A stretch of 64,000 nt of DNA from Salisapilia sapeloensis CBS 127946 (Eukaryota; Protista; Oomycota), in contig JAADVB010000018.1 of the NCBI GenBank assembly GCA_023334545.1, positions 1-64,000 of the forward strand, given 5' to 3'. The notes under the pieces were generated by a model. It searched no databases, had not been told where the DNA came from, and worked only from the letters and a program-made list of their open reading frames with translations. The position numbers were made by a program, and so were the translations under genes. This document shows positions 1 to 64,000 of this stretch, one piece after another (position 1 is the first letter of the stretch; every line of letters begins with the position of its first letter).

Positions 1-244
1 CCTCGAGTACTTGTGCGCTGAAATCCTTGAGCTCGCCGGTAACGCCGCTCGTGACCACAAGAAGACGCGTATCATCCCGCGTCACATTCAGATGGCCGTC
101 CGTAACGATGAAGAGCTCAACAAGCTCCTTGGCGACGTCACTATCGCCCAGGGTGGTGTCATGCCGAACATCCACAACGTCCTTTTGCCCAAGAAGAGTG
201 CTTCCAGCGGCAAGAAGGGTGCTTCCGTCTCCCAGGACTACTAG
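1..244 (+). CDS. H2A: Histone H2A, 5'-truncated by the window edge; C-terminal SQDY (H2A.X-type) motif
   Basis: Frame from nt 2 reads [58 protein letters not shown], the canonical H2A core; stop TAG at 242-244. Confidence 0.97.
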
Positions 245-371
245 GCACATTGTGTACCTTTTGATCTGAAGTGCGTGCGTCGTGTAAATTGAGATAGCTC
301 GATACGTCTAGCGGTGACGTCCACCTAAATGGCCAACAAGATCATCTTTATTCTTATTCCTAGTCTTGATA

Positions 372-2638
372 TTAGCTTTGTGCATGAAAGAAAGCAAGAA
401 TCTGTTCCGTATTCGTTGCTTGTGTCACTAGCTTATCCTCTCGCATCCGGACAAAACGTGGGAATCGAAGCGCTAGTCCTTTAGCTTTCTCTTCCATCGA
501 TGCGCCACAAGTGTATAGACGAGAAGATGTGAGCTGCGTCGCTTTGACTTCCCACACGTTACGAGGATGGAACCATACATCCGGTTGATGCGGTGCAGAG
601 GGGTTGACTCGATAGTCTTCCGGAAGTGTCTTCTCTCCGACGGAGGAGATGACGTCTTGAGCCAACATTCGCGTCAATTCCGAAAGCTGTGCATCCGAGA
701 AACCTGTACCGACCTTGCCAATCGTCTAGAATAGATGTAGGATAGGCCATAGACAAGGGAAATAGATACCTCATGCGCTTACCTCGTACTGGTTCGTCTT
801 GGCGTTATATGCTGCTAAGAGGAAGGATCCGTAGACACCGGCCCTTCGTCCTTTGCCATAGTACGCTCCGATTGGAACGAGATCGAGCGTGTCGGGTAAG
901 AAAGCACCAGAGTTACCACTGTCCGGAGCCAAGTAGTCTTGCTTGAGCTTCATCCAACTATACGACCTCTTGCCTGCCTCGTACGTCGATGTCAAGGTCT
1001 TGACCATCAGACCTTCGCATCCGGCATCCACGGATGCCTGGAGGAAGTGCCGGATGCTCTCGGCTGTTGTCTGGCTCGAGACGTCTTGGTGGACAGCTAG
1101 TTCATAGTACCCACTCGCCTCTTTCGTGACTTTTCGTAGCGTCTGCCGTCGATCGGACAGAGGATGCTGGAGAAGACTGTCGTTATGTAAGAGAAGATCG
1201 AACGCAAAGAGACAAAAGTCGGTCGTGGACTTGGTCTGTAGGACTTGGAAAGGCAAGAAATGACTACCACCTACTTTGCTCCTGTCCACCGCAACGACTT
1301 CACCTTCTACGATCAACTCTACGTCCTCCTCATGCGTCTGCTCTTGGAGCAACGACAAGATCGATGCATACTTTTCTGTCTGATCTTCCAAGTTACGACT
1401 AAATACTCTTCCTACTTGTATTTTATTCTGCACGAGAGAAAGATGGACCTGGACTCTTGCACCATCGTACTTAAATTCACAAGTGGCTGGGACAATGTCG
1501 TCTGAAGTGGAAGAAGATAGTCGTTGGACGACATTCTCGACGCTATTCATGGCATTTGCACCCATTGTCAAGACTGGAATACCTACTTTTGGTCTAGTAG
1601 ATGCACGTAAGACTGTTTCTCGACGCTCGCTGTTTGTCTCGTGCTGGAGGTTATATAAAGCAGATGTGAGGGCATCCAAGTCTGGTCGTTGGGAGTATGC
1701 ACGGGTGACTGTAGCTATCCATTGTCGAAGTTTAGACGTGTCTACAGCATCGTCCACTGGATTTTGGTGGGATGCAATGGCGAGGGCTGAAAGGACGGAC
1801 TTTTCGCCTAATCCGAGACGAAGGTTCTGTTGCTATGGACACTAGAGCTAGTACTTTGGTTTTGACATGCATGGGAAGGAAGTGGCGTACAGATAAGAGA
1901 CGGAAGAGCACGACTTGCTCTTCAAAAGACCTGCATCGATGTAGAAGATCAAGAGCTCGACTCCTTTTCCTGTCAGTCGATCCTTTACCTTCTTCCTTGG
2001 CGATTTCACGTAGTTCCTGTAGTACTGCTGTATTCGAGAGACCTGTTTGATCCTGATTGCTGTCTTTATACGGCGGGAGATGTCCTTGATCTACGAGCAA
2101 ACGAGCAGCGGCTCCTAAATCTGTACTTTGTCTTACTGCATCAGGAACTATAGTGGATGTCTGGCTTGAGTCACTAGAGCTATGGCTTGCGCAGAGTCCT
2201 TCGAGGACTGGCATTAGACTCTTGACGTTCAGCCGAAGCTCGACGCCTTCGAAGGATGGCGCTAGCTATCGACAGAGTGTTTCGATCAATAAAGAGCGAA
2301 TTAGGTAAATCTTGTTGGTTATACCTGGGATCTAGTTAGGTACACAGCACTTGTGAGTTCCTCTGGACTGGCTTCGTTCATCAAATGCTGGTAATAGTCG
2401 GCTAGAATGCCAATTCGCTCATCACGTGATGGCGTTGCGTTCTGTAGACAGCAACGCACCAATTTAAGTTGAACAATTAGTTATGATACGAGACAATGGA
2501 GACACCTACTTCAATTGCCTGAAAGGTCTTTGCTAACTCTGTGAAGGATGTGGTGGATGCTGATAGGCATCGCTGTCTGCATTGCCATGGGAGCATCAGA
2601 GCTCCATGCATCCTAGTAAGCTTTCTTATGTGCAACAT
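372..2638 (-). CDS. LIG1: ATP-dependent DNA ligase I-like protein, 5 exons, short N-terminus resembling a mitochondrial presequence
   Basis: Motifs CEFKYDGAR (I), VEGEVVA (III), FAFDLL (IIIa), EGLMVK (IV), WMKLKQDY (V), LRFPRFVRMREDK (VI). Hand-spliced upstream exons give SFTELAKTFQAIE / ATPSRDERIGILADYY..AVYLTRSQ / LAPSFEGVEL, matching the LigI DNA-binding domain. The proposed ATG at 2638 (MLHIRKLTRMHG) is inferred. Confidence 0.88.
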
Positions 2639-3042
2639 CGCTTCGACTACATATTCAGTTGTTAAGCATTATAGCAAGCATTGCATGTTGATGGCGACAA
2701 CTGGGTACTTGGCGTTGCCTAGGTGGTCGGTGGATGAGATGCAGAGCTGCGAGCTCGTCGCGGCGTGTGATGCCGAGGGTATATTTAGTTTGGGGGGAAA
2801 TTAGGAGGATGGTATAAAGCGAGAGATCATGAAGGGATGTTTGGCTCCGCACGAGCTGTCATGCGAATCAAATGCACTATCATCGAGTACTGCATAGCCA
2901 TATACTTTTGAGAACTATAATTTCATACCATGACAAGTTATCAAGAAGAAAGAGCTACATGTAACTATAGAAACCACTTTTACAAAAGCTGTTTGACATC
3001 CATAATCATCGTTCGCCTTCGTTATAACGCCTTGTATGCAGT

Positions 3043-4056
3043 TTAATGCAGTGGAAAGCGGTTCTTTAGCCAACTGACAAGACTCTGAATGACCTCTTCT
3101 CGTTCAGGTTCATCGAATATGGCATGGTAGAGCCCATCAAATTCTCGGAACTCCTTGTCTTCATTCGCAATCCGGTTATAGAACTCACGTGCGCTTTCGA
3201 GACTGGTGACTTTATCTTCCGTACCCATGAGCATCAATACTGGAAGTTGGCAGAATGCACTCGACGCTGTCGTCACCCTTTCGTCCGTCTCCAATGCCTG
3301 CATTGTCACCAATGACTACAACATGATTAATATTATATATAAAATAAATAAATAATAATGTCATACTTGTACTCCCATGCAAATGGTGGCGTTACCAGTC
3401 GTCACAAGCGGGTCTTGCTCCATGTCGTCCAGAAAGCCTGGTCGACGACTAATATAGTCAGGATTGACGGCCGGCACGATTCTCGCCGTGGGAAAGAAGC
3501 TTGCAAGTGGCTTTGCCAGGTACATGTACAAGCGGAGAGTCAGCGTCATCTCGAGGCTAAGCGCTGGTCCAGCGAGTATGAGCGCTTGTAGTTCATGCTC
3601 GGCAGACAATGCCGTGAGTGTACTGACGAGTGACCCAAGTGAGAATCCACATAGAGCGATGGGAGGCAGCTTGTCACCAAGGAAGGGTGGTAGTACACTT
3701 GTTTTTGCATGAGCAATCATCTCATTCGTATCTTCGACAAAGTGGCGAAAGTCTTCGACCGTAGCTCGTTCCCCAATTGGCTCATTGTCACTCATGCCAT
3801 GACTGATGAGGTCGTAGGCAAAGACACCAAAGTCGTTTTTGCACAACTCTTCATACAAGGCGTAATAACGTCGACAGTGCTCTCCAACTCCGTGGAGGAA
3901 GACAATAACACCTCGCAGTGTGTGGTTCTTGGGTGGCAAGACAGTAACGTAGGCAAGGTCGAGGCCCCGTGCATTCGTGTGCTTCCCTTCATCGTGGCGA
4001 AAGTCCTTTGGAAGGTCCTTGACCCGGTATTCTAGCGGAAGTTTATCAGTTGCCAT
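3043..4056 (-). CDS. Alpha/beta hydrolase, monoacylglycerol lipase / lysophospholipase family, 2 exons
   Basis: VFLHGVGEH, AYDLISHGMS, nucleophile GFSLG, LMGTEDKVT, GLYHAIFDE; 51-nt AT-rich intron 3316-3366 joins the two ORFs in frame. Confidence 0.9.
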
Positions 4057-4999
4057 CGACTTGAGCTTTTGGAGGAATCCCTTCTTGTGCTTAAATTTGA
4101 TTGTGTCCCGCGAGCTTCCCGAACGTTGTATAATCGTGGCGCGTATGGAGGATCAATGCTCTTGTCGATTCTTTTGCCCTATTTTTACCGAAGCCATCAT
4201 TGTGTAGGTAGGACACATGCAGACTGAATCATAATGAAAAATCGAAGCACTTCCAGCACAGGAGAAGGTTACTACTGTCGAATAGGCTTGTGGAGTAAGA
4301 AAATTGTGATCAAAGCTCTTGACTGAATAGAAATGCTCACCAACAAGTATATATCCTCCACGACCAACCTTTCATGTACTAAGATGGACTGGCAAGTGTT
4401 TGGAGTACTTATGTACTCTTCGCCGATATCGAGCAAAGAGTGTCCGTTTCGTGTCCATCTCTTCAATTGAACTTCAATCATCTGTTGTAAAAGCGACAAA
4501 AATGGGACAAATCGGTCACCACGTATGGCAAAGATCGAGTCTTTATTGATCATGCCTTCATTGCTCTGATCGATAGCTTTTCGTTCATTTTTATTTACGA
4601 TTGTAGAAAAGAAAAAGTTTGGTCACTGCGGAGTGTAATGTCAAACGTACATTTATCTTTGGAAGCATACAAGATGAAGAGCATGGAGCGATCGAACGTC
4701 AAGAGCTCGATGGTTCCGCAGGAGCAGTCAAACGACTAGTTCTCTCTACCTGAGCTATTCATTCAATCACGAATGTTTTTTTTGTATATATCATATAAGA
4801 ACGCTTAGTTGAATCATACTTAACTTAACTCTTGATGTTTCCAACCCATTTATAGGTAGGGTATGGAAATTGGTCATGTAGATTGGATGGACGTTAGTAT
4901 TTTCGACTCCATCCATAATGGTATCATTGCCTGTTGATGGTGATTTTTATAAAACTACTCGACCGACTTGTACCCTTACATAATTTTTGACCCTAGTTC

Positions 5000-5665
5000 T
5001 ACTACATCCTACAGCTTTCCAAAGGTGAAGTTATCAGTTTTCAACTAGTTCTAGCTGATCGAGAGACGATTTTTATTTGTTAGACCCGTGGCATACTTCC
5101 GCTCTGGTAAAGTTGGTACACCGTGTTCGAGCTGAATGCCAGTTCGGCAAAATTGAGATTCATCTTTTGTGATTACATTCGTGATAATCTAATCGGGCAG
5201 TTATGCGTTCGCTGAGAATTGCCGATTCGGATTTGCTACATGTTATGGAAACCATATAAACATTTTAATATAACTTCCTCGTCAAATTAGGAGTACAAGG
5301 GAAGTGACGGAAGGTGCGGATAAAGATGCCGCTTCATATGTTTGATATCTCTCTGTTTTGTAATCTAATGCAATCGGGAAGAAACGATATTCGAGAAGAC
5401 TTTAAGTTACATTGGTGTTCAAAATGTGCGAATTTGAAAAAGCGAGCGAAAGACTTGGTGAGATCTTCGCTTTACTTGCGTTAGTGAGCTCTTCGCTATT
5501 ATTTCGGAACTGGCGTAGTACCGTGGAGGACGGAATAATTGGTCGATATTTACGACTCGCATTGTATCCGTCCCAGTAAAACAGCGAAGAGCTCAATGTT
5601 GCAAGTAAATCGAATGCAACTTCAACCTGAGTGACTTTCGTTGATACACCGCGATACGCTCGACA
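5000..5665. repeat. Unidentified dispersed repeat, copy 1 (same orientation as the copy at about 19400-20100)
   Basis: Core about 5380-5640 is nearly identical to about 19842-20075; the 5' flank is clearly homologous but much more diverged. The 5' boundary is approximate. Confidence 0.85.
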
Positions 5666-6334
5666 CTATTCCCGCCAAAGCATGACAGAGAAACGGACGA
5701 TGTACGTGGATACGAAGGGAAAGGTGGATAGCGACGTAAGAATGGGGCGAACCGCCAAAGACTTGATCAATGATTCCTAGTACAATTCATCTGTGTTTGA
5801 GTTCATAATACCCGATGATCCGCTCAACGACTACGTCCAAAGATTTCGAAGAGAAGATATCTCGTAAGTATTCGTTATGGCTATGCTATAGCATGAAATC
5901 TATCTAGGCTATGGTTCATACTTGTCAACCTGACAAGCACGATGCGTCTAGTGGTCGTATCGTTTGGAAGGTGATATGTGATACCTTTTGAAGAACTAGG
6001 TCGAAAGCAAATTTGTTTACTTGCATACATCCCTCGTAAACTGCTCTGTCTATGTATCCATTTCGACTGTTCAAAGCTGAGCGATTGACCCATTCAGCTT
6101 GACCAAACACCTTCGAGTCGCTATTCGATGCACAGAAACCACTTCATAAGTTCTAAAAAGTAGGAATTAATATATTAAGCATAACATTTGTCTGAAGAAG
6201 TAAATGGCTTGTATTTAATTTAATCCATATCCACTTCAACACTCGGAATAATAGATATTTGTGTCTATACGATGGAGACTTGGCTTGTGGAGATGTTTAA
6301 CCGATTCGAGCCAAAGGGACCGCATGTCGATGAA

Positions 6335-7169
6335 TTAATCATCTAGATCAATAGCAATGTGATTCGATGTGCTGATTGTGTCGTCATCTGAAGACAACTC
6401 TGCCTGGCTGTCATCAAGTATGATGGTGATGGAAACATGAGCATCCAAAGGTAGGTCTTCGTCCATCCTTTCCTTTTTCGCGTTGCATAGATCAAGTGGA
6501 CACAACAAGTAGCTACTCAGCTTTTGTATAGGAGAAAACTTGACGTAGACGCAGATGATGAGGATGCAGACGCCGAAATTTGCGGATGGCGATGGTGTCG
6601 CCTGGAGCTGCGCGATGGAGATGCGTGAGGCTACTTACGATGGAGATGGCGAGGACGAGAGCTGAAGGAATTTTTCCGCTCTTCGCTCGAATGATGTCGA
6701 GAACGGTATGAACCCGAATAGTGGTGCGGACGAGACTGATAACCGCAGCGATGTACCGAAGGAGTTGGTGATCGGTAAGGCCAGACATTTCGACGGAGTA
6801 GTGCGTGAGGGAGGGTGCGAATGCGAGTAAGGTTCCTTCAAAGAGAAAGGTAGCAATCGTGCCAAGGATGGCAGTCGAGCCACGACGACTCGTCGGCGCA
6901 TGAGTGGCATATATAACTAGGCTAAGAAGAGTCGTGAAAAAGCTGAGGAAGTGCGCAATGGCGGTCGGTGTGATGGCATTGCGGGTGTAGGCATATAGAC
7001 CCCAAGACTGGGCAAATGGAGCCAAGAGGACGAGAGACAGGAGCGAAAGCTTATCTGTGGAGTTCATCTGGGCGGCTTGGATGGCGTTTAGAAACGTGGA
7101 AACGTAGAGGTGGAACGTCGGGATCGACGCGATAATCAAGATGGCGATATCTAGTATATCGATGGACAT
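6335..7169 (-). pseudogene. Divergent SWEET/MtN3-like sugar transporter with a single frameshift near 6584 (pseudogene, assembly indel or recoding)
   Basis: Two triple-helix-like hydrophobic repeats with LAPFAQSWGLYAY and VLDIIRAKS. The last TM (ANFGVCILIICVYVKF) and an acidic tail continue in the +1 frame to TAA at 6335-6337. Confidence 0.6.
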
Positions 7170-7998
7170 CTTGGTGGCTTGGTTTGGTAATTGGTTCGCA
7201 GTAGAGTGGTGGGAGTACAGGCAGCTAGTAGCAGGTCATAGCGGCTTGCGTATATTAGACTGTACTCAACAGTGAGGCTCCAAAACCGAGGGTTTCCACT
7301 CGCACTTACTATAGAAAGCATTTTCTAATATTGCCAATTTTTATGCCGTGAACTCCCTTGTGATATTCTCTTGATGGTAACTCCTACGGCATGCTTTGAG
7401 AGTGATATCATCCGAAAGCCCTTGATCTAGTGAGTAGAATACAGTTGCTCTGAAAGGTAGGCATGAAATATACGCCGAGCAAGATCACTTTTAAACAGCT
7501 TAGTACCATGATGTACGTTCTCGATCGACACTTCGTGTGACAAGTAGGCTTAGCTTGAGGTAAGCAGACTTGACGATGTAGCGCTATCCGATCTTTTGAG
7601 TCGTATGTTCTCCGTATCAGACTGAGCTGTAGATGCAAGATAAGGCGGGATTTCTTAGAATCAAATTGTCACATCTAGTAGATTCTTAGCTAGAAGTATA
7701 TGCACATGGAACTCTCTAATTGTTTGATCTAAGTTTAATGATTGCTAAAGAAGACTCGAGACACATCCATCTACACTTTCTTTACCTAAAGGTTGCTGTG
7801 GATCGGACGTGGAGGTAAGAAGATGTTGGATAGACTGGAGCGAGTACTCGATAAAGATGCCAATCTGTTGGTCTGTATGAAGTGCATTTAACGCTTCCAA
7901 TCATGACTTGCAACCGACAAAACTTGCATTCGCTTTTACGTCACAAGGCATGGTAACCAAATTTGAAAGTCTAAACTAAAACACTATATTTCGGCAAC

Positions 7999-10602
7999 CT
8001 AGAGCTTGGCTTTTCGCTTGTTCTTCTGCGCACTCTCTTTCTCTTTCCTAGCCTGTTTCTTATCCTCTTTACTCAGCTTCAACGCATCAATTGCTTGACC
8101 TGCGCGCTTCATGATCTTCGGCGCAGTCATCTTTGCCGTCGAGGATGCTGTATTCCAGTCGCTGCCAAGAGGGTTGCGCATCGCCATCTCATACTCTGCT
8201 CGAGATGTGAAGGGGTACGGCACGTCCTTGACCGTGAACTTGGCTCCTTTCTTGTCTTTCCGTTCATTCAACAGCACGCGCTGCATCTTACTGTCCTTTC
8301 GCTTAGCCAATGCCTGCTTCTTCGAGTCCTCAGCGAGTTTCTTCGCCTGTTTCTCGCGTTGCTTTTGTCGGAAAGATGGCTGGACACCAGCTCCAGCCCA
8401 GCTTCCCCATCCAGACATGCCAGCGAGCTTGGCGATCTCACCCCCCTTCTTCGCATCAGCGTCTTCCGCCGCCAACTTTTCCTTCTCTTCAGCAATCTCA
8501 TCCTCGTCTTCACCGGCAAACGCAAACGCACGTTCGACAAGCTCTTCCTGTGTCGGTTCGTGCTTGGCTTTCTTCTCCGAAGCCTCCGTCGTCTCTAGCT
8601 TTCGCTTCTTACTCTGCTTTCCATCGTCTGCATTCGCATTGGCTTGCAAAGATGTGAGAGCAGATGCCACTTGCGCTCCTTCTTGCGTCTTCTTCTTACT
8701 CTTCTTCGATCGTCGTTTCGACGTCGATGCAGTAGATGAGACCCACGGGTTGGCTTCACCAGCAGCAGACTCTTCAACATCCGACTCATCCTCCTCTTCT
8801 GCATTCGCATGACTCAGCTCATACGAGTCTGCCGTCTTCTCCTCACCGACGTTGACACTCGAGCTCTTGTCGTTGTCAAGGTCGACAGCGATAGCTCCGG
8901 CTGCTCGGGCCGACTTACCGCCATGCATACCAACATCCGCTGTCTGCATCGCTCCCTTCGCTAGCTTGGCGCCAACCTTCTTCTTGTCTCCGGCCGTCGG
9001 TTTAATTTTCTTTCGACGAGGCTCGTCCTGCTCGGCTTCCGACTCCTCTTCCTCTCCTTCCATCTCCCTGAGCAACGCTTCTGCCTCCGCCTTGGCACGT
9101 TCTCTCTGCTTTTCCGCCGCTCGCTGCATGAACTTCATGCCTTGCAGTCCCTTCTGCTTTGTCGTGTTCTTGCTGTCTTCATCAATGTCCGCCAGTAGTC
9201 CTTGCACTTGTTCCTCCGCATCCTCAGCGTCGTCACTATCATCCGACTCGGCCGTATCCATCTTCTTTCGGAGCTCTTGACCTCTCTTGAGCTGCTCCGA
9301 GATGGCTGCACGTGTCTGGTCATCGGCATTGATGCCTCGACCAAGCTGATGCTTCACCCACTTGGACGTGTTCGTGTGTTTCAGCGTCATGCGCTCCATC
9401 GCTCTCTTCTCAGCAGCCTCCATCTCTGCTTGTTTCGCTAGCTCTGGATCCATCTGCTTGAGCTGTTCCTGGTGCTTCGCTGCTAGCTTCTTGTCTTGAC
9501 TGTTACGGATTTTATGATACAGCTTGCTCTTAATCTTCTTCGCACGCTTGCTCTTCTGTTCTTCGTAGAAGAGCATCGAGCGCATCTTGGCTAGTTCCCG
9601 ATGTCTTTGCTCCACTTCTTCTTTCGAGACAGCATTGCGTTGGAGCTCCTCGGCTTCATCCTTGGCGATGCTCTTGTCTGTTAAGTCACCTGCTTGTAGC
9701 AACTCCGCGACTTTCTTTTCCATGTCGTTCTCAGCAGAAAACTTGTGTGTGAGAGCAGCAGTGGTCATGTGTTCCACTTTCGGCGCTTGGTGACGCAGAT
9801 CCAAAGTCTTTTTCTGACGATTACGACGCACGACAGGCTGGAATTCGTCCATTTCATCCTTCTTTTTGCTGTACGTGACTCGACGATTCGCACGTTCTTC
9901 CACGATAGGAGCAGAAACAGCATTGAGAGCATTCGATTCATCTAGTCCTTTCAACTGGGTACGGAAATGGGCGATATCGACTTCAGAAGTGTCTTTGCTC
10001 TCTTCATTGTCAGAGGATGTACCTAACAACTTGCTCAGCGTGAGACCACCAGAGCCCGCGGTGGATGTATGGGCACTGTCGATGTCTGCAATGGGCTTAT
10101 GGGTACTGGAGGATGGTACTAGCGTACTGACTAATTGCTCCAATTGCTCCGTTTTATCTTCATTGTCATCATCTACAGTGGGTAGTCGTGAAGCAGGGCC
10201 ATCCCCGAGCATGTCCGAGAGCAAGTCTCCACCGGCCATGTCTTCATCACTCTCTTCAGCAGTATCCGATTCTTGCTTGTCGGCGTTCGTGGGGAAGAAA
10301 GAGCCATAGGCTTGTTCGTCGTCCGAGTCGAAGGCCTCATCTTCATCGACTTCCGAGTCGTGATCGAAATTTGTCGGCTCTTCATACTCGTATACTTCAT
10401 CGACATCAGCATTGGCATTCATACGAGCCTCGCGAGCATTCACTTCTTCCTCATCATCGGAATAAACGTCGTTCATAGCCTCCTGCTTGCGTTTGGACTT
10501 GCCTTTCGAAGCTTTGGCTTTACTTTTGGACGTAATTTTGGTACCACTAGATGCAGATTTTGCTGCATTAGCTTTGACAATTGACTTAGACTTCCTCGCC
10601 AT
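7999..10602 (-). CDS. UTP14: U3 snoRNA-associated protein 14 (SSU processome)
   Basis: KIKSKLYHK, ERMTLKHTNTSKW, GWGSWAGAG, VPYPFTSRAEYEMAMRNPLGSDWNT; 867-aa single-exon ORF. Confidence 0.95.
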   Translation of the reverse strand: MARKSKSIVKANAAKSASSGTKITSKSKAKASKGKSKRKQEAMNDVYSDDEEEVNAREARMNANADVDEVYEYEEPTNFDHDSEVDEDEAFDSDDEQAYGSFFPTNADKQESDTAEESDEDMAGGDLLSDMLGDGPASRLPTVDDDNEDKTEQLEQLVSTLVPSSSTHKPIADIDSAHTSTAGSGGLTLSKLLGTSSDNEESKDTSEVDIAHFRTQLKGLDESNALNAVSAPIVEERANRRVTYSKKKDEMDEFQPVVRRNRQKKTLDLRHQAPKVEHMTTAALTHKFSAENDMEKKVAELLQAGDLTDKSIAKDEAEELQRNAVSKEEVEQRHRELAKMRSMLFYEEQKSKRAKKIKSKLYHKIRNSQDKKLAAKHQEQLKQMDPELAKQAEMEAAEKRAMERMTLKHTNTSKWVKHQLGRGINADDQTRAAISEQLKRGQELRKKMDTAESDDSDDAEDAEEQVQGLLADIDEDSKNTTKQKGLQGMKFMQRAAEKQRERAKAEAEALLREMEGEEEESEAEQDEPRRKKIKPTAGDKKKVGAKLAKGAMQTADVGMHGGKSARAAGAIAVDLDNDKSSSVNVGEEKTADSYELSHANAEEEDESDVEESAAGEANPWVSSTASTSKRRSKKSKKKTQEGAQVASALTSLQANANADDGKQSKKRKLETTEASEKKAKHEPTQEELVERAFAFAGEDEDEIAEEKEKLAAEDADAKKGGEIAKLAGMSGWGSWAGAGVQPSFRQKQREKQAKKLAEDSKKQALAKRKDSKMQRVLLNERKDKKGAKFTVKDVPYPFTSRAEYEMAMRNPLGSDWNTASSTAKMTAPKIMKRAGQAIDALKLSKEDKKQARKEKESAQKNKRKAKL

Positions 10603-10739
10603 CGTAGGTAGGTAGTAATTGAGTGGAAGACGCTCCGCTCGTGGTCAAAATGGACCAAATATGTTTTGTGTCGAGTTTCGTTGGCCCGGAGCCCGTTGGG
10701 ACACTTTATATAAAAATGTGTATACAGTCGTCCGAGTAC

Positions 10740-11034
10740 ATGGCTACATTCCAAGTTGGTTCCGTCTTCGCCCAGAGCAGACAGGATGCTCCACGTCTTC
10801 TCGAGATAGTGTCCTCCACTAAGACAAAGCTAAGGGGTGCTATTTACTCAGGTAGAGATGGTAAAGTCTGGGTGCGATACATTATCTTACTAGTCGTGTT
10901 CTTTTCCGTCGGTACAGTCAAAGTGTCTATTCCGACCATTCCGATGGTCTACATCACTTGTCTACATATATGCTGTCTTCGCCACTACCTACTGTCACCA
11001 AGAGAAACGAAAAGCAAGAGACAACGACAAATGA
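10740..11034 (+). CDS. Predicted 82-aa two-exon small membrane protein, weakly resembling mitochondrial ATP synthase subunit f
   Basis: ATG 10740, exon 1 to 10871, intron 10872-10917 (GTGCGA..TACAG, pyrimidine tract), exon 2 to TGA 11034, in frame. It sits head-to-head with UTP14 at 137 bp. Not in the ORF track as spliced. Confidence 0.45.
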
Positions 11035-11171
11035 GACCAAGAAAATAAACTATTTCATCGCTTATCTTCTTCATCTACACAGTAAATCGTGCGAAAACGG
11101 TCGAATTTTTCGTAGCCATCCAGTCGCATTGGACTTGAAAGCTGCAGTTTATCTTGGTGCGTCGAATATGC

Positions 11172-11348
11172 CTATTCATCATCATCGTCGCTCTTGGCGT
11201 GCACAGGGATCTTTCCCTGCTGAGACTGGTGCCACGCATAGAAGTTGTCAATGCGGTTGAACATGTTCTTCTTGTGTTGCACCCAGAACTGGGAGACGAT
11301 AAGGCCGAGGCCAACGCCGATCGCAATGTCCATCCCCGGATTCACCAT
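11172..11348 (-). CDS. Cytochrome c oxidase subunit 6C / yeast Cox9 / plant COX5C-like, 58 aa
   Basis: MDIAIGVGLGLIVSQFWVQHKKNMFNRIDNFYA parallels the recalled Cox9 pattern DIVLGFSLG..YWW..KREKFYA; single TM. Confidence 0.7.
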   Translation of the reverse strand: MVNPGMDIAIGVGLGLIVSQFWVQHKKNMFNRIDNFYAWHQSQQGKIPVHAKSDDDDE

Positions 11349-11693
11349 GTTTATTTTCTTCCTTGTTTGTTTTGTGGTCTTGAGACGCAAAACGAGCGGC
11401 GGTCAATTTATCTTAATTTTAATATGGGATTAAGAACGACCTCCCTTCACACATAAAAACGCTTCGAATTCAAGTATCTTCACTAAAGTACGAGCATCTA
11501 CACCTCCTATATGTGATCCTTTATCAATTGATTAATCGCAATAATGTATAAAACGATGCATATTTTTATGAAATTATACTTTAACTTGGATATTTAATAC
11601 TCGCTGTATTGCCACATGTGATAATTACTTATGGGAGGTGTGACTGTACCTGAGTGATACGCATGCGATCTTGAACGGATTTTTGGATTTTAA

Positions 11694-13950
11694 ATGGTGA
11701 GCTATCAGTATCTCGCGGTCGTACTGACGGCACTTGCGACTGGGTGGAATGCACATGAGAATGGTTTTGTATGGGATGATCGAGCAGCAGTCATTGGCAA
11801 CTATGACGTGCGATTAGATCTATCGAACTCGACGATTTTCCATGTCTTCCAGCATGATTTCTGGGGAGATCCGATCCACGCCTCTACTAGCCATAAAAGC
11901 TATCGTCCTGTGACTGTACTTACGTTTCGATGGAACTTTCTGCATTGTGGAGTAGATCCACGATGCTACCATTCGACTAATACGCTCTTACATGCGTCCT
12001 GTTCCTTGCTTGTGTTGATACTCGCTAGTCGAATTTTCAGTCTCTACGACAGTCCCAAGACCAAGCAGCGACCTCAAGCTATTTTGGGTCCAGTGCTAGC
12101 TGGTCTCCTCTTTGCAGTCCATCCTATCCACTGCGATGCCGTCGCTAGTATCGTCGGTCGAGCAGATCTTCTCTGTGCGAATGGCACCTTACTAGCCTTC
12201 TTGCTCTACATGGAAGCATGTAAAGCGAGCTCCAGTCATGACAGAACGTTCCTAGGCCTTTCAATTGGTATTGCATTCATCGGTACTCGTCTACCTCTAT
12301 CCTACCACTACTACAAGCTGATCAGAATGACATATCATAGGAAGTTTATGCAAAGAGCTCGGGTTTACAGCCTTTGGACTGTTCCTCGCATACGATATCC
12401 TCTTGCAATTCACTCCTAATCACAGTGATAAGCAAGACTTTTACAGACGAACGAGTATAGTATTTTTATTCGCAGTCGTCTGGGCATCACTTCGAGTCTG
12501 GATTAATGGAGACGACATCCATATGCAATGGCCTTTCCTGTCCAACAACATTGCTCTCGAAGACAGTAAGCTTACACGTATGCTATCCTACGCTCATGTC
12601 CATGCCTGGTACTTGTATAAACTGGTATGGCCATACACTCTTTCGTATGACTATGGCTTTGACACCATTCCTATCATCTCCAGTGTCTCAGATCCTCTCA
12701 ATACGTACACTTGCATCGCCTACAGCTCTCTTCTCACAGGCATCATGATCGGATGTATCTTCATCTCTACCTCTCCGATTCTCCTTTGCATCGCTCTTGG
12801 CGCTATTCCTTTCGTTCCAGCCTCTCACGTTTTGTTCCCAGTTGGTACGATCGTAGCGGAGCGACTGATGTACTTGCCTAGCGTCGGCTTCTGTCTTCTC
12901 GTAAGCCACTTGCTCCAACGAGCGTATGACCGGACTTGTCTATACGCTACATCTCCTTCCTTCCGAAAGAAGCACATGATCTTTGCTTTTGCCTCCCACT
13001 TCGTTCCATTTGCATGTACACTACTACTTGTATCGGCATACTTTCGTAGTCGTAGTCGAAATGCTGACTGGAAGGATGAACAAACATTGTTTGCATCCGC
13101 TTTAAAAGCGTATCCTACGAATGTCAAAGTGCTTTCAAACGTCGGGAAGACGTTGCTTGGTAAAGCACCTGAGAAAGCAGTCGCGTATCTAAAACTATCC
13201 GTTGCCATGCTACCTCACTACGTCGAAGGACATGTGAACCTCGGTCTTGCCTACGGTGCAATCGGGCATGAACTCCTGGCGATGCGGCATCTCATCAAAG
13301 CTTCCGAGTTCGGACCCAAGAGGTTTCTCGGACCAGGATACCTTGGTGTCCAGATCCTAGACTACTGGACGAAACAGAGGACACAAATCTACAAGGATGA
13401 TGTCGTGGACAGCCTTAGCGTCCACATCGCCAAGCGCTACTTGGACGAAGCTATTGCGCGTGGCAGTATTCACCCGACACATTACTTTTCTCGAGCTTCC
13501 ATTGCATATTATGAAAAGAACTATGAGGATAGTATCATGTACTTTGATGCGACGTGTCAAGCGAATGCGATTGTATCAAAGCGGAATGTCGATACGCAGG
13601 AGCTGTTGCTCCCGGAACTAAATATTCGTAGTCTTATCTTTAAAAGTTACCGGGCGTTAGGGCAACTGGATGAGGCGTTGGCGGCTGCTGAAGACGCCAT
13701 CCAACTGTACCCGACTGCCATTCAGCTGCGGTTGAATGCTGCGCTCATCTACCATGAGCAAGGACAGCTGGAGCACGCGATGGTGCACATTCGTCAGACG
13801 GTGGCACTCGCAACAAGACAGGATGTGACTGCATTAGTGGAAGCTAACAAGGCGTTCAATGCACGACAGGCAGGTGATATCGCCGAAGCGATGTGTGCCA
13901 AGGCGATGGCAGTGGCGGCGGATAGTCATAGCGTGCAGCTCACGTGTTAA
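11694..13950 (+). CDS. TMTC: TMTC-type protein O-mannosyltransferase (multi-TM, DUF1736, C-terminal TPRs), 2 exons
   Basis: FVWDDRAAV, HDFWG, SHKSYRPVTVLTF, FAVHPIHCDAVASIVGRADLL, LSYDY, VAERLMYLPS, RNADW; intron 12283-12340 restores GSLCKELG. Confidence 0.92.
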
Positions 13951-14047
13951 TGATACACCGTTTCAAGATCGTCCACTCCCTTTTGTTTTCGGTTCATATA
14001 AGATATAAAACAGTATAAAGTATACGGACAGTTTGGAATCAGGCGAG

Positions 14048-17000
14048 ATGAGTACATCGCGATCTTTGAGGTCCGAGTCAGTCCTCCCGTTATTCTTCTC
14101 GACACATCAGGCGAAACGAGTGGAGAGGATGAGTATGAAAGTCCCTCCTGTGTGTATGCAGAACGTCAAAGTATCTGGAGTCTACGTTGTTAGTGGCATA
14201 TGCCTCCTAGCGATGTTTCTAGCTCCTACTGCATGGTCTCACACTACTTTGACAAGCATGCTTTTTCCCTCATCAAAAATCACGCTGCTTAAAGTCGTCT
14301 GTATGGTGCTTTGCATGGCTCTAACAGTTTACTACTGGCTATGTGTGGATACTACTTGGACGCCAGTTCAGCAGCGACTCCTGGAAGTATCCGACGAGAG
14401 TCGCAAGGGTCTGCCGATCAATCGACGACGATCAGTGCTAATAAGTGGTCGTTATCCCATTCCTCTTGACAGTGAGTTGTTTCAAGGCAAGTTCCTCGTC
14501 ATGAGTCGTAGTGTCCAGCACAGACGTAGACTGATGATGCAGGTACAAGGGCAGCTGAAGCGACCTGCTCCAGTCGATCACTCGGTCATGATGGCACTCG
14601 AACTCCCATCTTCTGTCGGTGACATGTCGACAAGATGGAAGTGGGTGCTGGAAAAGATATTAAAGCTAGTACAAACGATCGTTCCTGGTATGCATTTCAA
14701 TTTGGACGCAAGTGAGACACAAAGCGTCCATCTCGCAGTCCCATTGTATCAATGTGCAGATGAGATGGTCATTTCCAAAGCTTATAAAGGTACACAGACG
14801 ACGGCAGACCTTGTGGCAGCTAGTGTACGTCTAGGAGACAGCTCGTTTGGTGAGACGAAAGCGAGTAGAGCGAGTCGATGGAAGACAGAGGTGGGGAAGG
14901 AGCCATTTCTCGAGACGAAAGTCTATTCTTTCCAATTCACATCCTCCATCCTGGACTTGCAAAGGTGGCAGATTCGTCTACCATTTGGACTCGGTGATCT
15001 CCCTGTTGAAATGCTTCTCGGACAGCATCCGATTCGTTTATCTGCCTACTTCCTGCCGACGTCTGTCGTCAAGAGTCTCTCTCCTCATGACGATAGTAAG
15101 AAGAAACTCTTGTTCAGTTATTCAATTCGGCAGAAATCGACTTCCGTCGATTCGAGACGGAAGGAGAGAGCGCTACGACCTCCAGTACCAAGTAGACGTG
15201 GACACTCGGAGCTCGCAGTCGTGTCAGCACAGAAAAGTTCGTCCGAAGCACCTGTAGTTCCGTTCTCCGTTACACCTCGTGTATCTCCTCTACCTCCTCG
15301 TCAACAAACTTCATCTCAAGGCACGACGTTTCCCCTCTTACAAGCGACTTCTGTCCGTGATCTTCCTCTTCCTAATCATCGTCTAGAAGCGAGTCAGCTA
15401 GATTGTCTACAGTTTGAATTAAGTTCGTGGGTAGAACGTGTAGATCGAGTCGCTGGGAGTCGTAAAGTCGGGTATTTGCTGTCCGTTCGAGAGCGACTGG
15501 AGGATGGGACATATCGGGACTTTAGCGTCCTCCGTAGTGCTTCGACAGTTAAGAACGCTCTGCTACTAGTAGATGAGTCTATGGCTTTGGATGTATCGAG
15601 TGAAGGTAGTAGTAGTGATCAGGCTGCAGAGCACTGTCAACGTTATAGACGTGTGTTTCGAAAGCTGCAGACAGAAGCACGGTCCTATCTGTACGATAAA
15701 ATCGAGGAGGAGATGCAACTCGTCTCGAAGACGATGCAACTGATTGCTACGTCAACAGCAAAGAGTCCTGTCACTCAGTTCCGACGCGCGATGCTCTGTA
15801 GATGTCTCGTATCTACCACTCACTTGCCTCCTGTGTCATCTCAAGCAGATATTGGTGTCCAGACAGCATCTAAAGACATTGTACAGTGGAGTGGCGGTGG
15901 CTATCGTTGCGTTCGTCGACAGTTCTTACGACAAGAGTGGATAGTCGTCACGGCGACAGAGCTCAAGTTCTATCGTTCCTTTTCTTTAAAAGCAGATAAA
16001 GTAGTGGCACTAGATAAAGTCTTACGTGTACAGGTAGTAGACAAGAGTCCTGTGCTATGTGCACATGACAATGCTAGTTCGACGTATGAGAGACAGTGGT
16101 TCTGTATCGAAGTCCACTTGGTCACACAAGTCGTGACGTTCTTCCTATCGACGGATTACACTCGACGTCAATGTATAAGCAAGCTACGTCAGTTCATTGA
16201 AAGTGAACGAGTACCGGCGATGGTTGATCGACCATTGCGTACGATCTCGACGCCATTATGTTTGAATCAACGCAGCTTGCTTTCTTCCTTACCGACGCCG
16301 CCTTGGTCGACGCAGTATACATCCATCGATAAAACCACTCTTCAAGACACGCTGCGAAGTGTCCAGCAAGTGCTGACAAAAGCATTGACGCTTTATAATC
16401 AACGTGAAGAAGAGCGATCGAGGAAACACCTGCTGGAAGTGTTGGATGGAGTCGAGACACTCACTTGTGTTGACTTTGGTTTGCTAGTAGAAGAGAGTAG
16501 TCAGTCGTCTGCTTCGTGGAGAGACTTGTCTGGCGATAAACTAGCGTTTGTACTGAACTTGTATCACTTGCTCTACATCCACGCGACGTTGATCGTTGGG
16601 GAACCGAACGATCATCAGGAGTGGAAGAAGCTGCAGTCATTGGCGCACTATAGACTTTGTGATACATCGCAGGAGGTTCCTGTGAAGCTGACGTTGGACA
16701 GGATCGAACGGTTGATGCTGCGTAGATCGAGAGAGCGCTTGACTACAACCCATCCGCTGGTGTCTAGTATCTCGCAAGACTCGGCGAAAGAGGAAGAAGG
16801 TAGGATCCCACCGACCTTGGTGCTCGATCGTCCTGACTTTCGAACGCACTTGGCGTTGCAAAGCCACTGTTCACCTGGTACGAATGTGATGGTCGTGTAC
16901 GATGGTGGAACGCTTGTGCAAGCTCAATTGAACGCGACTTGCGCCTACTTTTTGTCGAAAGAGATGGACGTGGATGATGTGAAGCGAGTGATTTATATGC

Positions 17001-17326
17001 CAAAGGTATGTGAGTGGAATGAAGCGGAGAGGAGACAGAGTCCTAGTGATGTACATGAGTCAACGCTTGGAATGGAGCAAGATCAGGGACGAGAGCTGCT
17101 TGGATCACCCGAGTTCTTGTGTTTGCAAAAGCTCCGGAGCTTTATGGATGATGAACTCCATCATCAGGTGCAGCATTTATTGCTTGGATCAGGAGAAGAA
17201 CCAAAGCTTCGATACCGACAATTCTGGACGCAGTCGACACGTCGAAACGCGAGTGACGATGTCTTTGGACAGATTGCGTCGACCATGGATGCGACTGTAG
17301 AGACAATCATGTCGTGGTTTACATAG
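14048..17326 (+). CDS. Large protein: N-terminal TM segments, DUF1769-like domain, PH/GRAM-like domain, C-terminal DUF547-like domain
   Basis: ELFQGKFLV..RRLMMQVQGQLK (DUF1769-like); RQEWIVVTATELKFYRS (PH/GRAM-like); KLAFVLNLYHLLYIHA, DFRTHLAL, VIYMPKVCEW (DUF547-like). First ATG at 14048; the true start may be the downstream MSMK Met. Confidence 0.7.
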   Translation: MSTSRSLRSESVLPLFFSTHQAKRVERMSMKVPPVCMQNVKVSGVYVVSGICLLAMFLAPTAWSHTTLTSMLFPSSKITLLKVVCMVLCMALTVYYWLCVDTTWTPVQQRLLEVSDESRKGLPINRRRSVLISGRYPIPLDSELFQGKFLVMSRSVQHRRRLMMQVQGQLKRPAPVDHSVMMALELPSSVGDMSTRWKWVLEKILKLVQTIVPGMHFNLDASETQSVHLAVPLYQCADEMVISKAYKGTQTTADLVAASVRLGDSSFGETKASRASRWKTEVGKEPFLETKVYSFQFTSSILDLQRWQIRLPFGLGDLPVEMLLGQHPIRLSAYFLPTSVVKSLSPHDDSKKKLLFSYSIRQKSTSVDSRRKERALRPPVPSRRGHSELAVVSAQKSSSEAPVVPFSVTPRVSPLPPRQQTSSQGTTFPLLQATSVRDLPLPNHRLEASQLDCLQFELSSWVERVDRVAGSRKVGYLLSVRERLEDGTYRDFSVLRSASTVKNALLLVDESMALDVSSEGSSSDQAAEHCQRYRRVFRKLQTEARSYLYDKIEEEMQLVSKTMQLIATSTAKSPVTQFRRAMLCRCLVSTTHLPPVSSQADIGVQTASKDIVQWSGGGYRCVRRQFLRQEWIVVTATELKFYRSFSLKADKVVALDKVLRVQVVDKSPVLCAHDNASSTYERQWFCIEVHLVTQVVTFFLSTDYTRRQCISKLRQFIESERVPAMVDRPLRTISTPLCLNQRSLLSSLPTPPWSTQYTSIDKTTLQDTLRSVQQVLTKALTLYNQREEERSRKHLLEVLDGVETLTCVDFGLLVEESSQSSASWRDLSGDKLAFVLNLYHLLYIHATLIVGEPNDHQEWKKLQSLAHYRLCDTSQEVPVKLTLDRIERLMLRRSRERLTTTHPLVSSISQDSAKEEEGRIPPTLVLDRPDFRTHLALQSHCSPGTNVMVVYDGGTLVQAQLNATCAYFLSKEMDVDDVKRVIYMPKVCEWNEAERRQSPSDVHESTLGMEQDQGRELLGSPEFLCLQKLRSFMDDELHHQVQHLLLGSGEEPKLRYRQFWTQSTRRNASDDVFGQIASTMDATVETIMSWFT

Positions 17327-17428
17327 AGATAAGCAACAAGTAACGAAAGAATAAATGTATGAACAACTTTGCATGTTTAGAGAAGGAAGTGGTAATCTAG
17401 ATGCAGGCGATGTTCAAGTCTCGATGAC

Positions 17429-18805
17429 TCAAGCTACGCTATTACTGTTTGCAGGGAAGCCTTGGATTGCTTGATCAGAGGTGGCTTGTGAAGGAGGATC
17501 GCGTATGTAGTTGCACAAGATGATGGTTAAAGCGACAATGGAAGCCAAGATGTGCGAGTTCAAAGCGTCTGAGTAGATGATATTGAACAAAGACCAAAGA
17601 CAGAGGATGATGCAGACCACGGCTCTTGAATACCAAAGGGAGTTCGATAGGGTCAGTTCCTCCCTGACGCCTTGATTCATAGCGAGATAAACGAGATCTG
17701 TTGTAGTACATACGACACGAGAGCTGCAATGAGTGTCAAGTTGACAATTACTGGCCCCATATAATTAATTTTTTGCCCGAAAGTTGGAGGATGAGGCAAA
17801 TGAAAACGACATAACTAGTAGTAGAAACAGCCCATGATGCATCTTTCTTCGCCAAACCTACCCAAAAGAAGCTTAAGTTGAAAGAGTGCTTTGCGCTGAA
17901 AACGTACAGAATGAGCATAACAGTAGAGAACGAGCACAATGCATATGCCCAAAAAAGTAGACATGGGTCACAAACTCCGCGAGGTTAGTCTGAAGATCAC
18001 CTTAAAGTACTCCATAAGAGGAGAATTTGAATCTACGAGGACTGATGCGTCAGGGTCGGACATCGAGTCTCGTAATATATTACCATAGACAACGACCAAA
18101 AGCATTCCTATGGAATAAATGAGGCTTCTTGGCATGCAAACCCATAGACCTTTCACATCATCGGTAAAGTTTTCTCCGAATGCAGTGCGAAAGTAAATCC
18201 AGAGAGGTAGAACCAGATAATGAAGGGAAATCCTTTCAGATCACTTAATATGTGCCCTGGAACCTCCCAGTCCTGTTGAGTTACCCTCTCATCGTACGAA
18301 ATTTAGAAGTATTGATGTAGAATGCCAAGGCTAGCAGCAACGTTACCACCGTGGCAACCAGCTTCACGCAAAATGAAATATTCACGCCGACGATGTTGAA
18401 TCCGACATTAACAATGTGAATTGTGAGCGATAGCAAATTGGCCTAATAGCTATAAAACGCCATGAAGTGGATCCAGATTGACACAAAGACGAAGCTTACG
18501 ACTAGATTTGTAGCGAATAATTTCATACCCTTAGCCGTACCAGCTAGCCAAGCGGCACGGGTGCCAATACCATGAAGGCCGAAGACATAAGAGCTTTCTT
18601 CTTTTGGTTGCATGGCCGACAACTCGACGGTCGATAACGAAAGCAGGACACACAATGCAATGAGGAAGACAAGGACGATAAAGAGTCCACTGAAGCCTGA
18701 TGCGAATGTCACTTGCCAATAGAAAAACTCCGTCGGGATAATGGTGCCTCCGGCCAGTATCCACAGTTGGGCAGGATATATGAAACTTGGTGTGCAATCG
18801 AGCAT
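17429..18805 (-). pseudogene. Degenerate copy of the ethanolamine-permease-like APC transporter
   Basis: FIYPAQLWILAGGTIIPTEFFYWQ aligns to FAKPFHLWALGVGAVVSGDFFGWQ; homology is spread over several frames with stops; start context and 3' flank resemble those of the intact copies. Confidence 0.85.
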
Positions 18806-19399
18806 GTCTTGCATGTAGAGAGTAAGTCTGCTTGTGGCAAAGCCTTTTCGCCTGATACTGTCCATCTAAACCGATTGTATCCATTCGCCTGTCTCTGAAT
18901 TGTATCCACTGGCATCAAGATGATTCAGATCGACATCCTTTAAGCCATACAGTCTACGCGGATGCCTGTGGGTGTCGCAAAATCGGGTGCAGGATAAACG
19001 GGGGTGCAAAAGAGTAGAGATCATCAACGCGAAAGGAAAAGTATAATTTAAATAACAAATGGTAGCAAATCACCACACGATGGGTTAAAATCGCTGCACA
19101 AGAGAATCCAGAATGGCTACACACGTCTTGATGCTAGTTCCTGTACATGTGCCAGTTGCCGCGCGCGATACAGTAGTTTGACGGTTTCATGGCAAAGCAA
19201 GATTATATGTGAAGAGGAAATAAAATCTATAGGAAGAATCTGCAGCTAGAAGTATCTGCTTAAATTGTGTGTAGTGTATTGCTCGCGTGCTTTCCATGCT
19301 GTTGTCACCATTTATACTTTTCTCCCTATTCGTGCCATTGCTTGATCATTTACCGGTTCGATTCACATGCCACATCTGAATCGACTTCATACTATAGCT

Positions 19400-20100
19400 A
19401 CATCCACTTATGGAAAGTTATCTTCTGGATTATGGATATTATCTCATTGCAGTGTGTCGTTCTACTCTACTAGACCGGGACGATATTCAGTCCCCCTTTC
19501 ATAGTTTGAGCTTGCGTGGTATACAAGATAGCAGGAAGGTCTGCTCGTAGGTCAGACAAGCACGCATTATATTAAGGCTGTGCTTGCGCTGAGTACTGAT
19601 TCGGCGAAATTGTGGATTCGCCTTTTGCAATTCTATTCATCGTATTCGAATGAGGCAATTCTGCGCTCGCTGAGAATAGCCCATCTTACTTTTTCACTTG
19701 CCATTGGAAACCCAACGTACCACTTTAATATAACGTTTCCTCACTATATCGAATACATATGCGAGTGTTCTCTACTGCCAATGAAGATGCGAATTCATAT
19801 TCTTGGTTTATCTCTGTCTTGGTGTTTGATGCAGTCAAGAGGAAACGATCTTCGAGAAGACTTTAAGTTACGCTGGTACTCAAAATGTGCGAATTTGAAA
19901 AAGCGAGCGAAAGACTTGGTGAGCTCTTCGCTATTATTTCGGAACTGGCGTAGTACCGTGGTGGACGGAATAATTGGTCGATATTTACGACTCGCATTGT
20001 ATCCGTCCCAGTAAAGCAGCGAAGAGCTCAATGTTGCAAATAAATCGAATGCAACTTCAACCTGAGTGACTTTCGATGATCAACCATGATACGCACGACA
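19400..20100. repeat. Unidentified dispersed repeat, copy 2
   Basis: Homologous to about 5000-5665; lacks 26 nt found in copy 1 between two GTGAG(A/C)TCTTCGCT direct repeats. Confidence 0.85.
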
Positions 20101-20305
20101 AGGATATTGCTAACCAGAAGCAAAAGTGAGAAGGAAAGCAGTTTAAATCGGTCGAATGTAAATATCGTGCCTATCTAGTTGTGAAAGGCTAGTAGATACG
20201 ACAACAACGACAATAACAAAAAGAATAGACAAGTAAACGACTTTGGATGTATGAACACTAAAGAAGTGGTAATCTTGGTGCAGGCGACGTCCGAGTCTCA
20301 TTGAC

Positions 20306-21706
20306 TCAGACTTTGATGCTACTGTACCTAGAACTTAAGAGGCGTTCTTGACCAACGGTGACTTGCGGGAGGCGGTGACGCAGGTGCGTGAAGAAGTAGA
20401 CTGCACCAGCGACGAAGAAGAGAGCAGCAGCGATGATAGAAGCCAAGAAGTCCGAGTCCGAAGCACCAGAGTAGATGATCGTGAAGAACGACCAGACGCA
20501 GAGGACGATGCAGACCACAGCTCCGGTAACACCAAACGGACTTCGGTACGGTCGAGCCCTCTCTGGTTCCTTGATCCGGAGCGCGATGAAGGAAGACAAC
20601 TGCAGCACATATGATACAAGAGCTCCGATCAGCGACATATTAACAAGCACGGATCCGAGACGAGTGTCTCCGATGGAAAAGTGAAGAATAAGGGCGATAG
20701 TGAGACCGGTGACACTGCCGAAGACGTAAGCTGCCCATGGCGTATTTCTCTTTGGTGTCATTTTCGTCAAGAAGGTAGGGTAGTATCCGTCCTTTGCGAT
20801 AGCATAGAGCAATCGACCCATGCAGAATACGAATGAATGGAAACTGGAGATGAGACCAGCGACCAAGAGCCACGTGAAGCCTGCAGTCGTGCTATTATCG
20901 CCAAAGACCGCCTTGTATCCATCCAAGAGAGGTGACCCAGAGTTTACAAGTACCGAAGCACCGGGTGAGATCATCGAATTGAAAATCACGGTACAGAATG
21001 AGACAACGATGAGCGTAGCCATGGAGGTAATGAGACCTCTTGGCATGTTCTTCACCGGATCAATCGTCTCTTCGACGGCTAGTGGTAGCTCCTCGATGCC
21101 CAAGTAGAACCAGAGGGAGAAGGAGAAGCCTTTCAAAATGCCTGTGAATCCATCCGGGTATTGCCAGTCTTGTTGAACTACCCACTCGTCGTACGAGATC
21201 TGTGTTGCAGCACCAACGTAGAATACCAGAAGCAAGAGGATAGACAGCACGGTGGCAACGAGCTGTACTCGGAATGACATCTCCACGCCGATGATATTGA
21301 GGGAAACGAAGATGAAATGGAATAGGACCCACCATAGAGGAGACCAGTCACTCCCCAGACCGATAAGCTGGTTCAAGTAAGATCCGATGCCGGTAACCGC
21401 GACGTCGACGGTCGCAATGACTTTGAGACTCTCCGCGATACCAGCAAAGAAGGCAGCCGTGCTACCAATACCATGGAGAGCGAAGACGTAGGGACCTCCT
21501 CCTGCTGGGAGCATGGCCGACATCTCGGCGATCGAGAATGCAAGGAGGATATAAAGAACAGTAGTGACCGCCAAGACGATGAGGAGACCATCAAAGCCTG
21601 CTGCGAGTGCTGCTTGCCATCCAAAGAAATCTCCCGAGACGACAGCACCTACGCCAAGTGCCCAGAGATGGAAAGGTTTCGCGAAACGTTGTTTTTCTTC
21701 GTTCAT
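20306..21706 (-). CDS. APC-superfamily amino acid/amine permease, ethanolamine transporter (EAT)-like, 466 aa, copy A
   Basis: LWALGVGAVVSGDFFGW, ELSAMLP-GGGPY-type motif, WFYLGIEELPLAVEETIDPVKNMPRG, RPYRSPFG; about 12 TMs; intronless. Confidence 0.9.
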   Translation of the reverse strand: MNEEKQRFAKPFHLWALGVGAVVSGDFFGWQAALAAGFDGLLIVLAVTTVLYILLAFSIAEMSAMLPAGGGPYVFALHGIGSTAAFFAGIAESLKVIATVDVAVTGIGSYLNQLIGLGSDWSPLWWVLFHFIFVSLNIIGVEMSFRVQLVATVLSILLLLVFYVGAATQISYDEWVVQQDWQYPDGFTGILKGFSFSLWFYLGIEELPLAVEETIDPVKNMPRGLITSMATLIVVSFCTVIFNSMISPGASVLVNSGSPLLDGYKAVFGDNSTTAGFTWLLVAGLISSFHSFVFCMGRLLYAIAKDGYYPTFLTKMTPKRNTPWAAYVFGSVTGLTIALILHFSIGDTRLGSVLVNMSLIGALVSYVLQLSSFIALRIKEPERARPYRSPFGVTGAVVCIVLCVWSFFTIIYSGASDSDFLASIIAAALFFVAGAVYFFTHLRHRLPQVTVGQERLLSSRYSSIKV

Positions 21707-23022
21707 ATCTTGGAAGTAGGAAGCAAATTCGATTGTGGCAAAAGTCCATATCGATTCCTACTGCATTCTTGAAGCTGGCACATCCCACTTGACCGTCTCT
21801 ATCTCGTCGCGAGTGGCATTTTATTTGAAAGTCATTGAAACTACCACGGTTTCTACGGACATCTGGACTAGATTTCCAGACGACGCAGCCCGACGTGTCA
21901 AACAGAGCTCTAGTCGATACGTTTCATACTGTCACTGCATATCAATGGCGGTTGACTGCAATTGTAGCTGATGATGTGAATGGTACGTACAAAGGCTCAT
22001 CTGATGGAGGTTCAGTACTGAGCAGGAGCAAAGCGGGAAATTAGTGTAAAGGTGCATGCGGACTGTATCATATGTCTGCGGTCCCATCTCATCTTGTCTC
22101 CTACCAAATTGCGAACAGATAGGCTTTGCGCAAACACTTGCTTCGTCGGCATCTTGGAGGATGTATATCGCTTTATGCATGCAGGAATATGGTCGAAGAG
22201 AGAGGTTTATGTATGCCCTGATCAGGAATTTAGCTTGGTCTGCTGCGAAAGTATTCGAAGGCAAATCAGTTCTGAGTTCACTATCTTTTAAGATCTTCAT
22301 GTGGACCGTTTGACTCTCCGAGTCAGCTCCGGAACAAGTATTTCGTCTTGGAAGCGCTATGCTTGTTGCCCCTCGCCGCTTCTACGTTGCGATCGATCTA
22401 CTCGTTGAATTTTAATTTGATGATGGAGCAATGACATCTGTGCAGTATTAGTCTAGAAGACTTGTTGGGTGCATGCGAGTGTGTGTATGCGCATGGCACT
22501 TCAAGCGAGGTAGGACGGAGGTCTATAACGATCTTGGCAAGTACCATCGGATTGAAGCTATTATTCTCAATGTGCTACATGGCATTATATTTAATCTACA
22601 ACAATCGGAATGCAATTGCACACAGTAGAAATCGTAGCAAAAGGCGACTTTAATGGGCTAAAGCTCATGGACGACACACATATCCGCCATATTCATTCTC
22701 GTGAACCCATATCCAATCCGTTCAAGATTGATCCATATGCCTTATTACATGCACCACTAGAAAAATACTGTCCACAATCTCAATAATTGTCTTCTCTTCT
22801 CTACCCATACTTGCTATACACTTCCACACATTAATAGATCATCATGCAGTGATCTAGGACACTTGAAAAAGCCAGTAGATGACACCAGTCTAGCTCTTCT
22901 ACTCTTTTTATCCAATCCAATCGCTAGATACAACATTCCTACCAATCCCATGACGCTTACAACGTAACAACATCCATCGAACAAGCTCAAGGCACCCATA
23001 CGCGAGAGATCGCTCGAGCAAG

Positions 23023-24039
23023 ATGGCCGAAGTCATCCGAGTGCTGCTTATAAACCCGCTTTCCGACTCGACCGCACTCGTGTGTCTCCAACGGCCACTC
23101 GAGTGGTCCAGTGTCCTCAGTGACTTTTATCGTGAAATCACTGACACGGACGAAGTGCCCGGCGACCAGCTCCAATCCAATTGCCGCATCCTCGTGCATC
23201 CGACTAAGTCTAAGAATGAAAAAGGCGTAGCCGTATGCATTCTTTATCCCCATTCAGATCGTACCCATCTAATTAGGTTGTTCTATTGCATAGGTACGAC
23301 GCAATGCATTGGACCAGTCCATTCGAGATGGCGATCTACTATCCTTGGAAGGCTTTTCACTTAACACGAAGGATGAGCAGGATGGTGCGCCTCCTCCAGA
23401 GCTATTGGAACTCGCCGACTCACTCGACTTTGCTGCATTATCCGACCCGACACTAGGTCAACCACGCCCCACCAGCGTCAGCACATCGGATAACAAGATC
23501 AAACGACGGTCATCAAAACGCGGACGAAGCATCTCGTCCAAGTACTGGCTCGTGAACAAATTAGCCTCCAGTGGCAAGATTACGTACGTCCGATCTGCAT
23601 ATATTCTTAGATAGCCATCTAAATGTTGTCTAGGGAGGAAGAGAAGAAGAGTTTGAGAGAATTGTTGTGGGTCGCATCGGATGACTCGACGTTGCAACGT
23701 GCTTTCGATGAGTTTGAAGAGACGGGGGATGTGAACTTGTTATTGAATGTCAATGTCCAGTCGAAGAAAGCCCCTGTAGCACTGGAGCCTCTGTCGTTGT
23801 CGAATTACGACGCAGACGTGACGCAGCGTGTGAACGATAGTTTGGATTTATTGACCGTAACGAGCTTCCGGGATGATTTTTCCACTAGTACCGAGCCTAT
23901 TCTGTTTGACACGAAAGCAGAGACGGATGATGTGGATACGTACATCAACTCAGTCTTCAATTCGACTGACTTGGAAGCCCATACGCAGGCGCCGTTACCA
24001 GACGACTTGCAAGGCGTCGAAGAGCTGTTGAAAGACTAA
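23023..24039 (+). CDS. Hypothetical protein, 3 exons
   Basis: ORFs 23023, 23309 and 23623 join in frame through GTATGC..GCATAG and GTACGT..GTCTAG introns of typical size; no family recognised. Confidence 0.65.
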
Positions 24040-24072
24040 ATTGCCAAATCGTACTAACGTCTTGTTCTGTGT

Positions 24073-24522
24073 TTACCACCCTGGTGTCTCTTTCTCTTCC
24101 CATACGTTCGCTCTCGGTGGAGCTTTCGTTGGGTCTAATGGCGTGTCCTTGAGGTAGTCCTATGCATCCGATTAGCTTTCGAGAGTGGCGATTGGAGGTG
24201 GGTTGGAGTACCAATCGCTTCTCTTCGTCCATGAGACTAGCTCGGAAACAGTGGTACAGATTCTTCCACGTCGTTTTGCATTCATCTGGCTCGCCTTCGC
24301 GATAGTAGTGCGTCACTTGATTGCCTGGAGCTATGCAAATACGATGCCTTTAGCTACCGTCTACTTCTACTTCTACATTGAATACGAACTAACACAAAGG
24401 AAGGATCGGTCGAGGAACCATCGACAGGACATCTTGGAGAGTCTACCAGGCGGGTCACCATTCTCCTCTCGCATCTCATGGACATACCTCGAAGCAGACG
24501 CTTTCGCTACTTCACTCGCCAT
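24073..24522 (-). CDS. Twin CX9C mitochondrial intermembrane-space protein, Emi1/C22orf39 (DUF3128)-like, 3 exons
   Basis: Spliced product ..SCRWFLDRSFLCVTPGNQVTHYYREGEPDECKTTWKNLYHCF..NVWEEKETPGW contains two CX9C motifs and the family pattern. Confidence 0.8.
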
Positions 24523-24676
24523 TGCTTCTTTCCTGTGTCAATTGCCATACGTTTATTTTAGTTGTGATACTAAATAACAAACGTATTTATTTTCACGTAT
24601 AGGAATAAAAAAGGGAGAGGCTATTTTGACGTCCATAGCGGACGAGCATAAAAGACAAACGAGCGGACAGGAGAAG

Positions 24677-24988
24677 ATGAGTATCGTCGGGAAAATCGCT
24701 GGTATGTACCAGAAGCACGTGGGCAAGGCCCTCAGTCGCTACGGCCTCAAGTACGACGACTTGCTCGTGGAGACCGCGGAAGCACAGCTGGCGCTTGAAT
24801 GGGTGCCCAAGGAGGAGCAGACGGCCCGTCAGCGCCGTATCGCGCGAGCCATGGACTTGAGCTTCAAGCGCGTCTACTTGCCGGATGAGATTCAAAACTT
24901 GCAGCATCCGCTTGACCCGTACCTCAAGAACCACGTCGAGTACGCTACGGAGATGCTTGCGGAGCGCAAGGAGCTTACGCGTTGGTAG
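24677..24988 (+). CDS. QCR7: Cytochrome b-c1 complex subunit 7, 103 aa
   Basis: RYGLKYDDLLVE, ARQRRIARAMDLSFKRVYLP, PYL..ERKEL. Confidence 0.93.
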   Translation: MSIVGKIAGMYQKHVGKALSRYGLKYDDLLVETAEAQLALEWVPKEEQTARQRRIARAMDLSFKRVYLPDEIQNLQHPLDPYLKNHVEYATEMLAERKELTRW

Positions 24989-25143
24989 ATTTTCAATACG
25001 AAGCATGGTTTGCTGGCCACTCGAGCAGGAAGTGCAGGCTGTAGCGTGCATTTGAGACTTGGAGTAGCCAATACAAAAGTAAAATGGAGCTATGCATCCT
25101 CTTTTTTTGTTTTTATGCTTTCGTTTTCAATCTAAAAGTAGAC

Positions 25144-26159
25144 ATGCAGACGAGGGTGAGGAGTGGGAGAAAGACAGCTCGGCCTGCTCTAGCTAGTCAT
25201 GTAAATGCTCCTCAGTCTAATCAAAGCTCCACGGCAGAATTGTTTGCCAAGGTCGATAAAGAGTTAGGGATCGTCCATGACGATGGCGATGCTAGAGTCG
25301 ATAACGCTCTGTGCTTTCGCTCTTCCAGCAGACTACCGCTTGAGAAGCGAAAGGCTCGACCAGCATCAGCTCCTGCTGTTCGGGTGGAACGTACAGATCC
25401 GAACAAGTCTAGTGGAAACCCGTCCATGTCGATTGAATACTTGAGGTTAGCAGCAGCAAAACGAAAGGAAAAGGAACGTGTTTTTGCGGTAAGTAGGCTG
25501 TAGACGTGATGCTGGCGTGAAGAGAGTAATGGAAAATGGACAGAGAGAACTGCAGCGACAGGATCAAGACTATAAAGCGAAAATTACACTTCATATCGTA
25601 CGTCTATAACTCCAGGTTACAAGTACTAGTTCACATTTTCCATTAGGAGCAAGCGAACAAAATTGCCGAGACCACCGGAACGAAACAGCTCTTCGAGATC
25701 ACTTCGGTAGGATACTCATACCAGTAAGTCTCTCATTTCATTCTTACCTCATGATAGGATCGAGATGGCGTTCTTATGGTGAAAGTGACGGAAAATGAAA
25801 GTCGGCGGATGATATCAGGTGAAATGTTTTTAAGAGAGTTCGAACGACTCGCGACGGTGCCATTAGGACATCATGCGATCGACAACGGGCTGAAAGCAAG
25901 TACTGACAAACAAACGATCTCTACCGCGAGGAAGAGCGCCCATCTCCAAGTTGCTCAGCCATCGTCTACGAAAACGGGGAGCAACGTAGCAATGGAAACT
26001 CGGACTTTTCAACCGCCTAGTCGAGCTCAAGTACAGCAAGAGCTACAAGGTGTGCTGAGGAGTACTGTGGAGCTGACGAAAGTGTTGCAAAGCCAACTGA
26101 ACGAACTAAAGCTCAAAGGCTGGAACTTTACCGCTAGTGACCGAATGTATCCTAGTTGA
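25144..26159 (+). CDS. Hypothetical multi-exon protein (internal exon structure unresolved)
   Basis: Open first exon ends at a GTAAGT donor; several intron-like segments follow; last exon DRDGVLMVKV..QLNELKLKGW ends at TGA 26159. Confidence 0.5.
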
Positions 26160-26562
26160 ACGACATATCTCCAGATGAAATGTCCTGCTGTTATCTACAT
26201 GATCTGTACTCTCTTCTATTCTCTTTTGCTTCACGGTGCCAAGTCTCCATACAAAGAGACCGTAGGAGTATTGCTCACATAGAGATAGTACACATACTCT
26301 TCTGCCATTGTTAGCTACGTGAAGATGACGAGCATGTCGATTGGAGCATGATGTGACATATTGAGATGCGTCGACCTTCCCGGCACTCAAAGGCGTCGGC
26401 ATAGACTGCGGTATTTGAAACGTATTACTTTATTTTTTAATCAATTCCAATCACAATGGAATAAAGATGGATGAGTTGGGTACACTGGCAAGAAGAGAGC
26501 AGTCAGCGTCTTATCCGAGATACACTTTCGTCATTGTTGATTTAGCTTCCTGCATCCAAGTC

Positions 26563-27963
26563 ATGTCTGAAGGAAAGCATCGATTCGCGAAACCTTTTCA
26601 TCTCTGGGCACTTGGCGTAGGTGCTGTCATCTCGGGAGATTTCTTTGGATGGCAAGCAGCACTCGCAGCAGGCTTTGATGGTCTCCTCATCGTCTTGGCG
26701 GTCACTACTGTTCTCTATATCCTCCTTGCATTCTCCATTGCTGAGCTTTCAGCTATGCTTCCAACTGGCGGAGGTCCCTACGTCTTCTCTCTTCATGGTA
26801 TTGGTAGCTCGGCCGCTTTCTTTGCTGGTATCGCGGAGAGTCTCAAAGTCATTGCGACGGTGGTCGTAGTCGTGGTCGGTATCGGATCGTACTTGAACCA
26901 ACTCATCGATCTAAGTGATGAATGGTCTCCCCTCTGGTGGGTCATTTTCTACGTCGTTTTCATCGGACTGAATACCATCGGTGTGGAGCTATCGTTCCGA
27001 GTACAGCTCGTTGCCACCGTGCTGTCTATCCTCTTGCTTCTGGTGTTTTACGTCGCAGCTGCAACACAGATCTCGTACGACGAGTGGGTAGCAAAACAGG
27101 ATTGGAAGTTTCCAGACGGATTTACAGGCGTCATCAAAGGCTTCTCCTTCTCCCTCTGGTTCTACTTGGGCATCGAGGAGCTACCACTAGCCGTCGAAGA
27201 GACGATCGATCCGGTGAAGAACATGCCAAGAGGTCTCATCACATCTATAGCGACACTTGTCGTCGTTGCTTTTTGTACCGTGATTTTCAATTCGATGATC
27301 TCACCCGGTGCTTCGGTACTTGTAAACTCTGGGTCGCCTCTCTTAGACGGCTACAATTCTGTCTTCGGAGATAACAGCACGACTGCAGGCTTTACGTGGC
27401 TCTTGGTAGTAGGCCTCGTCTGCAGTTTCCACTCGTTTATGTTCTGCATGGGTCGATTGCTCTATGCTATCGCAAAGGATGGCTACTTCCCTGCTTTCTT
27501 GACGAAAGTTACGCCAAAGAGAGATACGCCATGGGTGGCGTTTGTTGTCGGTAGCTCTATTGGTCTCTTTATCGCTCTTATTCTTCACTTTTCCATCGGA
27601 GACACTCGTCTCGGATCCGTGCTTGTCAACTTGGCACTCATTGGAGCTCTTGTGTCATATGTGCTGCAATTATCTTCCTTCATCGCGCTCCGGATCAAGG
27701 AACCAGAGAGGGCTCGACCGTACCGAAGTCCGTTTGGTGTTACCGGAGCTGTGATCTGCATCGTCCTCTGCGCCTGGTCGTTCTTCACGATCATCTACTC
27801 TGGTGCTTCGGACTCGGACTTCTTGGCTTCTATCATCGCTGCTGCTCTCTTCTTCGTCGCTGGTGCAGTCTACTTCTTCACGCACCTGCGTCACCGCCTC
27901 CCTCATACCACCATCGGTCAAGAACGTCTCCTGAGCTCTGGGTACAGTAGCAGCAAAGTCTGA
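26563..27963 (+). CDS. EAT-like APC permease, 466 aa, copy B
   Basis: Same length and motifs as copy A when started at ATG 26563 (MSEGKHRF); the ORF-track upstream extension has no counterpart in copy A. Confidence 0.9.
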   Translation: MSEGKHRFAKPFHLWALGVGAVISGDFFGWQAALAAGFDGLLIVLAVTTVLYILLAFSIAELSAMLPTGGGPYVFSLHGIGSSAAFFAGIAESLKVIATVVVVVVGIGSYLNQLIDLSDEWSPLWWVIFYVVFIGLNTIGVELSFRVQLVATVLSILLLLVFYVAAATQISYDEWVAKQDWKFPDGFTGVIKGFSFSLWFYLGIEELPLAVEETIDPVKNMPRGLITSIATLVVVAFCTVIFNSMISPGASVLVNSGSPLLDGYNSVFGDNSTTAGFTWLLVVGLVCSFHSFMFCMGRLLYAIAKDGYFPAFLTKVTPKRDTPWVAFVVGSSIGLFIALILHFSIGDTRLGSVLVNLALIGALVSYVLQLSSFIALRIKEPERARPYRSPFGVTGAVICIVLCAWSFFTIIYSGASDSDFLASIIAAALFFVAGAVYFFTHLRHRLPHTTIGQERLLSSGYSSSKV

Positions 27964-28641
27964 GTCAATGAGACTCGGACGTCGCCTGCACCAAGATTAC
28001 CACTTCTTTAGTGTTCATACATCCAAAGTCGTTTACTTGTCTATTCTTTTTGTTATTGTCGTTGTTGTCGTATCTGCTAGCCTTTCACAACTAGATAGGC
28101 ACGATATTTACATTCGGCCGATTTAAACTGCTTTTCATCTCGCTTTCACTCGAGAAGAACCCACTCCCTCCTTATCGGCGATGATACCTGACCAGATGAT
28201 ATCCTAGGCTTTGCTAGAAACCACAAACCAAGACTTAAGACCCACCGGTCAAGTTTCCTCACCTCTAGCTTTCATAGCAGCTTGCAGTCGCACTGTGCCT
28301 AAGTCTGTACTTTGTTTCCATCGGCTACTCAATACAGTCACCTGATGAAGCACTTGGTGACTGTAGAAATAAAAATGAAAAAGTTAAAGTCTATCAGCAG
28401 ACCAACAGACAGAGCTTCATGTCCAAATTACCATGAGGTAATCGATATGAAGGTATCTTAACAAGGTTTATTCAATCACTAAATATTCTAACTGAAACGG
28501 ACGTTTGTTTTAGCTATAAATAGGTCGTGCGACTCTCTTCCTCGTCCGAGTTTTATCGTGGATCTATAGACATCACACAGACAGACCGTTTCTTGTACTC
28601 GTCTTTTGTTGCCTGAAGAAAGTGAATAAAGACAAGAAAAC

Positions 28642-29406
28642 ATGACATCGAATGGTTCTTCGCTTGAGAGTGGGAACATCAAGTTTCTTAGTGTAGCTCG
28701 TGCTACGGACAAGAGTATCATTGCCAGTTACGTGCATGAACCTAAGAAAAGTGGCACGGATGAACTTGCGGCATATCGTGAGATGGCAGAAAAGGTCTTG
28801 AAAGCACCGACTTTCGCGTCTCAAGTGGCACCAAACGGACGTCACTCACTCGAGTGCTCTCCACACAAATTCCACTTTATGATGGACTCAGCAGAGCTCG
28901 TGTTCATCGTGATTACCGTCCAAGATTACCCCGTTCGTCTTGCCTTCCAGTTGATTGGGAAGATGCAGGAAGATCTGCAGCCGAAATTGTTAAAAGCATT
29001 GACGTGCAAACCAAATGCATTGGACAAGGACTGCAAGAAGGAGATGAAGACGATAGCAGTAACCTACGATGATACGACCAAGATGGACAAACTAGCTCAA
29101 GTCCAGCACCAAGTGGACAATGTCCGATCAGTCATGCATGATAATATCAAAGTAGTGCTTGGCAATACGGACAAGATGGAGAATTTAGAGCAAAAGTCAG
29201 ACGCACTAGGTGAACAAGCCAAGATGTTTCGATCTGGTGGACGTGAACTACGCCGAAAGATGTGGATGCAAAACGCTCGGATGACGATTTTATTGGCATT
29301 TGTATTTCTATTCATCGTGCTTATTGTTCTAGCGATTCTCGGTGTCTTTGACTCGAGTGATGAGACAAGCACTGATACCGATACGCGCTACCTTCGCTCG
29401 GAATAA
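28642..29406 (+). CDS. VAMP7: Longin-domain R-SNARE (VAMP7 family)
   Basis: N-terminal longin domain (YPVRLAFQLI), SNARE motif VDNVRSVMHDNIKVVLGNTDKMENLEQKSDAL, RKMW, C-terminal TM. Confidence 0.9.
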   Translation: MTSNGSSLESGNIKFLSVARATDKSIIASYVHEPKKSGTDELAAYREMAEKVLKAPTFASQVAPNGRHSLECSPHKFHFMMDSAELVFIVITVQDYPVRLAFQLIGKMQEDLQPKLLKALTCKPNALDKDCKKEMKTIAVTYDDTTKMDKLAQVQHQVDNVRSVMHDNIKVVLGNTDKMENLEQKSDALGEQAKMFRSGGRELRRKMWMQNARMTILLAFVFLFIVLIVLAILGVFDSSDETSTDTDTRYLRSE

Positions 29407-29491
29407 GAAACAAATAAAAGAATTTGCAAAAGAAAAGAGAATAAGAATTTTGTTTATTATTGGCGCCAAGTACCTCAAACGGATCGAATAA

Positions 29492-30711
29492 ATGGCAGAA
29501 GAAGGCGCAAGTGCTGTGCTCAAGCAGACGCAGGAGGACCCACGGTTCGTACGTGGCCGAGAGCTTCTAAAAGAGAAGAGATTCGAGGAAGCGATTGAAG
29601 TTCTAGCAGACATGCTACGCACCATGTAAGTCAGGTCTATCGACAACATCGAACCGTCATTTTTATCTTTATAACGTAGGATTGAGACGGAGGATAAGGC
29701 AGAATCGCTTGCCGTGGCTCCAGTCTACTACGAGTATGGCCATGCAATGCTATCGTTGGCCGAGGTGCTTGATCCATCGTTTAAATATACGAATAAAGCA
29801 TCTCATGAGATGTTTGATAGGTCACTGCGAGTGTCTTTGGATCTGCAGTGCAGGAAGAAGGAACAAGCGATGAGCAGCAGGCTAAGAATACTGCCGACGA
29901 CTTGGAAGTAGCATGGGAGAACTTGGAATTAGCTCGTGTTTTATTATCTAAACATCATGAGGAGTTATCAGACGAAAGCGAGGATAAAATTGCGCTGGAA
30001 AAGGAATTAGCGCGCGTCTACATGCGTTTGGGGGATCTCGGGATGGAGTCAGAAGTATTTGAAAGAGCTCGTGCGGATTATGAAAAGAGTGTCCTCTTAC
30101 GAAAGCAAGTACTCGCGTATACTAAAGATCGTGATACGACGCCATTAGCCGACTTGTACTGTTGTCTCGCGATCTCTTGCATCTATGAAGACGCGACGCC
30201 ATCGACAGAAGAGAGTAAAGAGCCGGAGGTGTCGAAAGTAGTTGAGAAGGAAAAGAATGGGTTAGAGTACTATGTCCTAGCTGGTAAAGTCATGGCAGAG
30301 AACATCCATCGCGTTTCTTCGGACTGTAGCGACAGCATCAAGTCGTTTGTTGATAGTCGCATTCCTCGCTTTGATGAGCCAGAAGGTAAAGGGAAGAAAA
30401 AAGCGACTGTCGATGTCGACTATCTTCCATTCCTCTTGGAATCTGGCATGACGAGTGTCAAGGAAGATTTTGCTTCTTGTCTCCAAGCTGCTGAGAGCAA
30501 GGAAGACAAGATGAGTAAGGATGAAGAGACGTTGCTAGAGTACATGGAGATCTATGTGGAGCTGAAGGAGAAAGTGGATGGATTGCGAGAGAGTATTCAA
30601 ACGAGTAAAGAGGAGACGAAGGAAGTGGAGACGACGGTCGGATTTGAGAAACGAGAGAGAGAGCCAGAGACCGTGAACGTGATGCAAGTGAAGAAACGTA
30701 AAACGGAATGA
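29492..30711 (+). CDS. NASP: NASP/Sim3-family SHNi-TPR histone H3-H4 chaperone, 3 exons
   Basis: APVYYEYGHAML, DDLEVAWENLELAR, LARVYMRLGDLGMESEVF, C-terminal VKKRK; introns 29626-29679 and about 29765-29820. Confidence 0.88.
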
Positions 30712-30727
30712 GACGTCTTTTTCTTCT

Positions 30728-33286
30728 TTAGGCACTGTGTTGAATAATATCCAACGCTTCCTTTGCATCATCGTTCTCGATGCTTGGAAGTGTGTTCTTC
30801 ATCCGTTCGACGTGCGGTCGGAAGCGCAGACCAATGTCTTTCATGCGACTTACGGCACTCGTGAACCAATTGTCACGAAAGTCGACGCCATCGCCCATAG
30901 ATCGACTCTTGTGCTCCGACATGGCAGTCGAGAAGCCAGTAAAGATCATTGTGAGAGCCTCATCCATCGCCTGTTCATCGTCGGCGTACAGCGCAAGAGC
31001 GTCGAATGCGACCTCCCAGATGTACGGCCAACTGAACTGCGGCACGACTTCCGGCGTGAATAGCCACTTGGCGACAGTCGAGAGTGTCAGGCGACGTTGA
31101 CGGAGCATCATGTTCGCAATGAGCGCAACGTGCTGAGGAGACTGTGCCCAGACTTTGGCAAGTGTCTGTAAGACGATCATCTCGTCACTAAACGTTTCAA
31201 TGCCAGACGGATAGCGCTCTAACAGGAGACGAATGTGCGTAAAGGTGGCGGCACCAGCCTCCAGCATACTCGTCCACAAGAGTTCAGTCGCAACGACGAC
31301 ACCTAATTCTTCCTTGGTATCGATTTGCTCTTGGAGGAAGGCTACGAGAACATCTGCAGGTGGATGCGTCTTGAGCTTACTACTGATCTCTTCGTATGCG
31401 GACGAGAGCGTGCTATCGTTAGCAAAGCGATTCACAGGCTGAGGAGACGGAGGGAGGAGCGTATGTAGGTCGGAAGGCAGAGCTTCTTGCATCAACTGAC
31501 GATAGGAAAGACGGACGCAACGCTCTAGCACGGACGACACGAAGACACGCTGCGGGTCATCTTGACGTGCGTCGAGGACGAACGTCCATCGCGCCCAGGC
31601 CCATTTGAATTCAAAGTTAGAAAGGAAGTGGGAGAAGAGGAGGACGAAAGAGTCGATGGTAGAGGACGACATGGACGGAAGTTCACGGAACAAGAGCTCT
31701 ACGACCGTCGCGAGAGCCGGTGATACGGCACGTGCATCGGTTTTAACCAAGTGGCGAAGGACAGAGCAATAGTAGATGAGTTCCTTGCGTGTCTTGCTCG
31801 CGAGTGCAGTAGACAGGAGTGTTTCGAGGAGAAGGAACTCGCCTTTAATGCCTTCCATACGACTGCTGATGTCCTTGGCGAGCGCAATGAGTTGCTTGGC
31901 TGCCATCGCAGGCTTCGGATCGAACGTCTGGAAGGTGTGGAGGAAGGACGAACGGAACGAAAGGTAGGATGCGAGAGGAAGAGCGTGAATGGCAGCTCCT
32001 TGGGCACCTGTTTCAGCGGTGAAGATGCGAAAGAAGAGAGGGTAGGAAGGCGTTTTCGACGGATCGAATGCTTCGAACGTGACGGCCGCGTCGATCGGGT
32101 GTTCGTTCGCATTCCGTGTAAAGGTAGAGGGGAAGATGGACACAGGATCGACTACACCAGGCGTTTCGTAGATGCTTTTGTCTGACTCTTGCTTGTGTAG
32201 CGAGGAGAAGGCGGCGTATTGAATGGACAGAAGGTCGTGTGATTGACAGAACGAGACCAAGTCTTCTTCTGGTTCGTACAGAAGATGCAGACGGACACGA
32301 CGTACGAGCCATGAGGACTCTTGTCCTTCCTCTCGGAATGAAATGAAGTCACTGCAGCGACTCACGAGACTAGTGAACATGGCGTCGTCGGCCTGTTGTA
32401 GTGCTTTCCCACCGTGTGTGAGTGCGTCGAGGACAACGGAAGCGAAAAATTCTTTCATGGGAACAATGTCATCCAGTTCGGACGTGCAAACAGACTGGAG
32501 GCTATCGAGAATGCGAAGGACGTCGCTCGCGTCAGTCACGTGGACACTTACGAGCGACGTTAAGAAGCGAACGAAGAGACGCAGTTTGAGCGCTCGTTCG
32601 TCTATTTCTTGGATCGTGTACGATCGAGAGTCATCTGGTGACTGGAAGAAGAACATCAAGAGCGTCTGGATGCGAGTACATGTCGTCTGGAGAACGTATC
32701 GTCCAAAATCAGGCTTTTGCTGATTCACTAGACCAACGAGAGACGCATATAAATGGGTCTTGTGAGCTAGACGAGTGACACCACGCAAGACAAGGTCTCC
32801 TAACGCGTTCGTCTTCACCTCCGGATCTTGCTCGAGCTCCTGGATGATGCGCTGACTGGCATTCGATAGCTCTTCTGTTAGTTCCTCTGCAGTCGAATAC
32901 GCATCACCAAGCGGTGTCTTTTCACCTAGCTCGATGATACACTTCTTGGCTAGTCTCCATTTCCTATCGCTTTCGCTTTCCGGTGGAGGCGCAGGGGGAC
33001 CCCTCGATCGGCCAGTGTAGTGCGACGGACGACGGTAGTTTCGATCACGGCCACGGTCGTCATTGTAGCGAGGCCTCTTGGCATCTCGATAATGATCCGG
33101 CGAACCGCCTCGATTCCTATACCCGTCTTGCTCATCGAAAGAGCGACGTCGACGCCTAGAGCTGTCATTCGCGTCAGCTCTCGACTCGTAGTGACTGTCA
33201 TTAGATCCGTTGTTCCTCTCGGATGTATTGTCCATGGCAGAGTAGGACGTGGAGGATGTATCGGCTGGTGGTATGTCCTCGTTCAT
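30728..33286 (-). CDS. NCBP1: Nuclear cap-binding protein subunit 1 (CBP80)
   Basis: HKTHLYASLVGLVN, FSHFLSNFEFKWAWARW, VLERCVRLSY; MIF4G-like repeats; basic low-complexity N-terminus. Confidence 0.92.
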   Translation of the reverse strand: MNEDIPPADTSSTSYSAMDNTSERNNGSNDSHYESRADANDSSRRRRRSFDEQDGYRNRGGSPDHYRDAKRPRYNDDRGRDRNYRRPSHYTGRSRGPPAPPPESESDRKWRLAKKCIIELGEKTPLGDAYSTAEELTEELSNASQRIIQELEQDPEVKTNALGDLVLRGVTRLAHKTHLYASLVGLVNQQKPDFGRYVLQTTCTRIQTLLMFFFQSPDDSRSYTIQEIDERALKLRLFVRFLTSLVSVHVTDASDVLRILDSLQSVCTSELDDIVPMKEFFASVVLDALTHGGKALQQADDAMFTSLVSRCSDFISFREEGQESSWLVRRVRLHLLYEPEEDLVSFCQSHDLLSIQYAAFSSLHKQESDKSIYETPGVVDPVSIFPSTFTRNANEHPIDAAVTFEAFDPSKTPSYPLFFRIFTAETGAQGAAIHALPLASYLSFRSSFLHTFQTFDPKPAMAAKQLIALAKDISSRMEGIKGEFLLLETLLSTALASKTRKELIYYCSVLRHLVKTDARAVSPALATVVELLFRELPSMSSSTIDSFVLLFSHFLSNFEFKWAWARWTFVLDARQDDPQRVFVSSVLERCVRLSYRQLMQEALPSDLHTLLPPSPQPVNRFANDSTLSSAYEEISSKLKTHPPADVLVAFLQEQIDTKEELGVVVATELLWTSMLEAGAATFTHIRLLLERYPSGIETFSDEMIVLQTLAKVWAQSPQHVALIANMMLRQRRLTLSTVAKWLFTPEVVPQFSWPYIWEVAFDALALYADDEQAMDEALTMIFTGFSTAMSEHKSRSMGDGVDFRDNWFTSAVSRMKDIGLRFRPHVERMKNTLPSIENDDAKEALDIIQHSA

Positions 33287-33417
33287 GATGCAGAAGGAAG
33301 CAGGAGCTGCAGGAGGCGATGTGGTCCACGATCGATCCGTTTTCTACCAATGGTGTTTGGTACGGGAGTGGTACATGCAATCTTGAAGGGATGGATGCCA
33401 ATATCTTTCCATTTAAA

Positions 33418-36400
33418 ATGATTTTCTGGTGCTGGGTGCTCTTACTGAGTGTTCTAGATGCTCGGTTCATCTATCCGACTGATGAAGAACGTGCAAATGT
33501 GATGAAGGCTGTGGAGTTATATTCTAAAGCACAGACAGCGAGTGTGAACGGAGATAGGATAGGAGCGATAGAGCTGTATCACGAATCCATTGCAGCGTAT
33601 CCGAAGATTCCTGGTGCTTATAACAACTTGGGCATACTCATGTTTGATACTAGGAATGCTTCGTTGGCAGAAGTGTATAGAGTGCTGGAAAATGGAGTTA
33701 AGGTTGCCATTGCAACGAATGACTCGGAAGAGCATGCGTGGATTATGAACAATATAGGATACGTGACGCGTGAATGGCACCGGACTAGCTTTTCCGGTTG
33801 CCAAGAAGCTATCAAGTACTTTGATAAGGCATTGGAAATCCGACCAGAATACATGGAACCAATGTACAACAAGGCGTCTGCGTTGTATGCGATGCGAGAG
33901 TATCAACTAGCACTCGAGCTCTATGAACGCGTCCTGGACTGGAGACCAGACCATGTCGGAGCCCATCTTGACATGGGCATCATCGCGTATGATCAAGGTG
34001 AATACAAAAAAGCGATCTATCACGAAGACATGGCAGTAAGATCAGCTACTACGAACGAAGAGCTGTTGTCTGCACTGAACAACAAGGGTCATTTCTTAAA
34101 AGAGAATGGCCAAGCGCTTTTGGCACTTGAAGTACATGAGCAGGCAAGAGCACTTGATAGGATGAATACACTAGCCACTGTAAACGTGGTAACGAGTCGA
34201 CGGACGTTGTGCATGTGGGAGAACATGAGCGAATTGCAGACAGAGATGTTTGAGCTTGTAGAAAAGCAACTGGAGGAAAGCGTTGATGTAGACCTATATC
34301 CATTTGATTCGACTTTACTCCCAGTCTCTGATGCATTTCGAAAGCGGTTGGCGAGTACGCATGCTCGTGCTTTTCAACAGAAACCTAGGTTTCCAGTCAT
34401 ATCTGCTGGAAAAGACCAGGGTAGGCTACGCATTGGATACTTGAGCTTTGACTTTCGAGACCATCCTATGGGTCAGCTAACATTAGGTCTACTTAAGCAT
34501 CATGATAGGCAGTATACAGACATCTACTGCTATTCGTATGGCTTGAATGACCAGTCAACGTGGAGAGTGGGTGCAGAGACACATTGCGACTATTTTCTAG
34601 ACGTTATTAAGCTATCTGACATGGAAATCGCCTCGCAGATTGAAAAAGACAGGATAGAAGTACTAGTGGACTTGATGGCGTATACTAAAGGAGCTCGAGT
34701 CGATATTGTTGCGTTAAAACCGAGTCCGATCATTGTGAATTACTTGGGGTATCCAGGTACGATGGGCAGTCTGACAACAGACTTTGCACTCGTGGATCGA
34801 TACGTCGTTCCACCAGAACGAGCGGCGTCTAGTATGACGGAGAAAGTGGTGTATCTGCCACATGTATATCAAGTGAATGACTATGAACTGTCCCATCCAG
34901 CATTGCGCATCGAATCGTCTGGTATATGGAATCGGAAGAAGCTGGGACTTCCAGAAGATGCTATTGTCTTTTGTAACTTTAACGCGCTGGATAAAATGGA
35001 GCCAATGTCATTTACGCTCTGGATGAACATACTAAAACGAGTACCTAATAGTGTGCTATGGCTGCTTGAGCCTTCCGACTTGGAGACAGGAAAAGCGACA
35101 AAAAATCGACTGCAGATGGAAGCGCTAAAGAGAGGTGTTCTTCCCGATCGGATTGTCTTTGGCGGGAGAATGAAAAAAGAAGATCACTTGCGTAGAGTGT
35201 CTTTTGCTGATATCTTTCTCGATTCGCTCATTTATAATGCACATTCCACAGCATCAGATACCTTGTGGGCTGGTGTGCCGATTGTTACGGTGTGGGGGGA
35301 TACATTCCCATCTCGTGTTGCTGGAGCGATTCTGTCGAACGTTGTGAATGAGACGTTGGTGCCTCATACACTTGAGGCATATGAGGATATGGCCGTGCAA
35401 TTAGCGAGAAACAACAAGCTTCGGGTGCAGTGGAAGAAGGAGCTGATGGCCAACAGTCTACGGTATCCGCTCTTTGACACGAAGAGAACGACAGCGTATG
35501 CTGAGCGCGCTTACGAGGCGATGCAGGATGCTAAAAGCTGTGATGGTACTAAGTTCCACGTGGTCATAAGCCCAGGAGTTTCTAGATTATTATCTACGAC
35601 GGAGAACACGGAAAGGAGATTGAGAGAAGCCATGCAAGAGGCAAACAAAATGAAAAGAAATGAGCAAATGGATCGGGCGAATACAATCTATCGACGTGTC
35701 TTGGCTACAGATATGGACACCGCATCTATCGAGGTACGCTATAAAGCTTTTATTTGATAAGAATCATTCGTTCTTAATGAAAGCCTTGTAGACTCTACGC
35801 ATAGATGCTTTCACTCATTTACTAGACTCCTTGTTCGATCGAGGTGAGCACAATGAGATTGCAGATCTATGCTCAATGTACAAAACAGACTCAATCAACT
35901 CCAAACTCCATCTTGCATTGGAGTCAAAGGAGCATTTGTTCCTCCGATGTAGCTATGCTTTTGCACAGATCAATCAAAGGGAGAGAGCTATTGATCTACT
36001 CCAAAAAGCGACTCATTTGTTTCCAATCTTCTTTCGTGCTGGATATAGCTTAGCCGCTTTGTACCATTCGCAAGGGCATTATAACCGAGGCGAGCAACAG
36101 CTTCAACAGGTTGTCAAAAGTGAACATCAGCATGTCTTTAACCGAACAAGGATGAAAATTCACGAGCGTCCACAAGGTGTTAAAGTGGTAGTGATTTATT
36201 GCAACGAGTATGGTCAATCCTGGTGGGGTGGTTGGAGACCATCCGATCTTGCAAAAGGTCTTGGGGGATCGGAAGAAGCGGTTGTATTTATCAGCAGAGA
36301 GTTGGCAAAGCTGGGCTACTGGGTCGAAGTGTATGGTAATCCAACTAAAGATAACAAAGCGAGTGTAGAGGACGAAGGTGTTATGTGGTACTCGTGGGAG

Positions 36401-37288
36401 ATGTATGACGCCAGCACCAATGTCGATATCTTTATTGCTTGGCGATACCACCACTCTATTGCACTCGGCGCGAATGCGAAGACTAAATACTTTTGGATCC
36501 ATGATGAACCGGCTGAAGAAGTTAAGCAGTCAAAGCTTCTTGCATCGAGTCAAGTGGATGGGATTCTTTGTGTAAGCAGCTTTCAAGCTTCTCAACTCCC
36601 GTCTACACTGCAACACAAGACAGTTGTCACACGCAATGGGCTAGATCCAGCCTACTTTGTCGACGGCAAGAATCGAGCGACACATTTTGTTTATGGAAGT
36701 GCTCCAGGTCGAGGGCTAGAGAGGTTATTACGAATGTGGCCTCGTATATTCAACGATCTTCCAAATGCTACCTTGTCGGTGTTCTATGGCTTCACGCCAG
36801 CCTTTCGAGCCCACGGTAGCAATACGATTCCGAATTATAAACGATGGGAGATGGAAATGACCGATATGCTTTTGACCTTGCCTGGAGTAAGCTACCGAGG
36901 TCTTGTAGATCATGAAACGCTTGCTATTGAGTATGCTGATGCAGGGTTTTACCTGTACCCGACAACGTTTAGTGAAACAAGCTGTGTGTCTCTCATGAAG
37001 GCAATGGCGAATGGTGCGATACCAATTACATCAAAGTTCGGGCAATCAGCTCTTGTTGAGACAGCAAATGGGTTTGATATAGGACCAACAGAAGCTGTGA
37101 ATTCGTCATTGGAAGCAGAGACTAGTGAGTGGATGAACAGGTACATTGATAGTGTCGTGTCTTCCGCGAAAAAAAGCTCACAGCTGCATGAATTTCGGCA
37201 AAGAATGAAACGAGAAGCTAGGGAGAACTTTTTATGGTCAGCCATTGCCAATGAATGGAAACTTTTATTCTCGTTTAGGGGTGTATGA
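33418..37288 (+). CDS. Signal peptide + TPR + GT41 (OGT/SPINDLY-like) + TPR + GT4-like GT-B domain; predicted as one 2-exon gene
   Basis: MIFWCWVLLLSVLDA leader; RLRIGYLSFDFRDHP, DLMAYTKGAR, YLGYPGT, FCNFNALDK, DTLWAGVP; intron 35734-35791 (GTACGC..TTGTAG) joins in frame to GLGGSEEA, FVYGSAPGRGL, YPTTFSETSCVSLMKAMANG. Confidence 0.8.
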
Positions 37289-37324
37289 AGCAGGAATACA
37301 ACCTTTCTTTCTACCTTGAGTGTT

Positions 37325-40300
37325 CTACACGGCTTCGACATAGTATCTTGGGTAGATTTCATCTGACCCTGAAAATAGTGCATCATTCGGAATGATTTCC
37401 TTTGGTTGTCGATCACTTTGCCATCGCAAGTAGAGGTGACCATATTCACTGCGAGTTGTTGGGCGATGATATTCTAGTGAAACAAAGTACAGCCGCTCGG
37501 TGTACAGTGTCAAGGTAGCTTCTGCGGATGTCGTACTTGGTACTTGTGGAGAATGCACAGTATCTATGACAGGTGTGCCGTCTATTGATAAGATGGCACC
37601 ACGATCGGCTTCAATAGACAAGGTGTAGTTTTCAGAGAATCGTGGTTCCATGTATCCTTCCCAATGAATTCGGGGGTAGACTCTCATCGTTAGCAGTGTC
37701 TTCCAGTCAAACGAGATTATATCATCAATTTTGTGCAGAGCAAAAGGAGCTTTGGGATCGTTTGATGCATAATAGTAACCAGTTAATCCACGGTCTTTGT
37801 GCTGACGAGCTAGGTCCACCTGTATCTCGTATGATCCGGTCTTGCTTACTTTGTACGTTACCACATACTGTCCATTATCAAGGTCAGTAATGTTACCGTA
37901 GACTACTTCTGGACCTCGAACGGTGACAATAAGGTCGTCACCACCACTTTCCAGAGGATTATTGTACGCATCCCGGAGCTGGATCTGAAAGTATTGGTCC
38001 TTGTCTATATCAACGTTGGATATAAGACCAGAGCTAGACGGAATAGCTTTGGAAGTCGTGTGTATCGCTATATTTGGCTTTACGACAATGGAAGAGGCTT
38101 TTTGCATTGGAGTGTTGTCATCAAAAGCGAGGTATAAGCCATAGACTCCAGTTAGTTGTGGCGTGTACGTCATACGATAGACACCGTTAGAAGAGGAGAT
38201 GTAAGAGAGGTCAACTTTTCTAGCGGTAGAATTCCACGCAACGTTATCGTCCACTGCAGTTATGATTTGAATCCACGCTTTCATCCAAAGGTCAATCAAA
38301 TCGATTTCCCCAACTGCATTAAAGTGAAGATCTCGTGGTACGATGTCAACATAGGCCATTTCACCTGCGGTAGCTAGTGATAGCCCACCTCCGAATACAT
38401 CTGATGTCTCTGCTGTTGGTGCATTCGGCATAATATGCAACGCAAATGGAGATTGATAGATGGTATATGGGTGCAGAAAGGTTAGAAGTGAGTCTGTTTG
38501 GACCTCATTCCCGGGAGAAATGTTGAGTGGAACTGCTGCTACCGTCATTGCATAGTTGCCCATCTTGATAGGCATAAAAGATACTTTATATGTACCATTT
38601 CCTTTGTCATCAATGGCTAGCGTTGGTTCGGATGATGATGAATCCGTCATACCTGGCACGATGACAAATATGCGTTCATCGCTTTCAAGACGCAAGTTAC
38701 TAAACTCGTCTCTAGCGTACACATCAAAGTGGAACCATTCCCCAGCAGTTCCTTGTACTTGAAAGCGACCCAATTGTTCATCCCTTTCAGGGTTTGTTTC
38801 TTTATTAAACTCGGTTGTAAAGGATGGTGGATGTGAAGGTGCAGGTAGAATTTCAAGTGGAGGAATATTGTTCACAATAGGCCATTCTGTAGCAAGGTGG
38901 GTTCCGCTGATGACTTCCCGTGCTTGCCAGTACCCTTCCCAATAAAGACGTACACTATCGAATGGGAGGGCGAGGGGCTTTGAATAGTTAATTTGGATAG
39001 GTACTAGCTCATGTGCTAACAAATAAATCTTTGAGTGAATTTCACTAGAGAGTGAATGCATCATTTTACGATACACGATGTTGTCTCGCACCCTTATACT
39101 CGCATCACCTTGGCACTCTACTGCAAACCAGTAATTCTGAGAGTACAATGGAGATACATATCCATTCCATTGGATGCTGTACACTTCCATTGCATTTGTA
39201 CCGATCGGAGGTAAGACATTGAAATCGAAATCGATGACAGAGTCCACGCGTTGTAGACTTGGATTTCCTCGTAAGTTTGGGTTAGAAAAGTAAGAAGCAT
39301 TGAGTCCGCCAAAGACCATAAGTTGTGGAGTAAAGGGAATGACCTCACTCAAGGTCGGACGGAGATTCAATAAGTAAGTACCATCTCTTTGATCAATAAT
39401 AGGGTCTTCCAGTACTTTAATAGCATCACCGAGGCGAAAAACATTGCCTCCACTCTCTAGCTCATTTCTATAAGCATCCCGAGTTGTTAATTTCATTTCT
39501 ATCGGAACACCAGCGATGAAGATCACGCTGTCAAGACTAGATGCACTTGGTGATAGCAAGTCCAGTGTGCTAGTGTATGATGTAGCAATGGATGGGTACG
39601 TGTACATTGAAAATGGAGAATCATGAATGGGTTCCCCATTCACATCGATATGTATCTCATAGACCCCTTTCAGCTCCATTGTATACACGACTGTATACGC
39701 ATTTCCACCTTCGTGCTTGGTAGAGGAAGACACGGTCTTCGCTGGGTTTATTTCTGGAAGTGGACCAAGGAATACAACATTGATATTCTCTTGTACCGAG
39801 TTCATCTTGTCGTTATTGAATGCATCTTTGATGAGAAGTGTAAAGCTAGTTTCTTGTCCAGCAACAGAGGCTTTTAATGCGTTCCCCTCTGCTACTGAAT
39901 TAGCCCCTACGGCTGGACCAGCAGTCACAAGAACCTGAAATGGACTACCAGATATTGGCAGTGGATGGTCATCGCTCCCATATGCCAGCTCAACATTCAG
40001 AAGGTTAACTCCAGTATGCTTTGCCATGTAGGAGCAAGAGTATTGTCCATTCGCTAAGTCTTGACAGCTTCCTTCTACCTCCTTTAAATTGGATTCGTGG
40101 ACTAACGTGACAAGTATGGAAGCACCTCCACTTTGCACATCATTTACGTGAAGATCTCTTGTTGTAACAAGGAAGAAGGACTGGGTGTCTGTGCGTGCTT
40201 TATAAAGACCATCACCTTTCGCTGTAGATGTCTTTGCAATTGGTCTATTATGGATAACGGTGATAGGATACGGACTTGCATCGACATGCATATCTTGCAT

Positions 40301-43164
40301 AAATATCTGCAAACTGTAGGATCCAACCTTGCGCGGCATGTAATGTAACGAGTAGGTGCCATCTCCAAAGTCCTCGACATTACCTAGGACAACCTCACCA
40401 ACAAGATCGTTGTGGATGATATATAGTGTAAATAGCGACGAAGAACCACCAGTGTATATCCGGTTTCTATGGTAGTCTCTTGATACCAGTAAGACGCTAC
40501 TTTCTTCTCCGGCAATGCGATCCGGTAGCAGACCTGCTCCAGACACCAGGCTGTTGCTCGGATTGATAGAAGCTGGAGAAACAGTCACTCTAAATGGACT
40601 TCCAAATACCTCCGATCCTCTTTCAACGTACATTTTTAAATCGTAGATTCCTGCTCTCGTCGGCAGTAGGTGAATATCCACACTCCCAACTGCGTTGTTC
40701 CAGCTTATATGTCCACTAACAGACAGGCTTCCACTACCTCCGTCACTGTGATCATCGACAATATGCATGTCGACGTACATTACTCGTGTCCGATCGGTGC
40801 GAATGTGATTCCCAAATGCATCTCTAGGAATTAATTTTACTACAAGATCTTCTCCAGCATTTACGTCTCGTATGTTTTCAACAACACTTTCACGAGCGTC
40901 TACAATCGGTATTGGGCTGATGGGAACAGAAGTCATGGGTGAATTGGCAATTGAGAGGCCATTGTATAAAGCAGTGGATGGGACGATTTCTTTTGGCCAG
41001 GTTGCGCCACTCCAATATAGATGCACATTCGCGTCATGACGGTACTCCCGGTACTCTAGCCGGACTGCGTATAGCCGTAAAGTTTCCATATATACCGCTG
41101 CGTGCTCATGCCCCGAAAAGGATTGTCCCCATCCGTCAATCAGAAGAATATCGTTCAACCAGAAGCGAATTTTGTCGTCAGCTTCGATGTAAAATGTAAC
41201 CATCTCTGTTTGCTTTGGTTCAATCCAACCACTCCAGCGCACAGCGACATTATCCATGAAGGCCGGAACGACGGAACCAGTTCCCCATGTGAAATTAACT
41301 TGATGATCAATCCGAGAGGTAACAAGCGTAGATTCTTGGAGCCACAAATCTCCATAATATTCTCCTCTTAGACCGCCTGGGAATACAGTGAAAACAGCAA
41401 GGGTATAGTTTCCAGCTTTCTGTCGAGACCAGGAACAATAATAAGTCCCGTCATTATTGTCTAGAACAGCACCAGACTCTTTGCCTCGAAACATAAATGT
41501 TTGACTTGCATAACTATCATCTGAAATCCAAGTTTCCACAAGAAGTCTTTCACCACCTTTTACCTGCATTCTTCCGTCACTAGCTACTGCCTGAACTGTA
41601 AATGTTAGTATATCCCCTGCTTGTCCACCTTTTAAAACCTCTTGACTGGTAATAAATGTTTTAGACGCATCGATTCGGTCACGATCGTTTTCGCGTACGA
41701 TTACGAGAGCTGTCTTTTGGTTTCCTAACGTCGCTCTGGTCGGTGGCTCTGGTGGATGCAGATGCAGTCGAAACTCTTCATCTTCTTCAGCAATGTGGTC
41801 GTCATGGATGGTAACAAAGAATGTCATTTCGATAACGCCACCTTCAAACACCAACGTCTTGGAGCTTGTGTAGTGCGCTGTAGCCGATACATCGTCATCC
41901 GACGTAGTCACATGCTCCAAAGAGTAGGATATCGTAACTTTACCCATACCACCACCGCTGCGTCTGACTGTTATCGGGATATGCTCAGCCGATTCATCTA
42001 TCTCGTACAATGGCGACCGAAAGGTAAAAACGCCCTCATGACCACACACGCGATGACTGATGATAGCTGGAGAGCAGTCCCATGACTCGTCACGACGCAG
42101 ACCTTGTTGACAAGTTTCTGCAGACTGGTGTAGTTCCGCTAGAGTTTCGCCATTGGAAGCAGGGAGGAGGTAGAATGTCTCGACTTCGTCAAAGATACGA
42201 GGATCTTGTCCGCCGTATGGAAACTTGAACGAAAACTCACGTATAAGTTCATCTTGTGGCAATGGCATGTCGACACCACGCGCGCCACTGCGGTAAACCG
42301 AGTTGAGCAACGGATCAGCACATTCGAGACATTGCTTGTGATCACAATGGAGGCATCGCGGGTCATATACCTTACAGGATACTACTTGTACATCGGTTAC
42401 CAAGTCGGATTGTGCTATAGATCTATATAAATGTACCACAAGATTGATCGACTGGCTCGACGTAATAGCCTTCGAAGCATTCGACACATTTCGTGGCAGT
42501 GCAGGCCTGACACAGCGGATCGAATTGACACAGTCGCTCGGAGCAGTCCTCTCCTTTCCTCGTCTTATAGCAGGAGCACTTGCCAGTCATATAATCACAA
42601 GTCCCGCCTTGTGAGCAGTCATTCGGGCATTGACCTACACAAGCCACGTTAGTACATTCCTACGTAGTTTGCTTCCATTCGCGAAGTACGTTTTGGGTAA
42701 CATAGTCCGCCAATCTTGAGGTACGAAGGTCTGCATTCGGTGCAGTCGATACCAGTGTAGCCTTCATTGCAGACACATAGTCCCAATCGTCGATCACAAT
42801 AGCCATACTCCCGTCCATGGCAATAGTACTCTTCATCTCTTATAGGGCCCACCATGCCTGGACAGTTCTCTACATACAGTCTTAGCGAAGATTACTTTCC
42901 TAGTCGACATAATCATTGCATACGCTTTGGCTGGGCCTGGAAAAAGATACGAGGAGTGTCTGGTGAAAACGGAGATCCTTCGTTCACACGCTCTTCCAAC
43001 GGTACCACTGGATCGCCAAAGTATCCTGCATTTCCACGTACATACGGTTCAAAGGATGCTTTGTCAGCATCCTGTAGCTGTGTTACGTCCGACAGGATCC
43101 GATACGCATTCGAGACACAGATAGAGATACTCCATATGATCCAATGTATCTTGTACATATCCAA
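37325..43164 (-). CDS. Very large secreted adhesin-like protein: EGF/Cys-rich repeats, Calx-beta, multiple filamin/Ig-like repeats, three PA14 domains; 4 exons
   Basis: Signal-like MYKIHWIIWSISICVSNA; CVCNEGYTGIDC and CPNDCSQGGTCD; Calx-beta LVFEGGVIEM..DDHIAEEDEEF; filamin DNNDGTYYC/DFGDGTYSL; PA14 GLRGEYY..VRWSGWIEP, GLNASYF, GLTGYYY; no C-terminal TM seen. Confidence 0.85.
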
Positions 43165-43291
43165 GAGACGCTTCCAAGTGTCGACGTATGGAAGAAACGA
43201 TAAAAAGACCCAACTACTCGGACAAGTCCCAATCTACTCTGTATTTCATCCAACCAAACTAGACGTCTTCTCCTGTCGATCCAACGTTGGT

Positions 43292-46200
43292 TTAACTAGA
43301 TGACTCCATCGTAGACGTACACTCGGAACAGAACCAGTCACCTTCCGGCACTTCCTTCAACCCGACGCATTCCTACACAAGTGCTCAGTTCATAGATATA
43401 ACAAGACAAGTAGAGGAACATACGAGGTGGAAGACACGTTCACATCCTTTCTGACCGTCTTCAGATCCACAAATGACATGCGAGTCGAGACGAATGCGAT
43501 TCTGTTTGCAGATACCACACTCTTGCTTGATACATTCATTGCAGAACCATTCATCTGATGGTACCTCCTACCCATCGTTATTAAATATCATCAAGATAGA
43601 CGCATCTACATCTGAAAACGTACCTGTACATCAATGCAAGAGGTATGGAAAGCTCGAGGGCATCCATCACAGCACAGCAAGTCTCCACCGACACGACAGA
43701 CGCAGCAGCTCGTGTCCCATAGATCCTGTCCATTTGTCTTCTCACTCTTCTTCGGCGTCTCTTCCTCCGACGCATCACTAATCGTCTCATCCGATGCATC
43801 CGACGCCTCCGACTCACTCTTACTCGCCTTCCGCAATCGGCGTCTCGTATTCGGCTGCACAGGCGGCACCGGCTCATTCGAATTGTCACACTTGTGGCAA
43901 TAGATCTTCCCTCTCGGTACACGTCTAAGGCCGATGCAAGGGTAGTGGAAGACACGTGGACATCCGTCGCAGCATAGCACCTCTCCGCCTTCTTTGCAGA
44001 CATAACAGTCCTCTTCCCAATCCTCCGCCTTGTCCCTCTTGTCCGAAGATTCTTTCTTCACTTGCGTCGCCCGTCTCGTCGCTCTCTTCTCTCGTTCCTT
44101 GCTCTCCTTCTTCGGCTCTTCCACCTCGACCACTTCCTTCGGTGTCTCTGTGATGCCACAGATCTCTAGACGCTGATGGAGCGACGCAAGCGCGACGGCG
44201 AGGCTACTGACTCGATCTGCGTCTCGGACAGCACGTAGCCATCGACGTCGACAGCTCCAAGTCGGCCACAAGACCAAGTCTCCCTTACTCTTCTCTTCCT
44301 CTTCCTCCTCGTCATCACTGTCAAGACACTTTTCACTTTCCAAAGCAGCACTCATCTTCTCCTGTTGCCTCGTGCCGTTCGATATACGTACGTCAACCAC
44401 AGCTTTCTCCAGGTCTAAGACCGGTTGGATCAAGTCGGACACTTGTTGTGCAGATTGGACTCGGGATACCCAGTCCTTGTGTGTCTCTTGCCAATTCGAT
44501 CCGAGCTCCTCGAGTTTCCGACCAAGCCAATCTTCCATCTCAACAAGATCTTGACTAAAAGCATGAACATCTAACGTATCATGAGGTGCCTTCCTCCACA
44601 CTTTTTCCTTATTCCGCCAGTCCGTAAAGACTTGATCTTTCTGACGCGATCGAGACGTGTCGTCTGAAGTCATGGCATCCAAGAGGTCATCTACATACTC
44701 TTCCAACGCTGTTTTCAAAGCACTTTCTTTCGAATGTTGTGGATCGAGAGATGAAAGGAGCTCTTCGACTTGTTCTTTTTCGTGATATTGGAGCCACCGA
44801 GATGGACGATAGGATTGTCCATGGTCATATAAGCGCTGGAGTTGATGCGCAGACCCTGGGATCTCGACATGGAGACGACTTGCGTCGCCTCGGAAGAGCC
44901 AGTACTTGCGCCCTTGGCGATCTTTTCCGAGAGGTTCGGAACGGACAAAGTACGTTTCCTGTGCTTGCTTTAGTTCAAGACGTTTATCTGCTTCTTCTTG
45001 CTGTCGACGAGCATCAGCTTCCATGACCTCCGCGACATGTCGAGCGGATAGAACGAGCTTTTCATTCACACCGTACTCTGCTGCTGTATCCACACATTTA
45101 CGCAAATGGGAAGCATCTTTACACGTGATCGCAGCTTCGAGAGCTTCCTTTGCCTGTGCTTTCTTCTTCTCTAGTTGCTCTTGACGTACTTGTTCACGTT
45201 CTTTCTTATCTAATTGTGCTCGCAGACGATGACGTCGTTGATCAAGCTTCTTCTTACGCGAAAGATACTCGTGTCGACTGATTTCATCCTTCTCCTGCTC
45301 GCGCTCGAGTTCCGTATCCTGTCGATCGAGCTCTGCTAACGTCTCCGAAGTGTCTTCGTCCTCCTTTTTACTATCCGATTGTAACCAGCCTTTGACAGAG
45401 CTCTGTTGGTCTTCTAAAGCAGCTCGCTCCTCCATCTGCTGCGTACGCAACGCTTTCTCCTCTTCCTTGGTGTTCGTCCGCTCTTGGACGATCCAACGAT
45501 TAAAGTCTTTCGTCGCTTGAATCGCTTCTGTCGAATGGACGTTCACGAGACGACGCATACGTGCGGTGGCAAAGAGTTTCGAGATGAGGAAGGAGAGAAA
45601 GGAGAGCTTATGTGGAAGCGCGAGACGAGGATACTCTTGTGTCTCCAGCGCCTTTGCAGCAGACGTGAGCGCTGGACCAGCGTCACGTAGATGACGAGGG
45701 ACAGACGCGATGAGGCTGGAGAGGACGGAAGGCCATGACAAGGTGTTGAGCATGTTGGAAGTAGGCACGCCGACGGTGAGAGGCGCTTGTCGGATCTCGT
45801 ATCTGTATCTTTCCATCTCATCTAATCCACCTTCATCATCGGAAGCATAGTCCTCTTCTTCCCTATCGGCGAGAATGAGGTCGAGGAGACACATGTGGAC
45901 TTCTGTGACGAGAGGAGAGTACTCTTGGTGCATCAACGCCTGTGCGAATTGATCTAACGAGACGGGAGATAGTTCTAACAAGTCACGAAATGAAAAGATG
46001 CAGTCCCAGGCTGCGAGGAGTTCGCCAATATGTTCCTTCGGGACCTTCGCAATGTCCGTTTCGATCGCATTAGGTTTCGTCGCAGCATCCGGATTGTCTT
46101 CATCCACACCTTGTTGCTTTCGTTTCTTACTTAGTGCTTCCTCCTTTTTCTTAAGCGAAGCATCTTCCTTCTCTAGCTTTTCCAACTTTTCCTTAGCGCT

Positions 46201-46830
46201 CTTGACCGTCTGTGCCAAGTCTTCGGCGATTTTGCCCAATTTTTCTTCCTCCTGATCTTTATACTTGACCTTGCGCTTGCTTAGTATCCGGTCTTGCATG
46301 TCCAAAACACGCTTCGCCTTTTGTTCAATCGCTTCGACGGATTTCTGAGCTAAACGTTCCTCCTTTTGCTGCTGAATCTTCTGCCGCTTCGCCTTGCGTT
46401 CAAGCTGCTCCGTCTCGCGCAAGATCCGAGCTCGTTCCTTTCGATCTCGTTTCGCAGCTCGACGGTCAAGACACTCGGCACACATTCGGCAATACCATTC
46501 GGCGTTCGGTAGATCGTCTTCGGTCAAGTGCAGACAAGCCATGTGGAAGGACCGTGGACATCGGTCACAGCATAAGAGTTCACCTCCGTCTTTACAAATA
46601 TTACAATAAAGTCGATTGTTATCTCCATACCCACCACGTTTAAATCGAGTAACTTTCGTCTTTCGATTCGTCGCCTGGTGGTCCGACTCGACGGACATGT
46701 CTTCAGCTGAATTGTCAGCGCTTTCATCGTTGCATAATTCAACGATACTGAGCATACGTGAAGGTGTGTCGGCGCTATTCGAGTCACCGTTCGAGCTCTT
46801 GGGCGGCGTCGAACTGCCCTCGTCGTTCAT
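43292..46830 (-). CDS. DDT/WHIM-domain chromatin factor (BAZ/ACF1-like ISWI partner) with four PHD fingers, 3 exons
   Basis: PHD1 YCNICKDGGELLCCDRCPRSFH; DDT LLAAWDCIFSFRDLL; WHIM LPHKLSFL; WSD EPLGKDRQGRKYW; PHD2 and PHD3; a hand-spliced PHD4 ([29 protein letters not shown]) ends at TAA 43292-43294. Confidence 0.85.
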
Positions 46831-48124
46831 CGCGACCGCTCGTTTCGTTTTTCTTTGGACGACACGAGTGGGGAAGCTACGTCGTCGCGAGGTCGGTGGC
46901 GAATGTAAATTTAGCCATTGATTCGACCAGCTGGAGGCCACGAGCGATATAGTGGGCGGCAAAGTAGAGTAGAATTAGCCACGGAGATGTGAGATTGGAT
47001 AGAGGCTTGGATCATTCTTTTTAGAGGTGTCTGGAGGAGGTGGAATTTTGTATTGAGAGTGCGTATTGGTTGTTGATTTAGTTGCTTTGGTTGCTTGGAT
47101 GATAGATGGATGGATGCATTGGATGTAGTGATAGGAAGAGAGTGTTTGATGTGTGCCTGGGTGTGAGTTGTGATGCTATGTATATCTGACGGAGCATTAA
47201 AGCATTTACTTCCTAGTGCTGGAGATACATGCTCACAGTCTTTGCTTGTAACATTGCTCTACGCAGACGCATGGTCCGACACACTTGAGATGGAATAGTT
47301 GCATAATGTCACGGTCTATGGTGCTAGGTTACCAAATGAAGTGTCTGTCATATTCTTCTCCCCTTTGTGGTAATTTGCTAGTGATGAACATGAGAGATCT
47401 CTTATACTAACGAGTGTGAGGAATTGCTACGTTTTTAACGAAGAACGGGTTACCAGCTAGCAATAGTGTCAATGAAAGCCCAATTGAACGTACCCTACGA
47501 ACTATGAAGTGTAGCAGCCTATTCCTTAAACTCAAATGAGAAGACAAGCGAGTGTAAAGTGTCTACATCATCTTAAGCTCAAGATTTGATATCTTGCAGA
47601 TCTAAGCTTGGATCATACACTTATTCATGGAGACGATCTTGGTCTTTGGAAGATGTGCAACCATCATACACCCAGCTACGACTTGTAGTACTATTAAATA
47701 AACGTATTCCGATGAAAACACTGCTTATCCTTGGTCTAGCACTATAATGTTGTCTTTCGTGTCGAATGGTAGCATAAAGATGTATTTATAAGTAGACATC
47801 AAACCTACCAGTAAGGCATATTGTTGAGTACACTTACCAACGAAGCATTGCACAGATGCACGACCATAGATCTGATAGATGCATAGTAAATAACCATCGT
47901 CTGCTACCCTTCAAGCATTACTACGATTTAAAGTCGAAATGTTGATGCAACTGAAACATGTTAAAGAGAGTAAGTCGGTAATAAAGACAATGTAGTTTAA
48001 TCAGATGTAGGAACACAGAGCAAAACGTAAATGGAGCAATATACTACATGCACCAAAGAGCTACATTGACAGTCAAATCTGTCTATTTCTGGCCCAGGAG
48101 CCTAATTAGATATGCTCCTTAACA

Positions 48125-49656
48125 TCAGTCATCTAGGTGCTGGGAAGCTGTCTGCGGCAATTGAGACAACTCGGTCGAGTAGCGAGTAGCTAGCGACTTT
48201 GCATTACTCGTGCTCTCTGGATCTTGCGTCAACACGAGATTGGCACCAGAATCATACGCAGCTTGAAGCGCAACGGACTCGATGGAGTCCGTCTCGGTCA
48301 TCAATTGCGCTTGCTGCCACGACTGCGTGATCTTGTTGGCTCGTTCAGCCTCAAGCAGCTATACCAGTCGTTAGTTACATGTAGATAGATTATCCAAAAG
48401 TATCATACTTCAATAGATGCAGAGAAACATTTGAGTAGTTCTCGTCCAGCAACCGAGTAGGCGAATCCGATTTCCTGCGTCTCTTCATGCTGACTCAATT
48501 CCTTGATCGTTGCTTCCATTCGAGGCTGGATCTGCGTCTCCTTTAAGAACAACCACTCTTCCAGATTGTCAAATCGTTCATGCTGTGATGCGAGGATCTG
48601 TCCCCATGCCATGTCATCTGCCGGTGGTAGATTCGCATGAGCGTTTGTTGGAAGAACGGTTTCAATGTACTTGCGTTCGACGCTGATGGCTAAGTTTAAG
48701 GCGTTATGTAGTAAGGTAGCAACGTCTTCGGCTGAGCGATCGTGATAGTTTCGAAGGACGAACGGCTTTCCATTGGATAGAGAGGCCTCATGGATCTTTT
48801 CAGCGATGAGTAGGACGTCGGAGGAAGAGCAGAACTCAGTTAATGACGAAGGAAGAGGCATGAAAGAGGGTGAGAGGGCGTTTACAGGCAACTGGATCGA
48901 GGAAAAGCGAGGGTACTGGGAACTCAAGTTCTGGAAGGATGTTGCGACTGCGTCTTCCATTGTCGAGAGTGGGATGGAAGAAAAGGAAGGGAGGGCAAAA
49001 CCGAAAGAGCCTAGCTCTTCGCGTTGACACAACTCGGATAAGGTGTCGGATGCAGTTGATAGCGCGTCCTGGAGCTTCTTTCCGCCGGTTGAGAAGATGG
49101 AAGTAGGAATACGAACGACTGCATGGTCTAGGCACTCGACTTCGAGGTCAGATGTGGCAATAGCAATTGCATCAGAGATCGTGGAAGGACTCAGCTGCGA
49201 GTCATCTGGAGACGGATATAACAAGTTGTCTGAGAGGAGTGCAGAGATGACAAGAGCTTCACGAGGAATGCCATCGTCATTAATAAGCTCCTGCAGCACG
49301 AGTGACTCGACGTATGCCTGCTTCTTGTTATCTGGAGAAGAAGACGGTGGCTGAAATGGATTAATCGTCGCTTGAATAAAGTTGCTCAGTCGAGTAGAGA
49401 CAGCCTTTTTGCTTGCATCGATGCGAGGAATGTCATGTGACCATATATATGGGCTACCGACACCAGTCCTGCCAATCATGGCATGCTCCGTATCATTGAT
49501 CCGGAGCTTCGATGAACCAAGTTCATTGTTAGAAGCATTTTGAAGGAATTCTGACGTTGCTTGTGGTGTTGCACGACCAGTATGCAGCAATGAAGCCTGT
49601 CTGGATGCAGCAAAGACGCTGTGTACTCGTCGACTAGGAGCTTGGAGCATATTCAT
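48125..49656 (-). CDS. Divergent aldo/keto-reductase-like protein with possible mitochondrial presequence, 2 exons
   Basis: ELGSFGFAL, IQLPVNAL and a helical insert WGQILASQHERFDNLEEW..IQPR recall extended bacterial AKR-fold proteins; last exon (LLEAERANK..) spliced by hand. Confidence 0.5.
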
Positions 49657-49771
49657 CGTTGTGTGGCTCGATAGTGTCAACTAGTACCAGTACGGTACCG
49701 ATTGCGTAGCAGAGCGTTTTAGGTTTATTATTTCGTCTAAAAGAACGGTTTTGTATTGGTCATGTAGGTTA

Positions 49772-50622
49772 TTATTCCGTACGTTCCTCTTGTCGCTTTT
49801 TCATGAATGTCCGCATGGCATCCTTGACGTCCTTGTAGGTCGGAATATAGTGTCCACCTGGATGTTCAAAGACTTGGGGTTCTACAAACGTTTCTGCGAG
49901 TTCTTGACTGCGTTCGAATGCGACTACTTGATCCGTCTTGCCCATAATATGGAGCGTCGGGAAGTTTAGTTTATCGGCAGCGGGTCCTTCGATTTCTGCC
50001 GTTGGGACAGCAGAGATGAACATACCGAACCAAAACTTGAAGTCTGGGTAGGACTCTGGTTGAAATTCTATTCAGTCATGAGTTAGAAGCAGTCTATAAA
50101 TTATACGAGATGTGCATACGTTGGCGTTGGAGAAGTAAGGACGCGATCATGCCTCCTTGACTGAAGCCTAGGATGCCATCAAATGGACCATGCTCCTTGC
50201 AAATTTCAGCCAAGTAGTCTATCGACTCTTCTACTTTTGTGAAGGATCGCTTGCCAGTCTCTTCGTCCGTATTAAAGTTAAACCAAGAGTACTGCTCGAC
50301 ATCAGCAGCATCCATGTCGGCACCACTACAGTCATCTACTTTAGTTATTGTCCATTATGAGTTCAATCTAGGACATGACTACCTTTGCTTCTCTTCCTCG
50401 GATGGTTCATACGGCACGACAATGGGCGCATCGACGCACACTATCAATTAGGCACAGCCATCCATAACTTCAGTTTTGACACTATAATTTAATTCATTAA
50501 TATTTCATACCGAAATCAATTGAGGACTTGAAAGCTCGTCGAAATGCTGCAATCCGTCCACGCAGTTTCACACCGTTCTGGCGGTAGCCGTGGAGACAGA
50601 GGATGCGCAGCTTGGTACTCAT
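49772..50622 (-). CDS. Serine hydrolase FSH1/OVCA2 family, 4 exons
   Basis: RILCLHGYRQN, CVDAP, GPFDGILGFSQG, PTLHIMGKTDQVV, HPGGHYIP. Confidence 0.92.
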
Positions 50623-50797
50623 GCTCGATAATTTGAAAATGGGATGATAGCGTAATTGCGTAGATCTTGTAAAGTCGTTGATAACATAATCAACTATACA
50701 TATCTTATAAAAGACATACAAAATCAAGTATAATATCAGAAATATACAAAAATCAAGTGCGACATCGAATAGATACAACACAATCCACGTATCCAGG

Positions 50798-51757
50798 ATG
50801 AGGACGAGTGTACTCCTTTTGGCTCTTGTGAGCCTCTTCCTTACCATCTCCACTGCTGCCAAGCCTTCCAAGAGGTTTGACACCAATTATACCACTTTTG
50901 GTATCCTTGAGAGTTAATGTTGTAACTGTATGGTGACAGTAGTGTGGAAGTCCAGTTTCCAGAGCTCTCGGAAAGTCTGCTAAATCAGCTCGGGTATCAA
51001 AAGAAGAATCGATACTCATCTTCTGCTTTCAAAGTCACGCCACGCAAGCCTGCTCCGGAATTCAACGACGTAAAAGCAGTGATCAATGAACAATTCGAAA
51101 CTGTCTCTCTATCGGATTATAAAGGTATCACTGCACTTTTCTTCCCCTACAATTCATCTGACAATGCAACATAGGTCAATGGTTGATCCTCTTCTTCTAC
51201 CCATTCGACTTCACCTTTGTGTGTCCGACGGAAATCGTCAGCTTTAGCGATAACATCGAGCTCTTCCGGGAAATTAACACTGAAGTATGGATGACGTAAT
51301 CTACCACATTATATCTATTGTATTCATCCCATTACTCTAGGTCATGGCGATTTCGACCGATTCGCATCATACCCACTTGGCGTGGGTGCGTACACCTCGC
51401 AACGAAGGTGGATTGGGCAAAATGAACATTCCGTTGGTCGCGGATATTAGCAAGCGTATTGCCGAGGACTATGGTGTGCTCGTGACGGATGAAGAGGACG
51501 AGCTGTTTGGCGCTGCGTTACGGGGTCTGTTTATCATTGACCCAGAAGGAGTCATTCGATCGATCCAGGTGAACGATGAGAGTGTCGGCCGAAGTGTACC
51601 AGAAACGCTACGTGTCCTCAAAGCCTTCCAGTACGCTGCTTCTCATCCGGATGAAGGCTGCCCTGCGAACTGGAGTCCAGGTGATGACACGATCAAGACG
51701 AATCACATGGACAAGATGGAATTCTTCAAACAACTCTACAAGGACGACGAGCTCTAA
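50798..51757 (+). CDS. Typical 2-Cys peroxiredoxin with signal peptide and C-terminal DDEL (ER-lumenal, Prx4-like), 4 exons
   Basis: Spliced [34 protein letters not shown]; leader [20 protein letters not shown]; ends KDDEL. Confidence 0.9.
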
Positions 51758-51959
51758 TACTACGTGTGGTACACTAAAGGTACATAAGAGCATTCTAATG
51801 TCTTGTTGCATCCGTTTCTTCTTCTTGCTACAATCAATTGCTAGGTGAGCTAGCACAAGTAAAAATGAAAACCATGTTTCATTTTGAAATTATCAAGCAA
51901 ATCCCTCTTCGTTTCCGGTGGTCTTTATTTTTCTCGACGCTCGAGTGACAAGGAGTTGC

Positions 51960-52199
51960 TTATTCCTCACGGGGGAATCCGTTCTTCCAGTTCTGGTACT
52001 TGAGGAGGAAGACCGGAACGCCAACGCCGCCACCGACGATCAGAGTGAATAGACCACGGGCCCAGGCCTTGGAGAACTCACCTTCGAACACGTAGTGCTG
52101 GTGGTGGCCGTCACCGGAGAGACGCTTGGCCGACTGGTGGATTCCACGAGCAGCCTTGGGTGCCTGTGTCTGCAATTGCTTCGCCACGTTCGCTAGCAT
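51960..52199 (-). CDS. Cytochrome c oxidase subunit 7C (yeast Cox8)-like, 79 aa
   Basis: Presequence-like N-terminus; single TM with GGGVGVPVFLLKYQNWKNG, paralleling GF.VPF..YQL.KSG; GC-rich coding-like codon usage. Confidence 0.6.
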   Translation of the reverse strand: MLANVAKQLQTQAPKAARGIHQSAKRLSGDGHHQHYVFEGEFSKAWARGLFTLIVGGGVGVPVFLLKYQNWKNGFPREE

Positions 52200-52359
52200 C
52201 TTCGCTGCCTGTATCGGTTTTGTATGTGTGTGGCTCTCCTAGCGGTTGGTGCATTCACATACAAAAGTCAAGTCAACAGGAAATGCGTGTCTATGTAAGA
52301 AACACTACGAAAGAATAAGAAAAGCTATGAGAGTAGAGATTAAAAGAAAAGAATTTGCG

Positions 52360-53509
52360 TCATCCTTCGTTATTTGCTTGTAGCTCCTTTTGTATGCCGG
52401 CAATGTCGTCAGTGATTCGCTAGTGTGTATTGTTAGTTTACATGCAAGATGAGATTGTATAAAATAAGTACTTGTGCGTCGTCTTTCAATTTCATGAGAA
52501 TTTGGTGTCGATGTTCATCCAGATCAATGTAAAAGAGTTGCTTGATGGAGACAGAGGCGAAGACAAAGATCGGTAGTAACCGATGACCCCATTGGACAAA
52601 CTCGGAAGGAGTTGTGTATGGGAAAATGTACTTGAGACTTGGATCATATCGGAAGAATCGAGTCGCGACTTCAAATGCCAGCATCTACACACAGACACTT
52701 CGTTGGTTTCTTGCTGTCGACATGGTCAAATATGAATTACAGCTAGTAACGCCGGAAATGCCCATTTACTTGCTGATGAAGTCGATGGAGTCGATGTCAG
52801 AGCATAGCTAATAAACGAATTAGTAGCAGTTTATATGAAGGGTTTGATAGTTGTACATTATGCCGATCCAGTAGACGTAGAAGAGACCAACGTTAAGAGC
52901 GATCTCTCCCACTGTGGCATCCGGTGGGTATGCTCCCCAGATGTCGTACATTTGTCGAGCTCGTTCGGAGTAGATGAGCTACAGAATTACAGTAAGTTTC
53001 CATGTCTCGCTTGATTCTTGTCTGAACACACGTTGTAGGTATTGTCGATTTGCCGCCAAATGTAGTCGGGCATCTGACCACTGGAGTGAAGCTGACTCCA
53101 TTTGAGGTACACTCGTCCCCATTCATAGGTGCTCTCCGTGCGTTTAAACTACTATCGATTAGGACATTTCGTACTATAATGACGTAAGAATTATATGATA
53201 CCCCAAGCGTTTGGTATGCATTGTAAGGTCTCCCTAGCCATTCATACATCTACCATCAACTGCGTGAATACAAGAATCATAATACAACTTGCAATAAAGC
53301 CAAAGTACAATAGGAATGCTCATCAATAACATTGGTACGGCTATTGATGCCACATAGACCTCTTTACTCGTCGTTTGCATGCCTCTTTTCAACAAAAACG
53401 ACGACAAGAGTGCCGACACAGGCCATACAATCACTAGCGAATACACTGCCAGTCGATTATCTTCCCATGCATCCGACACTAGTCTCCCAAGTACCTCCAT
53501 CCCATCCAT
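52360..53509 (-). CDS. Multi-pass membrane protein with degenerate DnaJ-like domain, 7 exons
   Basis: Spliced product has NAYQTLGF..WSQLHSS..WRQIDNTYNLIYSERARQMYDIWG between TM segments; first intron 53234-53292 is GC-AG. Confidence 0.65.
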
Positions 53510-53617
53510 GACACGTTGTCACTACTTGATGTAAAACACGTTTTTTCGGACCATTTCAAGAAAAAGAAAAGAAATCTGAAAAAGGAAAGAACGTCTGATA
53601 AAAGAAAAAGAAAAGAG

Positions 53618-54919
53618 TTACAGCGTGAATTCGAGCGCCGGATGCTCGTCCTGCTTGTCGCTCGCATAGCCCCGGTTCTCGGCCTGCATTTCTCCCAAAT
53701 GCTGCTTCGCTGCTTCCGTCATAAACGCCTCACCACTGCGAACCATCCGATGGAGCGTCGTGCGAGGGATACCAGTGGCCGAAGCAGCACTACGCAACGT
53801 CGTCTTCTTATCCAAAGGCAGCTCCGCTAACTTCTTCATGCGTTCCTCGAAATCTTTCCGCTTTCGTCCACAATTCGATCGTTTCGATGGCACGTCCGTC
53901 GGCATGACAAAGTGAGAACTACCGTTGCCATTACCCTCGAAAAAGTCTTTTCGCGTCTCCATCGCCAAGTGCCATAGACGAGAGACGGTCGCGCGATGGA
54001 CATTATAGCGCTCGGCAATGTCTTTCACAGCACCTCGTCGAAGCTTACCATCCGGTGCTTCTCGACCGAGAGCACTTAGAATCGACGCACGTTCGACAGT
54101 CTTCAGGTCCTTGCGACGATTCAACGGGGCGGTGTTCTTATTCTTTTGCGACATATCCACTTGCGAATGGATAGATTGGTCCGATTCCATGTCCATGGGC
54201 ATCTTAATCGGCTCCGTCGAAAACGCAGAGGACATCACGTCGGTCTCCATGTGTCCTTCCTCCTTCTTCGGTTTCTTGCTGCGCGTGAGACGATGGAGCG
54301 TAGCACGTGGGATGCCAGTGGCTTGAGACGCCTGGCGCAGACTCGCGCGTTGAGCCGGGTTCAAAGCATTGTACGCTGCCATGCGCTGCTCATAGTCCTT
54401 GCGCTTCCGACCGCAGTTCGAGCGGTTCGTCGGCAACGGTGTGGCCGGTCGACCAAGCGCTCTCTGCTCTTGCGACAGTTTCCACAGACGACTGATAGTA
54501 GCACGATTCACATTAAAGCGCGTAGCAACGTCCTTCACGGCGCCGTAACGTAGCTTTCGATTTTCAAACTGCTCTTGCAGGGCGTGGACGATGGCGTCTC
54601 TCTGGGCGCTATCAAGGTCGCGTCGGCGCGTGGGAAGTCGCTGGCCAGACTTGGAGTACTTGATCTTTTCCACAGGCGCTTGTTCGTCCGGCATATCCGG
54701 CATCGGGACGTAGGCCGACGCCGGGACAGTGAATTCGTCCGGCAAGTTTTGCGTCGCGGAGGGCCCGAGTCCCGTCGCGGAAGATTGTCCGAACGAGTTG
54801 GTGGAACTCGGCATGGACGCAGCGGCATGTGCGACTAGATCTTCCACGGATGCCGCGGCACCTTCGCTCGCAATGGAAAGCGACGTTAGGTCATTCCCGC
54901 GCTCCATAGTTCCGTCCAT
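53618..54919 (-). CDS. DNA-binding protein with two tandem Tc1/mariner-type bipartite HTH modules and no catalytic domain (probable domesticated transposase)
   Basis: Two repeats of R.DL...R.aI.......KLR.GAVKD.A.R.NV.RAT.SRLW...RSNCGRKRKD...LR.A..ATGIPR.TLHR; intact 433-aa ORF. Confidence 0.75.
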   Translation of the reverse strand: MDGTMERGNDLTSLSIASEGAAASVEDLVAHAAASMPSSTNSFGQSSATGLGPSATQNLPDEFTVPASAYVPMPDMPDEQAPVEKIKYSKSGQRLPTRRRDLDSAQRDAIVHALQEQFENRKLRYGAVKDVATRFNVNRATISRLWKLSQEQRALGRPATPLPTNRSNCGRKRKDYEQRMAAYNALNPAQRASLRQASQATGIPRATLHRLTRSKKPKKEEGHMETDVMSSAFSTEPIKMPMDMESDQSIHSQVDMSQKNKNTAPLNRRKDLKTVERASILSALGREAPDGKLRRGAVKDIAERYNVHRATVSRLWHLAMETRKDFFEGNGNGSSHFVMPTDVPSKRSNCGRKRKDFEERMKKLAELPLDKKTTLRSAASATGIPRTTLHRMVRSGEAFMTEAAKQHLGEMQAENRGYASDKQDEHPALEFTL

Positions 54920-55092
54920 TTTTTTTCAAACGGGAATGGGCGTTCTTTTATGAGGCGTAAGGAAAGACGGATTATGGACCACGCGTTCTTCTTGCACTCA
55001 AAAGTTTTCACCTACTTGGATTTATCTTGCGTTTAGTATGGCTGTTTGGATGCTTCGATTATAGGCATTTTAGCCAATGAAAGAGTGGTAAG

Positions 55093-55689
55093 ATGATGGA
55101 ATTAAACCAATGGGAAGGGATGCGATCTTGGAAGGTTGTGAGGAAATTGATGTCGACTGTGTTGATGGACAAGTGGAGTGGAAGTAGGAAGGGTAGTAGG
55201 ATGGGAAAGCAACGGAAATCACCGACGAAATGGAGTGCTAAAGAGGATCGAGATTTGTGGAAACTAGTGAGGCAGTTTGGTGCGAAGCACTGGACGATGA
55301 TCGGTGGGAAGATGCATGGGAAGACTGGGAAGCAGTGTCGAGAGCGATGGCGGAATCAGTTGGACCCGAAGATATGTAAAGAGCCTTGGAATACGGACGA
55401 AGACCTTATCTTGCAAAAGGCGCATGCTATCTACGGGAATCGATGGTCGATGATTGCAACTTTATTGCCAGGAAGAACCGATAACTCGGTCAAGAACCGA
55501 TGGAACTCAAGTCCCCATCGAAATGTACTTGGAAACTCACCCGAACGAGCCACTCGAGACTATGGTGTAGGCTACGTGGATTCCAAGGTCCACCCTTCAA
55601 ACCAATCGGAAGAAAAGATGGAAGCGAAAGAATCTCTAAACATACTAGCCGACGTAGCAGACATGCTTCAAGCCACCACGAAAGTATAG
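55093..55689 (+). CDS. R2R3-type Myb transcription factor
   Basis: KWSAKED..W..GKQCRERWRNQLDP..WNTDED..YGNRWSMIATLLPGRTDNSVKNRWN. Confidence 0.92.
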   Translation: MMELNQWEGMRSWKVVRKLMSTVLMDKWSGSRKGSRMGKQRKSPTKWSAKEDRDLWKLVRQFGAKHWTMIGGKMHGKTGKQCRERWRNQLDPKICKEPWNTDEDLILQKAHAIYGNRWSMIATLLPGRTDNSVKNRWNSSPHRNVLGNSPERATRDYGVGYVDSKVHPSNQSEEKMEAKESLNILADVADMLQATTKV

Positions 55690-56011
55690 CTCTATTTAGT
55701 CGTAGCGTCATACATGGCCATTTTCATGCGTATTATCGTGTCTTGTCGGTTCTCAGATTTGGTCAATAAATGGATACTTTGGGAAAAAACTGTCTTCAAT
55801 GTTCATGATATCTACCAAGTGTAACCCTGCCTCTATACCTTCTACACCTCCTTTTATCAATGCTTCGTTCCTACAAAGAAAACAGATCGGATGCTGCTTG
55901 GATATCATGTCGTCAAACGACGCTTCAAGGTTTCCTAGGGGTGAATACTTTTGATGTAGCTACATATCGGCCGATCGACGTAACGACCAGATCACGAAAC
56001 GGGAGGTAGAG

Positions 56012-56773
56012 ATGGCAGATAAGACAACCCCAGAGCATGTCCTTGTGTACATTCCCAACCTCATCGGGTATGCTCGAGTCGTGCTAGCACTCTACAGCTT
56101 CTGGGTCGCATTGTCTGACTACAAGACGAGCGTCCTGTGCTACTTTCTAAGCTTTGCTTGCGACTACTTTGACGGCTTTTTCGCCCGCTTGTTTCACCAA
56201 AGTACCTATTTGCTCGATTATATACAGGACCCGAGTCTATTGGCAACACTATACTAAATCGATATGCACAGCATCGTCGTTTGGCGCTGTCCTCGATATG
56301 GTCACCGATCGGTAGCATCCACTCTGTATAATAAATGGCCATGAAGCTAATGATAGGATAGATGTGCGACGGCAGGATTGCTCTTGATCCTTTCGAATTT
56401 GTATCCACAGTACATGCACTTGTTCCTGTTTGCGCTCATGTTGGATTTCTCCAGCCATTGGATCCATATGTACTCCTCTCGTGGCCATCACAAGACTGTG
56501 GATGAAGATCGTAATTGGCTTTTGAAGACATACTACGCTACCTATCCTCTCTTCGCCTACTGCTGCGTCGGAGCGGAACTTACTTACATTACCATGTACG
56601 TCCTGCACTTCGATCCGGACCTCGCGATCCCTTTCACGTCGTTCCCACTTGCCACCTTTTGCTACTACGTCTGTCTCCCAGCCTGTGTCCTCAAGAACAT
56701 TGTGAACGTTGCTCAGCTCTGCAGTGCTTCCTACTCCATCGCTCAACGTGACGCGGAGGAGAAGAACAAATAG
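56012..56773 (+). CDS. PIS1: Phosphatidylinositol synthase (CDP-alcohol phosphatidyltransferase), 3 exons
   Basis: IPNLIGYAR, DYFDGFFAR, spliced QTSSFGAVLDMVTDRC, LDFSSHW, LKNIVNVAQL. Confidence 0.93.
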
Positions 56774-56808
56774 GTTTGGTAAGAGAAATGAAATGAGATT
56801 GAAACGAT

Positions 56809-57772
56809 CTATGCTTTCGGGTACAGCACGTCGTAGTGGCCAGGGCGATACAGCAGATTGATGCTGACATTTTCTCTCGATCCGCTCCATTCGTCGTTAT
56901 TTGGAGAGCAAATGTAGCTCTGCAATTCGTCTCCTTCCTTGGTGCTCCCATCGAGATACTCGATACGAACGCCGATGCCGAGAGCTTCCGTCAATGCTGC
57001 AATCTGAGGCTGATCACACTCTTTCCCCACCGGTTCCACCTGCCTAAAAGTTAGTACTGCCTTATTAGGAATGATTTAAATAGCATACTTCGGCTGTGCA
57101 GAATTTATCCACGTCCATGCCAGGGAATAGACCGGCGATAAAAGGTAGAAACTGCTCCTTATGCTGCTTCAAGTATCCTGCAGTTAATAGTCGCATGTAC
57201 CACACCTGTGTCAACTGTCAGTATGTATATCATGATGATCTGTATGGCAATGTACAATGTACTCGGCTTCTCCACCGACAGTCTGGAAATCTTGAACTAG
57301 AATGGAATTAGATTTGGCTCGTGAATATGCTACTAAAGAACATACCTAGTTCTGCATGAGATCGAGAGTCCATGGAAGCTAAGTAATCAACGAAGGTTTC
57401 CCAAAAGTCTCCAAATGCGACTTCTTCATACCCGACGTCCACGAGTGCTGATTTGGAATTATGAATCGTTTGTTGTAGATGCTTGAGCATCGCTGCATTC
57501 TCCTTGGAATTGTCTTCTGACGGCAAAAGTTTCTCACATAAGGCAAAGATAAACGCTCGGAAGAAACAATTGCCATCTCGACGCACGCGACGCATGCTGT
57601 CATAGCGTCGAGCCAGCGCGTCGATACCAGGGAGGAAACGACCGCCTGCATTGTCAGCGTACTCTGGACGAAGGCCTTCTACAGGCTCAATATCGCCCAC
57701 CAGTGCGCTTTGATCAGCAGTCTCATTGAGAAAGTCTTGATGAGCTTGGATATCCACCTCGTTCGAGCTCAT
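56809..57772 (-). CDS. OTUB1: Otubain-like deubiquitinase (peptidase C65), 4 exons
   Basis: RRVRRDGNCFFRAF, spliced YMRLLTAGYL..FLPF..FCTAEVEPVGKECD, LLYRPGHYDVLY. Confidence 0.92.
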
Positions 57773-58131
57773 TTCTACTTGAAGATTAGTGGGAACGATC
57801 CTTTGCTTCGAGTACACATATGGCACCGTCTCAGAGTAAAAGATTATTCTTAGAGTAGTGTTGACAGGTTGATGATCGATGCTGGTTTGTACTAGAGTTA
57901 TTGATAATCAAAATAGAATTGGTAGTATTGGCTAGCGCTGTCCACTATGTGCAGTGATCGAGCATTGGAAAAGTTTTAATAGTCAATAGAGTATTTTTCG
58001 CGCACATTGGAGAAATGCAAAGCCGATCAAAAAGGCGAATGTAGGGATGTGAGTTATTGATTTATCTCTTTAAAATAAAAAGGTAGTCCTGCATCCCGCT
58101 GTTGCTTGCAATTGGCAAATAGTTAGATCAG

Positions 58132-61100
58132 TTACTGTGATTGCGGCCTGGTTTTCGATGTATCCGCTAAGTGTTTATTATAGTCCTTCAATGCAGTCTT
58201 CAGACGAGCTTCCCATGCTGATGTACTGCAATCCAACTCAAGTATTGGGTCATCTAAGATCTCTCTTAAAGTTTCTAGAGCCACATGGATGGGAATGAGA
58301 GGTAGCTGTAGGGATCTCAGTAACTGTTTCATCTTTCTTGCAAGAAGTCGACGTCTGCTACTTGATTCATCGTCCCAACGGAACTGGCACAATCTATTCT
58401 CTGTTTGCCGCCAAAAAGCATCGAGGATACCATGTATGCACATTAAATGGGCGTCAATATGATTAAACGTCATCTTATCCATACACTGCCTTTTAGAACT
58501 ATCCGATATCCTTTCTGAAGTGTCCATCTCAAGGATGTGAGTCAAGATAGACTCATACCGCGCTTGACTATGCAGGTTGAAATGATGCTCAGTTGTTGTG
58601 GTTTGAAAGTCAGGCTTTCTCCATCGTATTTGGATTGATGTGAATAGCAAGTATACCATATGAAGACGCTTCTGTTCAGCTTTTTCATCGGATTCAGACA
58701 TATTTTTAAGATGATGAAAAAGGAAAGGGCCAATACAGTGATTGTAGAGTATCAGATGAACTGCTTCCCATCTGTCTTCCTGTCGAATCGACTGCAGTCG
58801 TGCACAATGGCCGGCTGCCAAATGTTGGCATAAGGAGGCAATGGTGCGAGGTAGTTTATGTATTCTTGCATCGATACATTGAACAATGTCTTCATGGATA
58901 TTAGTAATGGATGATTCAGAGACCATGCTTTGTTTGAGTTCCCTCCATAGCTCATGTAGAAAGACCTGACCTTCCTGAGTACAAAATGCTACTAGTACTA
59001 GGCTCGCGGGACTCGGCCACTTGAATAAATGATTATATCCATTTGCATTTGTAGAAAAAGTAGTTTGATACTCGTCTTCAATCACCTTCATCACAAATAT
59101 AACTGTCAAGTCGTTGGTGCTTAAAAGAGGCAAAATAACTCGTAAGCAGTACAGACCAATCGACATGCCGTGTAAACTACGAATTGATGCCTGCGTCGTG
59201 GCGACGTATAGTGCTGTTGCCAGTTCTAAATCAGGTTGAAGAATCCTGTCATGTAAGCTGTTTAGCAACACCGAGTATTCATAATCGTTTTGTGCCGTTT
59301 CCAAGGCAAGCTGTTGATAGCGTTTTTCATAAGTTTTTCGACGTTTCATGCCTGCTCTTCGGCAGCAACAACAAAATGCACAGAATCTAATGTGACAACA
59401 AGAAGCATTGGACATGATGATGCAGCCAGACACTACTGTGATAAGCAACCACAAGAGATTGTCAAGTGCAGTCGTGATATTCGTAATTGCAGCAATTTCG
59501 TCAGAGGTGTTTGCTTGCTCTTCTGCACTATACTGTACATTGCAACGTACTGTAGCAGTGTAATCGTTATTGAATGACAGCTTTTTAATGGAAATCTCGA
59601 AAGTGTTTTTGTGCTTTTTGTTCCATGTGAACAAAGAGTAATCCCGGAAGTGGAGATGATGAAGTCCGTATTGGATGCTTTCTTTGAATCCAACTATCTT
59701 GACGAAGGACGCGTCAAATTCCCGATCAGTGAGTTTGTAAATGAGGGTCACATTCTGCTTGACATTTTCATAATCCATGTCTGCCGATACAACATAATCG
59801 CAGTTCCCATTCATTGGGCACTTCATTAGAATATCTTCGTCGGTAGGATTCAAGTTTGGAATTTCAAAAGTGGAAACGCTATCCATCGACTGAAGCACGA
59901 CCTCATACTGGTCTTTAATGCTGTCTGTGTCAACAAATGCGATAGGAGTAGATGTTACAGCTCCTCTTCCTGCTGATGAATTAAACGTAAAAGGTGGAAT
60001 AATCAGCAGCTCATTCTCACCTCCAAATACTTTAATAGATACGCTTCTTGTTATCGAATGTAACTTGGGTAAGTCGGATACATTAATATATGCTTCATAC
60101 CCGAATATCTTATACCCGAAGTGGTCCAAATCTTTAGAATTTGTGGTATGACTTTTGTTTTTAGCGGAGTTATAATAATCTTGATCGGGGATATACAGAA
60201 CCCTTCCGTTTGTATCTGTTATATGGTGTGATTGTCTAGTCAAGCGACCGCCAATTGCATCAAACAATGATAGTGTTGTTTGATTCCCTGCGCTGTCGAT
60301 AAACTGATATAAATGTCCATGCCTTGGAAAATAATTAATATCATACTTAATATGAGCACCTAAAAGTGGCCAGAAAGGTTCGACATCGTGTAATGTCACA
60401 AGCCGAATAGAGTTTTCCTCGAGTTCCAGCGTGCCAATATCGAGAACACTATGATCACTACAGTCAGGTGATGGCTCAAAAATAAATTGTATCTTGGCTA
60501 TTTCAGAAATTGGTCCATGCTCTTCTTCACTTAGTTGATACCACAATTCATCTGCAACTGCATGAGCTGTAGACATGTTTAAGTCCCACCCATGATAAAC
60601 GTACAGCAGCTCAGTCGAGAACTGCTTGACGCCAGTATCTCTGTCATAGATCTGTGATGTTCGGGCCGCGGTGGGATCAACATGGCTCTGAAAGCAGACC
60701 GTATTATTCATCGGCGAAAGATTGCAATCGTATAGCCGACCGTACTTTGGTAATCGTATAATCCTTACAAACTGCTTCCTATTCAAATGCTTTGCACCTT
60801 TTTCCATACCTTTGTCCCTTGCCTGCTCATCTATGGATTCACCTGCAAGATTCATATACACTGGAGTCGCCTTTTTTACTGCTATCGACTGGTTTAGGCG
60901 CTTAAGCCGTGGTACATCACTGACAGGATCAACAAAGATATCAATTGATCCGTTTACCAATGGGAGACTTTCAAGATTGCTGTTTCTCCATCCTGCGAAT
61001 GATATACTGGCATAAGGCTCTTTGCGTCGTGAAAAAGCGATTGGGTTTGGTAGTGGCAAGTTGTCATTGTTTTGGCCAGTCTCGGGATAAAAATAAATGT

Positions 61101-62685
61101 AGCGTTGATGTGCTTTTGGAAGCATTTGAAACTCTTCCAGCGTGCTTTCATTAATAGCTTTCTTATCTGGATATAAGAGCAGGTGACCAAATTCAGGATA
61201 TGTCTTTAACTGAAGCTGATAGTCGTCATAAACAGACAGGAACTGAGTCAAATCAAGCATGACAAGCTCATCTTCTTTTATGTTTACCGTGCGCTTTCGA
61301 GTAGGAAGCAGTCGTGAAGGTAATAGATACGCCCAGTTATTTGCTTTGACCATACTTTCGTCCAGGGATCTGTTGTATATGGCAAACTGAAAGATGTCGA
61401 AGTTCAATGGTGATGTGTTGTTGATGACAGCAGATTCCTGGCTTGCCGCACCGACTTTCTTTAACATCTTATCCTTTAAATCGATCTTAGCTTCTTGGCT
61501 CTCTAGCTGTGCATCTCGAAGCGCATTCATGGCGTAATCCACAATTGCCTCACCGTGCTCTTTCTTAAACTCGTCTATCTCTTCACGCATTAAAGCAAAC
61601 GGAGTATCCTCATTAAGTGGTGGAAGCTTGAAGCCAAGAATGTCAACTATGAAAGACTTTCCTTGAAAAAGCTGCATAGAATCGGGTACTTCAGGTCCGT
61701 CAAATCGTAGCAACTTCTGTCGAAGGAAATTTCGAAGCTGCTCTGTGGCGTTTAGCTCTCCAGGAGAGCGATAAATTCGCTCTGGAGCAACTGTGTAACG
61801 AGCCTTGCGCTTACTGAAGGATGGGTTGTACCCAAGGAACAATTGATAGTTTCCACGAATGCTGTCGAGATATAATGCGCTTGTCGATGGGCTTTTTGTG
61901 CTAGTCACAGAGCATTCTTTTAGTTCTAGTGTGACTGGGTCCGCGTAGCTGACAGTAAACGTCGCAGGCCAAACTGATAACACCGTGTCTGGACTTGTTG
62001 CAACAACTAGTCTGACGACTGGAACAGGTTCCGATAAGTTGTGGTGAAAGGGTAAGCGACACGATTGATCTCCGTCAATAGCTTTATGTAGTAACTCGTG
62101 GCAAGCTACAACTCCATTTTCTACTATGGGCAGAAAATATCGTAGTGCGGGGATGCCATCACTGGTAACTAAGATTTGGAAGCCATAGTCAGTGCACTCG
62201 TTGTATTCGTTTCCAATAGCAAGTATCGTCATGTAATCACTGTCGTTTTCACCAGTAATATGGTGAGGCCTAAGTACGATCTCGAACGTCATGCCACTAC
62301 TTTCACGGTGGGGGCTTAGGACGGATGAGAAGAAGCTACTAGCAATCGTCGCTTTCGAGGAAGTCAATAGACCGAACATACTACTTGATGGATTAGATTG
62401 AAGACGAATGCCAAGTTGATTATCATGCGCTTCCGTGTGGGGGTTTGTCACGCCTTTCGCAGATACTCGTAACGATCCGAACGGACATTGCAAAGATGTT
62501 TTTAAATCGGCAGGACTGACTTGATATTGCTTTATTCGTCCATCCACTAGGGATGAATTGTCAAACGTATACAGACACAGTAAAGCATCACGACCTGGCT
62601 CCTGAAAGAAAGCGTTCAATGCATAATCACCACGTGCAACTTGGAGTAAGGCAATCAGTGTCAAGATAATAATACCTGCCACCAT
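58132..62685 (-). CDS. Single-pass receptor-like protein: signal peptide, LamG-like region, cadherin/Ig-like repeats, TM, Cys-rich juxtamembrane segment, degenerate RasGAP-like domain
   Basis: MVAGIIILTLIALLQVARG leader; repeats PEFGHL, PKYGRL, PRHGHL and IFVDPVSDVP; TM LLWLLITVVSGCIIM; cytoplasmic LFKWPSPASLVL..EGQVFL..LPRTIASLC..LILYNHCIGP. Confidence 0.7.
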   Translation of the reverse strand: MVAGIIILTLIALLQVARGDYALNAFFQEPGRDALLCLYTFDNSSLVDGRIKQYQVSPADLKTSLQCPFGSLRVSAKGVTNPHTEAHDNQLGIRLQSNPSSSMFGLLTSSKATIASSFFSSVLSPHRESSGMTFEIVLRPHHITGENDSDYMTILAIGNEYNECTDYGFQILVTSDGIPALRYFLPIVENGVVACHELLHKAIDGDQSCRLPFHHNLSEPVPVVRLVVATSPDTVLSVWPATFTVSYADPVTLELKECSVTSTKSPSTSALYLDSIRGNYQLFLGYNPSFSKRKARYTVAPERIYRSPGELNATEQLRNFLRQKLLRFDGPEVPDSMQLFQGKSFIVDILGFKLPPLNEDTPFALMREEIDEFKKEHGEAIVDYAMNALRDAQLESQEAKIDLKDKMLKKVGAASQESAVINNTSPLNFDIFQFAIYNRSLDESMVKANNWAYLLPSRLLPTRKRTVNIKEDELVMLDLTQFLSVYDDYQLQLKTYPEFGHLLLYPDKKAINESTLEEFQMLPKAHQRYIYFYPETGQNNDNLPLPNPIAFSRRKEPYASISFAGWRNSNLESLPLVNGSIDIFVDPVSDVPRLKRLNQSIAVKKATPVYMNLAGESIDEQARDKGMEKGAKHLNRKQFVRIIRLPKYGRLYDCNLSPMNNTVCFQSHVDPTAARTSQIYDRDTGVKQFSTELLYVYHGWDLNMSTAHAVADELWYQLSEEEHGPISEIAKIQFIFEPSPDCSDHSVLDIGTLELEENSIRLVTLHDVEPFWPLLGAHIKYDINYFPRHGHLYQFIDSAGNQTTLSLFDAIGGRLTRQSHHITDTNGRVLYIPDQDYYNSAKNKSHTTNSKDLDHFGYKIFGYEAYINVSDLPKLHSITRSVSIKVFGGENELLIIPPFTFNSSAGRGAVTSTPIAFVDTDSIKDQYEVVLQSMDSVSTFEIPNLNPTDEDILMKCPMNGNCDYVVSADMDYENVKQNVTLIYKLTDREFDASFVKIVGFKESIQYGLHHLHFRDYSLFTWNKKHKNTFEISIKKLSFNNDYTATVRCNVQYSAEEQANTSDEIAAITNITTALDNLLWLLITVVSGCIIMSNASCCHIRFCAFCCCCRRAGMKRRKTYEKRYQQLALETAQNDYEYSVLLNSLHDRILQPDLELATALYVATTQASIRSLHGMSIGLYCLRVILPLLSTNDLTVIFVMKVIEDEYQTTFSTNANGYNHLFKWPSPASLVLVAFCTQEGQVFLHELWRELKQSMVSESSITNIHEDIVQCIDARIHKLPRTIASLCQHLAAGHCARLQSIRQEDRWEAVHLILYNHCIGPFLFHHLKNMSESDEKAEQKRLHMVYLLFTSIQIRWRKPDFQTTTTEHHFNLHSQARYESILTHILEMDTSERISDSSKRQCMDKMTFNHIDAHLMCIHGILDAFWRQTENRLCQFRWDDESSSRRRLLARKMKQLLRSLQLPLIPIHVALETLREILDDPILELDCSTSAWEARLKTALKDYNKHLADTSKTRPQSQ

Positions 62686-62832
62686 CCTTTTCAGCTGGAC
62701 TTTCGTTTGTGTATCATGCAAGTAAACGCTTTGAAAAAGACGTGAAAGTAAATTGGCAACTTTGATCACTTCTTGCATAATCTCTTTCAACACTACCTCC
62801 ATGAAATTGAAATCTGCCGGTGACTTTCACGC

Positions 62833-64000
62833 TTAGGCTACTTCGTTCCATCTCGTTTCCAATTCCATCATCCTCATTTGATTTTGAAGTGGAGCAACAT
62901 TGTTTGCAGCAGCACTGGCATTGCGAGATGCAATCGCAGCATCAGCACCAAAGCTCGTGTTGTACCACCCGAGACTATCGCTTCCATGCAAGTATCCATC
63001 GCCACCTCCCCAACTTAGTGCACCATCCATGATAGTAGAGGCAAGCATAGATGCTGAGTAGTTATTCGCTAGTATGGATTGCATCTGCGCTTGTTGTAGA
63101 ATTTGCAGCATCTGTGGTACGGTTTGATGCCACACTTGCTTCCTGACTCTCGCAAAAGCCAGTAGCTCGGCCAAGTCTTGCTTACTACATGCTTCACGCC
63201 ATAATGATTGCATGCGAGGAGAGTACATATCACATGCTTTACTATCACCATCGGCGACTCCATTCACTTGCATTTGGTCTGCCATAGCCGTTCCTTTGAT
63301 ATGCTTTCCATAGCACTCGGGACAAATGTTGACATGTTCAAAGCCGTACCAGAGCCGATCATCACTTACTGGTTTCCACGTCGGGCAGTTTGGAGTTGAA
63401 TGCACCTGATGTACATAATCGGAGAAGATATTAAAGACGCCCATGTCTAGCGCTTCTTCCAGCTTTTTCATGTACTCGAGAAAACGAGGTGATGCCGGAT
63501 GCAAATCACATAATTTGGGTTGCATACTTGGATTGGGAACGGCAGAAAAGAACTTGGATGCTCCAAAGGTATGTAGGATACCGTTCATGCAAGCAGGACA
63601 AATGTCAAAGTTCGAGACAGGTGAGTCGGCGAAGTTATAAAATGTATGCGATTCAATGCCTTCCTTTGAACATGGTGGGCATTGATTGACCGCAGACGAA
63701 GCGTCGAGGAACAGAGAGAAGTCTTTTCGATCGACTGCCACTACCCAGGCTACGAAAATTGGAAAATAAGACATGGCACAAGGAACCGTTCGCCCCCATT
63801 TGAGTCCCTCTGCTTCTTTAAATTCTGAAGCATACTCAGTTGGAGCGACTTCATCCAAGTAACAGGCGTGGCAGATCGTAAGACCTGGAATAGGATGCTT
63901 GGTGGTGAAAAAATGGGTATCTGACATAAGCATGGAAGAACCTTCGCACTTGAGTGGAAGCTGCATTCGGACAGTAGCGCCTTGGACGAACTCGTCCCAA
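62833..64000 (-). CDS. Cys-rich protein with repeated CxxC zinc-finger-like units, 5'-truncated by the window edge
   Basis: LTICHACYLD, FDICPACMNG, VNICPECYGKH, CDLHP/CDMYSPRM repeats; the frame stays open to nt 64000 (WDEFVQGATVR before the track's Met). Confidence 0.75.
   Translation of the reverse strand, partial: WDEFVQGATVRMQLPLKCEGSSMLMSDTHFFTTKHPIPGLTICHACYLDEVAPTEYASEFKEAEGLKWGRTVPCAMSYFPIFVAWVVAVDRKDFSLFLDASSAVNQCPPCSKEGIESHTFYNFADSPVSNFDICPACMNGILHTFGASKFFSAVPNPSMQPKLCDLHPASPRFLEYMKKLEEALDMGVFNIFSDYVHQVHSTPNCPTWKPVSDDRLWYGFEHVNICPECYGKHIKGTAMADQMQVNGVADGDSKACDMYSPRMQSLWREACSKQDLAELLAFARVRKQVWHQTVPQMLQILQQAQMQSILANNYSASMLASTIMDGALSWGGGDGYLHGSDSLGWYNTSFGADAAIASRNASAAANNVAPLQNQMRMMELETRWNEVA

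Follow-up and report, generated by a model that had tools for sequence, protein, structure and literature searches.

A predicted secretory-pathway GT41 glycosyltransferase joined to a GT4-like module in the oomycete Salisapilia sapeloensis

Glycosylation beyond the secretory pathway has its textbook case in the GT41 glycosyltransferases OGT, SEC and SPY. A window of 64,000 nucleotides from the oomycete Salisapilia sapeloensis CBS 127946 (GenBank assembly GCA_023334545.1, contig JAADVB010000018.1, positions 1 to 64,000) holds two adjacent open reading frames on the forward strand, ORF1 at 33319–35757 and ORF2 at 35831–37288, which raise the question whether a member of this family has been joined to a second transferase and directed into the secretory lumen. 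A first-pass annotation, made from the sequence, had read the two frames as one protein of about 1270 residues, interrupted by a short intron, and as a lumenal enzyme that starts a glycan on secreted proteins and extends it to a disaccharide.

The two ORFs form one gene with one spliced transcript. In each of four public runs, which come from one study and at most three samples, a single transcript-like contig extends from 33395, 33432, 33438 or 33443 to 37313–37325 and lacks 58 nt with GT at one end (35734–35735) and AG at the other (35790–35791). Since one contig per run covers both ORFs without the intron, they lie on one spliced mRNA and not on two separate transcripts, and the proposed in-frame joining is borne out. 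The last codon of exon 1 is complete at 35733, exon 2 runs from 35792 to 37288 with the reading frame kept, and from the ATG at 33418 the protein comprises 772 + 498 = 1270 residues. Folding and searches were performed exon by exon rather than on the joined protein. The position of the start codon is narrowed by the upstream neighbour, which has contigs of its own, of different depth, stopping at 33329–33337. The ATG at 33319 is excluded because it is located within the neighbour's transcript; it is also upstream of all contigs of the GT41-GT4 gene. The ATG at 33391 falls just beyond the 5′ end of the longest contig (33395). The ATG at 33418 is included in one contig, and the other three begin downstream of it, at 33432–33443, probably as a result of truncation in assembly. 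As three of the four contigs start after 33418, a shorter leaderless isoform may also be produced from the next in-frame ATG at 33502. An out-of-frame upstream ORF of 8 codons, with its ATG at 33395 and its TGA at 33419–33421, overlaps the start codon. The features of the gene are collected in Table 1.

Table 1. Features of the GT41-GT4 gene and the evidence on which each is placed.
Feature	Position	Strand	Evidence
Shared promoter/5′ UTR, very short	33338–33417	+	Neighbour contigs end at 33329–33337; longest own contig starts at 33395
Start codon (33418) and predicted signal peptide MIFWCWVLLLSVLDA	33418–33462	+	Sequence; equivalent leaders in orthologues
About 6.5 TPRs, 13 helices (residues 22–263 from Met 33418)	33481–34206	+	Model m0e8dd581237b; Pfam TPR families; human OGT alignment
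GT41 catalytic GT-B domain (residues ~270–717)	34225–35568	+	Pfam PF13844; human OGT match; VIA Z; conserved columns
C-terminal helices of exon 1 (721–764), start of the inter-module TPR-like linker	35578–35733	+	Model m0e8dd581237b
Intron, 58 nt, GT..AG	35734–35791	+	Spliced out in four of four runs
TPR-like helical arm (exon-2 residues 1–119)	35792–36148	+	Model m799334636e05, pLDDT 94; TPR_19, E 0.0017; consensus-TPR matches
GT4-like GT-B domain (exon-2 residues 129–498)	36176–37285	+	Fold comparison; alignment A1; Atlas matches to GT4-type clusters
Stop codon (37286–37288) and 3′ UTR of ~25–37 nt	37286–37325	+	Transcript contigs; abuts the convergent neighbour's stop (37325)

Exon 1 encodes a GT41 enzyme. 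Pfam Glyco_transf_41 (PF13844) matches it with 309.7 bits (cut-off 25; E 3.9e-92), TPR families match as well, and human OGT (hOGT) aligns with E 1e-102 at about 32% identity, whereas the match to SPY is much weaker (1.5e-43). The model of exon 1 (m0e8dd581237b, pLDDT 89.9) reaches a VIA Z of 40 with XcOGT, 35–36 with human and fly OGT, 33 with SPY and 25 with HMW1C/NGT. Membership in the family is indicated alike by the profile match, by the TPR plus GT-B fold on solved GT41s and by the set of phosphate- and UDP-binding residues. Residue H349 is equivalent to hOGT H558, K526 to K842, L550 to L866, K587 to K898, H590 to H901, R593 to R904, Y606 to C917, H609-S610-T611 to H920-T922 and D614 to D925. 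Across an alignment of 49 sequences K526, H349, K587, H590, H609, T611 and D614 show little or no variation, and R593 is likewise conserved in all relatives. The OGT-type motifs D-H-P, YTKGAR, LGYPGT and N-x-x-x-K, picked out in the first reading, hold in the human OGT alignment: FRDHP carries the H558 equivalent, YTKGAR and LGYPGT align with the same human strings, and NFNALDK supplies the equivalent of K842. The catalytic region was correctly described as compact and free of a long insertion, for about 6 residues replace the intervening domain (human residues 716–830) and the model contains no extra domain. In the TPRs, the asparagine ladder of OGT is kept at five of the six aligned sites (equivalents of hOGT N298, N332, N366, N434 and N468). 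Not conserved are hOGT H498, D554, Q839 and Y841; H498 is replaced by Phe/Tyr, Q839 by Ala/Thr and Y841 by Asp/Asn.

These residues bear on the donor sugar. The donor signature of the OGT/SEC clan is L866/R904/C917 (Kumar 2023, PMC10027727), in which C917 of hOGT accommodates the N-acetyl group, while a Tyr at this position is said to clash with it (PMC10027727). The window protein carries a mixed signature: L550 and R593 make up the hOGT-type, uridine-type Leu/Arg pair, and Y606, invariant in the oomycete clade, is of the SPY type, so that the full OGT/SEC signature is lacking owing to Y606. The guanine-binding K689 of SPY with its A731 is not found either, Leu and Arg being present there. 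Judged by these positions, UDP-GlcNAc is a doubtful donor, and the O-GlcNAc-type chemistry supposed at first is weakened, because the C917 position is an invariant, SPY-like Tyr and Q839, Y841 and H498 are replaced too. The mixed signature suggests a GT41 activity so far undescribed. Stramenopile TPR-containing glycosyltransferases have been assigned to an 'intermediate' clan of GT41 whose donor signatures are mixed (PMC10027727), and of the brown-algal groups in this family it is said that they 'could indicate new activities' (PMC11468063).

The second module, encoded by exon 2, gives fainter sequence matches. Pfam GT4/Glyco_trans_1_4 reaches E ~1e-3 and 19 bits, below the cut-offs of 27–28.5, and NCBIfam yields only generic TPR and GlgA-tail matches far under their cut-offs; orthologues carry precomputed PF13692 and PF00534 matches. 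A PDB sequence search with exon 2 returned TPR matches only, and a fold search was therefore needed. The fold agrees with GlgM, MshA, ManT, SPS, PimA and BshA at VIA Z 27–29.4 and an rmsd of 2.6–3.2 Å over 310–329 residues. The confident TPR plus GT-B model, with Z up to 29, confirms the earlier claim of a GT4-like GT-B domain behind further TPRs, and about 4–5 TPR-like repeats lie between the GT41 and GT4-like domains. Foldseek matches of the whole exon 2 model to OGT and SPY were rejected as a sign of GT41 membership, since they reflect the TPR + GT-B layout only (rmsd 11–13 Å). The family motifs of module 2, GLGGSEEAVV (156–165), W217-R218, D238, R307-G308 and E395, are strongly conserved. 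The EX7E motif is incomplete: E395 is nearly invariant, K403 replaces the second Glu, and the consensus ETSCxxxMKAMA extends over the whole subfamily. As modelled, module 2 is closest to retaining GT4 enzymes and by analogy may itself be retaining.

Where the protein resides depends on its N-terminus. From the ATG at 33418 the leader reads MIFWCWVLLLSVLDA|RF with a predicted cleavage site, and its h-region has 13 residues with a mean Kyte-Doolittle value of 2.5, followed by D-A|R. Leaders are conserved in about 20 orthologues and paralogues, in Saprolegnia and Aphanomyces as well as in Phytophthora and Pythium, and so in both major oomycete lineages. These leaders have a positive n-region, an h-region of 9–20 residues and a c-region with Pro and Ala, for example NPLEA|A, HPLQA|A or PPIQA|G; basic residues precede the h-region and acidic or neutral ones follow it. 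Directly after the leader lies the conserved motif (F/Y)(I/V)YP(T/S)TPEN. The signal-peptide-like leader noted in the first-pass annotation is thus a real hydrophobic leader, conserved among its relatives, but in the window its h-region is short and no basic n-region precedes it if translation starts at 33418. There is no second membrane-length hydrophobic segment, and in well-modelled orthologues no other stretch of 19 residues is membrane-like. Seven N-x-S/T sequons are present in the window protein. Neither a C-terminal K/HDEL retrieval signal nor another retention signal was found; the window protein ends in ...LLFSFRGV and no orthologue ends in K/HDEL. The lack of any such signal, and so of an evident means of staying in the ER or Golgi, counts against a lumenal reading. 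Entry into the secretory pathway with lumenal topology is well predicted from the sequence.

The GT41-GT4 fusion occurs across oomycetes, where it is colinear in seven orthologues and forms a single uninterrupted ORF in Phytophthora capsici, and is also present in the pelagophyte protein P0138. The modules are found apart as well: P0016 and P0018 are leader-bearing paralogues with GT41 only, and P0146, a leader-bearing TPR-GT4-like protein of another eukaryote, has module 2 without GT41. The closest non-stramenopile relatives found for module 2 are GT2-TPR-GT4-like proteins encoded beside phage major-capsid genes, which share 32–34% identity over the whole GT-B domain, family motifs included. 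The phage and P0146 relatives fit a protein-directed role for module 2. None of the close relatives seen is from an animal or a plant. Regarding the neighbourhood, a MIF4G (CBP80-like) gene lies directly upstream of the GT41-GT4 gene in the window, a convergent gene for a 1720-aa filamin/PA14/Calx-beta (GEX2-like) surface protein lies ~37 nt downstream, and a DDT/PHD gene is situated beyond this giant gene. The orthologues of P. capsici and Saprolegnia parasitica stand immediately before DDT/PHD, with no giant gene between; P. capsici has a MIF4G (CBP80-like) gene nearby, but on the far side of DDT/PHD.

How does this arrangement compare with known systems? Like human and Drosophila OGT and plant SEC, the window protein has a TPR superhelix contiguous with the GT41 GT-B domain, and H558, K842, K898, H901, R904, H920, T922, D925 and L866 are kept. 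Unlike them, it has a predicted signal peptide, ~6.5 instead of 13.5 TPRs, no intervening domain and an additional TPR + GT4-like module, and it is predicted to be lumenal whereas they are nucleocytoplasmic. The OGT/SEC clan is marked by the lack of a targeting signal; here a conserved hydrophobic leader is present, the location being a prediction. Bacterial TPR-GT41s, such as XcOGT, are cytoplasmic and consist of a single module. They belong to the 'intermediate' clan (Kumar 2023) and provide the best structural match (Z 40, rmsd ~3 Å, ~535 residues), share the compact catalytic domain without the intervening domain, and many of them have the Tyr of PYNAHTT in common with the window protein. 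SPINDLY, the O-fucosyltransferase of Arabidopsis and Toxoplasma, similarly has no intervening domain and a Tyr at the sugar-recognition position (SPY Y744), yet it is nucleocytosolic and uses GDP-fucose via K689/A731, where the window protein has Leu/Arg. The N-glucosyltransferases HMW1C/NGT of Pasteurellaceae share the GT41 fold (Z 25); with UDP-hexose as donor they glycosylate adhesins that are secreted, and a further hexose can be added (PMC3012730). Unlike the window protein, to which they show 12% identity, they are without TPRs, cytoplasmic, and act before export. EOGT (GT61) and TMTC1-4 (ER O-mannosyltransferases) are analogous in function only, namely lumenal O-glycosylation of secretory proteins; their folds and families are unrelated, and the window protein gave no Pfam matches to the EOGT and TMTC families. 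TMTCs are described as using TPR domains in the ER lumen for O-glycosylation (PMC7001481). The layout of module 2, a TPR substrate-binding arm plus a glycosyltransferase domain, is that of FlmG, which modifies a structural protein (PMC7591256). FlmG-type and phage TPR-glycosyltransferases differ in that they work in the bacterial cytoplasm, and for the phage proteins the function is deduced from gene position only.

The explanation that we prefer, and consider slightly more probable than its opposite, is that stramenopiles have a conserved two-module enzyme working in the secretory lumen, whose orthologue in this long-branched peronosporomycete oomycete is the window gene. The leader would deliver the protein to the ER with its bulk on the lumenal side, whether the leader is cleaved off as a signal peptide or stays on as a type II anchor, as the charge distribution around it predicts this orientation either way. 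The TPR superhelix with its asparagine ladder could then present extended Ser/Thr stretches of secretory or cell-surface proteins to the GT41 site. A UDP-sugar would be the donor for this inverting site; with Tyr at the position of hOGT C917, the sugar transferred is probably not GlcNAc but one without an N-acetyl group, such as a hexose. Module 2 would add a second, alpha-linked sugar to the GT41 product or glycosylate other sites on the same clients. An 'initiator plus extender' enzyme would build a disaccharide in this way; since module 2 has its own TPR-like arm and stands alone in P0146, an independent role as a further protein glycosyltransferase is equally conceivable. Carried further, and quite tentatively, stramenopile ER/Golgi O-glycosylation might be begun by GT41 with a beta-linked non-GlcNAc sugar and continued with an alpha-linked sugar by a phage-related GT4-like module. 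If true, this would be a new eukaryotic secretory O-glycan type, made by a modular synthase that was possibly acquired horizontally.

Alternatively, both modules may be lumenal without acting in sequence on proteins, either as independent transferases or on a non-protein acceptor such as a cell-wall glucan, a glycolipid or an oligosaccharide primer; the TPRs would then serve to assemble a complex. A part in polysaccharide synthesis has been considered for the GT41s of brown algae (PMC11468063). The GT4 enzymes nearest in fold to module 2 act on small molecules, lipids or glucans, its TPR-like arm recurs without GT41 in P0146 and the phage proteins, and the GT41-only paralogues bear leaders of their own. 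We consider this reading unlikely though worth serious attention, given that the OGT-type asparagine ladder is largely kept, that to our knowledge all characterised GT41 enzymes modify proteins, and that the fusion is retained over the whole oomycete radiation, which suggests functional coupling.

It is improbable that the enzyme is nucleocytoplasmic like OGT and SEC, its hydrophobic N-terminus being an annotation artefact or bypassed by a downstream start at Met 33502. The late starts of three contigs and the upstream ORF overlapping the start codon would accommodate such a reading, as would the cytosolic or nuclear location known for all characterised GT41s (PMC6278486). However, the ATG at 33418 is inside one contig, no internal Met after the leader is conserved in the orthologues compared, and the leader stands right before a conserved mature N-terminus in some 20 sequences of both major lineages; a non-functional leader would not persist at 40% overall identity. 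An even slighter chance is given to a dedicated transferase for the adjacent filamin/PA14/Calx-beta protein, after the manner of the HMW1C-HMW1 adhesin pair. The two genes are convergent and nearly touch, yet the P. capsici and S. parasitica orthologues adjoin DDT/PHD instead; adjacency to the giant gene is therefore lineage-specific, whereas the enzyme is ancient, and a conserved unit of adhesin and transferase is rejected. Lowest in our estimation is a secreted protein that descends from glycosyltransferases but has no catalytic activity, and acts as a TPR scaffold or binds carbohydrate. The missing retention signal, the replaced hOGT active-site residues and the degenerate EX7E would suit it; on the other side, both modules have kept their nucleotide- and phosphate-binding residues without change through deep divergence, and the residues replaced here are likewise replaced in bacterial relatives.

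The searchable literature yielded no paper that describes or characterises a lumenal or secretory GT41, the GT41-GT4 fusion or its family, and no mention of SPRG_05035. The statement that such a glycosylation route is not known to be described stands in so far as no characterising paper was found, though predicted secreted GT41s have been tabulated, being counted without discussion in an oomycete secretome table (Misner 2015, PMC4316629). As no close relatives were seen in animals or plants, the enzyme could, speculatively, be of interest as a selective target. If a conserved GT41 does carry a signal peptide and a second transferase, GT41 chemistry would take place in the lumen of the ER/Golgi across a large group of eukaryotes, among them brown algae and important pathogens of plants and animals. 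The fusion protein is a candidate enzyme for O-glycosylating the secreted and cell-surface proteins of oomycetes, a process of which little is known, and the relation of module 2 to phage capsid-adjacent glycosyltransferases may help to trace the eukaryotic module to its source and to study glycosylation of virions.

The window represents a compact eukaryotic genome, in which two ORFs are joined by one short intron. The last codon of exon 1 is complete at 35733, and the reading frame carries on in exon 2, from 35792 as far as the TGA at 37286–37288. Transcript data from four public runs, all of one study and drawn from at most three samples, were placed on positions 33200–37400. Each run yields one contig, starting at 33395, 33432, 33438 or 33443 and continuing through 37313–37325, and all four omit precisely 58 nt with GT..AG ends. 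The divergent upstream gene is covered by other contigs of two to four times the depth, which stop at 33329–33337. Because they stop where the genes do and have the intron removed, these contigs are assembled transcripts; the intron is accordingly genuine, and a single mRNA carries the two ORFs. The union of the two ORFs proposed in the first-pass annotation is thus borne out, a single contig and not two separate transcripts being found in every run, and its length of about 1270 aa agrees with the 772 + 498 = 1270 residues counted from ATG 33418. In the database searches and structure models each exon was handled separately.

Features of the locus and its neighbours
Feature	Position	Strand	Basis or content
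ORF1	33319–35757	+	ORF scan
ORF2	35831–37288	+	ORF scan; frame one off from ORF1
Intron, 58 nt	GT at 35734, AG ends 35791	+	sequence and transcript contigs
CBP80-like MIF4G gene	30728–33286	-	upstream of the subject gene
Giant ORF, 1720 aa	37325–42487	-	Ig_GEX2_N, six filamin repeats, three PA14, Calx-beta, Invasin_D3
DDT/WSD/PHD gene	43606–46962	-	beyond the subject gene

The ATG at 33319 was rejected as the start, as it sits within the neighbour's transcript, and the ATG at 33391 lies four bases beyond the 5′ end of the longest contig. ATG 33418, the start taken in the first-pass annotation, is the first under contig cover; three of the four contigs begin 14–25 nt downstream of it, which is most simply a 5′ assembly truncation. 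An out-of-frame uORF of eight codons occupies 33395–33421, and its TGA overlaps ATG 33418 (aaaATGa). Within 33287–33417 the CBP80-like and GT41 genes diverge with start codons 131 nt apart, and the gap of less than 60 nt between their transcript contigs leaves an extremely short bidirectional promoter. At its 3′ end the GT41-GT4 transcript runs right up to the stop codon of the convergent neighbour.

Exon 1 matches Glyco_transf_41 of Pfam (309.7 bits) together with many TPR families, and human OGT (hOGT) at E 1e-102. Its AlphaFold model (pLDDT 89.9) opens with an N-terminal helix of low confidence; 13 TPR helices (~6.5 repeats) come next, and a transitional helix leads into the GT-B domain. 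Superposition gives Z 40 against XcOGT, Z 35–36 against the fly and human OGT structures (rmsd ~2.8 Å over ~600 residues), Z 33 against SPY and Z 25 against NGT/HMW1C. As claimed earlier, the GT41 region is compact: the intervening domain (human residues 716–830) is shrunk to about six residues in the alignment to human OGT. The asparagine ladder of the TPR lumen is retained at five of the six positions aligned with human OGT, which would fit binding of extended peptides.

According to Kumar et al. [quoted passage not shown] The window protein and all its oomycete relatives carry Leu/Arg/Tyr. The uridine-type Leu/Arg is shared with hOGT, but Tyr replaces C917; conversely, the Tyr is that of SPY Y744, whereas Leu/Arg differ from K689/A731. 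This mixed signature of a uridine-type site with Tyr places the protein in GT41 but outside the OGT/SEC O-GlcNAc clan. Judged from these residues, the donor is likely a UDP-sugar, and GlcNAc is doubtful as the sugar. The name 'protein O-GlcNAc transferase' that databases give to the orthologues is assigned by rule.

Exon 2 scores weakly against GT4-type Pfam profiles (~19 bits, under cut-offs). Its model (pLDDT 94.4 with 48 homologues) resolves into TPR-like helices at residues 1–119 and a GT-B domain at 129–498, which superposes on the retaining GT4 enzymes GlgM, MshA, ManT, sucrose-phosphate synthase, PimA and BshA at Z 27–29 and rmsd ~2.9 Å, in line with the proposed order of further TPRs and a GT4-like domain. 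A kinship to OGT/SPY from whole-model Foldseek was discarded, the match (rmsd 11–13 Å) reflecting a shared TPR + GT-B layout only. The alignment gives the subfamily motifs GLGGSEEAVV, W-R218, D238, R307-G and E395. A metagenomic protein of another eukaryote (P0146, ENA, 850 aa; 37% identity to exon 2) has TPRs and the GT4-like domain behind an N-terminus that resembles a signal peptide, but no GT41; hence this module also occurs stand-alone with a leader. Two phage contigs (L003:4601–8346 and L004:3925–8490) also encode GT2-TPR-GT4-like proteins, placed one to three genes downstream of a major capsid gene of the SU10 type; these match the GT-B domain of the module along its full length at 34% identity. 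The same contigs carry a terminase and, further downstream, more glycosyltransferases, methyltransferases and a sugar epimerase, a candidate cassette for virion-protein glycosylation; comparable genes are present in annotated Caudoviricetes records.

The best relatives of exon 1 (1280–1344 residues, 40–48% identity) come from Lagenidium, Pythium, Phytophthora, Nothophytophthora, Aphanomyces and Saprolegnia, and seven of these match the two exons in colinear order. In P. capsici both domains lie within one uninterrupted ORF (L001:1571–5620); a pelagophyte protein (P0138) combines GT41 with a domain of the second type, and brown-algal fragments match too. A quick tree places the window sequence on a long branch in the Pythium/Phytophthora/Lagenidium clade (SH-aLRT 98). 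Gene order agrees: a DDT/PHD gene comes directly after the orthologue in P. capsici as well as in S. parasitica, and P. capsici also has a MIF4G gene close by. The linker between the modules is ~55–70 residues shorter in the window than in the Phytophthora/Saprolegnia orthologues. Public orthologue models are often wrong (L001:1571–1800; P0011, P0001, P0017, P0012, P0014, P0015, P0019): starts are placed downstream of the signal peptide in P. capsici and Lagenidium, P0017 of P. cactorum is merged with an upstream FSH1 gene, and several 3′ ends diverge past the FDLGP motif, probably through a missed intron.

About 20 orthologues and paralogues share a positive n-region, a hydrophobic core of 9–20 residues and a Pro/Ala c-region (for instance, MSSQRVLLGLVVCLWSFFNPLEA followed by A and MFSLLVCIALLCSLSSFHHPLQA followed by A), with a conserved (F/Y)(I/V)YP(T/S)TPEN immediately after. 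Sequences that depart from this pattern have a mis-called start or come from fused models; in P. capsici an in-frame upstream Met brings back MTPVHVFLAVFLCFLRCCSS. The predicted signal peptide of the window protein has no basic n-region if the start is 33418. In the well-modelled orthologues no other 19-residue window was hydrophobic enough for a second membrane-like segment, and no K/HDEL signal was found. From the charge distribution and the positive-inside rule, the C-terminal bulk is predicted to be lumenal, with the leader either cleaved or retained.

What is established is the gene model together with the identity of the domains; all beyond these is prediction. The reading that we somewhat favour is a lumenal two-module protein glycosyltransferase, in which a TPR-guided GT41 module would move sugar from a UDP-sugar onto Ser/Thr and the GT4-like module would transfer after, or alongside, that step. 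What the first-pass annotation saw, one gene with GT41 and GT4-like domains, is borne out, and its reading finds partial support, the initiator-plus-extender scheme being a putative one. Modules acting independently, or on non-protein acceptors, are an unlikely alternative. In its favour, other oomycete assemblies contain paralogues (P0016, P0018) that have a leader and GT41 alone. The second module's own TPR arm and its phage and P0146 relatives support a protein-directed role. A cytosolic enzyme made from a downstream start is improbable, set beside both the late contig starts and the shared leader.

The 1720-aa ORF is a GEX2-like giant surface protein, and its adjacency could suggest a transferase dedicated to it. 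That reading is very improbable, being weakened by synteny, as neither P. capsici nor Saprolegnia has the giant gene at the corresponding locus. An inactive scaffold is the least probable. In its favour, hOGT H498, D554, Q839 and Y841 are substituted throughout the clade of the first module, and K403 of the second stands where GT4 EX7E has its second Glu; against it, the equivalents of hOGT H558, K842, K898, H901, R904, H920, T922 and D925 vary little or not at all among 49 relatives.

A table of predicted secretomes counts, without comment, three GT41 proteins for Saprolegnia, two for Achlya and one for each of two Phytophthora species (Misner et al. 2015, PMC4316629). In brown algae each genome has about ten GT41 genes, whose donor sites are of the UDP type and whose activities may be new (Mazeas et al. 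2024, PMC11468063). Our literature search found no paper characterising a secretory GT41 or a GT41-GT4-like fusion. With its pieces visible in earlier work and no characterisation found, the protein is thus a GT41 family member with new features, namely the predicted compartment, the non-OGT donor signature and the domain partner. A lumenal GT41 topology, if true, would be surprising to glycobiologists.
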